NCBI GenBank assembly: GCA_010093705.1
Contig: MU006113.1
Coordinates: forward strand, 6,849-70,848
DNA from: Patellaria atrata CBS 101060
Taxonomy: Eukaryota
Direction of reading: 5' to 3'
Length of the DNA stretch: 64,000 bases
A model generated the notes under the pieces. That model did no database searches. It was given only the letters and a program-made list of their open reading frames with translations, and was not told the origin of the DNA. Positions 1-64,000 of the stretch are shown here, in pieces (the first letter of the stretch is position 1; every line of letters starts with the position of its first letter). The position numbers and the translations under genes were made by a program.

Positions 1-2
1 GG

Positions 3-275
3 AATCAAGGGCGATGGAAGGAGGCCGAAGAGCTGTTTGTGCAAGTGATGGAGACGTTCAAGAGGGTGCTTGGGGAGGAGCATCCAGACACGCTGACCAG
101 CATGGCTAACCTCGCATTTACGTTTAAGGTTCAGGGCCGTAAGGACGATGCTATTTAATTAATAAGACAATTCTCCCAGCTACAGGAACAGACTCTCGGC
201 CCTCAACATCCATACGTAATATCATTAGTTGCGACTCTAAACCAGTGGCAACTGGAGAATGGAGATATCACTTAG
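3..275 (+). pseudogene. 3' end of a TPR-repeat protein (kinesin-light-chain-like TPRs typical of fungal NB-ARC/NACHT-TPR NLRs) with a premature TAA; the gene begins upstream of the window
   Basis: Frame 3 reads NQGRWKEAEELFVQVMETFKRVLGEEHPDTLTSMANLAFTFKVQGRKDDAI*LIRQFSQLQEQTLGPQHPYVISLVATLNQWQLENGDIT*. The GRWKEAE...LGEEHPDTLTSMANLA repeat is characteristic. In-frame TAA at 156-158, terminal TAG at 273-275. Confidence 0.85.
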
Positions 276-640
276 CACCTACCTTTTGGCTTAGTGGAAC
301 GGGCGTTACATTTTTAGCAATCCGTTAAACCTCAGTGGCGCTATGGACATCCCTTAGGCGCTTCTAAAGTTGAAAAAAATGGAGATATATTTTATTTAAA
401 GTCTTAGAAAAAAAGAGTTACGAATTACGTTATTTTGGTTAGGATACTATAGTAAGAAGCACAACTCGCCTACGGTATCGCTTAATTTACAAACTTCCTA
501 AACAAGTAATTAGATGTCTACAGTGATATAGGATATGGGAAACTTTATGATTAGCAGCTGTCAGATATATGAATAGCTGATAGATTGAAGAATGTCGCTT
601 GATTCTACAAATGAGAGCTGCAGAGAGCTGATTATATACA

Positions 641-2945
641 ACAGTATTGTCCCAAGACGAACGTTCCGTAACGGACGGGACGGAGACATACTAATCGTAC
701 TAAACACGACTAAATACGACTAAAACACGACTAAGAGACGATGCTATCGTATTTTCTATCTCTTCCGGTAGGCGATACAAAAGAGGGTAAGTGACCACGC
801 TATGCTGGGGTCAGTGGTCGGCGATCAGCACGACCGATCAGAACAGAGAATAGAAGAAACACTACTGCCACCACTGCCACCACTGCCACCACCAGGATAT
901 TCAGTCTGACATTTACTAACTCTTGAACGTAAAGCTTAGTATCGTCAAGGCGATCAAGTAGGTAGTCAAGCGTTGAGAACCAGTTTGAAATCGATGACTT
1001 GTTGCCCTCGTTAAGTATTGTAGCCTCGTAAAACACCTAAAGTATCGTATGGATCCGTTTCTAGGGTCTCCCAATGCCGCCTACTTAGGCGATCTTTTTC
1101 AACACCGTCACCACGCCTAGGCTCATGGTTTAACATAAACAGATTTATACGCTCTCGGCAGTTCAGGGCACGCCAATCGAAACGAAATAAGAGTTCCATC
1201 TCGTTGCGTTGGTCTGGATAAGCTAAGGTATAAAATAATATTAGTAAAGTTAAGGGAATCGCCCACCTCTTAGCAATTTTATGATTTTTGAACTTGATGG
1301 TTTTAACTTACCTCGAGATCGGCGTATTTTTTCAACTCACCACCCATTTTAATCTCTTTAAACTCCTGACGACGTTGAGGTGTTAGGCGAATATAGCGGA
1401 CGATGTTATGGAGCCTTCTAACCGCTCCATGGCGTCGCCAGATGGCGTTGTCGCTGTTCAAATCTTGTTGCGGATAAGTTGAGTTTAGAGTCTAAAGTTT
1501 CGTCGTAAGCTTTGCCTAGTAAGAATGCCTGAGCATAGAGATTAATGATATGACCTAGGCAACGTAGCTGGCGCCTCTCTCTAGCTGGCTTCGTCATCGC
1601 TGAGTAGAGAGTCTGTAGAACAAAATCGATACAGGTATCGTTCGATTTAGCGTTATCAAGAATGAAATATCCAATCTTCTTTCCTATCTTATAATCTCGA
1701 AAGACGTCAAGCATAAGTTGGGCCTGATTCTCACCAGAATGTTCGCCATCAAGCTTCCGAAGAGCTAGTATTCTAGTTCGACGGAGGCCCTTCTCGTCAA
1801 TATAATGACCAGCCACTGCGATCATCACGTAATAGTTCGGTGACGTCCAAAGGTCGAAGGAGATATGGATATTTGAGCGTGCTACTCGAAGTTCACGCCT
1901 TAGAATCCGTCGTCAGATAATAAATTCATCTATTATCCATTTCCTTAAGGTCCTCCGCTTTGGTATAGCGAAAGATATACCGTTACTAAGGTAAGTAAGG
2001 AGCTTTATAAAATACGGATTCTCAATTTGATGAAGGGCAATATGGCAATAAACGAACCACTTCACTAATAGTAACCTAAGAGTATCCAACACAAATCTAT
2101 TAACTATCCTCGCATACGACGGCGACGGCGACGGCGACTTGCTTGCCTCAAGGGTGGTATCCTTAATAGCATTACTGTTACTATCTATTCGGTGGGCCCG
2201 TTCGAAGTGCTTGAGTATAGGTGTTCGTCCGTTTTTAGTACGTACTAACACTCAGCTATCCCGGGGCGATCGGGATGATTTTAGAGATTTTATAGATCTA
2301 GATACTTACAGATTAGCTCGTACGTAAAGTCCTTCTTGATATCAAGATATAACGTACAGTAGAAATACGGATTTTATTAGCCTCGCTAATAATCTCGTAG
2401 CCTTTTAACCATATATGCGACGTCCTCTTCTTACGATCTACCATTGTAGCCCCCGAGCCCTTTAAATACCACTTGCTACGGATCTGTATTCATTCCGGGG
2501 GGGAGGGGGGGAAAGGAATCTCGTCGGAGGACTCTGAGGACTCGATATATTCAGGAAATTGATGGGAAGATTTGCCACTGCTCTTAGCATCACCAGCCGG
2601 ACCTTCCTCCGGCTCTCCAGTCGAAGATTCGGCTGTAGCCTAAGTATGCTGAGTCTTCGACCCCTTCTGACGACGAGGTCTTTTGGTAGGCCGAGGAGCT
2701 TCTGTATCATGCTCTTGAGTCTCTCTAAGCTTCTTCGATGGCACGGCAGCCCGGGCAGACGAACTAGTAGTAACAAAGCGGTCCATATCAATTGGAGATG
2801 AGATAATTGGCATACAATAGATTTGGAAATTTTGAAGATTTTGTTTGGGAGATTTACAGTTAAAACCCGAGCAGAGAGCACCATATGGCTGATGCTCTGG
2901 CCTACTACCCCTACTACATTACCCAAAACAACACATACAACACCA
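641..2945 (-). mobile_element. Degenerate hAT-superfamily (restless-like) DNA transposon, RIP-mutated and 3'-truncated; boundaries approximate
   Basis: Minus-strand fragments give IHISFDLWTSPN (~1840-1875), GYFILDNAKSND, RCLGHIINL (CxxH), LHNIVRYIRLTPQRRQEF and TNATRWNS, broken by stops and frameshifts. The sequence is TpA-rich. Subterminal tandem repeats TAAA(C/T)ACGAC lie at ~700-733. No C-terminal dimerisation domain seen; TIRs and TSD not resolved. Confidence 0.9.
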
Positions 2946-2984
2946 TTTTTTTTAAAAAAAAAAAAAAAAATCTACACCTATAAT

Positions 2985-3118
2985 ATGGATCTGGATTTCC
3001 TGGATTTTCTGAGGATCGAATCCAAATCCAATCCACGACTAGTCGAATCCAAATCCACGTCAAATCGCGTTGAAAATCCAGTCCAGATCCACCTGAATCC
3101 AATCCACGGCCATCACTG
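2985..3118. repeat. GGAT(T)/(A)ATCC-rich fold-back ending in CATCACTG; probable hAT terminus or MITE fragment
   Basis: TGGATCTGGA (2986-2995) is the exact reverse complement of TCCAGATCCA (3082-3091). There are several AATCCA copies and a central palindrome CGACTAGTCG. The minus strand starts CAGTGATGGC, a hAT-like CAGTG end. Confidence 0.55.
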
Positions 3119-6100
3119 GGATGGGGGTGATAAGGGGTGGTGTGGTGTTAGGGATATGTGTTGGTGGAATAGTTGTGGTTGGTTTTGGACTATGATGGAC
3201 TGGTCGTTTATGTTGTGTTAGGATAATGGCCCTAGCTAGCTGGTTCGATAGATGGCCCATGCCGAGATATAAAGGGTTCCTTCCAGACGGATGAGTTTGG
3301 TAGATATGAGGATGGATGTGGATGTGATTTGCTTGAAGAGGTGGTAGGGTGGGAGGGAGGGGAAGGGCATACAATTATTTGTTTCTGTCTGTTTGTTTCT
3401 GACATCTGTGAAGAAAGTGATCACGCCGCGGGAGACGAGAGAGAGAGAGAGTATATGTGTGTTATGTTATGAGACCTCCCATACTTGGATATGATGGCAC
3501 GCGGATAGGGCTGAACAGTTCCGGCTGAGGGACTCGTATGCGGTTAGAATAAGATTAGCTAAGTTAGTCGGTACTGATATTCGCTCGACTTCATAATCCT
3601 CAGGCTGTTGAACAGATCTTGCTTCCTGCTGCGGCTCTTCCTTCTGTTCCTCTATGTATACACGTGCAATCTTTTACTGGGATGTAAAGGCGTGGGATTT
3701 GCGTACAGCGAAAGGCATAGAACAGCTGACCGGGTGGCGCCAGATTAGATTGTAGAGATTCTTTTAATGCTGTAATGGGGGAAGGTTGGAAGTGCGAGTT
3801 TCATATATACAGTTCAATACAGCAAGCGGAGAATGGGAAATATATGGTTTCATAGGGGAAAGGTGGTCTCTTTTCTTGGCCGAACTTCACGTATCTTGAT
3901 AGTTGTACAAGGCACTTACCGTATAAATACTAGGCTAAAGGCGAAATTGGGTGAAGAAGAGAGTATGGTGTCGAATATCGTGCAGGAGGAGAAAGTTGAT
4001 TTCTTTTTTACTACTTAGGTTGAATTACAAATAGGTAGGGAGTGAACCCTACTACAGGAAATTTTACATGTCTGTCCTCTTTCTAGGTGGTGCGGGAACG
4101 AGTATACTTGTGATAATGAGAAAATTTGCTCAACCGTACAACCTCGTGATATGTCGTTGGGAGTCAAAGTTGACCGTACGCCGCGGTGTGCACGGCGAGT
4201 GTAAAATGACTGAGGAGTACCGAAAGTGCTAGAGGGAGCGACGATATTGACTGCCTCTCTCAGGTTCGATGCTGTTTGTATTTATATCCATCTTCATTTA
4301 TTTCAAGTCTTCATATAGTCAAGGCAATTTGCAAAGTTGATATATCTTGTGATGTGCGGTAATTTTATTTTATTTTTTGGAAAATTTACTTATACCGAAC
4401 TTGCTTGCGAACAACTTACCTCTGACTACCCATATCTTATCATAGTACTTCTAGCCAGCTCTATACTCACATTAAAAAGAATGTTAGAATTGTTGTACAT
4501 ATATTAGAAGGTCGAATAAGTACCAAGAGTCAATAGTGATTGTTTGTATGGACAATGAATGTACTGTACAGCATCCGAGAGGTAGATGGGAGGGAAAGAG
4601 AAGTTGGGGATGGATAGCTATATTGCCCTCAAACCATAATTCGGGTTACAAAGTTGTGTTGAAGACAGAAGGATAGCACGCACAAAGTCTTACTCTATCA
4701 GCAGCTAAGACCCCAGCGAGGAGTAGTGACGGAAGCATGGAGCAGAGAAAGGGGAGGTGTGGTAGAGACGATGCGGACAAAGAGCATTTGTGGACAGGAG
4801 AGGCTGGTAGCGATGTTTGCAGTGACGCCATCGCCCAATCACATGCATTGGGTTGCGATGGCGTCATGTCTATGTGTGCCTACTTAAGCTCAAGGACGAC
4901 TCGTTTCTAACATGACCCATCCCCCCCAAGCTTATTGAGACTTCCGCTACCTGGTAAGGTCATTCCGTCTTGGGCTGACATTGTAACTTATATCCGAGAT
5001 CCAGTTTATCAAATTACGAGCGTTGCCATTCTTACAAACCTCAAACCTGTCCTCGTTAACTATCTACAAGTAAGCTGTGATGTATTGACCGATGAAGACG
5101 CTAATATTTCATATAGATAAGTTGGGGGATATCAAGGTAGTCAACAACTCCTTAGAGGCCATTTATGTCAGTGTCACTTCAGCTGGTGGTGACTTTAAGT
5201 AAGGGGGAGACGAGAACTGGCATACTATCAAAGCCGACGGAGGAAGCGATACCTTCGATAACAGGAAGGAGAAGCAAGCGGTAAGATTCACCAGGAGCGA
5301 GACTCCCGGAGTATTAGTCGAAACTATCCTTGGCGTACCAGGCAAGACCGTGGAAATCTATTAGCCGCAAGTGGCCAATCGAGGTTTCTGGATGATATGT
5401 GTACAGAGAAAAAGCAATACCATTATAATAGGAGGGAATGAATGAATTGTAGTTTCTCCGTTTGTAGCATACCTGGGAGTTCTCGATACCTGTACTGTAC
5501 ACCGCGAAATGTGCATTTCGATAATCCCTAAAGATACTAGATGATCTGTGCAAATGGACCGGAATTCTTTTACAAGACCAGCTAGAAGTAAGACGGAAGT
5601 GCCAAGATAAGTGAAGGGAGACAAATATGCTATGGTATGGGAGCAGCCTGTAGTGTTCCAATATGTCTCTGTAAATAGGGGGGTCATGGTTATGTAGTAG
5701 TGTCCAAGTGACAACATCGGGACCTTCGGTTGCTCTGAGAACTTAGTCCTTGGCGTCCACTCCTATCTGTTGCATCCTTCCAGTAAAGGTCGAGTGCGGA
5801 GAGACAAAAACAGAGCCAGGAAGTCAATTTGATTCTTTAAGATATGCCTATATTTGGTAAACAATGCAACGCGCCAAGATATAACCGACTTGTGGGGATA
5901 GTGAAATTGACCCTACCGTAAAGATAGCCCTTTAATGTTCCGTGAGTACTGGAATGGAACCACTTTAAAGGTGCCACGCAGGTCTAGAATCTACCAGCAA
6001 TCCGAGTGTGTGATGGTAAAGCGTTCATAACGGCTAAAGCCGTAGGATTGAAGCTGCAGATTGTTTTGACCGCGTGGTGTTTTTCCTGAGATGCGGTGTG

Positions 6101-9045
6101 CACGACCTTCTCGGGCCGCCGCATATCGAACCGACGAGCTGGTTTGAGTACGTTAGAGTGGAGACTTTAGGTCTGAGAATGAGAACAGATGTAGTCCGTT
6201 GGTGACGGACGATATCCTGGTCCGGACAGATTTTGGTGCCTCCTCTATTCGCTATATATTGAAGATTAAAACAGTAGAGATAATAAAGGATTAAGGGCGG
6301 ACGGAAGATATCTGTGGAGTAACCATTCATCCTGTGACCATGGAGGAGTGCAGATAATTAGAGGGCGGCCAAATTGCAAGAGTCTGAAAGGTCCGAATGT
6401 AGTTTAGGATTAGACGTCGTACCGTATAGACCAGCTGATCGGGAAGGGTTGAGGTGATGAGTACTTGCGGACCGAAGATGTCCATCGGATGCGCAGCGAC
6501 ATTGTATCAGGTACATGGGACGATAGACATGACTCTGCTTGGATATGGGATAATCCGGGGTTACTTAGATGAGCGGCTGAAAGAAGGATTCATTCTTTCT
6601 TCTTGGGTGGTTAGCTGTCAGTAAGACCGCGAAGTGTGATCTAAGTCCTGGCTTTCATCTTGCGATATTCTTCTCTTCTGGATTAGGTCCCGATGTTAAT
6701 TCATCATCCCGAGTCTATGGCATAGCGGCGTAGAAACACTTAGTCTAGAGTGAGAAGACCAGAACGTTCTGTAGATGGATCTAATGTACGGTTTGCATGA
6801 GTCTGAGGTCTGGACTTTGATTAGATACTCGCTCGTCAGCGATCAGTCTCCGTTTCCATCCCAGTTCTTCAAAGTGAGACTGTTTTGTCTCTGCCCTAAC
6901 TGGTAGGACTTACTCCATCCACAACTTAAACTCTTCAATACCATTCTCCAGACTAGACATCCTGGTTGATACCAAGTCACAGAGTGCAAGAAAGATTCAA
7001 GGTGAGAGAATGCCAACGGTTTACTCGGCGTTCTTAAGTCCTTGAACCTTGCGTGTCCATATTGCTGAGATACTCCGTCGGTTACCGGCCGAGTCACAGG
7101 TAAGGTACGTGACATGGTGGGGCTTGCGGTGTAGACATTCGTCAGCTTGCCTACATTACGTCCCTCTACTCAGAATCATGAGTGAATAAGAGAATCGGCG
7201 CTGACTCGTACTTCTGCCGCATCTACAGAGAATGTGAGATGATTAACTGAGATCGGACAATGCGGAAAGTAAAGTTGTTGGATCAGAAGTAATTAGCTAG
7301 CGATAGTAATGATAGTATAGAAGACTGGGTAGCTGATGACTCTCTGTTCGATGTTTGGGATGCGAACATGTCAAGGTAAAACACCGGGTATAGCATTCTT
7401 TACGAGCGGACCTCATTGCGTGTGATCCTTTTTTTGGTGTTTCCGGCATTGATTTTCTCTGTGGCCGGTCTCGTGCTGTGGGGTGCGTTTGTTGTCCGCT
7501 TGTTCGCCAGGGCTATGCTGCTTGGAATAGCATCATCATACTCAACTGTAGTGTATTTCTGGGCGTTATACACTAGTACATCAGTGATATTGATTTGTAT
7601 TTCTTGATTTCTCGAGAAAAAGATATCTTTAGAAAAGAGCTTTGCTTCAAAGACGTGAAGTTGTTCAGAAAGGGAGAAGCAATAGTGTACTGGTACCGGA
7701 AATAATGCAGTGGAAATGCAAAGTTTGTGGTAGTGATCACAATCAATAATGTACTCGTAACTCGGAATAGAGCGCTCTTAAGGGCCAAATGCCCTTGTGC
7801 CTAGCACGCGCCGGCATGAAGGACGGAATTTAATGATACTGTAAGAATTGATGATGGAGCCGTAAAGTGTTGGCCCCTGCAGACGATGCTGACGATGCAG
7901 CAATAATGACTGCAAGAATGCAAGACTGCAAGTTAAGTGCGAGAGGGTAATAATTTACTGTACGGCGGTAGCAAAGCCTTCCGGCTGCAACACCGGTGAC
8001 CTTAACTCCTTGAGCAAATACCAAAAAAAGGTCCGCGTCATGCTTGAGTATTATTTGCGTCTCACACTACAGAGTACAGTACATACAGTCTTCATGGCTT
8101 GACAGCAGACACCCAAAGATATCCGCCAATCCGAAGTAGCAACAGACTTCACAGCAACCTACTGCCAGGATGAAGTTTTATTTGGTATAAAGAGATCCTA
8201 TTCCCATTTGGTTGACATATTCAGCCCATAAAAGGATTAAGTTTTTTTTTTTTTCCACCTACAGCTTGTTTTTTACAATCTGCTCTCAAACGTTGGCATA
8301 TCCGCATATTCTGCAACTCGATCTAAACGCTTATCATTATTGGGAAGTTTGGAAACTTACTGACCAATCCATTGACGGAAATTCTCTTGTCGATCTTCGA
8401 TCCCTACTTTCATCAATCATCCATCATCCAAACTCGGCCGCATTACGCACGTCCGTCGGCAGTCCTGTTGTACTATACAAAGCCGTCAAGCGTTACTGTA
8501 CATACCGTAGTCTATACTGGACTTTGGGAAGAACACGAGGGTTACCCTAAGTCTCTTTAGGGTTGACGTGCATTATTGTCGCACTAACGGCCTTCTTGCT
8601 CCTTAATCCTTGATATCATCATTATTCAAGGACATTCTACATTAGTGGCTTGATTCCGGTTTGGGCCCTACTTTTAGTTTACAAGTAGGACTTTAGCAGG
8701 AGTGGAGGTTTTAGCACTGGCCAGCCCGCCTACTCACCCTACTGTCCACCTCACTATCAAGCTCACTAGCCTGGGAATCAACTTGTTGATTGCTCAATTC
8801 ACCGTCCGGCCCAATCTTGGCTCATTTCTCCCTGCAACCCTACATCATCAGGCATCATACGAAATATATACCCTACCGTCCCCTGGCCTTAACCTGTCTT
8901 CCATCATACATCACGAACAATTCTCCCTCCAAATTCTTAGTAGAGTCAACGGTGACTTTTACTTCAATATCTATACTCGAATCCTAGAAAGCAAAGTAGC
9001 TTCTACAATTCCCACGCAAAACACAATCAACTCCGCATCATCAAA

Positions 9046-9255
9046 ATGTTCTCCTGCGCAAATTACGAGCGAGGCTGCCGTGGCCGCTGCAATCAGGCAA
9101 ATGGCCGTTGCGATTCTTGCATCACACTCAATCTACAACAAACATCACGCTCTCCAAGCGCCTCTTCAATCTCTTCAACCTCATCAACAAACTCATACTC
9201 CGCCTTGACATCATCATTCGCGTCCCTATCAAACCTACAAAGGGGCCGGACATGA
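9046..9255 (+). CDS. 69-aa microprotein with N-terminal C-x5-GC-x3-C-x6-C-x2-C cysteine cluster (probable zinc binding) and Ser-rich tail
   Basis: Strong start context TCAAAATG. MFSCANYERGCRGRCNQANGRCDSC. It is the only convincing ORF in a long gene-free region. Confidence 0.7.
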   Translation: MFSCANYERGCRGRCNQANGRCDSCITLNLQQTSRSPSASSISSTSSTNSYSALTSSFASLSNLQRGRT

Positions 9256-10656
9256 AGAGTCATGCTCTTCTGGAGCTCGAATTAGAGCAAAGAAAAAGCC
9301 TGGAGCTATATCTGGCATTACGATCTGACATTGGATTCTGTCTTCATATACTTCGTCACCAAACACGGTACACATACCATTCACCCTACGGGGCGTCCTA
9401 GCACCACCGATCATCGTATCAAAGATGCACACTCGACGCCACGAAAGAAATTGGTTAGCCACTCCCTTGAATATCCAAGGAGAGTAAGGAAGGAAGGTTC
9501 TCGTTGTTGCATTTAGCGAATGTCTTTGCAATTTCGTAGCAGGAACTGGCGTTATAGAAGGGAGGATTCTGTTTTGGAGTAGCTTTGCTCACTCCTTGTA
9601 CTATTATACTCACTTTTCTCGGATATTCTCTGGCTCAATACTACGCAATAGAAAATGGCGTTGGAGGATACACCTGGTTATTTTATCACGGACTATCAAA
9701 GAGTGGGTGGCATAGAGGCACAATAGCCCTCCTTAGTAAATCAATGAAACACGTGACGATATAACTGTCCTGAATGCTCGATGTGCAATGTGACTCTCCC
9801 CTATACTGCAAAATTAGCTAGTGAAAAGACCTAAACATGATGCAATTGCCTCAATGGCCCAACTTGCTCACACCAAGCTACATGATCGGCCCCATCTGCA
9901 GGGCAAAATGCCACGGCAATTCGTCCTCAAACTCTCCTCATCACCGCCAACCTCCCTCCTAACCTTATCTGTAGGACCAACAAGAGTTACAAGACCAATT
10001 CTTCCGGAAAGCCAAATCAAGCCAAATCCTCACCGTCAAATCATAATATTTTCGCACACGCGGCCAACACACTCCCTGCATACGAACGAAGCTTTCCCTT
10101 TATCTTGCTGGCCTCACTTTTGGGGCTGCAGAAATGTCAAACTTGCTTGACCCTTTTTGAAATTCCCTCCTCTGCAGCGCCCCAAACGGCTCCAAAGAAG
10201 CCCGTCCGGATGATTATTCAAAAGAAGTGAGGATCGTAATTGTCTGCTTACATCTTATTGGACAAACTTTTGGGTTGGTCTGACCTCCCGGGCCATACCG
10301 TCACTACTGCAATGTTGAATATCCGTTTGTGAGAACTAGCTCAGGATTCATTTGGGAGTTTACACAAATCAGAAAATTCACGGGAAAAATGGTTTGAAGA
10401 AAGCAAAGAGAAAGATTGACGAAAACGCATCCCACATGCAGAATGGCCCTCCTGAATACCTGAATCCAGTACGGGTAGTCGCAACCTAACCCAATGTCTG
10501 TGGTCCGTGCGCCTATCATCCTGACGGGAGAATACCGAGAATACTCATCTTCGATAACACATCACGTATACGCCCATCAACATCTACCGTGATATCGACT
10601 CCAATACAAACGGGATTTCCCATCTACAACGGCTCAATTCAGTCAATCGCGCCCAG

Positions 10657-11384
10657 ATGGATCCCAATACCCCCATCCCCTCCTCCCCCGAACAACCGTC
10701 CATAATCCGCTGGGTCCTCGGCTTCCTCCTCGTCGGCGCTGCATGGGGCCTCACGACCCCCTTCATGCGACGGGCCGCACTCAACTACACGCCCCCTGTG
10801 CGACCTGCGGTGTCAGACCCTAGCAATAGCTGGATCAAGAGGAAGGTTCTGGGTGTCTGGTGGGCGGTCGTGGATTTGCTCAGGAGACCGGCGTACGCGG
10901 TTCCGTTGCTGGTTAATGTGACGGGGAGCGTGTGGTTTTTTCTGTTGATTGGGAAGGCGGGTGAGTGGATTTGCTTTTCTTGAAGATCTTTCTAAGGGAA
11001 CCGGGAGTCTGGGGACGGTTTGGAAGCTGGGGAATGAGGTGTTATGAAGAGTAGTATAAGAGGGTATAAAAAAGGGGGAAAATAAGGGGTGGATAATTGG
11101 GCGGAAGAGGAGAATATACCATTAGCTGACAATTTGTTTTGTTTACAGAATTAAGTCTCACGGTCCCAATCACGAACTCTTTAGCATTCATGTTCACTGT
11201 ACTAGGGGAATGGTGGGCAGAAGGAAAAGTGATATCTCGAGGTACGTTAAACACCAAACACCACACTCCCCCTATCCCTCAAAACCGCAATAGCCGCACT
11301 GACATTCCCATTTCGACAGACACGTGGATAGGTATGGGCCTGGTGCTGGCTGGAATCGCGCTTTGCGTACAGTCGAAAAGCTGA
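10657..11384 (+). CDS. TMEM234-family small multipass membrane protein; exons 10657-10960, 11149-11241, 11320-11384
   Basis: Motifs LLVGAAWGLTTPFMRR, YAVPLLVNVTGSVWFF, ELSLTVPITNSLAFMFT. Two GT-AG introns with CTGAC branch sites restore the frame. Confidence 0.9.
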
Positions 11385-11706
11385 TCTTCGCACGCACTTA
11401 CCTTCTGTAAAAATAAAAATAAAAATAAAAATAGATCGACAGAAGAAAGGGATCTACAAGCACCAAAAGAAGCATTCTCCAGCTCAATTTCTCAGTTTCT
11501 CACATCTACCATGCGGCCGTATCCCGTCCGGCAAACTGTGCAAGCATCACTAGAACCCCATTCCCAACCACAACCAACTCACCCTCCGCCGCTCCGCCAT
11601 TCCACCCCCCAAATCCCCCCTCCCTTAACCTCCCCTTCACTCATCCCAGCCAGGACAAATCTTCCCGAAATAAATTTTTTTCTTCCATTTCATCTCCATG
11701 TAACGG

Positions 11707-11884
11707 CCCCTGCCCTCATCTAACGGGTCCAACCTCTGCATCCCCGACCGTGTTTTATCCTGTCACGCAGTGAAAAGGAAACGCACAAAGCTCTTGGCGC
11801 CATGTCGATCTCCAGGGAGAGAGACCGATCCCCGGCCAAAAGGTTGATCGATCTGTGCAGAGTGTCAGGGGGACAGGGCAGGGG
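11707..11884 (-). ncRNA. Candidate structured RNA (multibranch fold); family not identified
   Basis: Perfect 10-bp closing helix CCCCTGCCCT/AGGGCAGGGG, inner CTCTGCA/TGCAGAG helix and further hairpins. Two inner helices pair fully (with G-U) only on the minus strand. No credible ORF. Confidence 0.3.
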
Positions 11885-14800
11885 TGTGGGTATGGCGTCA
11901 GTGGCGTCTTTGAAACTTGAGCGGGGAGGAGGTACCGTGTGGTGGGGTTATGGGAGACTAAGGTTTTGGAGCATTTTGATGAGGGTAATATTTCGGTTTA
12001 GATTGGGGGTTTTTGGGGGTCGATTTGGTGGGGAGTGATTGGGTGGAGGATTAGGTGGAAAAACTTGGAAGTTGATGTTTTGGAATGGGTGTGGAATTTT
12101 GCTTCCTGGTAAGGGGGTGGTGCAGTACAACAATGGGATTTGTTCGAAAGTCTGATATCTACGGTAGGTTGTAGAGCGGATTGCGATTCGGGAGCTTGTG
12201 GGAATCACATGTTGTGAAAAAAGGGAGCTGGAAGTCTTTGATCTACGTATCAGAATGAACTTGTGCGGCCGGTAAGAACCGCGATAGCTTTTCCTAAAGT
12301 GCTAAATACCTAGCTCGACACGTAATTGCATTCATGACCCCTTATTGGCTATCTTCGCCGTACCTGTCTTCTGAATCTTAATCACTAACGTGATGGGGAG
12401 AAGGTCATCGAGTGCAAAAAGCTTGGGTGCCGATTGAACGCTAAATTGCGGGATGTATGAAAGGGAGGGGTGAACGTTCATCTTACCGGGTAAAAAGTTG
12501 TTGAGAAGACCTTGAGCATTATGTGGCCTGCAATATTGTTTAAATGCTAGGTATGGAATACGAGGGAGGCAGGTACCGCCATGACGGCAATTCGATAGTG
12601 TAGTACATTTCTACAGTTCAAGATACGGTATGTTCCTCTCTACCTTACCCATATTGAGCGGTATGGAGGAAAGGCGGGGCGGAAAGTATGGAGGATTGAA
12701 GCGGGGGCCGGGTAAGAGGTGACGAACGGCAAGTGAGGAATAGAGGAGTGGAAGCCGAAACCGAAATTCATATTCTGCATCACGTTATCGCGTCAAACCA
12801 GATACAGCTATATTCCAAACTTCGTGATCGTAGATGATGCAACACTCAACATGACACAAGATCTATACAGTATAAACGTCCATTCAGCGCCATACGCGCG
12901 CCGCTAGATCTGCGGAGAAATGTACCCTTTCAGCGATATCGTCGTTGCATATGCAACCTGTATTGGCGGCATCCCTTCTCCTTAAACTCCTTCTCGGATT
13001 GGTTTGACGGTTACGATGGACGTAATGGGTAGGTGGGGTGCTTATGAAAATAGAGAAACGACGAGATGTTGCATCTTGTAATGTAATAAGGGAATAAACG
13101 TTGCTTGACAGACCAGCCCCCATGAGCCACCAATATTTCCTTGCAGCGGAGCCTCCCACCGAAGAGACTTTTTGAGTAGGTCGAGGTTACATTAACCTTC
13201 GAAGTTATGCTTCAATTAGCTTCCCTCTAGAGGTGGTAAGAGCCAAAGTGTCGACGATCTCACAGATCATTATCGAGGATTCGAGAATCCAAATGCAGAA
13301 CCCTTCAAATCTTGAAACTCCCATCACGGTGATTGGCAGATCAGCGCTCCACCACAGGTCCCTGTGCGTTATTCTGCAGATTTCTGCATTGCATAATTGT
13401 GCAAAGTGCATGCAGATTCTTTACAAGTATAGATCAAGTTCAACGACAATCTCTCTCATCCTGTACAGAACCTTCACTCCGTGGAGCCCGAAAACAACTC
13501 CCGTCGACGCACGAAAAGCCACGGCATATACTTGTTAGCCCAGACCAGGGCACTTTTCCTGTAGTTCTACGGCACAGCTCTTCGGAAGTTTCCCTCAAGC
13601 ACAGTACTGTACATACCTTACAGTTTTTCCGGAACCCGAACGCCTCTATCGGACCTCATCCCCGAACCTTCAGCAGATTTCAGTCAGCCAGTCATCCGCG
13701 GCAGCTGTAACTAGGCACCGAACAGACCAAGCTGCTAATTTACTCTCGGTGGAATGTCAAACGAGAATAAGGCCGTCGTCGAAAAGTGCGAAAGCTACGG
13801 ACTTCTCGCAGCTTCAGCTTAGGTTGGAATGGTTGGTGAGAGCGGCTGATTGCAGTTGAGGATGAAGAACAAATGTCCGAAATCGATTGATCGGGACTTG
13901 GAATTGATGTTTGTACTCCTGTAAGTACATCCTCTTCAACAGCCACCGTGAGAGCTATCAAGACCCCTGGAGGGATAAAGAGATATCTCAAATTGGTATA
14001 CCGGATTTATCTGCGAGTACGTGTATGCTCCAGTCAACCAAGTTATCGGGAATTGGAAAGGTCACAGTAGATGTGCGACTCAGCAGTTACGCATCACAGA
14101 CCGGGCCTCGGTAGAAATAGAATGCTTTCTTCATCAATTGGAACGCTCTGATCCTAAGGCTTTCACCAAAAGAGAACAGAAAGCAGAAGGCTCCTACGAC
14201 AACAGAATTCGATCTGTTCGCTCAGAGTTTTCGAGTCTTCTACGAACAGCGGGGCACCCTTTTATACGTATTCACAGTTCAGTACACGGCTTGGGGATAA
14301 TCGGACAACTAATAAATTCCGAAACCCCTCTGCATCGATGCTGACAGAGGATCACTGCCTAATGCGGTAGTCACCAAGACACTCTCTAAGAATACATTAT
14401 CTGCTAAATCTCATGTCTCTTCACGCAAGCGAGTTGGAGAATGTGATCAGTAACGCAGAGATTAGGACTTCTCGAGACTCCTCTTCTTAGAGAAGTTTGT
14501 AATACCCCAACTTTCATACATTTTTGGTGCTTCAGTCATAGTCTCAATTTTCCCTCTTCAGTCAATCCCGATCGCTCCATCACTCAGCTCCAAGTCTATT
14601 CCCATCTCAACTTCAACATCTTAAGACTGAGCAATACCCTTCCTCTACTTCAATTCTCCATGCAAACTATACCCATACCTCACAATGACATTCACCCTTA
14701 CCATCCGCTTTGTGTAAATCCCTCAACGTGTCAGAGTTCATAGCCCGACATTCCAGATACAACAAAAGCATCATACAGCACTGTCCCGAAAACACCAAAG

Positions 14801-15695
14801 CGAAGACTCAACTCCATCCTCCATCCCCATAACGAACATCACCCATCCCCCGTACACCCGCCGCACACACTCCGGCGTACCGCTGATTTCCCCCTCCACC
14901 GAGATACCAGCACCCCGTACAGCACCCCCATAATTCCCTCAACGTCCAATTTCCCCCTCCTATACACCCGTAATCAAGAGACACTTACACGGTCTCCGTC
15001 TTGCAGTTCGCATACTAACTCACCACCACTGACTCCGTATGGATCAGAATGGAGAGGGGAGCGATATTCCATACCACACCTATATCCCTCGATTATGATA
15101 GTCCTACGCTCGCTGTGTAAGGTACAGATGTCGCATTGCATTCTATCTCCAAGCGGGATATAGTTCCACTGCTTTGCACAGTACAGTACGGTACATATAA
15201 ACCCAACCTCACATAGCAGACCTTCTCCACGCTCGCGTCGCCTCAGGAGGACTGGGTCAAGAATCACCGCATAAGATGGTTCTTCCGTCGAGTTGTTCTC
15301 CGTATATATCGTTTCGCGGGAAATAAGAACCGGTTGCTCCTGTTCTATAATGTCGAGTTTTTGCTCCGACTGCTATCCTGCTCTTGTTTTACGTGTACGG
15401 CGTCCTACGCCCCCCCACCTAAGTTTGGCTAGACACGATTGATTTGTAGGATGTGGTACAGATATATCTTGAGCGAGAAACCTTGGGTCAAAGGATTGAT
15501 TTAGTCAGTTCCCCTGTGGTGATAGAGTTATCGAATTATACCGTATAACGAGGATTATATTACCCTCGCTGAATGCACACACTACGGTACCATTCCACTA
15601 TCAAGATCTCCATCCTGTCATGATATGCATCCACTCATATGTACGAGCACGGTATACCCAACACTCCAGTAACGCCATAAACAAAACCCCATCCA

Positions 15696-17994
15696 TCACG
15701 GACTCTCACCCCCCATATCAACCTCCCACTTCCTCGCCTTAAGCACCCTCATCCTCTTCACCGGACTCCCCCCATTCACCCTCTCCCGTTCCAATAACCC
15801 CACCCGTTCCCTCAACCTCTCATTCTCCACCTCCAACTCTCTAGCCCTCTCCCCCACCTCCTCACGGTCCTCATAAACCACAACCTCGTCCTGATCCTTG
15901 ACGCGGCTCAAAAGCTCAATCTTGGCATCGATGTGTTCCTCGTTGCGGTCTGTTTCCTCCGCCCACGCGCCCTGCCACCTGCGCCTTTCAGTCTCGAGCC
16001 GCGCATCCATCTCGGCGAAACACTCCTCGCGGACCGCGGCCTCGAGGCCCTCGAGACGGGACTCGGAGGCGCGCCAGGAGGCCTCCGCGGCGCGACGGCG
16101 GGATTCCTCCTCGCGGAGGCGGAGGTGAGCGATCTCGAGCTGTTCGGCTAGACGGAGGATCTCTGCGTCGAGGTCCTCCGCTGCGGAGGGCGACACACGG
16201 CCGGTCCTAGGCAGGTTGGAGGGGGACAGGATGGTGCTGGTGTAGCTCGGGATGCGGGGGACGGTGACTTCGCGCGCGAGGGCGGAGTAGCGCAGGATTT
16301 GGGACGTCGCGTTGAAGTCGCCGATGGGGTCGGCGGTCACGATCATGATTGCTTTCTGCGGGTCGCGCGGGCGGTGGTGGTGCGAGGGGAAGGAGTTGGA
16401 GAAGAGAAGCTCGGTCAGCTTGCATTGCCGGTAGGGGACTATGGTTTGCTTTGTGCTGTCTTGGGCGTCGGATTGCATTTGCATGCATTGGCCAAGGTAC
16501 ATGAGGGATTCGTTTATCTTGCCAGCTTCGGCGAGAGTGGCTCCGGCGGTTTTGGCGTTGCGGGCGCGTTCGGAGCCTGGATTGGTGGTTAGTAGGTTTG
16601 AGATGGGGGGCGAGTAGGAGATGTGGACTTGCCGGCGAGGTCAACAATGGTTAGTGTGCTGGTCGACCATGTATCATTGGAGTTATGTCTCCTTTTCTTT
16701 ACCTCGACGTTGAAGAAGCCATGACTTCTAGAGCTGACGGCATTACTGCCAGTTCCAGCAACACGTCTTTCCGTTAGACCCGTCTCGAGGACCATGAGAG
16801 CTTCCTCAAAACTACCACAGATCACCTTTCTCAATCCAGCTACCACTTTTCTGTCTGGTGAATGTTCGGTCGATTTGAAGAGGAGCGCTCGTCGTTTCTG
16901 AGCATTGAATCGGCCGCTCGTTGCGGACTGTGTTAAAAGATCGAAAATCCGGTCATTGTAAACTTCGAACATGGAAATTACAATTGCATATTCCGTATCG
17001 CTATCGACTTCAATTTCGACATCGTTGACGCTAGGAGTCTGTGGAAGGGTGCTTGGTCGTGGTATACGGTTTGATCTCGGCGCAGTACTAATAAATGAAC
17101 TTGCATCCTTTGAAGATGAGTTAGTCCTAACTCCTTTCTTACTGATGTATGTGGAGTCGAGTGTTGTGACTGGACGTATAGTTGAAGCTGTTGATGAAAT
17201 ACTTGATCGAGCATACATGTTGTTGCTAAGACGGGGATATAGGTTATATGAATTCGGAATTTTGATCTTAGTGGGGTTTGGTTGCAATTTACTGAGACGA
17301 TGATACAAGTTGTGTGATGCTGACTTCTTGATCGGGTTGGAGTAGTTTTGAAAAGACTTGAGCATACCGGCATGGGTGTCTGCGCCCTTGAGTTATAACC
17401 ACGCTCCGACTGTCCATCGCCATATAGGGAGTCGAGGAAAATAGAGGCGGGTAGTATCTGTGCTTCTGAAACATCTGATGCTGCAATAGAAGGGAACACA
17501 ATTGGCGTGAATGTAGGGTCGATAATCTGGTGGTCGATGGACTTGAACAAAACGTCGAGGGACATCTGGGTTAAACCTCGTTGCGACTTCGAGCCGAGAA
17601 TAGTATGGCTCTAGATAATCAGATTCAGCGCGATTCCTGACATGCAGCTATAATATTATACTTTTCCAGAGCCAGTAACCCCCAACGTCGCTAATAGACC
17701 ATCACGGCCAGATCTTGAACCAGGGCCTACAACCCCTTCAATCAATGGGATTACTCCAATTCCTTTGAATAGATCGATCTGAGCTGCATCTTCTTCGAAT
17801 ACTCTTGTAAATGCAAACTTCTCGACCGCTCGTTTTCTGTGGTCGTTCGACGGAGGCTTGATCGTTATATGGGTTGGTGCATCCTGTTCGTTGATTTCAA
17901 CGTCGAGAAATCGCTCTGCACTTTGGTTTGGAGATGGACGAAGTCTCAAGAATACGTCAAATAACGAAGCGGAAGGCCTTTGTGTAGAATCCAT
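15696..17994 (-). CDS. Kinesin motor protein, probably kinesin-6 (Klp9-like); exons 17994-17662, 17610-17368, 17107-16633, 16576-15696
   Basis: VFLRLRP, P-loop GVTGSGKSHT across intron 1, SMFEVYNDRIFDLL, switch I NAVSSRSH, switch II DLAGSER (across a GC-AG intron), VPYRQCKLTELL, C-terminal coiled coil. The long insert in the motor domain fits kinesin-6. Confidence 0.92.
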
Positions 17995-18244
17995 TGCGTT
18001 GCGTTGTGTAAATTCAACTGTGCTCGTAAAGTAGCGTGCAGTTGTGAGAGCCGGGAATTGTATACGGTTTGCCTATCTTGGTAGTGTGTTGCTACGGCTA
18101 CGGTTATCTCTTAACGCGCCAAGCACAACCTGAAAACGTCCGACTGAACGGACAAAGACCCCAAATCTTTCACAACATCAATGATGTTTCTTTTCCGCTG
18201 TCGACCTTTTCAAAGAACCTCAACACTCGAAAAGAATTCACATC
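17995..18244. promoter_or_regulatory. 250-bp bidirectional promoter between the kinesin and the DEAD-box helicase
   Basis: Head-to-head ATGs at 17994 (-) and 18245 (+). An ACGCG (MCB-like) core lies at ~18114. Confidence 0.55.
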
Positions 18245-20044
18245 ATGTCAGAGGCTGCTTATTCAACCTCCTCCCTCCGGGAGAGAAATGCTCAACCATA
18301 TAAGAGCATGGCCGGAAAGCTACATCCTGAACTTCTCGCCTCATTGGATGCAATGAGTTTCGAGTATATGACACCCGTTCAAGAGAAAGTCTTGACGGGA
18401 ATGTCAGACTTTAGAGCTGATCTTCTTGTCCAAGCCAAGACAGGTACGGGGAAGACAGTTGCATTCCTATTACCTGCGTTGCAGACATTGCTTATTTCAC
18501 CTTACTTTCCACCGGGCCAGGTTGCAATACTTGTTATATCTCCAACCCGTGAGCTTGCTCTTCAGATTGCTAAAGAGTGCAATCAACTGACCTCAAAGTT
18601 GAGCAAGCGGATTGAATGTCACACAGCGTTCGGAGGTATGTATATTTGTTGCCTGATTGAATTCTCACTGATTTATATTGTAGGAACTGCTCGTGCGGCA
18701 AACATGAATAAGTTCCTGAAAGGTTTCCCAACCGTATTAGTCGTTACACCTGGGCGACTTAAAGATTATCTGACGGATCCCAAAGCTGCCTCAAAGCTAT
18801 GGGATATCCGTACACTGATATTGGATGAAGCAGATACAATGCTTGAGAGGGGATTTTTACAAGATGTAAAAGAGATCTTGAAAGCTCTCCCCCCAAAGCG
18901 TGAACATCATTGGCAAGGGATGTGCTTCTCCGCTACCATTCCGCAAAAGATTCGAGATGTATTGAATACAGTCTTGGATCCAAATTATGTCAAGATTTCT
19001 ACATTTGACGAACAAGATACCCCGACGATTGATACGATAGCCCAATACTGCGTAGTAATGCCTTCTGTCGAAGATACATTTACTACACTTAAATCGCTTA
19101 TCGACTCCGAGAATGACAAAGGGGCTGCAAAAATTATCGTATTTGGTGTAACTGCAAACATGGTAGCTCTATTTGCAAATTTCTTCTCTAGCGGCCTCAC
19201 AACTCTCAAGGTTTCAGAACTTCACTCACGCTTGAATCAAAACGCTCGTACACGTACGACGGATGAATTTAAAGCAGCAACGTCAGGCATAATGTTTGCT
19301 TCTGATGTTATTGGACGTGGTATGGATTTCCCTAATGTCGATCTAGTGATCCAAGTTGGTCTCCCAACAAGCGGAGAGCAGTATATTCACCGAGTAGGAC
19401 GTACCGGTCGTGCTGGCAACGAAGGGCGGGCAGTCCTTCTTCTCACAGAACGAGAATCATTCTTTCCCAGAGTGAATAAGCAGCTTCCGATTCAGCAGCA
19501 TCCAAACCAAGCTGATATCGTCAACAATCGCGTTAATTACGCGTCTCTTATTGAAACAGCGATGAATCAAGTGGACGAAAAGGTCAAGCAGAGAGCCTAC
19601 TCAGCATACATTGGGTTCTTCGCTGGATCCGGTATACTCAAACAAGTCCGCCTTGATAAAGAGGGACTTGTAGCTATGGCAAACGAATTGGCCATCAAGG
19701 GCATGCATTGCCCAGAGCCACCACCAATGGAGAAACGAATCGTTGGGAAGATGGGTTTGAAGGGTGTAAAGGGATTTAACTATGCAACCGCAGACGAACA
19801 ACCCTTTAGAACACGGAAGCAGATTCAACAACAATCAAATCAGCCCCCTAGAACACGGGAGCAGAATCAACAACAATCGAACCAACTACTTCGAACTTTC
19901 ACAGAAGCAGCGTCTCGCACTGCCAGTGCTGGGGTGAAAAAGCCTGCTGCTACCAAAACAAGCGGTACTAAGAGGGGTCGCCGTCGTCAGGACCGCGATG
20001 AGGAACTCTTTCGTAGAGCAGATCAAGGAGCACCTCCTGGATGA
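18245..20044 (+). CDS. DEAD-box RNA helicase, Mss116/CYT-19-like; 48-nt intron at 18636-18683
   Basis: Q motif MTPVQ, AKTGTGKT, PTRELA, TPGRL, DEAD, SAT, GRGMDF, YIHRVGRTGRAG. The intron is GTATGT...CTGAT...TAG. Confidence 0.95.
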   Translation: MSEAAYSTSSLRERNAQPYKSMAGKLHPELLASLDAMSFEYMTPVQEKVLTGMSDFRADLLVQAKTGTGKTVAFLLPALQTLLISPYFPPGQVAILVISPTRELALQIAKECNQLTSKLSKRIECHTAFGGMYICCLIEFSLIYIVGTARAANMNKFLKGFPTVLVVTPGRLKDYLTDPKAASKLWDIRTLILDEADTMLERGFLQDVKEILKALPPKREHHWQGMCFSATIPQKIRDVLNTVLDPNYVKISTFDEQDTPTIDTIAQYCVVMPSVEDTFTTLKSLIDSENDKGAAKIIVFGVTANMVALFANFFSSGLTTLKVSELHSRLNQNARTRTTDEFKAATSGIMFASDVIGRGMDFPNVDLVIQVGLPTSGEQYIHRVGRTGRAGNEGRAVLLLTERESFFPRVNKQLPIQQHPNQADIVNNRVNYASLIETAMNQVDEKVKQRAYSAYIGFFAGSGILKQVRLDKEGLVAMANELAIKGMHCPEPPPMEKRIVGKMGLKGVKGFNYATADEQPFRTRKQIQQQSNQPPRTREQNQQQSNQLLRTFTEAASRTASAGVKKPAATKTSGTKRGRRRQDRDEELFRRADQGAPPG

Positions 20045-20699
20045 AGGATTTAAAGACCCAATTGGGTAGGTCGACTTCTACTGTACCCTTCGAGCACCCG
20101 GAAAGAGCATCAACCGCTCAAAATCACTAGAAGCCCAATGGAATATGAGCTTATACCGCCCACATTAGTGGTTATTGTACGAGTCTGGTGAATTTAAGCG
20201 ATGAAGTGAAAGTTAGACTTTAAGCTTGTCACGTAAGATGTAAGCTTAACCTGATTTCTGGAATTATAACGGCTATCCTAAACCTTCGGCTACCACCAGA
20301 ATAAGGGCGAGAGCAACATACACATCTCCCTTATGTAGATAAATGAATAGTCTACATTCAACAATCCAAATTACTTTCCAGACTCATAAGTGATATAGAT
20401 ACGAATTAAGTGAAGGAATAGTACCCTGCTTACCATGACACGATCCGAAGAGCGCTACACTCCGTGGTGGGGCTGTGTTGCCTAGTTCCCCAACACCATA
20501 AACATGCCACCCGCGCGTCTCATGTTTCTGGCCCCCTGAACAGTATATATAATACTTAGGTTCTACCTTTTCTTGTTGTCTCTTCTCTTTCTGTCATTCC
20601 CGTTTCTCCGAAAAGTCGCTTGTTTCTTCTTGTACCTTTCTTTCTGATTTTCCAGAGTGAAACATCCATCCATTAGCTTTTCCTATCACATCTATCAAG

Positions 20700-21860
20700 A
20701 TGGGCAAGAAAACAATTCCTCCACCAGCTCGGGGCTACCGTGATGACCCAGACGCCGTCTCTATGCACACCACACCCGAAGACTACGAATACGACGATGC
20801 CCCTCAAATCAACGACGAAATGCCCCCTGCCTACTCCGACTCCACCGGCGCCAACGCCCCTTCTCGTCCCCAAGCCGGTGCTCACAACTTCGAATCCGCA
20901 ATCCTCTTCAAAGAGCACAATGGCAAAACCATCTGGCTCCAACCCCCCTCTACCATGAGCGCCGAAATCCTCCTCGACGCCGTGCACAACTGGGCCTCCA
21001 CGCCTCCCCAACCCATGATCAAGATCCAGGGAACCCACAAGCAGACCGTCAAGAACGGGGACAAGAAAGAGACAAAGACGATCACCGATTTCGAATTCTG
21101 GTGCGACCTAACCCAATTCTTCGCCATCGGCCAAACAGTCAGCGGAAACAGCTGGAAGCGTCTGCACGTCGTTGGCGGCGGGGAAAAAGTCCACCGAGGC
21201 AGCATAACCAAGAAACGAGCGCCCGGCTTTAAAAGCGACCTCGAAGTCGGCGACTCGCAACCGGGTCTGCTCGAATGGTGCCAACAATACATCTCGTGCC
21301 CCTCGGCCCTCAAAACCTTCCGCTTCGACCGCACCGTCTCTGGCATCGACCAGCAGTTCCTCCACGCCGAGATCCAGCGCATCATCACCTCGACCAACTA
21401 CCGCGGCCGCACGTCCGTCACGTTTCCTATAGGCCACCGCGCCGAGGAATTGCATACGGATGTGTGGCAGACGCGCTGGCGCCATAGTCGCTGGATCCCA
21501 TTTCTCTTCTACGTCTCGTTTCTCTGGCTCTTCGCGTGGCCGTACCTCTACTTCGCCACTAAGCGCTGGGCCGTCGTGTCGTGCGACTGGCCGTTCAGTC
21601 GCCTGGCCCCGGACGGCGCGAAGGAGTATGCTACGGTTAGCGAGCGGGAGTGGGTCGCGAAGTGGGGGAAGGGCGTCGAGGAGGCGGTGTGTGCGAGGTT
21701 TCAGGGCGAGTTGGATGGGAGGGCTTTAGAGGGGTTTTTGAGGCCTAGGGAGGTTAGGACGGGGGATGAGAGGGTCGATGGGGTGGTGGGGTTTTTGAGG
21801 GCTGGGGTTAGGGCCGCCGGAGAGGTTAATAGGGCGTTAGGCTGGGGTGGGGATTGTTAG
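20700..21860 (+). CDS. Conserved fungal hypothetical protein (386 aa) with a PPAY motif and one C-terminal hydrophobic segment
   Basis: Long single-exon ORF with strong codon bias. Motifs IQGTH, DF..DLT, W...Y, TNYRG and FLWLFAWPYLYF. Confidence 0.85.
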   Translation: MGKKTIPPPARGYRDDPDAVSMHTTPEDYEYDDAPQINDEMPPAYSDSTGANAPSRPQAGAHNFESAILFKEHNGKTIWLQPPSTMSAEILLDAVHNWASTPPQPMIKIQGTHKQTVKNGDKKETKTITDFEFWCDLTQFFAIGQTVSGNSWKRLHVVGGGEKVHRGSITKKRAPGFKSDLEVGDSQPGLLEWCQQYISCPSALKTFRFDRTVSGIDQQFLHAEIQRIITSTNYRGRTSVTFPIGHRAEELHTDVWQTRWRHSRWIPFLFYVSFLWLFAWPYLYFATKRWAVVSCDWPFSRLAPDGAKEYATVSEREWVAKWGKGVEEAVCARFQGELDGRALEGFLRPREVRTGDERVDGVVGFLRAGVRAAGEVNRALGWGGDC

Positions 21861-22630
21861 ATTGATGAGATCGGAGGAGTTTTAGGGGGGTGTCATGTGC
21901 AATTGTGGTCACTGGACGGCGAGGGATTACCGGCTTATCTCGGGTTGGAATGGGTATGTGGGAATGGGGACACGGCGTTAGGCTAATGGATCTTCTGTTC
22001 AATGACCGGTGTTGCTCATTTCGATATGATTCTAAACTGCTGATTTGGTCTCCAGACATGAAACCTGATTCGGTGCCCATACCGCTAGCTCAGCAAGCAA
22101 GCGAACGAGTACAGCGGGTACAGCCTATGAACGGGACGGATCATGAAAGGTAGGAGAAAATAATTATACTCTGATAACTCACACATGAACCATAAGGCGG
22201 TATATCTCTCCAAACCTCCTTTTTTCCAAAGACAGCGTCGAGGATCCGTACATCAGCAACCGAACTATTCCCCTCAGCCCTGTTCACGGTACAGCACAAC
22301 CCATACACTCCCCGCACGCATCTCCAAACTCTCCAAACTCGCAAAACTTATGAAGAAGTGTCCCCCGGATACCGTACTATGACATATCTGGGTAATCTGG
22401 GGATCCGTACTCGTAGCGTGCTAGGATAGTAAAGTAAAGTAAACATAAGCAGGCGTACAAGGGTATTATAATTACATTTGAAATCAGATATCTACGCTTC
22501 GAGGTCATACATCATCATTTGAATCATGAACAAGGTGACAGGTAAAGGGACAGGTAGAGCGACAGGTAAATCATGCCTAAGCAACAAACCATGGCCGCGG
22601 AAGGTCTTGAACCCATCCTACCTAACGTCC

Positions 22631-24430
22631 TTAACCCCCGCCATTCTTCCGACGTTGCATGATCCCAATCTGCTGCGAGATCAGCGCAACCTGCTGCTTC
22701 AGTAAACTCAACTCATCATCGACCTCCATAGCCTCAGCGCCGACGCCAACACCTCCCTCAGCAACGCCTCCCTGCGCGGCCTCGGAAGCGCGTCCGCCCA
22801 CCTCTACACTCCCTCCCACGCTATCCTGCGCACTTACCGGAACCCTCACAAAGCCCGTGCCAGAGCACGTCTCACAGCGTCTCTGCTCCCATAAATTAGG
22901 CTCCTGCTCCAGCGGACCGAGACCGAGCGTCAACTCCCCGGCACTACCCGCAGTGTCATTGTCGAAGGGGGCGCCAAAATCAACGAACGACCCGCCGTTC
23001 AGGCCAACGGTAAGCGCGGGATCGATGCGTGTGGTGGCGATCTTGGCGTTACGCTCGGCGCGGGTATGGCGCTCACGCTCACGGCGCCGTTCGAGGCGTT
23101 CATCTCGCGAGGGACCGGAAGGACCGATGATGCGGGCACCGGACTCGAAGGTGAAAGGTCTGGTGGGCGGGACGGGGAAGAGGGAGCCGTCGTCTTGGCC
23201 CATGTTGAGACGGGCGCGATGGCGGGGATCCAGGGTCGTGTTTGAGCCGATGGTGGTGGCCGGGGTGAGAGAGGGATCGTGGATGCTGGCGGATGCGGCT
23301 GTATTGGGATTGGTGTTAGACGGAGTTTGCAGACGGTTCGGGCGGGATCCAGTTTCGGGTTGTTGTTGTTGGTTCTGCTGTTGTTGTTGGGCTGGCTTCC
23401 GGGGTCGCCTCGCGGGAAGTTCGCCTCGGGCGACGAGGATGGAGCGTTTGGTTTTGCGGGCGAGGTGGTCTGGGATTTCTTCGCCGTATTTTTCGGCGAT
23501 GAAGGCCATGATTGCTTTGGTTTCTGTGGTTGTGCGCATGGTGAAGCCAGAACGGGCGAGGGCGTCTTTGACCCAGCGTTGAGTGAACTGTACGCCGCGT
23601 TTCGCGTACTTAGGCTTCGCGCTGTCGTCATTCTGCCACGTTTCGCGGTCACATGTGTGTGCCGCAAGCACGTTCGTGACATGGACTGTGTATGGGGCGT
23701 CCCGCGAGATTATGGCTCGGACACGCCACTCACAGCCGGACGCATGATGTCTACAATGCCAATGGGCTCTGGAGGAATCTTTCTTTTGCACGCGCGTTAG
23801 GAATTTTTCTCGTAACGCCCATGAATTAATGATATATCTGAGAGACTCAAAGTCTGGAAAGACATCGCCCTCTTTCGGAATGGGAACATCCAGGGTAGGG
23901 AGAGGGGCATTTGTGTTCTCATTCTTATGAGGATTGTTTGCGTCGCCATGTTCATTAGACGAATCGTCCGAGTCATCATCATCTTCCTCGTCGTTCTCGT
24001 CAGATCTGGCTTGTGGCGGGGGAACAGGAATGTTGATCGACGGTTGGCGATGTGGTTGAGGGGGAGCTTGAGGTTGTGAGGGGAGTTGATTCCGATGGTG
24101 CTGTTGTGGAGTGAGAGTGTTGTACGGATGTTGAACGTGTTGTTGATGTTGGGGATGCTGGGGATGTTGCGGACGCTGAGCGAAAGGGTGATGATTCTGC
24201 AGCTGAGGGTGAGCGTGCTGCTGCTGCTGCTGCTGCTGCTGTTGTTGTTGTTGCTGTTGTTGTTGTTGCTGTTGTTGTTGTTGTTGTTGTTGTTGCTGTT
24301 GCTGTTGTTGTTGTTGTTGTTGTTGTTGCTGTTGCTGCTGCTGCTGCTGATGTTGATGTTGATGTTGATGCTGTAAGTGGGATGGCCGACGTTGGCCGGG
24401 TAGTTGAAGAGATGATGTGCCTGCTGGCAT
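22631..24430 (-). CDS. PolyQ protein with Mutator/MuDR-type (WRKY-GCM1-like) zinc-finger DNA-binding domain; likely a transposase-derived transcription factor
   Basis: EGDVFPDFESLRYIINSWA...HCRHHASGCEWRVRA...AHTC matches the MuDR DNA-binding C-x-C...H-x-C pattern. No DDE domain follows. C-terminal CETCSGTG and a short coiled coil. Confidence 0.8.
   Translation of the reverse strand: MPAGTSSLQLPGQRRPSHLQHQHQHQHQQQQQQQQQQQQQQQQQQQQQQQQQQQQQQQQQQQQQQQQQQQQHAHPQLQNHHPFAQRPQHPQHPQHQQHVQHPYNTLTPQQHHRNQLPSQPQAPPQPHRQPSINIPVPPPQARSDENDEEDDDDSDDSSNEHGDANNPHKNENTNAPLPTLDVPIPKEGDVFPDFESLRYIINSWALREKFLTRVQKKDSSRAHWHCRHHASGCEWRVRAIISRDAPYTVHVTNVLAAHTCDRETWQNDDSAKPKYAKRGVQFTQRWVKDALARSGFTMRTTTETKAIMAFIAEKYGEEIPDHLARKTKRSILVARGELPARRPRKPAQQQQQNQQQQPETGSRPNRLQTPSNTNPNTAASASIHDPSLTPATTIGSNTTLDPRHRARLNMGQDDGSLFPVPPTRPFTFESGARIIGPSGPSRDERLERRRERERHTRAERNAKIATTRIDPALTVGLNGGSFVDFGAPFDNDTAGSAGELTLGLGPLEQEPNLWEQRRCETCSGTGFVRVPVSAQDSVGGSVEVGGRASEAAQGGVAEGGVGVGAEAMEVDDELSLLKQQVALISQQIGIMQRRKNGGG
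24218..24349 (-). repeat. Coding CAG/CAA trinucleotide tract (44 Gln) preceded by a QH repeat
   Basis: 132 nt of CTG/TTG triplets on the + strand, followed by (ATGTTG)n. Confidence 0.95.
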
Positions 24431-24893
24431 TTTGGACTATAGGATGGCTTGTTTTTTCTAGGTCCTTGCGGGTATTGAGATTTGAGGAGCAGAAGCTGAT
24501 GTTGACTGCCACGGAAAATCCCTGATTGCCAAGCTGTCGGCGAGTCAGGTAAGGCAAATCCCGTCAGGTCATTTTCCAGAGCACAACCTTAAAGTAGTAA
24601 TAAGAGACTTTACAGTACGGATATCATTTCTCACATAAACTCTTTTCAATCTCATCGGATCATCTTCTGTCTTTTTCAAAATGCGTGGAGAATTGAAAGA
24701 GAAGTCCGTCGGGTTTCTCGCTCACTTTGACTGGGCTGAAACACCAACATTAAAGCTCGCCTCCACGCCGGTAACGCATTCATTAGGTTGACGGGGCGGA
24801 CATTGGCAATCCAGTCCAGCCTAAAAGTAGCAGGTCTGGTGAGTTATTAATGACTGTTATATACTTAATCACTTAAGGCACTCCGTACATTAT

Positions 24894-27089
24894 TTACTTC
24901 GCCCTATTCATAGGGCCCCAATTTGCTCTTGGATTCATTTGATATCGCGTGAGCTTCTTCACCTCCCTATCCTTCCCCATATCCTCATCGAACACTACAT
25001 TTATCTTCTTCAACCTATTACCTTTCTCACTAAAAGTATTGTCTGAACCTTTATTCGACTGCTCCTCATCCTTCATAGACACATCGGCCTTGACGTCTTC
25101 TTCCTCCATCTTGTCTATTATTCTCCGACCGGCAGCTCCATGCTTAATTGCCCCTTCGTTAATCGGTGATTTTTGCCGAACCCATTCACGCATAATATGC
25201 CATAAGACACTCCAACTTGCGTCTGTCTTTATGGTTCCACGTTTTGCATGACTCCTTACTGCACGGAAACCTGCATGGCGGAGTGCGCCTTTCATCTGTG
25301 GCAGAGAGGGAGACTCGCAATGAATGATTTTTGCCAGATTACTAGGAATGAAGTAGAATGGATGGCGGTCTAACGCAGTCACTTTGTTAGGAACTATGGC
25401 GGGTGTAGCATTAGTTGCTTTGTCTTCCGATGTTTTGGTATCAGAGATTCCATCGGCCTGAGTGGGTGATAGCTCGTTTGACCGGAAGATGTGGAGCTCT
25501 TCAAGGGCGGTACTAAGCATGCCCTCTACTCTTTCTGTAGTTTTATATACACTTTTGTCAAGGCTCGGAAGGTAGCTTAGAATTCGTTCTATGAAAGAAG
25601 GATTATGGAGTGGGCCTCCCCACATTGGTCCACCAAGATGCGTTTTGAATCCACAGTGCTCGCATTCACTTGGCGCTGAAGGTGCTTGAGCTAGACTGTG
25701 CTTGTAAAACTTTTGCCCATCTTTACCGTCCCTCTCGACGTTTCTTGCAAGATACTGTGTCTGCCATGCGCCACATCCAGCATCACAACTGTACACGATC
25801 ATAGTTTTGCCGGCCAGAAATTTGACATCCGCAGGAGATTTTCTTACACGTATGAAGATTCTTATGTAAAAGTCAATGCTCAGGGATAATAAGGGTTCAA
25901 TAGCGAGACCATGACGGGCTGCAGCTGTGGCAACGGCGTGGATTATAAGCCGTAGTCCTGCTTCATGGGAGTAGAATCCCTTGATAGGGAGACCACCATA
26001 CTGAGAATAACACTTCTCCGCGTATCCTGTTGATGCGAATACACCTGAGTCCGTACATGTCACACACAGAAGTCCATCGTCAGTCAATGCTTGAACTGCT
26101 GCATCTAGAAAAGGTACTGCGGTCCCGTAGGGGTCGAGATCAATGATGTCGTATTTCGGACCAGGTCCTCCTATTGCTTCCTGGTCTATGAATTGATACA
26201 TGTGACTGATGGCATTACCGGCGGTTGCTGTGATCTTGTCCTCAAGTCGGTTGTGCTTTATATTGAGCGCTATAGATGCTGTAGCTTTAGGTGAAAGATC
26301 ATTCGCCGTTAGCTGCGTTCGAAACGGTAATTCCTGTGCATAACGTAAGGCACGAAGACCAGTAGCGGACAAAGCGTCCAGTATCTTAACTTTAGGCCCA
26401 GTAGTAGGGTGACTGCCGTTTGAGATGTTTGAGGTATTGTTCTCTGTCTCTTTCGGATTTACACTGACATCCTTCGTGGTGATGGACTTTTCTAGAGCTA
26501 GGAGATCTTCATCGCTTATGTCTTCATGCTCTTCGGCCTTTGAATCCTTAGCATCATCTTCAACACACTGCAATACTATCTCGCGGTTCGCTTCTGAAAT
26601 ATCAATGATGGTGGAGGAGTCGGTAGGAGGAATAGAGGGTTCGCCTTCCTTTAGTCTCTTTGAATCTGTTGCCCCTGCTTCAGCATTAGTTTCCCCTACT
26701 CCTAACAACTCCTGTAATTTCCTTTTACGGTTCCTATTCTCTCTTCTCGCCTTAGCTTTGCCCTCTCTCGATGTCCTCTGCCTCACCAGATTCTCCCCAA
26801 ACGCCCTGATCGCAAGGACGCTTAGATCACGATTGAACTGTTGTATTGGATTATAAAAAACAGACTGCTGCGATGCAGCGTCCACTTTAGCTTTAGGATC
26901 GAGTGATATTGCAGCACCTTTAGGGACTAAAATATATGCAAAACCTTCCCTGATCGTGGTATACTGCTGGCCATCATGATATATTTCTTGCCCTTCCCCC
27001 GGGTGAGCATCGACTGTGAGAGGTTGAGGCGGTTCTGGGGCTAGCGTCTGGGGCGGTTCTGACGTGGCAGGTGTTGATTCTACTGCCAT
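24894..27089 (-). CDS. TRM1: tRNA (guanine26-N2,N2)-dimethyltransferase Trm1; possible non-AUG N-terminal extension from 27260
   Basis: VFYNPIQQFNRDLSVLAI, ILDALSATGLRALRY, IDLDPYG, GLLCVTCTD, HEAGLR, GPMWGGPLH, C-terminal RYQMNPRANWGP. Confidence 0.95.
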   Translation of the reverse strand: MAVESTPATSEPPQTLAPEPPQPLTVDAHPGEGQEIYHDGQQYTTIREGFAYILVPKGAAISLDPKAKVDAASQQSVFYNPIQQFNRDLSVLAIRAFGENLVRQRTSREGKAKARRENRNRKRKLQELLGVGETNAEAGATDSKRLKEGEPSIPPTDSSTIIDISEANREIVLQCVEDDAKDSKAEEHEDISDEDLLALEKSITTKDVSVNPKETENNTSNISNGSHPTTGPKVKILDALSATGLRALRYAQELPFRTQLTANDLSPKATASIALNIKHNRLEDKITATAGNAISHMYQFIDQEAIGGPGPKYDIIDLDPYGTAVPFLDAAVQALTDDGLLCVTCTDSGVFASTGYAEKCYSQYGGLPIKGFYSHEAGLRLIIHAVATAAARHGLAIEPLLSLSIDFYIRIFIRVRKSPADVKFLAGKTMIVYSCDAGCGAWQTQYLARNVERDGKDGQKFYKHSLAQAPSAPSECEHCGFKTHLGGPMWGGPLHNPSFIERILSYLPSLDKSVYKTTERVEGMLSTALEELHIFRSNELSPTQADGISDTKTSEDKATNATPAIVPNKVTALDRHPFYFIPSNLAKIIHCESPSLPQMKGALRHAGFRAVRSHAKRGTIKTDASWSVLWHIMREWVRQKSPINEGAIKHGAAGRRIIDKMEEEDVKADVSMKDEEQSNKGSDNTFSEKGNRLKKINVVFDEDMGKDREVKKLTRYQMNPRANWGPMNRAK

Positions 27090-27598
27090 TGTGGAATATA
27101 GTTTGACTGGGAATAAGTCGTATCTAATGATACCGTATGTCCATCCAATGGTCAATTTGTTTCGGGAGATAGAGGATATGCATGAAAAGTGGGTAAGGAA
27201 GGGAATTAGCGCCAGTCTATTGTATGGTATATGTAACGGGAACAAAACAGAATTTCTCAAGGTGAAGGAAGCGAAATATGAAGCAAATAATAGTCTAACT
27301 GATCCATCCGCGTGCCATAAAGATTTATCACAGTGTCACGCTAGGGTGAGCTTAAGCTTCGCGTAAAGAAGCTTAAGGGGAAATTATGGCAGGTTTAGCC
27401 GTCGATACTTGATATAGAACGTGATTGTCTTTTGAACTTCTCATATTTCTTATCAACATTGACTTCTCAAAGAGTTCAAGTACGGTTCTGAATATTGCCA
27501 TCCATGTGTACGATTACTAGTAAGGGGTATCGCAAAGACGATTCGTCAAGCCACCCAGTATGTTTTATCAAAATAACCTCCGGAAACAGCCAATTTCA

Positions 27599-29087
27599 TC
27601 ATTTTTCCGGCTTCCGCCCATACACAAAATATATCGGCCAGTGTGCATGGATACGTCTATTTTTCATATCCTTTCTAACGTCCACAAGGAAAAGTTCCAC
27701 CTCCTCGCTAGACATCCCGAGAACCCGCGTCATTAACGCCATGGAATAGCCCTGTAGGCCATCTAGAGTATTCACTAAATTCCATCTTCCGAGTTCCTTT
27801 AGCCTTGGATCAGCCGGCCATGAATTTTGTGGCCAGACGAAGCGGATTTCCGTCACATCGATAAAGCCGACATCCTCCATCATTTTCTTGTATTGGTGAG
27901 CGACTAAAGGGTGCCCTATGCTCCCAGTTGCATTAACGATCATATCGGACCATTTCCAGAGGGCCGTAGACTCATTCAGTGTTCCATCAGTACAGTGTAG
28001 GGGCATATGAGTATCCTGCATTTCGATCCAGCCACCAGGGGTCAGGTTGCTGGTGCAGAATGAGTGTAAGTTGTAGGTTTTAGCGTCAGACGTACGTACT
28101 CAAAACATTGCTTGAAAAAGTTTTCCCAGTTCTTAAAACTAGCTGTCATCATTCTCGCATGGATGTAGTCGAACTTTTGACTCCATGTCCAGGGCTCTTC
28201 CACGTCGTCTATTTCGAATTGAAGATTCTCAGGTACACTACAAATACTTAGGACATACACATATAGCTGATTATGGATTTTTACATACAAAACGGGCTGA
28301 ATTGGACTTAAGTCTACTCCTATCACCTGTAAAGCGGTTAGATGATATTGACCAGTAAAAATTCAACCGTCAGAGCACTCACCCTACATTCTGGCCTCTC
28401 CTGCGCTTCAAGTTATGAGATTAAGCATAGATAGATTTGGAACCGACAAGGACTCACCGAAATCTATTGCCCAGATACCAGTCCCTGTCCCTACATCTAA
28501 AGCATTGTGGATGTTTGGACCTATCGGTGCAAGAAACAACTTATACTCTGTGGTCATAAGGAACATCTGATGCTGGAGATCTGGACGCCCGTGTCAAAAA
28601 AGTGGGAGATCTTGATAAAAAGGAATAGAATGCATACCAAGGCGATCACTTTCCGCCTTTGAACACTGTCAGCATAATGATTTCTTTTCAGGGGCTAGAG
28701 CCGAAGAACCTCGTCACTGGGTAAAACATATTCTACAATACCATGAGAAGAAAGACTAGCAAAGATATTTCAAGCTGAACATACTGCCTTCTTTGTATTT
28801 ATGATACCGTCTACCATTCTCTGTTACCCCGTCATACAAGCTCGATCTTAGGGATGCAGTCGATTCCGCTCTAGGTGATCGAGATTAGACTCTACAACGA
28901 ATCGCCGCAGGGTTTTGGTGGGCCTGATACATATGATAGACTTACATTTCCTCTCCTAGCGCCGAATCACCGCTCACTGAGCTGTCGTCCGGAGTCTGGC
29001 TGGATGTTAGTGGGGTACATTCGCCACAAGTCATGACTATCCACTTACGACGTCAGAAACATCTCCTAGAGCCGTCGGATCCTGCAT
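27599..29087 (-). CDS. LaeA-like SAM-dependent methyltransferase, about 10 exons
   Basis: Spliced exons give ENGRRYHKYKEG-YVLPSDE-AESDRL-DLQH...ALDVGTGTGIWAIDF...VIGVDLSPIQP-VPENLQFEIDD...FDYIHAR...LTPGGWIE...YGRKP. ATG at 29087. Confidence 0.92.
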
Positions 29088-29663
29088 AATTATAACAATC
29101 GGTTCGTTGAATGAGTTAAAATGCTCTATCTCTACATTTATAAGACAAGAAACGTCCTTGGGGAAGACGTTGGAAAATACCCAAGCCGCTAGAACTAGGG
29201 CTATACAAATGGCACTATATAAAGAATCCAATGATATCTCGCCTGAATGAGGTCGGTTAATATTCCACGAGGGGTATCCACCTAGATTTCCTCTGGAAGT
29301 CCAGGCCCGTGGAATGGGAATTTCAAGATTGTGACTTGGATCAATTCCACGTTCGTGAAGAGATATCTTAATTCATACATGGAGACAGACCCCATTTATT
29401 CTACCATGATAGGACTATTTCTCTCAAGCTTGATGATAGGCGCTATACAAGCTACAAATTAATGAGTTAAATGATAGTTCAAACAATGACTAAACGATAG
29501 GAAAATAAAGCGTATATAGGTAACTTGAAATGGCATAGAAGCGGACTTAGATGGATAGCGGCACGGACGTGTTAAACTTAAGGTGTCGCGTCCCCACCCA
29601 GCAACCAGAATGACAGATTTGACTGCAGTGTTACTTGAGTACAAGCATTTCTAGGACTGGAAT

Positions 29664-32024
29664 AGTAAGTTCCACCGCGTACCACAACACACAAATTCTA
29701 ATAGAAGCGCAACTGACAAGTACACAATTGTAGTGGCTATCTCAGTAGCTGCAATTGCTAGTATCCTTATCGTAATACTCTTCATCGCAAACCGCATTCG
29801 CGCGCAGCGTCGTTTGTCCCATATACCAGGTCCATGGCTCGCCGGCTGGACCCGGTTCTGGATGGTCAGGGCGAATATCTCTGGTCGATATCACGAGATA
29901 TTGTACGATACCAACGTCAAATATGGCTCTCTAGCGCGCATTGGGCCAAACCATCTTCTTACCAGCGATCCCGCGGTCATTCGTCGCATGAATGCGCCGC
30001 GGAGCCCCTATCGCAGAGCGCCCTGGTATAGTGTCTTTCGCTTCAAACCGCGCGCAGACAATATCATTACATATCTCGATGAAGACAAACATGAGGATCT
30101 CAGACGAAAAATGGCGCCAGGTTACAGCGGGAAGGAGGTGCCTAATGTTGAAGAAACCATCGACAAGTGGGTCTTGGAATGGGTGAAGCTCATTGAGCGA
30201 AAATATATATCGAGTCCTAGCGACACAAAACTTATGGATCTGGCTCGACAAGCGCAATATTTTACTTTGGACGTCATATCAGACTTAGCGTTCGGTGATC
30301 CGTTTGGTGATATTGTCGACGATACAGACAAATTCGACTATATCAAGACGACGGAAGAGGCTGCTGGGCCGATAGGTGTGTTAGCTATCTTTCCTCGAGT
30401 ACACAAATGGATAGAGCAAAGCCGAGTTATAGATCTTCTCGCTCCAAGCGCGAAAGATAAGACCGGACTTGGCCCTATTTTGAATATTACTCGAATGCGA
30501 GTTGAAGAACAATTCGCACAAACGGCTGAAAAGCAGCAACCGACCATGATGGGATCGTTTATCAGGCATGGATTAACCAAAGAAGAGGCCGAGTCTGAGA
30601 GTGTGCTACAAGTGTAAGGTTTTTTTTTCCCTTATACCACGGTATTTCACTAATGATACGTTCGAACAGTATGGCGGGCTCTGACACCTCCGCCACGGTC
30701 ATAAGAGTCGTGCTTCTACATGTTCTAACCTCTCCCGAAATTCTCAGCAAATTACGCGCCGAAATCGACGAAGGTATCTGCGAAGGTCGAATCTCCTCTC
30801 CGATCCGGGACTCAGAAGCCCGACAGCTTCCTTACTTGCAAGCTTGTATTAAGGAAGCTCTGCGGCTCTGGCCGCCCGTCGTTGGCATGCTGCAGAAGAT
30901 TGTAGCACCTGAAGGAGATACGATCGACGGTGTTTTTGTCCCGGGTGGAACTCTCATTGCGTAAGTCACAAATTCTAGTATTACCTTACTGTCATCATGA
31001 TTATCGTTATACCATCATCTACACTTTCTTTCTCTAAAATATTTCCTCTCCCTCAGTCATGATTCGCCCTCTTGTTTTCTATGCGCGTTCAGTACACTTC
31101 CAGGAGTATTGCCGACTCCGGCCCATTGCAAGATCTGTGCGAGCTGTACAAGCAAGTCGGAGTCTCCACATCTTGCAGTGTACAGTCCTCCAGGAGTCTC
31201 GCATACAAGAAGAGGACACAGCTCGATACCTAGAGACTTTCCCGTTCTTTATAATTTCCTCCTCTCTCAGATTCGCTGTTGTTCACTTGCTGTACGTACA
31301 CTGCACGTACACTGCCGTACTCTAGATTTTGGCTCATTGCGGAGTTTGTACAAGTTGTACAGCTGAGCCAGAAGTCTTCTGGTCGACTGTATACAGCAAG
31401 TGAGCAGCACCCATGCCAAAGAGGAGATACTTCCACTCCCTATCAAATCTTCCCTGTCGCTGCCTATTTTCCCTCCCTTTTTGATTTCGTATTCCTAGCT
31501 TATTATACGCGCACCGTACGTCTGCTGTACTATCAACACAACTCGGGACTTCCCCGAGCTGTACAGCCAAACCGAAACTCTCGTCCACAGTATCGTACAA
31601 CAAACTAGGAATAGACGCCACCTCTCTCGTCCCCACAATCCCCCTTCTGACCCTTCTACAGCTCCTCCGCTAATCTCCCCCTCACAGACAAAACACCTGG
31701 TCCCTCGGCCGCCAACCCCTCCTCCACGGCCCCGATTTCGCCCTCTTCAAACCCGAGCGCTGGCTCCCCACCTCCTCTTCTTCCCCCGCCAACCTCGCCC
31801 AAATGGAGCGCGATGCCGAGTTGACCTTTGGCTACGGACGGTTCAAGTGTTTGGGCCAACCGGTCGCGCTGATGGAGCTGAATAAGGTGTTTGTGGAGTT
31901 GCTGAGGAGGTTTGAGATCAGTGTTGCGAGGCCGGAGAAGCCGTGGAGGTGTGAGAGCAGGGGCATTTTCTTGATGAAGGAGTTTTGGGTTAGGGTCCAG
32001 CGGAGGGAAGGGGTTGAGGGATAG
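29664..32024 (+). CDS. Cytochrome P450 (pisatin-demethylase-like); exons 29664, 29734-30613, 30670-30960, 31688-32024
   Basis: N-terminal TM helix, IPGP, ARIGPN, I-helix AGSDT, ExxR (KEALR), PERW, heme motif FGYGRFKCLG. The ATG is formed across intron 29665-29733. Confidence 0.93.
31041..31640 (+). repeat. Three tandem ~212-nt hairpin modules inside the 727-nt last P450 intron (30961-31687); candidate intronic ncRNA array
   Basis: A shared leader ATTT(T)CC..pyrimidines..GATT(T)CG occurs at 31041, 31254 and 31466. Each is followed by a long stem-loop (31068-31215, 31278-31408, 31490-31613). Confidence 0.75.
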
Positions 32025-33379
32025 AGGAAGAGGTGGGTTAGGGGCTGGAGAGGTGTGTTGGAGATCAATTTGTGTGCGGTATGTTTGATATTTCTGATTA
32101 CAAGTATTATTGATATCTTGTACTTACTGTAAGCAATGTACATGTCATATCTGAGGAAACAGGTCTGGTGAGTTTACGGTGTTATGATTAGGTCTGCTAC
32201 ATGGGTAAGGAATCATTAGGACTCGAGATAAGTGACTCAAGACAGCTTTCATGATGACCCACAGTCTGCGTACGCACTTACTTGACACGCATACAATATT
32301 TAAGTTGGATCGGTGGAGCGTGTTATGAGTTTGACTGTACTGGAAGATGGTAGATATGACTCCTGGGTTTTCAAATCCGCGTAGCACAGTTGGAGATTTC
32401 GTCAGTCACAGTTTCTTAGTCACATTTCGTATTTCCTACTCAATCACGGCGGATTACTTTTATTCTATTCAACATCCTTCTTAAATGATCTCTCGACCTT
32501 CTCTTAGCCCCCATCATTCTCCGTCATTGTTTGACTTTCCGTGTCACTTTCGTTTCTGCTCTTGGGAAGCCTACGCTAGTCTCAGGGGACATGAGAAAAT
32601 CTCAAACACGGCGGCTATGAAGTATTATAACAACTGAGCTATTGGACACACGTGTAAGAGCGTACGGCTCTATGTCTCTACCCAGTCGTGGCTATCCCGG
32701 TAAGGGGATGTCGTACTCCCCGCTAGCTAAACAAAGAATCTTAGCGCCCGTTCCGGTGACTAGGTTTCCGGCTTGAACCGATTGACCGGGAACGCAACTG
32801 TCATGATTGACTGGGTCGGAGTGTGTGTAGAGTCGGAGGTGACGTGCTGTTGTAACTGGAGAGGATGAGTCAGGTCGATAGGTGGATCAGCAATGTCTCT
32901 GCGGAAAGCCTGTCATAGGCGCTTAAGATCGTTTTGGCTTTTGAATTTAACTCCTGAAACTAGAATCGCATGTGTAGGAAAGTCTCATTTGGTATAGGCT
33001 GCCGCTGAGTGACGGTCCATAGCGGCTCATCAAGCCTGATCATATTCTTTACTCCAATTGTTAGAGTCATAGGGGTGTAAATCTCCCATGACAAGGGTAT
33101 GATTTGTCCATCGCAGGTCCGCAAGAAAGGTGTATTTGTGGATAGCCGTTGTTCTCTTTACTCCTGTTATCTGCTACTATCCATCCACGATTCACCAAAG
33201 TTTATCTACTTTCGACAACCCGACTATCATCATCCCACTCAGCATATCTGTTGTTAGATATCAGCATCTATTCCCGATATTAGACTCCACCAACCTTGCC
33301 AGCTATTCTACTCGACCCAAAAAACGGTGTCTTTATCAAGAAGGCAGAGCGACATAACCCGAATCCTACCAACTGAGGC

Positions 33380-34174
33380 TTGCTCAACAGTCTGTCTTCT
33401 TCTTCCATGTATATTCTACCTCCTAATATCCTTTACAAAGAAAATACCACGAACAGCACGTATTTCGAGATGCGTAAGAAGCGAACCGGAGACGGGACCC
33501 CCTTCATAGAAATCTATTGCAATAGCGGAGACGAAGACAAACGCATCGCCGAACTCGAAATCTGTATTGAGCTCGTGTCTATGAAGTCCATTGACCGTGG
33601 TCGGATGCCTTTCAGCGATTTCAAAAAGTGTTTGATCCGTAAAGACTTCGATGAGGGGTACAAACAGAAAGATATTGACACCTTCAGCGAGACTCCCGAT
33701 TGGCCCAAGTCCATGATTGTCCAATTTGCCTTGCCAGATCACACCGGAGATCGCAGGACTGGGCACGAGAACTACTTCCCCTGTGCTTGTTCGCTGGAAG
33801 ACATCTGCCACTATTTGTCCATGCATTGCGCACCCTTCGCTAAGAAGACAACGATACTATGGCCGGTATACCACACGAAGAGTTTGTTTTCGAGAACGAA
33901 GGAGGAGCTGGTGGATTCTGAGAGCTTTCCCCGTCTGAAAGAATCTGATAAAAGGTATCTGAAACATCCTAAGAAATAGAATGACAGCGAAGATACTCCG
34001 GAAAAGTACATGCTGCGAACGAGGACTAAGAGGCTAGCCCGTCCTACGCTGGATATAACGGAACCTATTCTGTCTGACGGAGATATTTTCACTGTTTGTT
34101 CTTTTCAGACCAAGGCTCGATCACTGGATTGCTCCGTTGCTAGCAAGAAATATACCACACTAGGTAACAGGTAA
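33380..34174 (+). CDS. Orphan family member A; in-frame TAG at 33977-33979, frame stays open for 64 more codons; 5' end uncertain (ATG 33407 or upstream exon via acceptor at 33390)
   Basis: Shares ordered blocks DGTP/LEI/PDWP/CSLxDICH/TxILxPVY/SESF with member B. Confidence 0.75.
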
Positions 34175-34604
34175 CTAAGGGTTAGAAGGGAGAGACATCT
34201 GGATAGAGACATGCATGTTACTACGTGGCTATCCTCTGTATTTGCAGCATAATAAATGTTACTCCATAAATTCCATAATCTCTTAAGGGGATGCATTCTT
34301 TCCACTCACATAAAAAGCTTTATTTCCATCAATGCGTTTCCGACTTTTGCTCGAATAAACAAATCATTCACATATTCTACCCCGAGCCTGCTGGACTCGA
34401 GTATATAGTGAGTTAGTTGTTAAACTAATAGTTTATTAAGCCCATACGAGTCCAGTTCCATAGAAGTATGCTGATTGATGCTGGATAGGTAACCTGCACT
34501 TCATTTGATACAAGATTTACACTAATGATGAAAGGTTTGAGTGGATAGAAGGCCTATTTGTTTCCCCAAAAGGAATTACATGAGCATTCTCCCTCCCGTT
34601 TACT

Positions 34605-35863
34605 CTATCGCAATGAAAAAGTCCACGTCAAACAAACAAGTATATTATTCCGATCAGTAGAGGTGGTGCTGAAATACTCCTTGCGAATAGGTCGACACTT
34701 GTATTTGAGCTGGAACCAGTACTCCTCCTTCCTTGCCTTTGACTCTTTTATCCCTCGCTTCTCCATGTCTTCAAGAAAGCATTTCCTAAAGCTTTCGGAG
34801 CCCACTGGTGTTTTAACCTTCCTCTTTGACATCTTTAGTGGAGTATTATACTTCTCGGTGCAGTAAACTGGACGTAATATTGCGGTTTCCGTCGAAGCAA
34901 GCGATAGCTGTATCGCGAAGAAGTGGCAGATATCGTCGAGAGAACAATCCAGTGGGAGAGACCACTTGAGCGGAAGGTACCCTATATCTCTGAAAATGGT
35001 AGAGTCGAGTAGAAGTAGCAGACAATGCTTACATAGCCGTCCTAGTCTCCGCATTTGGCTAGCGTCCCAAAGACAGAATGTGTAAAATTCCTTCACCTCA
35101 GGCCAATCAGGATTTTCAGCATAGTTGAGTATGGACTGTTCGCTGCTTTTGGTTCCAAAAAGGCGACGGAGTAAGACCTTTGACAATAATATTTTCGTAC
35201 CCAAAGCGATCAGGGCGAACAGGGCTAATTTCCAGTCGAGAGGAGGAACAGAGTTCCCTCAACCCATTGCCAAACACTTTCACAATGGGAGTACCGTCTG
35301 TTGCCAGATTCTCGCGCATGGTGAAGAATGGGGGTTTTTCAGGCTTTTCGGGATCGGTTTCAGGGCTCTTTGGGATCGGTTTCAGGCTCTTCGGCTTCGG
35401 TTTTATTCACTTGGTCTAAGAAGCCCAGATCGAAGTGAAGGTGCATGCCGCTTTCCTGTCTATCGTTAGCTATATAGAATAGTGTCATGTGCGAGAAGGG
35501 GAATATTGACTTGTGGGGAAGCCGAATCCTCGGGACGGGTAACCGATGATTCGTCAGAAGCAACCATCGTAGAGGCAGTGGACATGTTTCTCAGGAGAAA
35601 AACGGATTGACGGAGATCATGTAGTACCGTCTCCGCGATATCAATGGAGCGAGACGATGTATCCAAATTTAAGGAAGAGCATCATCCTGTTCAACAGATT
35701 CGTGTTCGCCATCCAGAATTACAGAGCTATTCGATGTTTTCGTCTCGTGTGAATGCTCACCACCTTCCCGATCTACTGATGGAGAGATTGGGGGCTCGTC
35801 TGAGCCCTTGGGAATAGGTTGTTCATGTGTTTTTGTAGGATCAGAGATGAGGAAATAGCTCAA
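34605..35863 (-). pseudogene. Orphan family member B, frameshifted (~35205-35255, ~35362, ~35668); 5' extent uncertain
   Basis: FFTMRENLATDGTPIVKVFGN...LEIS lies in one frame and ENPDWPE...LDCSLDDICHFF...TAILRPVYCT...GSESF...QLKYKC in the next. An extra C in a 21-bp GAGCCTGAAACCGATCCCAAA repeat creates a TGA. An intron-like segment with a CTAAC..TAG end lies at ~35460-35510. Confidence 0.7.
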
Positions 35864-36519
35864 TTAAAGCCGAAATCTGTCAAGAGGACTTTTAACCGTC
35901 TAACCGTCTGATCAGTAGAAAAGTTGAGAAATAGAAGGAAGATATGAAATTGAGCTGTAATCGTAAATTCGCGATTCGGGGAATCAGTAATCTATGATCG
36001 AATAAGAAGAAAAATTAACCAGTAATAGCTCCTCTCATATACAAGAAACTCTTCTATAATAACTTAGAGAATAGGAATTATGGATAGCGCGTATATCTAT
36101 CATGAAAAAAGGAAGCGTTCCCACAACTCCATCGGCCAGAGAAGAGAAAATGCTTACTCATGGATGGCCAGTCACTCTGCGCCAGCCACTCTGTAGTACA
36201 AGAACCATAGTCAAGGCGGCTAAGAAACCTATCCAGAACGCAACATCCACGTCGCGCTCATCAACAGAAAGTAAGCCAACAACGAGAATGTGAATCAAGT
36301 CCAAGCTGAAGATATGTCTCAATACTATTGACGTTTGTAGTTCGGATTGGATTGCATTCGACGTTCAAAAACCTAATCTAGTAATTTCAGTATTTTATCT
36401 CAAACAACGAGGATCAGGCGCGAACTCGAGCACAGCAGTGCCTCAAACACCTACCTCAAGCGCCTAGCAATAGTGCACGGTAAGGTAGCCATAAGTGTTT
36501 TAAACGCGCCACTCGGAGG

Positions 36520-36619
36520 NNNNNNNNNNNNNNNNNNNNNNNNNNNNNNNNNNNNNNNNNNNNNNNNNNNNNNNNNNNNNNNNNNNNNNNNNNNNNNNNN
36601 NNNNNNNNNNNNNNNNNNN
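36520..36619. other. Assembly gap (100 N)
   Basis: Run of N followed by poly-G. Confidence 1.
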
Positions 36620-37082
36620 GGGGGGGAAGGGGGGTAATAATAGGAGTCTTAATTGTGGGATTACTCCTGGGGACGTCACCAGGATAATACTGATTCAAAG
36701 TTAACGGCCGTAGTTGATGATAGGGATACTGTTTTACAAAGATCTCATTTAAGAAGTGGACAGTTGCACCAAGATTACTCATACCTCTATCATCGTATCA
36801 ACGGGATAAACGTGTCAGGCAAGACTCGATGACTGGATACCACATCACCAAAGTTGACCGGAATATGAGGAAAACCTACGTACAAAAAGGACGTCTTCGG
36901 CACTGACATCGCATACAATAGATTCCTTTTTGATACTGTTGCATTAAAATCGCCTGATGCTGCCCCTAATCTTTCCTAAAGCGGCCCATTTGATCATAGG
37001 TTAGCATCATCACTGCTCAAGGCGTGTGCTGAAAGTCCGTACTGTACGTAAACTCATTCGCTGATCACCAAAGAGTGTAGCC

Positions 37083-37736
37083 ATGACTACTATGCGCTCC
37101 CAGATAGACGTCACCCGCTTCTGGATAATCGAGTTCCTTTGTGTCGGTACATTTGATGGTCAAATATTCGTCGAGATCAACGGTGAATTTGATGGGAAGT
37201 GCACGACTGCCGGTACATCCTTCTACCGCATGATAATCAGCATTGAGAAGGCAGAGAAAAGCCTTAGAATCGAAGTGCCCCAGTTGATAAGGGAAAGCTT
37301 TAAGGATATGTCCACTGGGCGGAGAGATCTACGTAAAGGGGGAAGCATCATTGAAAATATAAAGAGTGGCGAAGAACATGAAGCGTACAGGCGGAATGAA
37401 TTCGATATGCGGAATCGAGCCCAAGAGCGTACCCCGAGATTCTACGACATCCATCAGGACTGCGGATTCCTAGACATCTGTCAAACCATCGCTATAAAGG
37501 AACACTTTCACGAAATTTCCCGTAGCAGCATTATCGTATACTTCCGCCAAAGAATGGAAGGGGGGCTTCGACATGAAGACACGCCGGTGGATAGGTTCAC
37601 ACTGAAGGAACTCTTAGAGAAAGAACAGCCCGGCGAGAGAGCTTTTCTTAGGGTTGAGATTGAGCCGTTAGAAAAGTTTTTTGTAGAGGATGCCGATGAG
37701 ATAGCTGCATACGCTTGTGAGCCAAAAGTAGTGTGA
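37083..37736 (+). CDS. Orphan family member C (217 aa, uninterrupted)
   Basis: GCCATG start. TFDGQIFVEI, MIISIE, DCGFLDICQTIAI, TPVD and AFLRVEIEPL align in order with members A, B and D. Confidence 0.7.
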   Translation: MTTMRSQIDVTRFWIIEFLCVGTFDGQIFVEINGEFDGKCTTAGTSFYRMIISIEKAEKSLRIEVPQLIRESFKDMSTGRRDLRKGGSIIENIKSGEEHEAYRRNEFDMRNRAQERTPRFYDIHQDCGFLDICQTIAIKEHFHEISRSSIIVYFRQRMEGGLRHEDTPVDRFTLKELLEKEQPGERAFLRVEIEPLEKFFVEDADEIAAYACEPKVV

Positions 37737-38098
37737 GAGCGAAGTGGAGTCAATAGATTGAGGAATGTAAAGTTGTGGATGAAGGATGTAATTCAGAGAC
37801 AGTCCCACCAAAGCAACCGATTCTGTCTCTAAGTAAAATATGAGATGACTATAACTTTCATCTAAAAGCAAGTTCTTTACCCACCAAAAGACATGTAGTT
37901 ACATCATAAGAGCGTGCTACAGCAAGTGTTAAGGCATGCGAGAAGGCATGACTCTTATATGCGACCGATCAAATGACTTCGCTCGCCTTGAACCGCTTCT
38001 CAGAGTCAAGTTAAGTAAACTCATAGATGAATATTTCAGGCGTTGCTCATACCAACGTTCACAAGAAATGCTGGAATGAGTTCCAAGCTGCTCTAATA

Positions 38099-38279
38099 TG
38101 ACAGATTCCAGGAGTCAAGGTGCTCAAACCATTACGAAAACCAAGTTGTCCGGATGTGACAGCTTTCAGGAGTCAAAGACCTGAAGTTATGTTGAAAACC
38201 AAGCTCTTTTTTCTCACACCTATACTCACCAGTAACACACGAGCACATTCAGCACGCTTATGACAGCTTTTGGAGTCAA
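38099..38279 (+). repeat. Three copies of TGACAG(A/C)TT(C/T)(CA/T)GGAGTCAA upstream of member D
   Basis: Copies at 38099, 38157 and 38261. The first two units have a 58-bp period and also share GAAAACCAAG (38136, 38194). Confidence 0.75.
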
Positions 38280-38694
38280 ATTACAGGAGAGTACATGATG
38301 ACTGCGTTCCCCATTGCTCTCGGGAAGGCCTCTCGAGGAGTCACAGTCGATATAAATAGCCATGCGGATCCCTCTTTGAGATGAAGGAGTTCTACCATGC
38401 TTTACCGAGAATTAAAGCTTGCATCCCTCTAAATTCAAAGTCTGTTGTAACGATCAAACTTCACTGCTTACCTGTCGATTTACCTCTACACGATCCTAAA
38501 GACACCTTTATCACTTAAAGACCCTCTCCGCAATTAGCTCTCAAGAGTATCTCTTTAGAGCTCAACGTTGATCGTCAAAGCCGAATATTGCACCCAGGGA
38601 CCTCAAGTACTGCTTCCAGTCAAGCCCAAGTTAGAAGAACCACCCCATATGTGGTCTAATACAATGTTACTGATTTGATATTAGGATAGAAATA

Positions 38695-39561
38695 ATGAGT
38701 TCCCGAGACTGGAAAGCGGAACCAATGATCACTATGATGAATGGTCTGGACCGTCCGGTAAAAGATCCTATCATCGTAGTGAAGGGAAATACGGAAAAAA
38801 AGGACACGGGTCTGAGCACATGGAACTTGGAGATCAGCATAGTGAACCGGGCAAAATATTTGGCAACTATAGAAGGCATGGAACGCCCTTCTGGTCAGAC
38901 ACCCAAATTGTCAAGTACGGTGGGAACTCATCTTGACCACGCACCTTCCGTTCCCAAAGGTGTGCATCCTCGAGGAGAGATCTATAGGTTTGTTGGAGAT
39001 AAGCCAAACGCACCGGACGAGACACCTCCAAGCTCGAGTTTCCCGGACTAGTACTATTACTTCCCTACCCACTTCGAATTACATATCTGTCATGGGATCG
39101 CTATGCAGCACAAATTGCAGGAGCGTGAAAAATCTTTCTTGGGGGTGGAGCTCCAGCGGAAGACAAGGCTTTTGAGACACCAAAAGAAGTCGAAAGTAGA
39201 CTTCTCGAAAATTCAACTCCAAACGGATGCGGATTTCAAGCATAGGAAGTATGATAAGATGTGCAAAGGGGGTTCTGGAAAAGAGTATAAGTACCGGGTC
39301 GAGGTACAATACTTGGCGCGTCAGATAAAGCGTGATGAGTCCAAAAATATCGAGGAAGGTCAACTTCATTATAAGTGCATACTAGAGGAAACCGAGATTG
39401 TAAATCCATTCACTAGTAAAGACGCCATGCCAGACCAGTCAAACCCGTTGCTGGACCAGGACTATTTGCCGAACGTAGCTGATGAGAACATAGGGGAGCT
39501 GGCCAGTGACGCTATGCTGGACACATCCCAGAGTTGGTCAGTCATGGGAGATGTGTTATAA
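38695..39561 (+). CDS. Orphan family member D; single in-frame TAG at 39049-39051
   Basis: ORFs 38695-39051 and 39103-39561 are in the same frame, joined by *YYYFPTHFELHICHGIA. Blocks PIIVVKGN, LEISI, YFP...ICH, EYKYRVEVQYLAR and QLHYKC match A and B. Confidence 0.7.
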
Positions 39562-39849
39562 CGAACATATATTATACTGTCGGAATATGGGTACCCTCTA
39601 ATATTACCAACAAGAACTTGCCTCTCAAAAAAAATTCGGTTCAATGACCGGTATGCATAATGTGAATTAGCTTCCCCTGATGAAGCACTGGGAATTTGTT
39701 AATTTGAGACTTTAACATACCTTGCGTGTGACACCTTTAGCAGCTCTTACCCGCTTTCAAAGCGAGTCATCGCTCAGTCTCTGAATTGACCTCTGCCCAT
39801 TCCCTCAAGTCTCCTATTTAAATTGCACTCATTCATCTCGACACAGATC

Positions 39850-40392
39850 TCACTGATAGGAGTCTACGTTCAACGTAGTGTCGAAGGTAGCCTCTGGAAG
39901 GGGGGTGTATGCATGACCTAAGTAATTTTGATAACAAGAGCAGACAAAATTTTGCCAGACAACTACAGGCATGTCATGATATCGGAGCTGCATCGCACCT
40001 TTCCTCAGCCTTCTAATCTCGCGATGAGAATTCGTGTAAACTTCTTTTAAGCAAGCGTCCCGGTCGAGATGGGCACCAAGACATCTGTAGCTAGGCTTAC
40101 GGGCCAAAACGTCGAACAGCGCTGCAAAAAATGCATGAGCATAACTTTCAGTCACGATGAGGTTTTGAACAGGTTCGAGACTGGGGTTCTGAAGACCATT
40201 ACAAATCCAGGGTATGCTCCGAGGAGCGCTAGGTGGAAGATATTGACGCATCCGAGGAGAGGTGACTGTATGACTTGCGTATTGACTGTGATTTATGATT
40301 TTTTGAATGCTATAAAGAACAAACAGTTGCTTACCGGCGGTTGACAGTCCTACTGTAATGTTAGAAAGATGGATGGGCCGTAAGGGATTCAT
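39850..40392 (-). CDS. Orphan ORF, product unknown; true start uncertain
   Basis: 180-codon open frame with globular-looking composition in its distal part; no motif recognised. Confidence 0.35.
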   Translation of the reverse strand: MNPLRPIHLSNITVGLSTAGKQLFVLYSIQKIINHSQYASHTVTSPRMRQYLPPSAPRSIPWICNGLQNPSLEPVQNLIVTESYAHAFFAALFDVLARKPSYRCLGAHLDRDACLKEVYTNSHREIRRLRKGAMQLRYHDMPVVVWQNFVCSCYQNYLGHAYTPLPEATFDTTLNVDSYQ

Positions 40393-41573
40393 TGACTCTC
40401 ATCAACATGAGTCTGAAGGCGACGGAGCATGGTGTGAACTCATATATATATATATGTGGGTGTTCTCTATGCTGGAATTTTCCTGCAGAACGAAAACCAC
40501 CTCCTCTTTGATATTGAGCTTTTCATTTAGATAGAAGAACACAACCTTACATGGAATCTGAATATCGCTCGCGAGATCAGTGTGCGTACTATACATCTTT
40601 GGGGATACAAATAGCAGGGAGTCTACAACTCAAAATGTAATCGAAAGTGGTCCATAGAATCGATGGAGAACAGCAGTAGAATGTGATGTCGCGTTGATCG
40701 GAAGAGTCGGCGCCGTATTATCCGAGATCTCGGTAAGGTACCCAAATCAATATTCGGGATGTGTGGACCGAGGCTTAGCCATTACGTATTCTATCTCATA
40801 CTGATCTCATCGAAGCAGAAGGATTTGATTTTGAATAATTGGCTGACAGTGAGAGATCAGAGAAGAGGGTTTTATGGAGGCAGTGCAAAGCTTGACGCCC
40901 AAATGGTTTGTTGTGGGCACATACATATTTCTAATTCTACTAAGGGAAGTTTCAAGCCTCGAGAGGCCTGGAAGCCCTCGGCGGCTGGTGTAACAAGAAT
41001 ACAAGATGCTGTAATAGTCAAGAACCCCGCGCCTGGTTCTTGCAGGTTTGAGCTGGATCTATTTCTCTAACTTGTATACCGGGTACAGCAGCATCTTCGT
41101 GCCTGTATAGATATGCCGAGAAGATCTATCCGGTATAGCCGTCACACAAACTGAACTTCTTGTCGCCGACAAAAGTTCGCAATCGACGCCAGAACAACCA
41201 GACTTTCCCATCTCAACAAACACCCTTGATATTTCAAGGGCCTGAACTCCATTCTCAAACACTCCGAGTAGCATACATTCCATCAGTATCCGCTTCCACT
41301 ACGAGCCCTGTTCATATCATCTACTCCTTTCAAACCTTTTTTTTTTTTTTTTAAAAAAAAAAATCTTTCTTTCCTCATTCGTCTTAATCCAGCTGACTAC
41401 CATTTCGGTCGGATGTCCCAAACCATGACTGCATAGCCTGCTGACGCGTTTGAACATTGAAAGCGTGAATCGTGAAGATCGTTTTGTAGAACTGTTCAAG
41501 CCATTTTACCTAAAGTGGACGTGTCACTTCCTTTCATAACCTGGCTGAGCGAAGATACAGTACCGATTACAGT

Positions 41574-43396
41574 ATGTTACAACCGCTCAGAACCACGGCG
41601 TGGCTCTACGCCATACTGTTCCCGACGGTGACGGCGCAGCTCGTTTCACCTTCAAATACGTCAGTCACCGTTATCGAACCAGACTCTCAACCAGTCATAA
41701 TAATTTCCAATGTTTCCGGGAGAGCTGGTTCGTATATGTTACAACTAGCCCTCCTTCCGCTCACTCCCGGCGCACTAGACATTACTGTATGTACCGTACT
41801 TCCACCTCACATCAGCTATTGTTCCCTTCATGTCCTGCTATTATTGCTTACTTCCTTTTTAATTCAAATATTTGAATAAGGCTAACTGCTTCATACACCA
41901 GCCTGATCAAGTATCTGGGCGTCTCTTCATAGCCACTTCCTCCAACTTTGGTCTTATAAGACCAAATAACATTGCCTTTATTCCATGCGAACCTTCCGCA
42001 TATACCGACGACAACCAATCTACAGACCTCATTCACGTCGCCGTAAACCGTGCTGCTGCTGCTGTGATCTTCTTCGCTGAGGATTCCGAACATTGTGACC
42101 TCACCGACGCCCCTCCCTACCCTTGGTTCTATTCTACGACGAGCAGAGACGCGGTGCGTCAGTTCTTGACTACAATGAGTGGTAACACTGGCGGTGAATT
42201 GTTTAGAGGGATGATCATGACAAGGCAGGAGAGTAATAGTACAAGTCCTGGGAACAATGAAGATAATAACAACAATCCACTGGGGCCCTCTCCGTCTACT
42301 GCGGTTGCTATGATTATTCTTTACAGTATTACCGGCATAATAACCGCTCTCTTCCTGTGTATCATTGTCACTGGAGCACTGCGAGCTCACCGCCACCCAG
42401 AGAGATATGGTCCTGGGGCTCTTCTAGGACGGCCACGTCAAAGTAGAGCCAGAGGCCTTGCTCAGGCTATGCTCGACACCATACCTATCGTCAAATTTGG
42501 GGACAGGAGTCAACCAAAACAGGATGATGTGGAACTCGCGGATAACTCGAATGCGAATGCAGAGCGGCCAAGAGAAAATACCAATCAAGATGAGCTTTCG
42601 CGGAGAAATTCTCAATCAACTGCTGTACAAGATACCAATGTAGCGCGTACTCACACAGAAGATACCCAGGCCACAGCAGCCGCCACATCAAATCCACCGG
42701 AACAGGATGATCAGAATGCAGAAATTGGTCTGGGATGCTCAATCTGTACTGATGATTTCGAGGTCGGCCAAGACATCCGCGTCCTCCCCTGCAAACACAA
42801 ATTCCATCCTGCTTGTATCGATCCTTGGTTACTCAATGTTTCTGGTACATGCCCTCTCTGGTGAGTCTATCCTCCAATTACCCCATAATAATTCCCCAAT
42901 TCCATCTAACGATTAAAATAGTCGCGTTGATCTTCACCCGACCACGACCAGCGAATCCAATTTCAATGAACCTAGTTCCATAAACGACAGCATGGCACCG
43001 CCGCTCACCCTCGATGAAGCAGGTCAACAACGCCGTTCATCCCGTTTCCTTGACGTTCATGGTCAAGGTAACCCGGAACATCGCTTCTCAGTCGCGCTTG
43101 GTAACTGGCGCCGTCAGGTCAGGGATCGCAGGAATCGTGCTAGTTTCGTCGAAGGGAATAATAGTACTACCGGTGAAGCTATGACGAGTCTTCAAACGGA
43201 CGGCCAAGTCGACGCTCAGGAAAGTTTACATGACGCTAGTGAGGCGAGAAGAGCAAGGAGATTGACCGGTCGCTTTGAGAGGGTCTTTGGGATCAGGACT
43301 CGAAGGGCGGAGGAAGAGAATACGGCGATAGGGATGGTGCAGGGGGGTGCTGGGTCATCGACTAATGCACCTGCTGGTGTACAGGCGAGGATATGA
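41574..43396 (+). CDS. Type I transmembrane RING-H2 E3 ubiquitin ligase (PA-TM-RING type); exons 41574-41786, 41902-42860, 42922-43396
   Basis: Signal peptide, TM AVAMIILYSITGIITALFLCIIVTGA, HRHPERYGP, RING-H2 CSICTDDF...[27 protein letters not shown] completed by splicing. Confidence 0.93.
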
Positions 43397-44731
43397 ACTT
43401 GACGACCAAGACGATGATATGACACTATTTCCGAGACTGATTGGATGCTCTTAGAAGCATTCGCCCTATGGTAGACTGACACCTGGGTCTATGATTGTCT
43501 ATATTCACGACTCACTTACAGCTTGGAGTTCATTTTAGGCGCCATGGGATATATTTTACATTTTCGGGCGGATATTGTATATGACATTTGGCGTTAGTAT
43601 CCTTTGTTTGGGATATCCTTTCAATCACTTGGGCAGGAAAACTTTATGATCATGGCGGTTGGTCTACTTTCATTTGAGATTGGACCTGTTTGGCGTTTTG
43701 GGGTTCTTTCCCCTTTCGGATTTTCTCCCTTGGGGTTCTTACCCCTTGCGGTCTTTTCTCCTCAGACATCCGACGAGAACAGTGTACCAGTACCTTACCT
43801 TATCCTCACACGATTCTTTCGACCACCACTCGGTCTTCGGAAGATGGAGGGACTAGAACGGTCCAATCACATGTAGATATAGATAGCTAAGGTATGGTTC
43901 GGCAGGATGCGAGGGAGAGAAATAAATATATATTACCACGCATGTGTCTGGGATGTTCAGGCTTTCCACATTACACCACTACCTAATTCTACCTTCCTAT
44001 GAACTCCCCTTCTCGCTTTGGAGTGTTCCGCTCTTTCTTTTCTTTCCCTGCTTTAGTATCGTACATTAACTTACGGTACGGCACGGACGTGTAGAAAGTT
44101 AAGGTTAAGGTTAAAGCTAAGCTTACTCGAACTGCACGACAGAACAGGAGCTGAGATGTACAGTACCTGAGGCTACGGTAAGGTAGGTAAGGTTTGCTTC
44201 TACTTCCTAGGGTACTTTCCATAGCTTTCTCAACCTGGAAGACGTTTACGGTACGAGAAAGTGAGGGTTGTGCTGATTATAAGGTAGGATTGTCTGTGTG
44301 GGTGAGAAGTTGGGGTTGAGGGGATACGGTACGGTATACCGTGGCCAGTGGAAGAGGGATAGCGATGGACTGACTTACGATCGGACAGACATTGCATATA
44401 CCTAGGCATCGCGACCACATTAAAGAAAAGGGACAAACGGTGAATCATTTGAACAAAATATTAACCCCACTAATTACAACCCCTTCTCTTATCCCACGGG
44501 ACATCCGCAACCATAAATATCTAAAGGAGAGTCATGAATATAAAAGTACTCCCAAAAATCCGAGGAGTGTCCGAGAAAGCGCCCATGCGATGCATATATT
44601 ACAACCAACCTAAACCTTTTGTATTACCGAACGATGATTATCCCCGATGAGATAAGCGGCGTATAACCATCCAGAACACACATAAACACTAGGAAAAAGT
44701 TCCGCTCGTTTGGAGCATATCTCCCTGGCAC

Positions 44732-47630
44732 TTACAAAACCAAAGCGAAAGCACCGATGATGGCAGCTCCGACGAATGAGCCGGCCTTAATGTTGGAGGC
44801 TGCACCGGTGAATTGTGCCGGAGAGGTCTCGACGCCAGTAGGGACTACTGGAACGGTGCCGAATGTCGTTGGCGCGAAGCCAGCGGGTGTTGTAGTGACC
44901 ACCGGAGCATATGCAGGTGTGGTCACTGGCATTAGATTGACGACTGGAGTCTCTGGTGAAGTCTCCTCCTCAGGTTGGCTGGTGAAAGCGACTTGAGGAA
45001 CCGTGACGACAGTGGAGATAATCTTGGTAGTTGTATCGAGAGTGATGATCGACTCGAAAGTAATAGTGGTGCAAGGAACTGCATAAGTGGGTGCCTCGGG
45101 GACGGAAGTGACGACCGGAGCAGAGGGGTATGGCGCAATATCCGCTGGGAGAGAGACGGATGGGTAGACGGGAACAGACTCAGCCGGAGCAGATGGATAC
45201 GGTGAACCAACTGGGATGGAAACTGCTGGGACAGACTCGGCTGCGTAGGTAGGAACGGGCTGCACAGGCGTGTAGGTAGGCGGGTGCAGAGTAATGGTGC
45301 TAGGGCAATTGGTGATAAGACCCGGGTTGTCGTTGACGAAGACGGCGCAGATACCTGTAAGGTAAGATAAAGCGTCAGCGATGACATCGTCATCGGCACC
45401 CCAGGAGGTAACACATTCCATGACGTCCCTGATGAAGTTGGCTTCTTTGCAGTAGCAGCTTGCATCCGTGTTATCGGCGCAGGTGGACTCGTCGAGAAAG
45501 GTGTTCAAGCATTGAGGAAGGACTTCAGGGCAGTCGGAGGTTGGCATAGGATCGGCAGGCTCGCTGGACGATGGGTAAGGAGTTTCGCCGACGGGAGTAG
45601 TAACGGGATAAGGAGTTTCGCCGACGGGAGTAGTAACGGGATAAGGAGTCTCGCCAACTGGAGTAGTTTCCGGGTAAGGAGTCTCGCCAACTGGAGTAGT
45701 TTCCGGGTAAGGAGTCTCGCCAACTGGAGTAGTTTCCGGGTAAGGAGTCTCGCCAACTGGTGTCGTCTCTGGGTAAGGGGTCTCGCCAACTGGTGTTGTC
45801 TCTGGGTAAGGGGTCTCGCCAACTGGTGTAGTCTCTGGGTAAGGAGTTTCACCTTCTTGAGTAGCAGTTGTGCAAGCCGGCTGTCCATAACCGCCGCACT
45901 CACCAGCTGGAGTAGTAGAAGGATAAGGGGTCTCACCGGCGGGGGTGGTCGTGGTGCAAGCGGGTTGGTTGTATCCGCCACATTCACCGCCAGTGGGTTG
46001 AGTCTCAGCGGGAGCGGTCGTGCTGCAAGCGGATTGATCGTAGCCGCCACATTCGCCGGTAGGTGTGGTCTCAACTGGAGGTGTGGTTTCCGCCGGAGTA
46101 GTCTCAACGGGGGTTGTAGTACTGCAAGCGGGTTGCTCATAGCCACCACATTGACCGGTGGGGGTAGTCTCAACGGGAGGAGTAGTCTCAACGGGAGTAG
46201 TAGTGCTACAAGCGGGCTGATCATAACCGCCACACTCGCCGCCAGTGGGTTGTGTCTCAGCAGGAGTCGTTGTGCTGCAAGCGGGTTGCTCATAACCACC
46301 ACATTCACCGGTGGGAGTAGTCTCAGCAGGTGTTGTTTCGACGGGAGGTGTTGTCTCAGCTGGAGGCGTTGTCTCAGGGGCAGTTGTGCAAGCGGGCTGA
46401 TCATATCCCCCACACTCGCCGCCGGTGGGTTGGGTCTCCACGGGAGGTGTTGTCTCGGCGGGAGGCGTAGTCTCAGGGGCTGTCGTGCAAGCGGGCTGGT
46501 CGTAACCTCCGCACTCGCCGCCAGTGGGTTGAGTCTCCACGGGGGGCGTCGTCTCAGCGGGTGATGTCGTCTCAGGAGCGGTTGTGCAAGCGGGTTGGTC
46601 ATATCCACCGCACTCTCCGCCGGTGGGTTGAGTTTCAGCGGGAGGTGTTGTCTCGGCAGGAGTTGTAGTGCTGCAGGCCGGTTGGTTATATCCGCCGCAT
46701 TCACCTCCGGTAGGGGTAGTTTCTACTGGAGCCGTGGTGCTGCAAGCAGGTTGATTGTAGCCGCCACATTCACCGCCAGTCGGGACTGTTTCAGCCGGAG
46801 TAGTGGTGCTGCAAGCAGGCTGGTTATATCCACCGCATCCATCAACCGGTGTAGTCTCAACAGGAGTAGAGGTAGTGCAGGCAGGCTGATTGTATCCGCC
46901 ACACTGAGGAGCGCAGGGAGGTTGGTTATATCCTCCACATTGGGGACCGCATGGGGGACGATTGTACCCACCGCAAGTAGGTTGAGGAAGCGAAGGCGTA
47001 GTCGTTGTAGATCCGCAATGGAAGCGAACCTTGTGAATATTCATTTCGCAGTTATTGCGACCTTGATGATGTTTGGGGAGCTTGAAAGTAACTGTTTTCG
47101 CACCACCACACTGTCTGTTCTTCACCACAGTACCGCCGCGTTGGCAGTTTGTGGTCTGTCTGCAGACCGATCCATCAGCCATGCCATAATGCAACTCAAC
47201 TTCAACGTTGTCCAGGTCGACTGAAAGCTCAAACTCGTCAATAGAAAAGTCGGGTTTAGATCCGCAAGAGATTCTAGGGCCATTGTCGTTCTGAGTAATT
47301 TTACCAGTGATACACCTGGGTTGGAAAGTACGTTTGCTCAAATCGTCACGCCTCCCAAATCGATTGCCACAGGAGAAGCCAGAGAAATCTGATCCACCAT
47401 AATGGTTGAATGGACCAGTAGGCAGATTACCCCAGTCGTAGCCGTGATTTTGCTCTGGAGAACAGACGTGGTTACCTCTGCCAGGGCGGTTGAAATTCTT
47501 TGCTCGAAGAGGCCAAGTCTATATTTATATCAGCTTGGTCTCAAGATGATCCAGGATCAGATATCCGACATACCGCAGTGACTTGTTGGGCAACCAGGCC
47601 CCAAAGGAAAACTGAAATGGTAGCCTTCAT
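44732..47630 (-). CDS. GPI-anchored CFEM-domain cell-wall adhesin (Mad1-like); exons 47630-47574, 47518-44732
   Basis: Signal peptide MKATISVFLWGLVAQQVTA, Cys-rich N-domain (CQRGGTVVKNRQCGGAK), Thr/Pro/Glu tandem repeats, CFEM (CPEVLPQCLNTF...C.DNTDASCYC), GPI signal FTGAAS...AAIIGAFALVL. Confidence 0.92.
45570..46980 (-). repeat. Coding tandem repeats: 15 x CGGY(N/D/E/G)xxxC modules, then about 10 x 30-bp GETPYPETTPV-type units
   Basis: Read directly from the translation and from the 30-bp nucleotide periodicity at ~45570-45850. Confidence 0.95.
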
Positions 47631-50600
47631 GGTGCCAGCCTATTAATGACTACAATATTCAATATGAACAATGGTGGAGTGAGTGTATGCTATACGGTAG
47701 CGAATGTGATAGTTAGAAAAAGGAAAAAAGGAAACTGAAGAGCAAAGAAAACGAATGACTTTGACTCTTCAGGTACTAGAGGGGAAAATACAGAGAGGAG
47801 GATGGGTTGGAGTAAACAAGAGGTCGTATACATGGCGGGCAAGATGGTTGATATATGTTCAAAAAAGCCGCCTACTCTGAAACACAGACCAGCAAAAGCT
47901 CTCCTATGTTTAAGCCAGGTTAAGCTCACGGTCCATAAGAGTTCTTAGGAACACTTTCCCACGGTGGAGCCTGTCTTGTCGCGCGCCATCACGGCCGATG
48001 AACGTGCCTTTCTGCCATCCGATCTTTCGCTGTCAGGTACGGTAAGCCTGGTGGTGTGCAGTGGGGTGAATTGTCAAACAGCCAAGAACTCGCCACAACC
48101 CCAAAGACCCCCTCTGTTCTTTGTCGGCTCGCAAAGATGAAACGAACAAAAGTGGTATGGACAGCGATTCGTACCTGACGCTAACGCAGGAACAAGAGTG
48201 CTCAAACCTTTCTGTGGTCGTGCAGGCGAGACCGCGTTAAGCAGGAGTTGGTTAAAAGGCTCCTCTCCAGCCTCACCGTTTCTCTTTTTGTCCAGCTCGT
48301 TGTCGAAATAGGAAAAATCAGGGAGAGCATTGGCTTCACGTTTCTATGATTTGCCCAAGGATAGAGAGACCCTCCGCGATGTGCATCTTCTGCCCGAGTC
48401 ACGTTTCCGTTCTTCCCGCCCTTGACCTTTCAGTCGGAATGTTTCTCCATTTCTCCTGGCGTGTGCTCGCTCTCGCTGACTCTAAAAATGGCCACAGATG
48501 TTGACGCTCGCCGGACAGTTTTCAAACGCGCGACTACAACTCACTTGGACCAACCAGAGTACAGAGATCGCTGACAACGCTGTCGTGCAGTGAGGATCAA
48601 CACCGTTATTGTAAGCTCGTTGGTTAGGTATAATAGAAGAGCTTGTTGTGTGCTATTTTCAAAATTCCACCATCGTACTTTGATTTTCTTCGCATGCTCA
48701 TGTCGTCGGAGGCGTTCAATAACTTAATGTTTTCCTCGTCGGCGAAGAGAGAACGCCCAAATTCGCTTCTTAACCTTTCTGAGCTTATCTCTGCCATTCA
48801 ATATTCGGCCATCGGGCCATCAGCCGTAGTAATTGTGATTCTATGCAGTGCTCACTGTACTTCAAGGTCTACCGGACTATGCAGCGATTCAAGTTGTGCG
48901 AGAAGGCCATCGCTTAGATGCACTGCCTATGGTAGCTCAATGCAAAGTGATGGCGTACCAGCCTTTCACCTGGGAATTGCCGATGTAGGGATGAATCGAT
49001 CGTGCTGATGCCCTTCTAAACTCAGAAATCTGAAGCTCAGTTCACATTTCGTCTCTTGCATCAATCTCTTCACTCTTCAGTCACCTTTCCAGGGAGGTGG
49101 CAGTGTTGCACTTTTCCATTCTGCATCTTTGCATGAACTTGAAACGCAGGCACTCCAAACTATCGATTTTGTTAGGCGAGAATAGTCCCCCTTTCACCTG
49201 ATTCGGACATTCTTTGAACGTCTGTCCACCACTCACACCCCCTTATGTGAATAATGTGATGCTAATAGGGTCCATACCGGAACTCAGTATGCTGTAAGAC
49301 TAACATCTCCATGGAAATTTAAGACATGATGTTGGGTGCACGTAGAACTTGATATCGGTCGAGCGTATGATGCAGAACATGGACAAAGTAGTATGTATAG
49401 TACACCCAACAACTCTAGAATATAAAATTGTGGATAGAGCATGACCGTGTCTTTGTGAACAAAACATAAAGTTCAGCCTTTGACAAGCACGAGTTCCATA
49501 GCTTTTCCACTGACCACGGTATGTTTTGCCGCAATGGCGCGGCCGGTAGCTACGTTGGTAAAACATTTCAGATTCGTGGCGTATCCCACGCTCTAAACGG
49601 TCTGTTTATCGTATCACTTTATCGGGAAAGTAATCAAGTGATAATGCCTCAATTATCTCTTCCTATTACCAGTTTGGGTAGGTGAGCTTGTGCATGAGCA
49701 GAAGACCTCATACCGTCACTGTTATATCAAAAACGGTAGGCAATAATACTGTTGCTGGAAACACCTGAAATAATAAGACTGAAGTCTCAACTCTGCTCGT
49801 AGATTGAGGATCTCATCAGGAGACAATCTCGCAACCGCAATTTATCCGAATTAGTAGTTATGGTTCTCTCCGTATACTCAGTATGAGTTACTGAGTTTCT
49901 TGTCATACGTAAAAGGCCCAGAACGCTAGATTATAGTAGGAAGAATTTCGGTTCCGCGGACCCCAAACTATACCATGGTAGAGAGATATTGAAACCATTA
50001 TTAGGCTCCTTGAGATCAATAACAATCAGAAAAGGAAACTCTATGGTGACGAATCGATATTTCTCTATAAAATTATGAGATCAGTACTATCAAAAACCTC
50101 TCATACTATATCGTGTGGAAATTGTCCCGTGGTAGGCGGACCTTGCCGTTAAGGTAAAGGAGAAAACTGAAAAGGAACGATTCTAACTCAAGATCCTCAT
50201 CAAGGATTCTCATCACATCGACACATCCTTTTCTCTTGATCACCGGACCAGGATAGTAATAAACGAAAGAGAGACTGTAACGCATTTCTGATTCCGGTGG
50301 ATGGATTCTGAAAAAATTTCTCCAAACTAGATAAGATTCGTCTCTTTCTTAAACTACTCATAGAGTCAGAGTCCTCCCTCGGGAACTGCTAGGTGGTTTT
50401 TATCTTACGTTAGCATCTCATCAACATCTACCAGACGATGGACCGTATGCTATAGAAAGCATATTGTTCCTACTTTATAAGATGTAGTTCATATCAAAGG
50501 TTTCCAGGACTTGCACGGATACTGGATAGCATGAGATGTCGAAGTCGAAGTCAACGTCAGCTTCACATTTTATCTGAATGAAGCCTTCTCTTAGTGATAA

Positions 50601-51269
50601 GAGTTTTCCGATGGACATGTCTGCATAATAGCAAAAGTTTCCTTGTTCATTATGCAAGTTGACGGAATCTGAGGTGAGGATCAAAGAATGGATGATGAGA
50701 TAACCTACATCTCCGTCTGCCAAGACTTCCGGCAAGTTTACGGTAAGCTGGAACTTGAACTTTTCCAAAATAACCTCTCGTCGTGACCTCCTTTCAACTC
50801 TCACCCACAGCAAACCTCCAGCAGCTACCTAAAATACTCGAACAGTCAGGTTCATCGGCCTGACAAACTTCTTCGTACTATTATATTAGTAGAACATCAA
50901 CCATCTATGGGCTCCACGTCTGCCTCTACAATTACACCTACATTTCATACCTGCTCTACCTTCGCGGCCTTCCAGATCTCCTCTGCAACCTTGTCATCCC
51001 GACTGTTGAAGACCGAGGCCAGCTTCGCGGCATTGCTTTGGCTACTGGCGGGAGGTCCGCCTTGAACGGGCGGACGGTAATATCGAGTTGCGTTTATTTC
51101 AACGTCGACAGTAAGAACATCCAAACAAGTGACACCTGTCACAGCGCGCTAACGAGGAAACCAGTTAAAATCAGCACCCAGCAAAATCAGATTGTGCGAT
51201 TATTCGGTATTTCGTAATATTTCCTCAAGTATAGTACATATAACGCACGTAAATTCGATAATATCGATA

Positions 51270-53063
51270 ATGGCCATGTTCACCTTTGATCATGCGGATT
51301 GCGACGTTGGACTTCCCGTCTCACAGAAAATCGACAATGGGTTGGCAGATCGCTTGTCTGCCATGGACATCGATATCCCTATATCAGCACTAGCAATAGA
51401 GAAAAGTAATTCCACATCTTCTCCCCTGGCTATCGCATCGCCCACTCCAGTACGACGCGCAGATATGAGTAACCTAGACAACGGTCCTCGTATGGAGCTC
51501 CACCATGATAAAGTCCATAGCAAAACAGGAAAGCGAAAGAAGAGGAAGAATAAATGCATGAAACCAGTTACTCCAGCCATGCAGGTCATTCGAGGCTTCG
51601 AAACGCCGGTAACATCAGGTGGTGAGGAGAGTGACTATTCCGGCTCCAGTACGCCCATGATGACACCTAGGCTTATGGATCTGCCTAGTATTACAAGCAG
51701 CCCAGCTATGAGGCCCGCATCAGCGATGGGTGGAATTAGTTCTTTAAAGTTTCAATTAGAGACCTTGAATTTAGACTCTAACTCCCCCCGAGCATCATCT
51801 TTGAGGAGGATTGATACGACTTCAAGTAGCACAAGCCTGGTCTCAGGAACAACTAGCGACAGTGACAAGACGGAAATGGACACCTATCAGGTTGAGTTGG
51901 CAAACGACTTTATCAGCCCGGATGTGGTTCCCGCCAGATCCTTGCTCCCGAATATCGAAGGAGGACTCCGTCAAGACACTATGTATCGCAAGATGACAGC
52001 GTCCGATTTTGACACTCTTCGCTGCCTTGGGAAAGGCGCTTACGGGACCGTGCTACTAGTTAAGCAACGAGCAACTGGCCGTCTTTTTGCACAAAAACAG
52101 CTCCGCAAAGCTACCTTAACGGTGCATAAGAAACTCGTTGAACAAACGCGAACGGAACGCCAAATACTAGAGAGCGTGAGCCGCCACCCTTTCGTCGTCA
52201 AACTCTTCTACGCCTTCCAAGATCACGAGAAGCTGTACCTCATCCTTGAGTATGCCCAAGGCGGCGAACTTTTCCACCATCTCTCGATGGAATCCATGTT
52301 CAACGAGGAAACTGCCTCCTTCTACATGGCCGAGATGGTCCTCGCCCTCGAGCACCTCCACCGTAACCTCGGCGTCATCTACCGCGACCTCAAGCCCGAA
52401 AATTGCCTCCTCGACTCCGAAGGACATCTCCTGCTCACTGACTTCGGCCTCAGCAAGGTCGCCGTCGATGAAACAGACAGATGCAACTCTATCCTCGGCA
52501 CCATCGAATACATGGCTCCGGAAGTCATAATGGGCGCGGCCTACAGCTTTGCAGTCGACTGGTGGTCCCTCGGTGCTCTCGGGTTCGATCTCCTGACCGG
52601 AAGCCCACCGTTCGGAGGCAACAACCACGCCAAGATCCAGAATAATATCCTCAAGCAGAAACTCCAACTTCCTTACTTCTTAGGCCCGGACGCGAAAGAC
52701 CTCCTCACGAGACTTCTTCGTAAAGAACCCCATAAAAGGCTAGGATATAACATGCCCAAGGACCTCCAGACGATCAAGAATCATCGCTTCTTCAGGAAGA
52801 TCGATTGGAGGCGTCTCGAGAGGAGGGAGGTGGATCCCCCGATTAAACCGCTCATTACGGATCCCGAGCTGGCGGAGAACTTTGCGAAGGAATTTACGGA
52901 TTTGGCGGTTTCTCCGACGGTGAGCAAGAGGAGTGGGTTCTGGGATGAGGGGGATGGGGTCAAGGTGGTCGGTGAGGATGAGGATAGGGAGATGTTTGGC
53001 GGTTTCAGTTTCGTGGCCAGTGAGAGTTTGCTTGAGGGTGGGTTTTGGAGAGAGTATGAGTGA
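51270..53063 (+). CDS. AGC-family Ser/Thr kinase, Psk1/Ypk3/p70S6K-like
   Basis: GKGAYGTV, FAQK, HPFVVKLFYAFQD, YRDLKPEN, DFG, GTIEYMAPE, DWWSLG, AGC tail with hydrophobic motif FGGFSFV. Confidence 0.95.
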   Translation: MAMFTFDHADCDVGLPVSQKIDNGLADRLSAMDIDIPISALAIEKSNSTSSPLAIASPTPVRRADMSNLDNGPRMELHHDKVHSKTGKRKKRKNKCMKPVTPAMQVIRGFETPVTSGGEESDYSGSSTPMMTPRLMDLPSITSSPAMRPASAMGGISSLKFQLETLNLDSNSPRASSLRRIDTTSSSTSLVSGTTSDSDKTEMDTYQVELANDFISPDVVPARSLLPNIEGGLRQDTMYRKMTASDFDTLRCLGKGAYGTVLLVKQRATGRLFAQKQLRKATLTVHKKLVEQTRTERQILESVSRHPFVVKLFYAFQDHEKLYLILEYAQGGELFHHLSMESMFNEETASFYMAEMVLALEHLHRNLGVIYRDLKPENCLLDSEGHLLLTDFGLSKVAVDETDRCNSILGTIEYMAPEVIMGAAYSFAVDWWSLGALGFDLLTGSPPFGGNNHAKIQNNILKQKLQLPYFLGPDAKDLLTRLLRKEPHKRLGYNMPKDLQTIKNHRFFRKIDWRRLERREVDPPIKPLITDPELAENFAKEFTDLAVSPTVSKRSGFWDEGDGVKVVGEDEDREMFGGFSFVASESLLEGGFWREYE

Positions 53064-53385
53064 CTTTTTGAAGGGATCGGGGTGGTTATTATGCATTGGG
53101 GTAATGGCTGGTCTAGTCAGGATAACAGATGGTATATGTTGCCCAGTTTTACATTCATTAGCATCATTGCTATTATCGGACTTTTACTCTTCTCTAATGT
53201 CTTAGTATCCTCGTGAATGCAGGTAAAGGTTATCCTGTAGTGAAGTAATCGAATTCAGAAACGCCAGAGCACTCATAAAACGACCGTGGGTATCACAATT
53301 TGAGCCATAAAAGCCAGACCCACGAAATCATTGTCTCATCATATCATCATACCCATTCCGCTACTGCCGCACACCTCCATTCCCT

Positions 53386-54797
53386 CTACTTCTCAGGCTC
53401 CGGGCTCTTCGGCAATGCCACACTCTTCGGATCCGGCAAATCAAGCACAGACGGCAAGTCCTGAACCGTCGCGCTCGGCTTGTCAGGAACAGCAGGGTCT
53501 TCGTTGATAATAATCGGAGGTTCGTGTTTTTCGCCGGCGGGGGTCTTGACGGGTTCGAGGATATCGCTGGCCGAGAGTTCGGAGTCGGAGGAGACTGGAG
53601 ATGCGGATTCGGCGGAGCGGGCGGCTTCCTTTTCGAGGCGGACTTCGCGGCCGCGCTTGTGGCAGTACCAGAATACGAAGAGGAGGACTGAAGGTGGGGT
53701 TAGTATGAGAAGGTGAGATTGGGAGGGGAAAAGGGTGGGAGGAGGGGGACGTACTGAAGATGGCTAAGCTCATAAGGATATTTGTTCCGGTCATGAACAC
53801 TGGAAAGCGTAGCTTGAGGAAGTTAAGGATTGCGCGTAACATGCTAGCAACAGCGCCCTGCTGCGAAACCAACTTCTTCAGACTTGGGATCCTCGCTCCA
53901 GACGACGTGGACTTCTTTTTCTTGCTGCTCGAGGAGGTATCTGCTTCCCCGAATGTCTTCGCGTCCGCTCCAGGCTTCTCGGATGCCGCAGCTAAAATCT
54001 CAGGACCCAGTGCAGCTGTCATTTTAGCCGGGAGGCTCTTAATAAGCGTCTGAAGGAACGGCGGCATGCCTTCGAACATCTTGTTCAGTTGCTTCTCGGA
54101 GCCGGTCAGCAGCTTCTCAAGATCGTCGTATGCGGTGGGAATCCCGTTCATAAGGTCTTTGAGCACGACTTTGAACTTGTCAAGCAGCTCTTGTGATTCC
54201 TTTGAGAAACTGAAGACGCGGTTATTGACGGCAGCGAGGTTGAGCTGGTCGAGAATGGAGGTTAGGTCGTCTTCTTCGCTCTTCTCTTCACCTTTTTGCT
54301 CAGTGGCTGTAGGGGCCTCGCCGGCTTTGAGGGCGTCAGCGGCAGATTGGAGAGAGATAGCTGCTCGTTCTTTGGAGCGGTCCTGTGGTGTTATTAGCTA
54401 TATGTTCAGTTCATGGAGGCCTGGGATGTCATACCCTCTTGATCTTAGGGATAGCAGGGAGATACGACCAGTAATCCCGCTTCTTCTTCTCTTCTACTGT
54501 AAGATTCTCCCCGCCCTTGTCAGAAGCTTCTGCTGGTGGCGATGTAGGTAAAGGGATCTGGTCTGCGCCGGCCATCAGTGCGATTTGTGCATCCTTTCCC
54601 ACAACCTTCTCCCCGCTGTCGAGGATTACAGTGGGGCGGTCGGGTAGAGGTGGAGGTGCGCCTTCAGAGACAATACGTTGGAGGTATGCTTCATCTTCCT
54701 CGGTGAGGACTGGCTTCTCAGGAGCTTCTTTCTCGCCATGCTTAGTCTTCCAGTGCAGCTTGTCGGGCAGCTTGTTGCTAATGTATTCGAATGCCAT
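53386..54797 (-). CDS. Conserved fungal hypothetical protein with one TM segment near the C-terminus; 3 exons (~54797-54435, ~54382-53755, ~53688-53386)
   Basis: PVLTEEDEAYL, LDQLNLAAVNNRVFSFS, LKDLMNGIPTAYDDL, ILNFLKLRFP, FVFWYCHKRGREVRL. The introns have GT..CTAAY..AG signals. Confidence 0.85.
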
Positions 54798-56430
54798 ATT
54801 GTATGCGTAAGAGAGGGTCAAGGTACTTTAGGAGTGTATGAAGTGTCTGATGAGAGTTCAGAATGGTCTGAAAGAAAAAGAATAGCTTTCGATTGTGAGA
54901 TAAAGCGCTGTATGCGCCGTGACGAGTGATGATAATAGTTCGGTCAAGACTCCACCCTGTCCATACCCCTCCATACAAGCCACAATCCATCTCTTCACTT
55001 CCGTCAGACTTCAACAAAACCTGCTTCGGTCTTCCAACCACAATCGAAGACTAAAAGTCTTGTCTTTCCATGTCCACGCATACACCTTGCATGTATATGC
55101 GAGCTGAATGGCTTCTCACATGTCGTAAATCCGTATCTCGCCTCCTTTTTCTGCTGATGTTCAAAGACGCCAGAACACCACAAGCCGTTACGGTAGGAAC
55201 ATATCAAAAGTTCCAACGCGGAATAGAGAACTAGCAAACCTAATACCCACAAACATTTCGTAACTGTAACATCCCTGATGGCCGAGACAACCATAGGAGT
55301 ATGGAAAGGGTCTCAATCTCCCAGATTGACTCGTTTCACCAGGAAAGCTTTAGAATGGTAACGTTTACGCATTCTCCTTACCGTCTTCATCAATCAATCA
55401 ATCTCATTCTTCAAGCCTAAATTTCAAGAGGCTTTGGAGATACGAGAGAAGTATTGAAGAGCTTGGAATATATATGGTCTTACATTGTGGGAAGAAGCCC
55501 AAATTTACCTTTTCGTTCCACCGTGGTGATGGAGTTTTCGGGAGACTGTACCTCCAGCCAACAATGATGACCCCGCTCTTAAATGACTGTACCGTTTGTA
55601 TGGTTAGACTACTGAGGCCATTTCTTAAAGCTCGTAAGGGCAAGCTCGGATTTCCTGATACCCGCCTCAAACGTGAAAGGGGTGAGGCAGTTACGCAACA
55701 GAAATCACTGTACAGCCCAGCTCATTATCTTGTGACTGACTATTTGGTGGCTCTGTGAGGTGAATGTGAGCTGATGCTGGGGACCTGGGTATCCTGCAGT
55801 GACGGTGTACCGAGAGAACATGACGCACGTGATCGGCCCGTTTCCTGTAATTCGGGCTCAATAACGGGCTTGGTCAGTTCTGTCATAAAGAAGCAACAAC
55901 GTACTTGAACACACACGGAGCTGCACCTGATTTCCAGAATGATCATTGCTTGCCTATATCTGGCTTGACTGTTGGTTGGAGACAACGCTGTTACCCTTAG
56001 GACCCTCAGACAGGCAAACTCAAGAATTTCGGTTCACAATACTGCCCCCGGCATCGGCCTCTACCAGTCAAGGGCCTGTGTTTTTGTTTACAACTCTATC
56101 ACATGCCAATTCTTAGCCACCTCAAGTACGCGGTCTAGCTTTTTCGCCTCTTCCTTTCAAAACTCCCCCATCACCTCTACGTCACGCTTCGATGATCCCA
56201 TATTTTGTGGTCAACCACCATCTCAGCGACGCATTCTCCAACCTCAGTCGTCAGTTGGCGCAGTGTCTATCGACCAACTAACTCGTTGTTCGCTTTTCCC
56301 CGGTGTTCACGCGTACAGTCTTCGGTGTAATCATCAAGCGCGTAGCAAAGCACCCTACTGACAACACGTCCATCAAGACAAACTTGCAACAGTCATTTTC
56401 CCACGTACTCCTTCAGAAATTAACATTAAC

Positions 56431-58577
56431 ATGGATGACTACATGGACAATGACCCGACCTACGGTGGTATCTTTGGTGTTGAGGATCTTGCGACCCGCA
56501 ACCCGGTCAAGCAAGGTCCTACAAACCGTGCTATCCTACGCTTCCATGAGCTTCGCCAAAAGCTTCCATTGAAAGATATAGCAGGTTATTGCAGTTCCTC
56601 GGGGGTCGGCTATTGGGGAGCACAGACAATCCTGAGGGACTTAAGGCTTGAAAAGATCCGTGAGTCATTCTACTTGGTCCCTTCCAAGGAGTCATGTTGC
56701 TACACCTATATAGTAAAGCTAGCAAATATGTCTTTACCCAAACTGATTGTCCCTAGTCGCGAAACCTTTGTATATCTCTGCTTCAAGCTTTGTCAAAGTA
56801 GAGGGCGATGAAGAAACTGAGGTATGCTTAATTCTATACTACTGTTGAAAGAATTCTGATCATTATAGGACCGTACGCTGTATCACAAGAAGATTGGTCA
56901 GAGCCATGGAGATGAAGAAGATGGTCCCACCTTCCAAGACGACAGCGATGCAGAAAGTGATGTTGGCGGCGGAGAAGGTGGAACCCGCCAGCGTCACGGT
57001 CCCAAACGTATCACAGCTGATCTCGACCATGAAGACACGCTTATCCTTACTATGAAGGAGAGTGGTTACTCTGACAAGCAAGTCGCAGACGAACTAGCAC
57101 ACATAGGAAAAGGTGTCAAATATGACCGCAAGGCTATTTCATCGCGATTCAACCGTTTAAAGGCTGCCTTAGCAGCTCGCACCGACGATCAACTCAAGTA
57201 TGGATTCAAAGAATGGAGTGCAGAGGAGGTAAGTAAAATTCTGCACCGCATGATGTTCCACATCCTGACCTTGGGTAGGATGCAGCACTTACGAAGGCTT
57301 GGGACGATGCAGACAAGCAGATTGATGATGAGATTGCCAAGGTCTACCTTAAGCGTTATAGGTACATGGCAGAACACCTTAATCGAGAGAAAGGCACTCG
57401 TTTCTCCGCGAACGCCGTTCAAGAACGATGGGGCAATATCATGGCAGGTGAAGCTCGGATTCCTCCTGAGCTCGATGATGATCCCGCATACCGCGAACAG
57501 CTTCGCGGAGCTACCATGCTTCTGCATATTCTCAAGATGGAAAGTGATGCTCTTGCTGATCGTGAGCTAAAAGAAGCTGAGCGCAAAGCAGAGGACCGCC
57601 AACGCAAGCTGCGCGCCTATAGGTTACGCGATCAGTTCGAACGAAATACTAGGAAGGCCGCAGAACAGTTGGAGCGTGCTAATGAAAAGGCAGCGAAATT
57701 GAGGGAGAAGCATGAACGCCTGCAAGCGAAGAATGAGACACAAAAGGCTAAGATTCTCGGGTATGAGCAAGGAATTGCTGCAGTCCAGAGTGCAAAGAAG
57801 CGTAAGGCTATTGCACTTGGCCTAGCTGAGGACGATACCCAACCCCCCACACCACCCAAGAAGAAGGGACTTGAAAACCTCTCTCATGCCGATCAGATCG
57901 AGATAGCTCAATGGGCTGCAGCGAAGCCAACTCGCACTTCAACAAAGAAATCAGTCAACTATCACGAAAATGGCGCCTCTAGCCCAGGTTCTGGCGGTGA
58001 TGGTGAAGATGCAAACTATGAAAATGGTGATGCTAGCGATGAAGGCGAGGGAGATATCCGTGAGCGGTTGAACGTTCAAGAGCTCTCCGCTATCTGCAAG
58101 GAACGCGGTATCAATTCGTCCGGCTTGAAGTCCAAAATCATCGTACGTCTCGCAGCTGATGATGCCAGAAAGACAAATGCCGCACTCAGGGAAATCCTCA
58201 AGAAGCGCCACCTTAGCACTCATGGTGCCAAAGACGTCCTCATAAACCGTCTCAAGACGGCTGATGTCCATGAATACTGCACCGATGAAGCTCGTAAGGC
58301 CTCTCTAAATGCTCCAAGGTCTGGTCGTGGTGAGACTGGCCGTGGTAAGACTCCCTCTTCCAATTACTCTACTCCAACAAAGACTCCGACCAGTCGTGGA
58401 CGCAAAGCTTCACGTAGCGTTCTTGCTTTGGACGATTTGGACGATGAGGAAGCGTTGGTGGAGGAGGACGAGGTTGTCACTCCAACAAGGCGTCGCGACA
58501 TGCCACCACCTGCTTATCCAGCGTCCGCTCGCAGGCGCAATGCTTTCGTCGCTTCTGATGATGAGGAAGAGGAGTAA
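56431..58577 (+). CDS. Multi-exon nuclear protein: HTH/Myb-like region, coiled coil, two tandem SAP domains; 5' exon structure uncertain
   Basis: MKESGYSDKQVADEL...YDRKAISSRFNRL; intron 57229-57279; SAP-like LNVQELSAICKERGINSSGLKSKIIVRL and TNAALREILKKRHLSTHGAKDVLINRL. Confidence 0.75.
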
Positions 58578-59469
58578 GGTGCATTTGCGCCGAAGGAAGT
58601 CTTCAAGCGGATTTCCTGTTATCATTGACAGGCACAGTTCACGGAGTTCCATGAAAAGTGTTTCGGCTTGTACGGATACAGCGTTGCTTTTCTTCCTCCA
58701 TCATAACCCCCCCTCAGCATAATCAGTCTGCTGCAACAATATCCACGTTGCGAACTTTTCCCCCCAGCACCATTTACCCATTTTCCTTTGTCTGGGTTGT
58801 CTTTCAAAGAGCTCCTCCCCAGAATTTTCCCCCTCCACACCGGTTTGTTTCAGTACTACTTTTCCTTCCTGGTATCATGTTGGGACATTGGACTTTGAGA
58901 ATTGTCTAATGGAAGGGTTGGATCAGAGGTTGAGATCAATGGGCCGCGCCTAGCTATTTCCCTCTACCAGCTGAGTTTGCGATTAGGTTGGCAGAAGATG
59001 CAGAAATACAATTACTTTAATTTGTTGCTATAGATGTCATGAGTGCTGTGACAATGCGGCATCGTCTAGGTAATATCCTAAAGGCAATTCTTGCTAGGAT
59101 CGTTGTGAGACAATTTTAGAGTTAGAGGGTAAAGTACGAAGGGGAAGCCTGATGTGGCAGCATCATTTAGTAGAGGAGAACTTGGAGGGAACGTTCAACG
59201 GTGAGGTTCCGCACTAAACTTGGTATATGGGGCAAGTAGCGGATTGGTTAATATGGTTACAGGTTTCCCAGATACGGAATCACGTCAAAGGGATAGGAGC
59301 GTCCCGTGCCTCCGCAAACGATATCTCTCATCACGATAGGTTTCCACTTCTCGGGAACATCGAATTGACTAAGAATCTCAACAAGTTGAAAAGGCACTCA
59401 AAGCATATATACTAAGCAAGACAAAAGAAATTTATCTAAATAGAACAACATCATCACTGTCGCCCCACT

Positions 59470-61620
59470 CTAAGCATCAACCATGTCCTCATCGCCATCT
59501 TCCTCCTCCTGCATCACCGTCATTGCTCTCATATTTCTCCCAGCCTTGACATTTGCAGACTTGCCTCCCCAATCCTTTGCTGGGGCCGTCTTCCCTACAT
59601 CCTTGGTTGGAGTGTTGGGGACCAAAACTTCTGAAGGTGGCTCAGGGGATCCTGGTGTCTCACTCAGTTCGGAGTCAGATTCCTGGGGCTCCCTAGCTAC
59701 ACCAGTAAGTTCAGGTCTGACAAAATGCCATTCTTCTTCGGTAGGATTTACGTACTCCTCATCTAAGAGGAGCTCTTCATCTTCGGCCTCTTGGTCCACA
59801 TCCCCCTCTTCGTCGTTTAAGAAGAAGGATTCATCACCGCTAGAGACGAAGGTGTCGATACCATCGTCCGTTCTCTTCGGGTCAGCGGTGAGAAGGTCGA
59901 ATACCGTCATACTTGCACGGCCCTCCTCGAACGGTGTAAGTACAGGTCCCTCATTCCCAGGGATCGCGACTCTTGCCTCCCTTTCCGCCTTTGCAGCCTC
60001 ATGATCCACTGGCGTGCCTTTCGCCGGCTTCTTCCCCTTCCCTTTCGGAGTGCGCTGTCGCACCTGCGGTTCATTCTGACTTCTACTCTTTGGTGAACTA
60101 GGAGCAACGACTTTATCAAATCGAACTCGCTTGACGGCACCATCTTCCCGGTCTGGACCCGCGCGCTTTTTCGGCGAGGAAGGTGGCGAAGGAGACGGCG
60201 ATCGGTCTTGAGTAGCTTTTCGAGCTTTACGCTTGCTGGCCTCCAAGATCTCTTGCCTCCTCTTCTGTGTCATACCCGGGAATAAAGTGCTACTAAGCTT
60301 GACAACGGGGTTGGATACGGCGGTAGGCTGCGGCGCCGCTACATCCGTATCCGCATTCTCTCCATCGGCTTCGGCACCAGCATCGGGTTCTGCGACTGCT
60401 TTAGCAGTAGTCTTCTGTACCTTCTGAGATGATTTCGCCAATTTTGCGACTGGCTTGATCGGCTTGGTGGGAGCTTTGGTTGCTCCGCGAGTCGTCCTTG
60501 GCGGTGGTATATCTTCAACTTCCTCAACTTCGTCTTTCCCGTTCTCTTCCCCTGCTGGCTCAGTCTGCTTCCCTTGATCCGCAGCATCTTGACCCTCAGT
60601 GGCCCCAGCAGTCGGATTTTTCGCCTGCGATCTTGTATTCGGGCGAGACGCCGGTGCGGTTGTCTTCGCGCCCCGCTTTCCTTTCGGAGTAAGGTTACTA
60701 GACGGACCAGCTGTAGCTGACCCATCGCCCGGTGAAGGGGTTTTATCATTCCCCTCTTTAGGACCTAGAGTCGGGTCTCCTTTCTTCCCAGCCTTCTTGG
60801 GAGGTGGCTTCTTCTTGCCCTTTTTCTTCGCTTGCTCCTCATTTTCTCCCTCGGCTTGTTCCTCTGGTTCTTCTTCGGCAGGGGGTTGGGGCCTCTCTAC
60901 TACGATATTAGACAAAATATTCATGCTACAATCGGACATCGGGGAACTCGTACCAATCTCCTCTACATCTGCACTCGCTCCTCCATCCGCACCAGCTTCC
61001 GGACCGGCGTGAGTCCCGCAACCAGGAGCAGCCCCCTGACGTCCACCACGCCCCCTCCTCCCTCCCCTCCCTCTCCCTTTGGGAAAAATCTTACTCATAT
61101 TCCGCTGATGGACCGCCTCCTCGTCCTCTTCCTCACCGACAGGCTCACCTTCATCCTCCGTATCGCCCTCATGTACCTCCCTCTCATCCTCCATATCAGG
61201 GCCCTTAACCTCAACCACCATGCCCGTGCCTCGCTCCCTCAACAGCTCCAGCGCGTACCTCACATTTCCCCCGTGCACTTTTGCTCCCCCGATCCATCCA
61301 TCGCCCGTTACAACGCTGACGCGCTCCTTGCAGACGCGCCACGCTTCGAAGCCGGGGAGCTCGACGAGCCGAGCGTGGCATAGTTTCACCACATCTGCGT
61401 AGCTGTAGTCGAGGTTCAGTCTGGCGACGACGGGGTATTGGCCCGGGTGGTGGGTGGGGTGGAGGGGGCAGAGGGGAGGCGCGACGAGCGAGGGGAGGGT
61501 GGGGAAGGGGTGTGGGATCGGGGGCGAGAGGAAGGTTATGATTGTGGGGAAGTATTCGTTTTGGTCGTAATAGGGGTATACGGGCTCGATGCGGGGTGGG
61601 CCGGGCTTCTTTCTAGTCAT
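59470..61620 (-). CDS. Orphan protein: ~110-aa N-terminal globular domain plus long disordered RGG/Lys/Glu/Pro-rich region
   Basis: Over 700 open codons; ATG in CCCAAAATG context at 61620; RGRGGRRGRGG and several basic clusters. Confidence 0.8.
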   Translation of the reverse strand: MTRKKPGPPRIEPVYPYYDQNEYFPTIITFLSPPIPHPFPTLPSLVAPPLCPLHPTHHPGQYPVVARLNLDYSYADVVKLCHARLVELPGFEAWRVCKERVSVVTGDGWIGGAKVHGGNVRYALELLRERGTGMVVEVKGPDMEDEREVHEGDTEDEGEPVGEEEDEEAVHQRNMSKIFPKGRGRGGRRGRGGRQGAAPGCGTHAGPEAGADGGASADVEEIGTSSPMSDCSMNILSNIVVERPQPPAEEEPEEQAEGENEEQAKKKGKKKPPPKKAGKKGDPTLGPKEGNDKTPSPGDGSATAGPSSNLTPKGKRGAKTTAPASRPNTRSQAKNPTAGATEGQDAADQGKQTEPAGEENGKDEVEEVEDIPPPRTTRGATKAPTKPIKPVAKLAKSSQKVQKTTAKAVAEPDAGAEADGENADTDVAAPQPTAVSNPVVKLSSTLFPGMTQKRRQEILEASKRKARKATQDRSPSPSPPSSPKKRAGPDREDGAVKRVRFDKVVAPSSPKSRSQNEPQVRQRTPKGKGKKPAKGTPVDHEAAKAEREARVAIPGNEGPVLTPFEEGRASMTVFDLLTADPKRTDDGIDTFVSSGDESFFLNDEEGDVDQEAEDEELLLDEEYVNPTEEEWHFVRPELTGVAREPQESDSELSETPGSPEPPSEVLVPNTPTKDVGKTAPAKDWGGKSANVKAGRNMRAMTVMQEEEDGDEDMVDA

Positions 61621-62646
61621 TTTGGGTGGAGGTGTGTGGTGATTTGTGTGAGTTACGTTGTGTGGGTTTTGGCTTTGACGAGAGTTTTGAACTTTGGAAA
61701 TCATTTTGAGTATGGGGATGGGGTGGTGCCTTTTATGGGGAATGAGATGGGGTGTTTGGATGTCAAGTCTTGCGATTGTGGCTTGCTGAGGGGAAAAAGG
61801 GAAAACATAAGGCCAGCTTGATGGGTTCTTTTAACATTCTTTGAAGGGATGGAAGAGGGAAAATTAAATTGTGGACCTAGAAGACTGTCCGATAAAACTT
61901 TTCTTTGTCAGTTTTTCAATAATTTTACGGTCAAGTCGCTGTGTTTGACGAAAGAAGACTTTTAACAAGACAAGGAAAGTAGAGGAAATCTCCACGTAAC
62001 ACCGCATATGGTAAGTATGGATAGAATTGGAGATTAACTTGAATGTCGAAAACAAACTTACTATAGTATTGTTGTATCTAGAGTTAGACTCGACGGTGAC
62101 ATTGAGTTCAATGAATCATCGTCGACTGACTGACCATGTATGATAGTGTAACACGGCCTGCTTTCTCTCCTATTACTTCTGAGACATGTGATTTATCATA
62201 ACAAATGAACTGGTATGAGAAATCAGAGCCTACGAAAAAGGGTAAACTGTAGAACGGTTAGCAAGGACTAAAATTAGAAGAAATCAAACTCTATGAAAGA
62301 AACAATCACGATGTAGCGTAAACCCAGATCTTGCTTGAGGATTTAGAATACGTGAAGCACGTGTTCACGCCCTTTCGAATCTCATGGGCGATGCGAAGAA
62401 GGGACAACGACATCCACCCCGTAGAGTTACTAATAGATGCGTCTATCCAACCTCTGCACCTGTTTCAAATCTGTGAACAGTCAGGTTAGTAACTAAGTGT
62501 CCCAGGCGTTTGTTATATGTCTTACTTCATGTGTGCACTACTCGCACTGTCTCCAACAATGCAATATATAACGTCTATTCCCTGAAAATCTCCCAAACAG
62601 GACGTAAGCATTTCCTCCAACACGCAGCGCAATACCTAATAGCAAA

Positions 62647-63510
62647 ATGTCTCTCCAACCCCGCCCATTCGCCGTCCTCATCGGTTTCCTCCCTTCCCTC
62701 AACCCAGCTCGGGATAATAACATATCCAGCTACATCGACTTCACGTCCCTAGTGATCTGCATCGAATCTCTCAACACCTCCATGACTTACACCAATCTAG
62801 AAAACCTTCTAACCACCAAGCTCGCGCGGATCCGGGCATACAGGTCATGGGAAATTGTTCGCAACGATCTGCGGATCTCCTTTGAGCTTGGCTCGTACGT
62901 AAAGATCCCGAAGAATTATGTGGAGGAGATGATTATTATCTTTGTTGGAATCCGGGAGGGAGCGACTGGGAAAGAGGTACTAGATAAGATGATACTAGGT
63001 CCGCACAACGAGCAGAACGGGGAGCGTCTCGTGCGTCTCAGCTGTGCAAACGGCCATGATGAAGAGAAATTCGACGACGCGGGAGAAATATTTGACGGTG
63101 TGAAAGAGATGATATCAAAAATGAATTCTGCTAGGGGTAGGAGAAGCGAAAGCAATCCCTCTGATGCGGTAGAGACGAGATCGGAAACAGAATATTCCGC
63201 TCGTATAGACAGTAGAAGCGATGACATTTTCTATGATGCACAGGAGACGATATGAAATAGCGACCAGGAATATCATGATACGGTAGAAGAGATGTCAAAT
63301 AGCGACTTAGATTGTTCCCAAAGTGAAGAGAGCAGAAATCAGGAGAAAATAGATGATGTTCTAGAGACACAAGCAAATGAAGATGAGGAAAGTTATGATG
63401 CGGAGGGTTCGAATGAGGAATTGGGTCCAGGATCCTTCGCCTTAGGAGGATATTTTTCGAAGTACCTACGCACGAAAGTTGTCGGAAAGCTGCATGATAG
63501 AAAGGATTAG
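62647..63510 (+). CDS. Orphan paralogue of the 59470-61620 N-domain; in-frame TGA at 63253-63255 within an acidic repeat tail
   Basis: GCAAAATG start. LNTSMTYTNLENLLTTKLARIRAYRSWEIV aligns with LNLDYSYADVVKLCHARLVELPGFEAWRVC. ORF 63292-63510 is in the same frame. Confidence 0.65.
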
Positions 63511-64000
63511 AGTAACGTAGAGAGTATGTTGGTGGCCACCTAACTAGCGAAATCGGGAATTAATACTGGAGACAGCATGTCAGTCACCTATAGAAATGTA
63601 TTTTCGAAACATAGGTCACCAAGAGTGATTCTCAGGGAGGAAGAGATTTTGATTGAAAATTGGCGGTCCTTATGGATCCACCGAGATTGCGTCTTATGTA
63701 GTAGAGTCTCCAACTGTGAGCTGACTGTCGTCTGTATCATTTCTCTTTTTTAAAAGAGAAGATTATTATGATAGTCAGTTTGTCGTTTAAGACAGGACCC
63801 ATAACGCCATTCATTATGCTTTTCATTAGTAGATCTAGTCCCTCCCTTGTTCTGTAGCGAGTCTATCGTGTTCATCGATATCGCTCGAAGTTGTTAGCAT
63901 TTGTTAGCCCAGAACTGCCTCTTCAGACTTACGTAGCTTCCCAAGGGTAACATATCCATTCGTCTCCAACTGTCCTTGCAGCAAGATATTTGTTCTGTTC

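Follow-up and report, generated by a model that had tools for sequence, protein, structure and literature searches.

In fungi, the wtf genes of Schizosaccharomyces, the Spok genes of Podospora and the HET-domain genes are multi-copy, lineage-restricted families of fast turnover with many pseudogenised copies, and the wtf drivers have transmembrane segments. The lineage-specific genes of Neurospora crassa are described in two reports as clustered genes that lack recognisable homologues beyond a narrow lineage, tied to duplication and to non-coding tracts and generally non-essential, whose clusters mostly adjoin telomeres and HET-domain genes (PMC11628664, PMC10684091).

The locus described here consists of four copies (A, B, C and D) within 6.1 kb of a 64-kb window, the window being the whole stretch of DNA that was analysed. 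A-D resemble those clusters in being physically clustered, as lineage-specific genes are expected to be, and, in the searches made, without recognisable homologues. They differ in that the Neurospora clusters lie mostly beside telomeres and HET genes, whereas A-D are flanked by core genes with no HET gene found in the ORFs scanned, and in that the Neurospora genes were defined within a well-sampled genus, whereas A-D have no near relative for comparison. With fungal drivers and incompatibility genes A-D share multiple copies, a probable lineage restriction and broken copies, but they have no transmembrane helices and no HET domain, and are far smaller than Spok proteins. The reading that we favour, and regard as fairly probable, is that four paralogues, old and very diverged, of a protein-coding gene of restricted taxonomic range form a local cluster, which is partly decaying.

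Layout of the cluster and lesions in its copies

All four loci were present where a preliminary description of this DNA had placed them, in a 9.8-kb interval bounded by a P450 gene and a RING-finger gene that also contains P0006 (39853-40392, minus strand), an annotated gene without a Pfam match. The setting had been described as an accessory island, for which no support was found; a domain scan of 78 window ORFs identified ordinary core genes on the flanks (P450, RING, TRM1, DEAD helicase, kinesin and kinase). No terminal or long repeats were found around the cluster, and no tRNA genes or Rfam families in the 64-kb window.

Copy A lies in an open frame at 33377-33979 on the plus strand with candidate start codons at 33470 and 33407. 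From the ATG that aligns with the start of B it comprises 169 codons (33470-33979, plus strand), ending at a TAG at 33977-33979, and the public gene call (P0001, 190 aa) begins at the ATG at 33407. Copy A appears intact, with a GC content by codon position of 0.46/0.39/0.60, and a profile of the other three copies (BCD) gave its head 26.7 bits, a score reached by 0/2000 shuffles. The fourth of the ordered blocks said to be common to the copies had been placed, for A, in the 64 codons directly 3' of the TAG and in the same frame (33980-34174, plus strand). This tail scored -1.4 bits with the same profile (724/2000 shuffles equal or better) and had no pattern in its GC by codon position (0.45/0.48/0.45), so that block 4 of A, lying behind a stop in a tail with no family signal, is not supported. 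An in-frame intron with a branch site that would remove the stop (33911-33979) was rejected, as it would delete the SESF block common to A and B.

Copy B lies on the minus strand, convergent with A, in two open frames (34605-35258 and 35116-35406, both minus) with a frameshift near 35181. Its N-terminal 46 codons (B1; MRENLATDGTPIVKVF..., 35182-35319, minus strand) are one base out of frame with the C-terminal three quarters (B2; 34605-35180, minus strand, 191 codons and a stop), which carry PDWP, CSLDDICH, TAILRPVY, SESF and block 4. The public call for B (P0002, 149 aa) begins at an internal Met downstream of the frameshift. B2 scored 22.5 bits with the ACD profile, which 0/2000 shuffles reached; for B1, 11/2000 shuffles reached the score, with an alignment at profile positions 13-25 that corresponds to block 1, and a phmmer search with B1 as query ranked A first among the 1573 ORFs of the window (E 0.056). 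An upstream limit of B at 35863 was not borne out, the ORFs there being in other frames and matching nothing. The sole frame-restoring GT..AG candidate for an intron across the frameshift (35220-35178) was rejected, having a poor donor and a length of 43 nt.

Copy C is an intact ORF of 217 codons (37083-37736, plus strand, ATG at 37083), the exact sequence of which is absent from the protein collection. Copy D begins at an ATG at 38695 with 118 N-terminal codons (D1; 38695-39051, plus strand) that end in an in-frame TAG at 39049-39051, and continues in a C-terminal part (D2; 39052-39561, plus strand, 169 codons and a stop) that holds YFPTHFELHICHGIAM and block 4. No in-frame GT..AG candidate with a CTRAY branch site was found that would remove this TAG, and the four candidates ending at it, with donors GTTGGA, GTGCAT, GTTCCC and GTGGGA, are off the fungal consensus and were rejected. 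The public protein set contains neither C nor D at these boundaries. The read-through proteins proposed earlier were not confirmed, since they call for one stop (A, D) or one frameshift (B) to be passed over.

The frameshift in B and the TAG in D, both signs of gene death, recurred in contigs made independently from the source reads. Two such contig sets, from two read runs of the DNA of one sample, had 0 or 1 differing letters at a depth of 300-460, with a depth of 320-460 over the frameshift region of B. The lesions in B and D are real in the reads.

Homology among the four copies

Copies A and B were aligned by BLASTP with E 6e-13 and by Smith-Waterman with z 21.7 (0/300 shuffles), and share PDWP, TxILxPVY and SESF, as had been reported. 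At the level of sequence they are clearly paralogues, with a 39-nt CSLEDICH block (74%) as the sole echo between them in DNA.

Pairwise comparisons that included C or D were not significant (BLASTP A-C E 0.5, A-D2 E 0.095), and C alone retrieved nothing in the window. These values speak for the reading, which we consider unlikely, that only A and B are related, with C and D being unrelated orphan ORFs whose likeness to them is chance and composition, picked by eye. Profiles made from two members gave a similar picture, as AD and BD ranked C 7th (E 5 and 1.6), the score of C with the AB profile was matched by 41/1000 shuffles, and the CD profile found B2 at E 0.59 among the window ORFs, although the score of the CD profile was reached by 0/2000 shuffles for B and by 6/2000 for A. 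By profile-profile alignment with hhalign, AB and CD were matched with P 0.022, C with P 0.021 (on block 3; probability 2.2%) and D2 with P 0.013 (probability 3.4%). A shuffled A ORF reached 16.1 bits (E 0.00065) with the ABC profile in 1/4 null databases, and thin profiles can thus reward composition.

Against this reading stood the searches in which each copy was left out of the profile in turn and looked for among the 1573 six-frame ORFs of the 64-kb window. Each copy was found by the other three as the first non-member, A by BCD (E 4.5e-07), B2 by ACD (E 9.2e-06), C by ABD (E 0.0087) and D2 by ABC (E 0.0045), and 0/2000 shuffles of matched composition reached any of the four scores. For C, with 12.9 bits, there was a single alignment of profile positions 7-155 with ORF residues 30-186, and D2 aligned at profile positions 100-198; the alignments keep to the same blocks and preserve their order. 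Searches with A alone (E 0.15) and with the AB profile (E 0.35) also had D2 as their top match beyond A and B. For D1, 17/2000 shuffles reached its score with the ABC profile, the alignment at positions 11-35 corresponding to blocks 1-2, and it was non-significant window-wide (rank 34, E 31). In semi-global alignment all five pairs that include C or D had z of 2.2-3.3, against a mean of -0.18 (sd 1.0) for 100 controls with unrelated window proteins, only 2 of which reached at least 2.2, and against -1.35 to 0.67 for reversed sequences.

The blocks begin at residues 8/29/102/179 in A, 8/29/122/200 in B, 25/50/123/187 in C and 23/45/122/197 in D; their order and similar spacing were thus confirmed, with the exception of block 4 of A. 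The conserved core has an N-terminal DG with a hydrophobic stretch, then an LEI/MII-S stretch, then an invariant I-C followed by H or Q within a C-x5-C-H-like motif, and B, C and D have a basic Y..R...C tail. These comparisons establish A-D, as judged from their sequences, as homologous and as four diverged paralogues, in which the place of C and D is a tentative one, drawn from weak signals.

Search for relatives, predicted fold and the question of a conflict locus

No Pfam match was found for the six ORF pieces of A-D, and a profile of the four copies gave 0 matches to PDB sequences at E up to 1. An exhaustive search of 1.84 billion representatives, carried out with the A+B profile only, yielded, besides A and B, one ankyrin-repeat protein, which was matched in 4 short stretches and was rejected as spurious; searches of a word index with A, C and D as queries brought up no relative. 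In the ESM Atlas, the best feature score for A was 0.78, below lead level, with structure TM of at most 0.40, and C gave no usable match. A metagenome scan with the A+B alignment gave a single confirmed locus, with FSETPDWP, which was rejected as a pattern artefact, as the motif falls in a frame of 59 aa that overlaps longer ORFs on a GC-rich, bacterial-type contig. The family had been called unrecognised, and indeed matched no known family in Pfam, PDB or, by the A+B profile, the 1.84 billion representatives; in these sequence searches A-D have no recognisable relative.

At 90% identity the TRM1 and the protein kinase of this window are singletons as well, and the protein collection contains no close relative of the source fungus, so orphan status may partly be a sampling effect. 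As C and D are unannotated even here, relatives elsewhere may likewise have escaped annotation. The family may be dispensable and lineage-restricted.

All four copies are hydrophilic, with a maximal Kyte-Doolittle mean over 19 residues of 1.33, in agreement with the earlier statement that they have no transmembrane segment. Structure prediction gave models too poor to read, with an AlphaFold2 mean pLDDT of 34.5 for A (with B) and 28.1 for C (with D), and a pLDDT of 0.32 for the Atlas model of A; the low-confidence AlphaFold2 model of C (pLDDT 28.1) has strands at 20-24, 27-32 and 50-53. Likeness to a beta-grasp fold comes down to the strand-strand-helix-strand-strand order guessed earlier. A-D differ from that fold in having no Pfam or PDB sequence match (none to ubiquitin or PB1 in Pfam at E up to 1 for the six ORF pieces) and in a conserved core that spans about 190 residues, a beta-grasp domain being much shorter. 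As for function, the conserved Cys/His positions and basic clusters would at most hint at an intracellular, possibly nuclear, small protein that binds metal or nucleic acid.

A role in allorecognition, defence or meiotic drive had also been put forward, and nothing in support of it was found. Such an active conflict locus, for instance a poison-antidote pair, would be a new family whose divergence and broken copies reflect an arms race. Its tight cluster, very diverged copies and gene death, the convergent A/B pair, the lack of relatives elsewhere with the A+B profile and the Neurospora lineage-specific gene clusters that adjoin HET-domain genes (PMC10684091) all fit this reading, which we nevertheless take to be very unlikely. 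Neither the copies nor the 78 window ORFs scanned, out of 136 of at least 100 aa, yielded a HET, NACHT, kinase-like or other conflict-type domain, the remaining 58 being mostly alternative frames over identified genes. A-D are without a transmembrane segment, unlike the wtf drivers, and their divergence does not indicate positive selection, as A and B are saturated at synonymous sites (pS 0.77) with a lower pN of 0.47 (from a protein-guided alignment that biases pN downward). These values fit old, partly constrained copies no less well than rapid evolution, which leaves the earlier term fast-diverging unsupported. A stronger form, in which A-D are a fold and family seen nowhere else and a live conflict locus, for instance a poison-antidote or non-self-recognition system, built on A and B as a convergent pair and on their relatives, is highly improbable; turnover of such a locus would explain the extreme divergence and the broken copies. 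The conflict-locus idea is speculative.

Coding character of the frames

The interval holds five ORFs of at least 169 aa, GC was lower at the second codon position than at the first and third in A, B2, C and D2, and the likeness of A and B was confined to the sense frame (0/11 other-frame ORFs over A matched B). By these sequence measures the frames are coding in character. That the ORFs are no genes at all, but frames open by chance or the remains of genes long dead in the non-coding DNA from P450 to RING, is scarcely credible. In its favour, the protein collection lacks C and D at these boundaries, structure prediction yielded nothing foldable, and 27/500 shuffles of the interval hold a single ORF of at least 169 aa. 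Against it, none of the 500 holds three or more, A and B are alike as proteins and in one frame only, there is a codon-position GC pattern, and pN is below pS.

Relics of repeat-induced point mutation (RIP), looked for as a high TpA/ApT, a low (CpA+TpG)/(ApC+GpT) and an excess of transitions between copies, were rejected, as the composite index was -0.23 to -0.37 (32-42 kb) and A and B differ by 140 transitions and 187 transversions.

Discussion

Our verdict is that A-D are a real, partly decayed and probably lineage-restricted gene cluster. On the favoured reading of four old paralogues, the array would have arisen by local duplication that included one inversion (A and B being convergent), and it would encode a hydrophilic protein, about 170-290 residues long, in which hydropathy indicates no transmembrane segment. 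The copies would then have diverged to synonymous saturation, with the reading frame kept under constraint at the protein level, and the array would now be partly decaying, with a frameshift in B, an in-frame TAG in D, and A and C open. Such a course suggests a birth-and-death history for the cluster.

On this reading the annotation would also be corrected, as it lacks C and D and calls B from an internal Met past the frameshift. The cluster alone opens no long-standing question. If the favoured reading is true, it would put on record one more lineage-restricted fungal gene family, one that expands locally, is held for long under protein-level constraint and is then partly lost, and would thereby provide a data point for the origin and turnover of orphan genes.

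Results

All four loci of the preliminary description, here A to D, were found at the positions it had given. A is an open frame on the forward strand running from 33377 to a TAG at 33977-33979; in the public annotation it is called from 33407 (P0001, 190 aa), and the ATG at 33470 is the one that aligns with the start of B. B, on the reverse strand, is divided between a first frame of 46 codons (35319-35182, beginning MRENLATDGTPIVKVF) and a second of 191 codons (35180-34608), with a public call (P0002, 149 aa) from an internal Met. C is an intact 217-codon ORF (37083-37736, forward strand) and D (38695-39561, forward strand) carries a single in-frame TAG at 39049-39051; with these boundaries, C and the first part of D are absent from the protein collection. 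The four blocks of shared motifs noted previously start at residues 8, 29, 102 and 179 in A, 8, 29, 122 and 200 in B, 25, 50, 123 and 187 in C, and 23, 45, 122 and 197 in D. Immediately upstream of the B start codon a 22-nt unit occurs three times in tandem (35342-35406), which in the N-terminal frame of B would read as a Pro/Lys/Glu-rich repeat (KPKPKSLKPIPKSPETDPEKPEKPP).

Judged by sequence comparison, the likeness of A to B is certainly beyond chance (BLASTP E 6e-13, 28% identity over 148 residues; Smith-Waterman z = 21.7), with the motifs PDWP, CSL[ED]DICH, T.IL.PVY.T and SESF in common. This likeness is confined to the protein frame, since 11 ORFs lying across A in other frames all failed to match B.

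C and D were missed by pairwise BLASTP (A-C, E 0.5; A against D2, the part of D after its TAG, E 0.095), and phmmer queries with either matched nothing else in the window. Three other tests nevertheless agree that they belong with A and B. Semi-global alignment gave z values of 2.25 (A-C), 2.87 (A-D), 2.21 (B-C), 2.32 (B-D) and 3.26 (C-D), to be read beside controls in which each copy was aligned with 25 segments taken from unrelated proteins of the window (100 comparisons; mean -0.18, sd 1.00, maximum 3.27, with 2 at or above 2.2) and beside reversed sequences (n=12; range -1.35 to 0.67). When HMMs built from three copies were searched against 1573 six-frame window ORFs of at least 25 aa, the left-out copy was the top non-member each time: A (E 4.5e-07), B2, the C-terminal piece of B (E 9.2e-06), C (E 0.0087, one alignment over profile positions 7-155) and D2 (E 0.0045, profile 100-198). 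No shuffle of any left-out protein (0/2000 each) reached the real score, which was 12.9 bits for C, where the best shuffle gave 8.3, and 13.7 bits for D, where it gave 6.3. A profile of C and D recovered B with 0/2000 shuffles as high and A with 6/2000, and hhalign placed the A+B alignment on block 3 of both D (P 0.013) and C (P 0.021). Counting against C and D, the score of C with an AB-only profile was equalled or bettered by 41/1000 shuffles, the two-member AD and BD profiles place C 7th, hhalign probabilities were just 2-3%, and the ABC profile gave 16.1 bits to one shuffled A ORF. On balance, we consider it very probable that all four are homologous. Few residues are identical in all four aligned copies (I112, C113, V148, R183 and C210, A numbering).

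The cluster occupies part of a 9.8-kb interval that separates the last P450 exon (~32024) from a RING-finger gene beginning at ~41863. This interval holds five ORFs of at least 169 aa; among 500 shuffles of it, one such ORF was present in 27, two in 1 and three in none. GC2 is below GC1 and GC3 in A, B2, C and D2. Between A and B, pS is 0.77 (saturated) and pN 0.47, transitions (140) show no excess over transversions (187), and RIP indices are negative throughout the cluster region; hence the copies must be old, and repeat-induced point mutation was not the cause of their divergence.

Independent Logan contigs, from two DNA runs on a single sample and at a depth of 300-460, reproduce the cluster stretch: they are identical to it across A and B and depart from it elsewhere by no more than 1 letter. 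Neither the TAGs nor the frameshift can therefore be put down to errors of this assembly, with the caveat that it was probably built from the very same reads. With the ACD profile, the N-terminal piece of B still falls on block 1 (11/2000 shuffles as high), and with the ABC profile the first part of D falls on blocks 1-2 (17/2000), so both lesions break family-type reading frames; no convincing candidate intron was found that would remove them. The 64 codons past the TAG of A gave neither family signal (724/2000 shuffles as high) nor a codon-position GC pattern, and A may end there. With lesions in B and D only, two copies are open (A and C) and two broken. Within the cluster, a 100-base N gap at 36520-36619 probably hides homopolymer tracts; independent contigs break off there, one flank ending in a long poly-T run and the opposite flank in poly-G.

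Pfam searches at E up to 1 returned nothing save three noise matches far below threshold, and no PDB sequence matched the four-copy profile. HMMER, run exhaustively over 1.84 billion representatives with the A+B profile only, returned A, B and one ankyrin-repeat protein matched in four short stretches, a hit regarded as spurious. No relatives came from the word index, queried with A, C and D, or from the ESM Atlas, and the sole metagenome locus was a pattern artefact on a GC-rich bacterial contig. With the leave-one-out HMMs and shuffles, these searches uphold the earlier proposal of an unrecognised four-copy family. The TRM1 protein of the window (731 aa) and its protein kinase (597 aa) are also each alone in their 90%-identity cluster among ~15 billion proteins, which indicates that the collection contains no genome closely related to this fungus. 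Because C and D have escaped annotation even in this genome, relatives in others may have done so as well. The family is unrecognised; "orphan" is limited by sampling, and the taxonomic range may be wider.

The beta-grasp fold suggested previously is without sequence support, and the AlphaFold2 models of A (with B; mean pLDDT 34.5) and of C (with D; mean pLDDT 28.1) are too uncertain to bear on it either way. All copies are hydrophilic (GRAVY -0.33 to -0.75), and with a maximum 19-residue hydropathy of 1.33 no membrane span is predicted, as the preliminary description had it. The conserved Cys/His residues, together with the basic clusters, would fit an intracellular protein that binds metal or nucleic acid, though this is a weak guess.

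The window comes from a fungal nuclear genome, and the Pfam domains on its larger ORFs are those for kinesin, DEAD-box helicase, TRM1, MuDR-type transposase, cytochrome P450, RING, CFEM, protein kinase, SAP, TMEM234 and DUF7626; no scanned ORF of the P450-RING interval had a Pfam match. Also in this interval is P0006 (39853-40392, reverse strand), an annotated 180-aa gene with no Pfam match, the sole member of its 90% cluster and unrelated to A-D by the four-copy HMM. A methyltransferase-domain ORF (28045-28362, reverse) adjoins the multi-exon P450 (29655-32021, forward) in region 27602-32024, and the two may form a small metabolic gene pair flanking the orphan interval. The ORF at 22634-24436 (reverse, 600 aa) combines a MuDR-family transposase DNA-binding domain with a long poly-Gln tract close to the N-terminus; taken from its first Met, it is absent from the protein collection. 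A 927-aa CFEM-domain ORF (44735-47518, reverse) lies in a stretch with a positive RIP-type composite index (+0.37 at 44001-46000), unusual for the window and otherwise seen only at 1-2000 (+0.21).

Discussion

The observation of a diverged cluster is confirmed, and the interpretation first placed on it is partly supported. The label of accessory island was not borne out, and a role in allorecognition, defence or drive is improbable: nothing pointing to one was found, HET, NACHT or similar domains being absent from the four copies and from the 78 window ORFs scanned. For annotation, C and the first part of D are missing from public proteins, and B is called from an internal Met. Clustered lineage-specific genes of a similar sort are described for Neurospora (PMC11628664; PMC10684091). 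The best reading of the P. atrata cluster is a lineage-restricted gene family that would have expanded locally by tandem and inverted duplication, its copies diverging for long under some protein-level constraint, and that may now be in partial decay.
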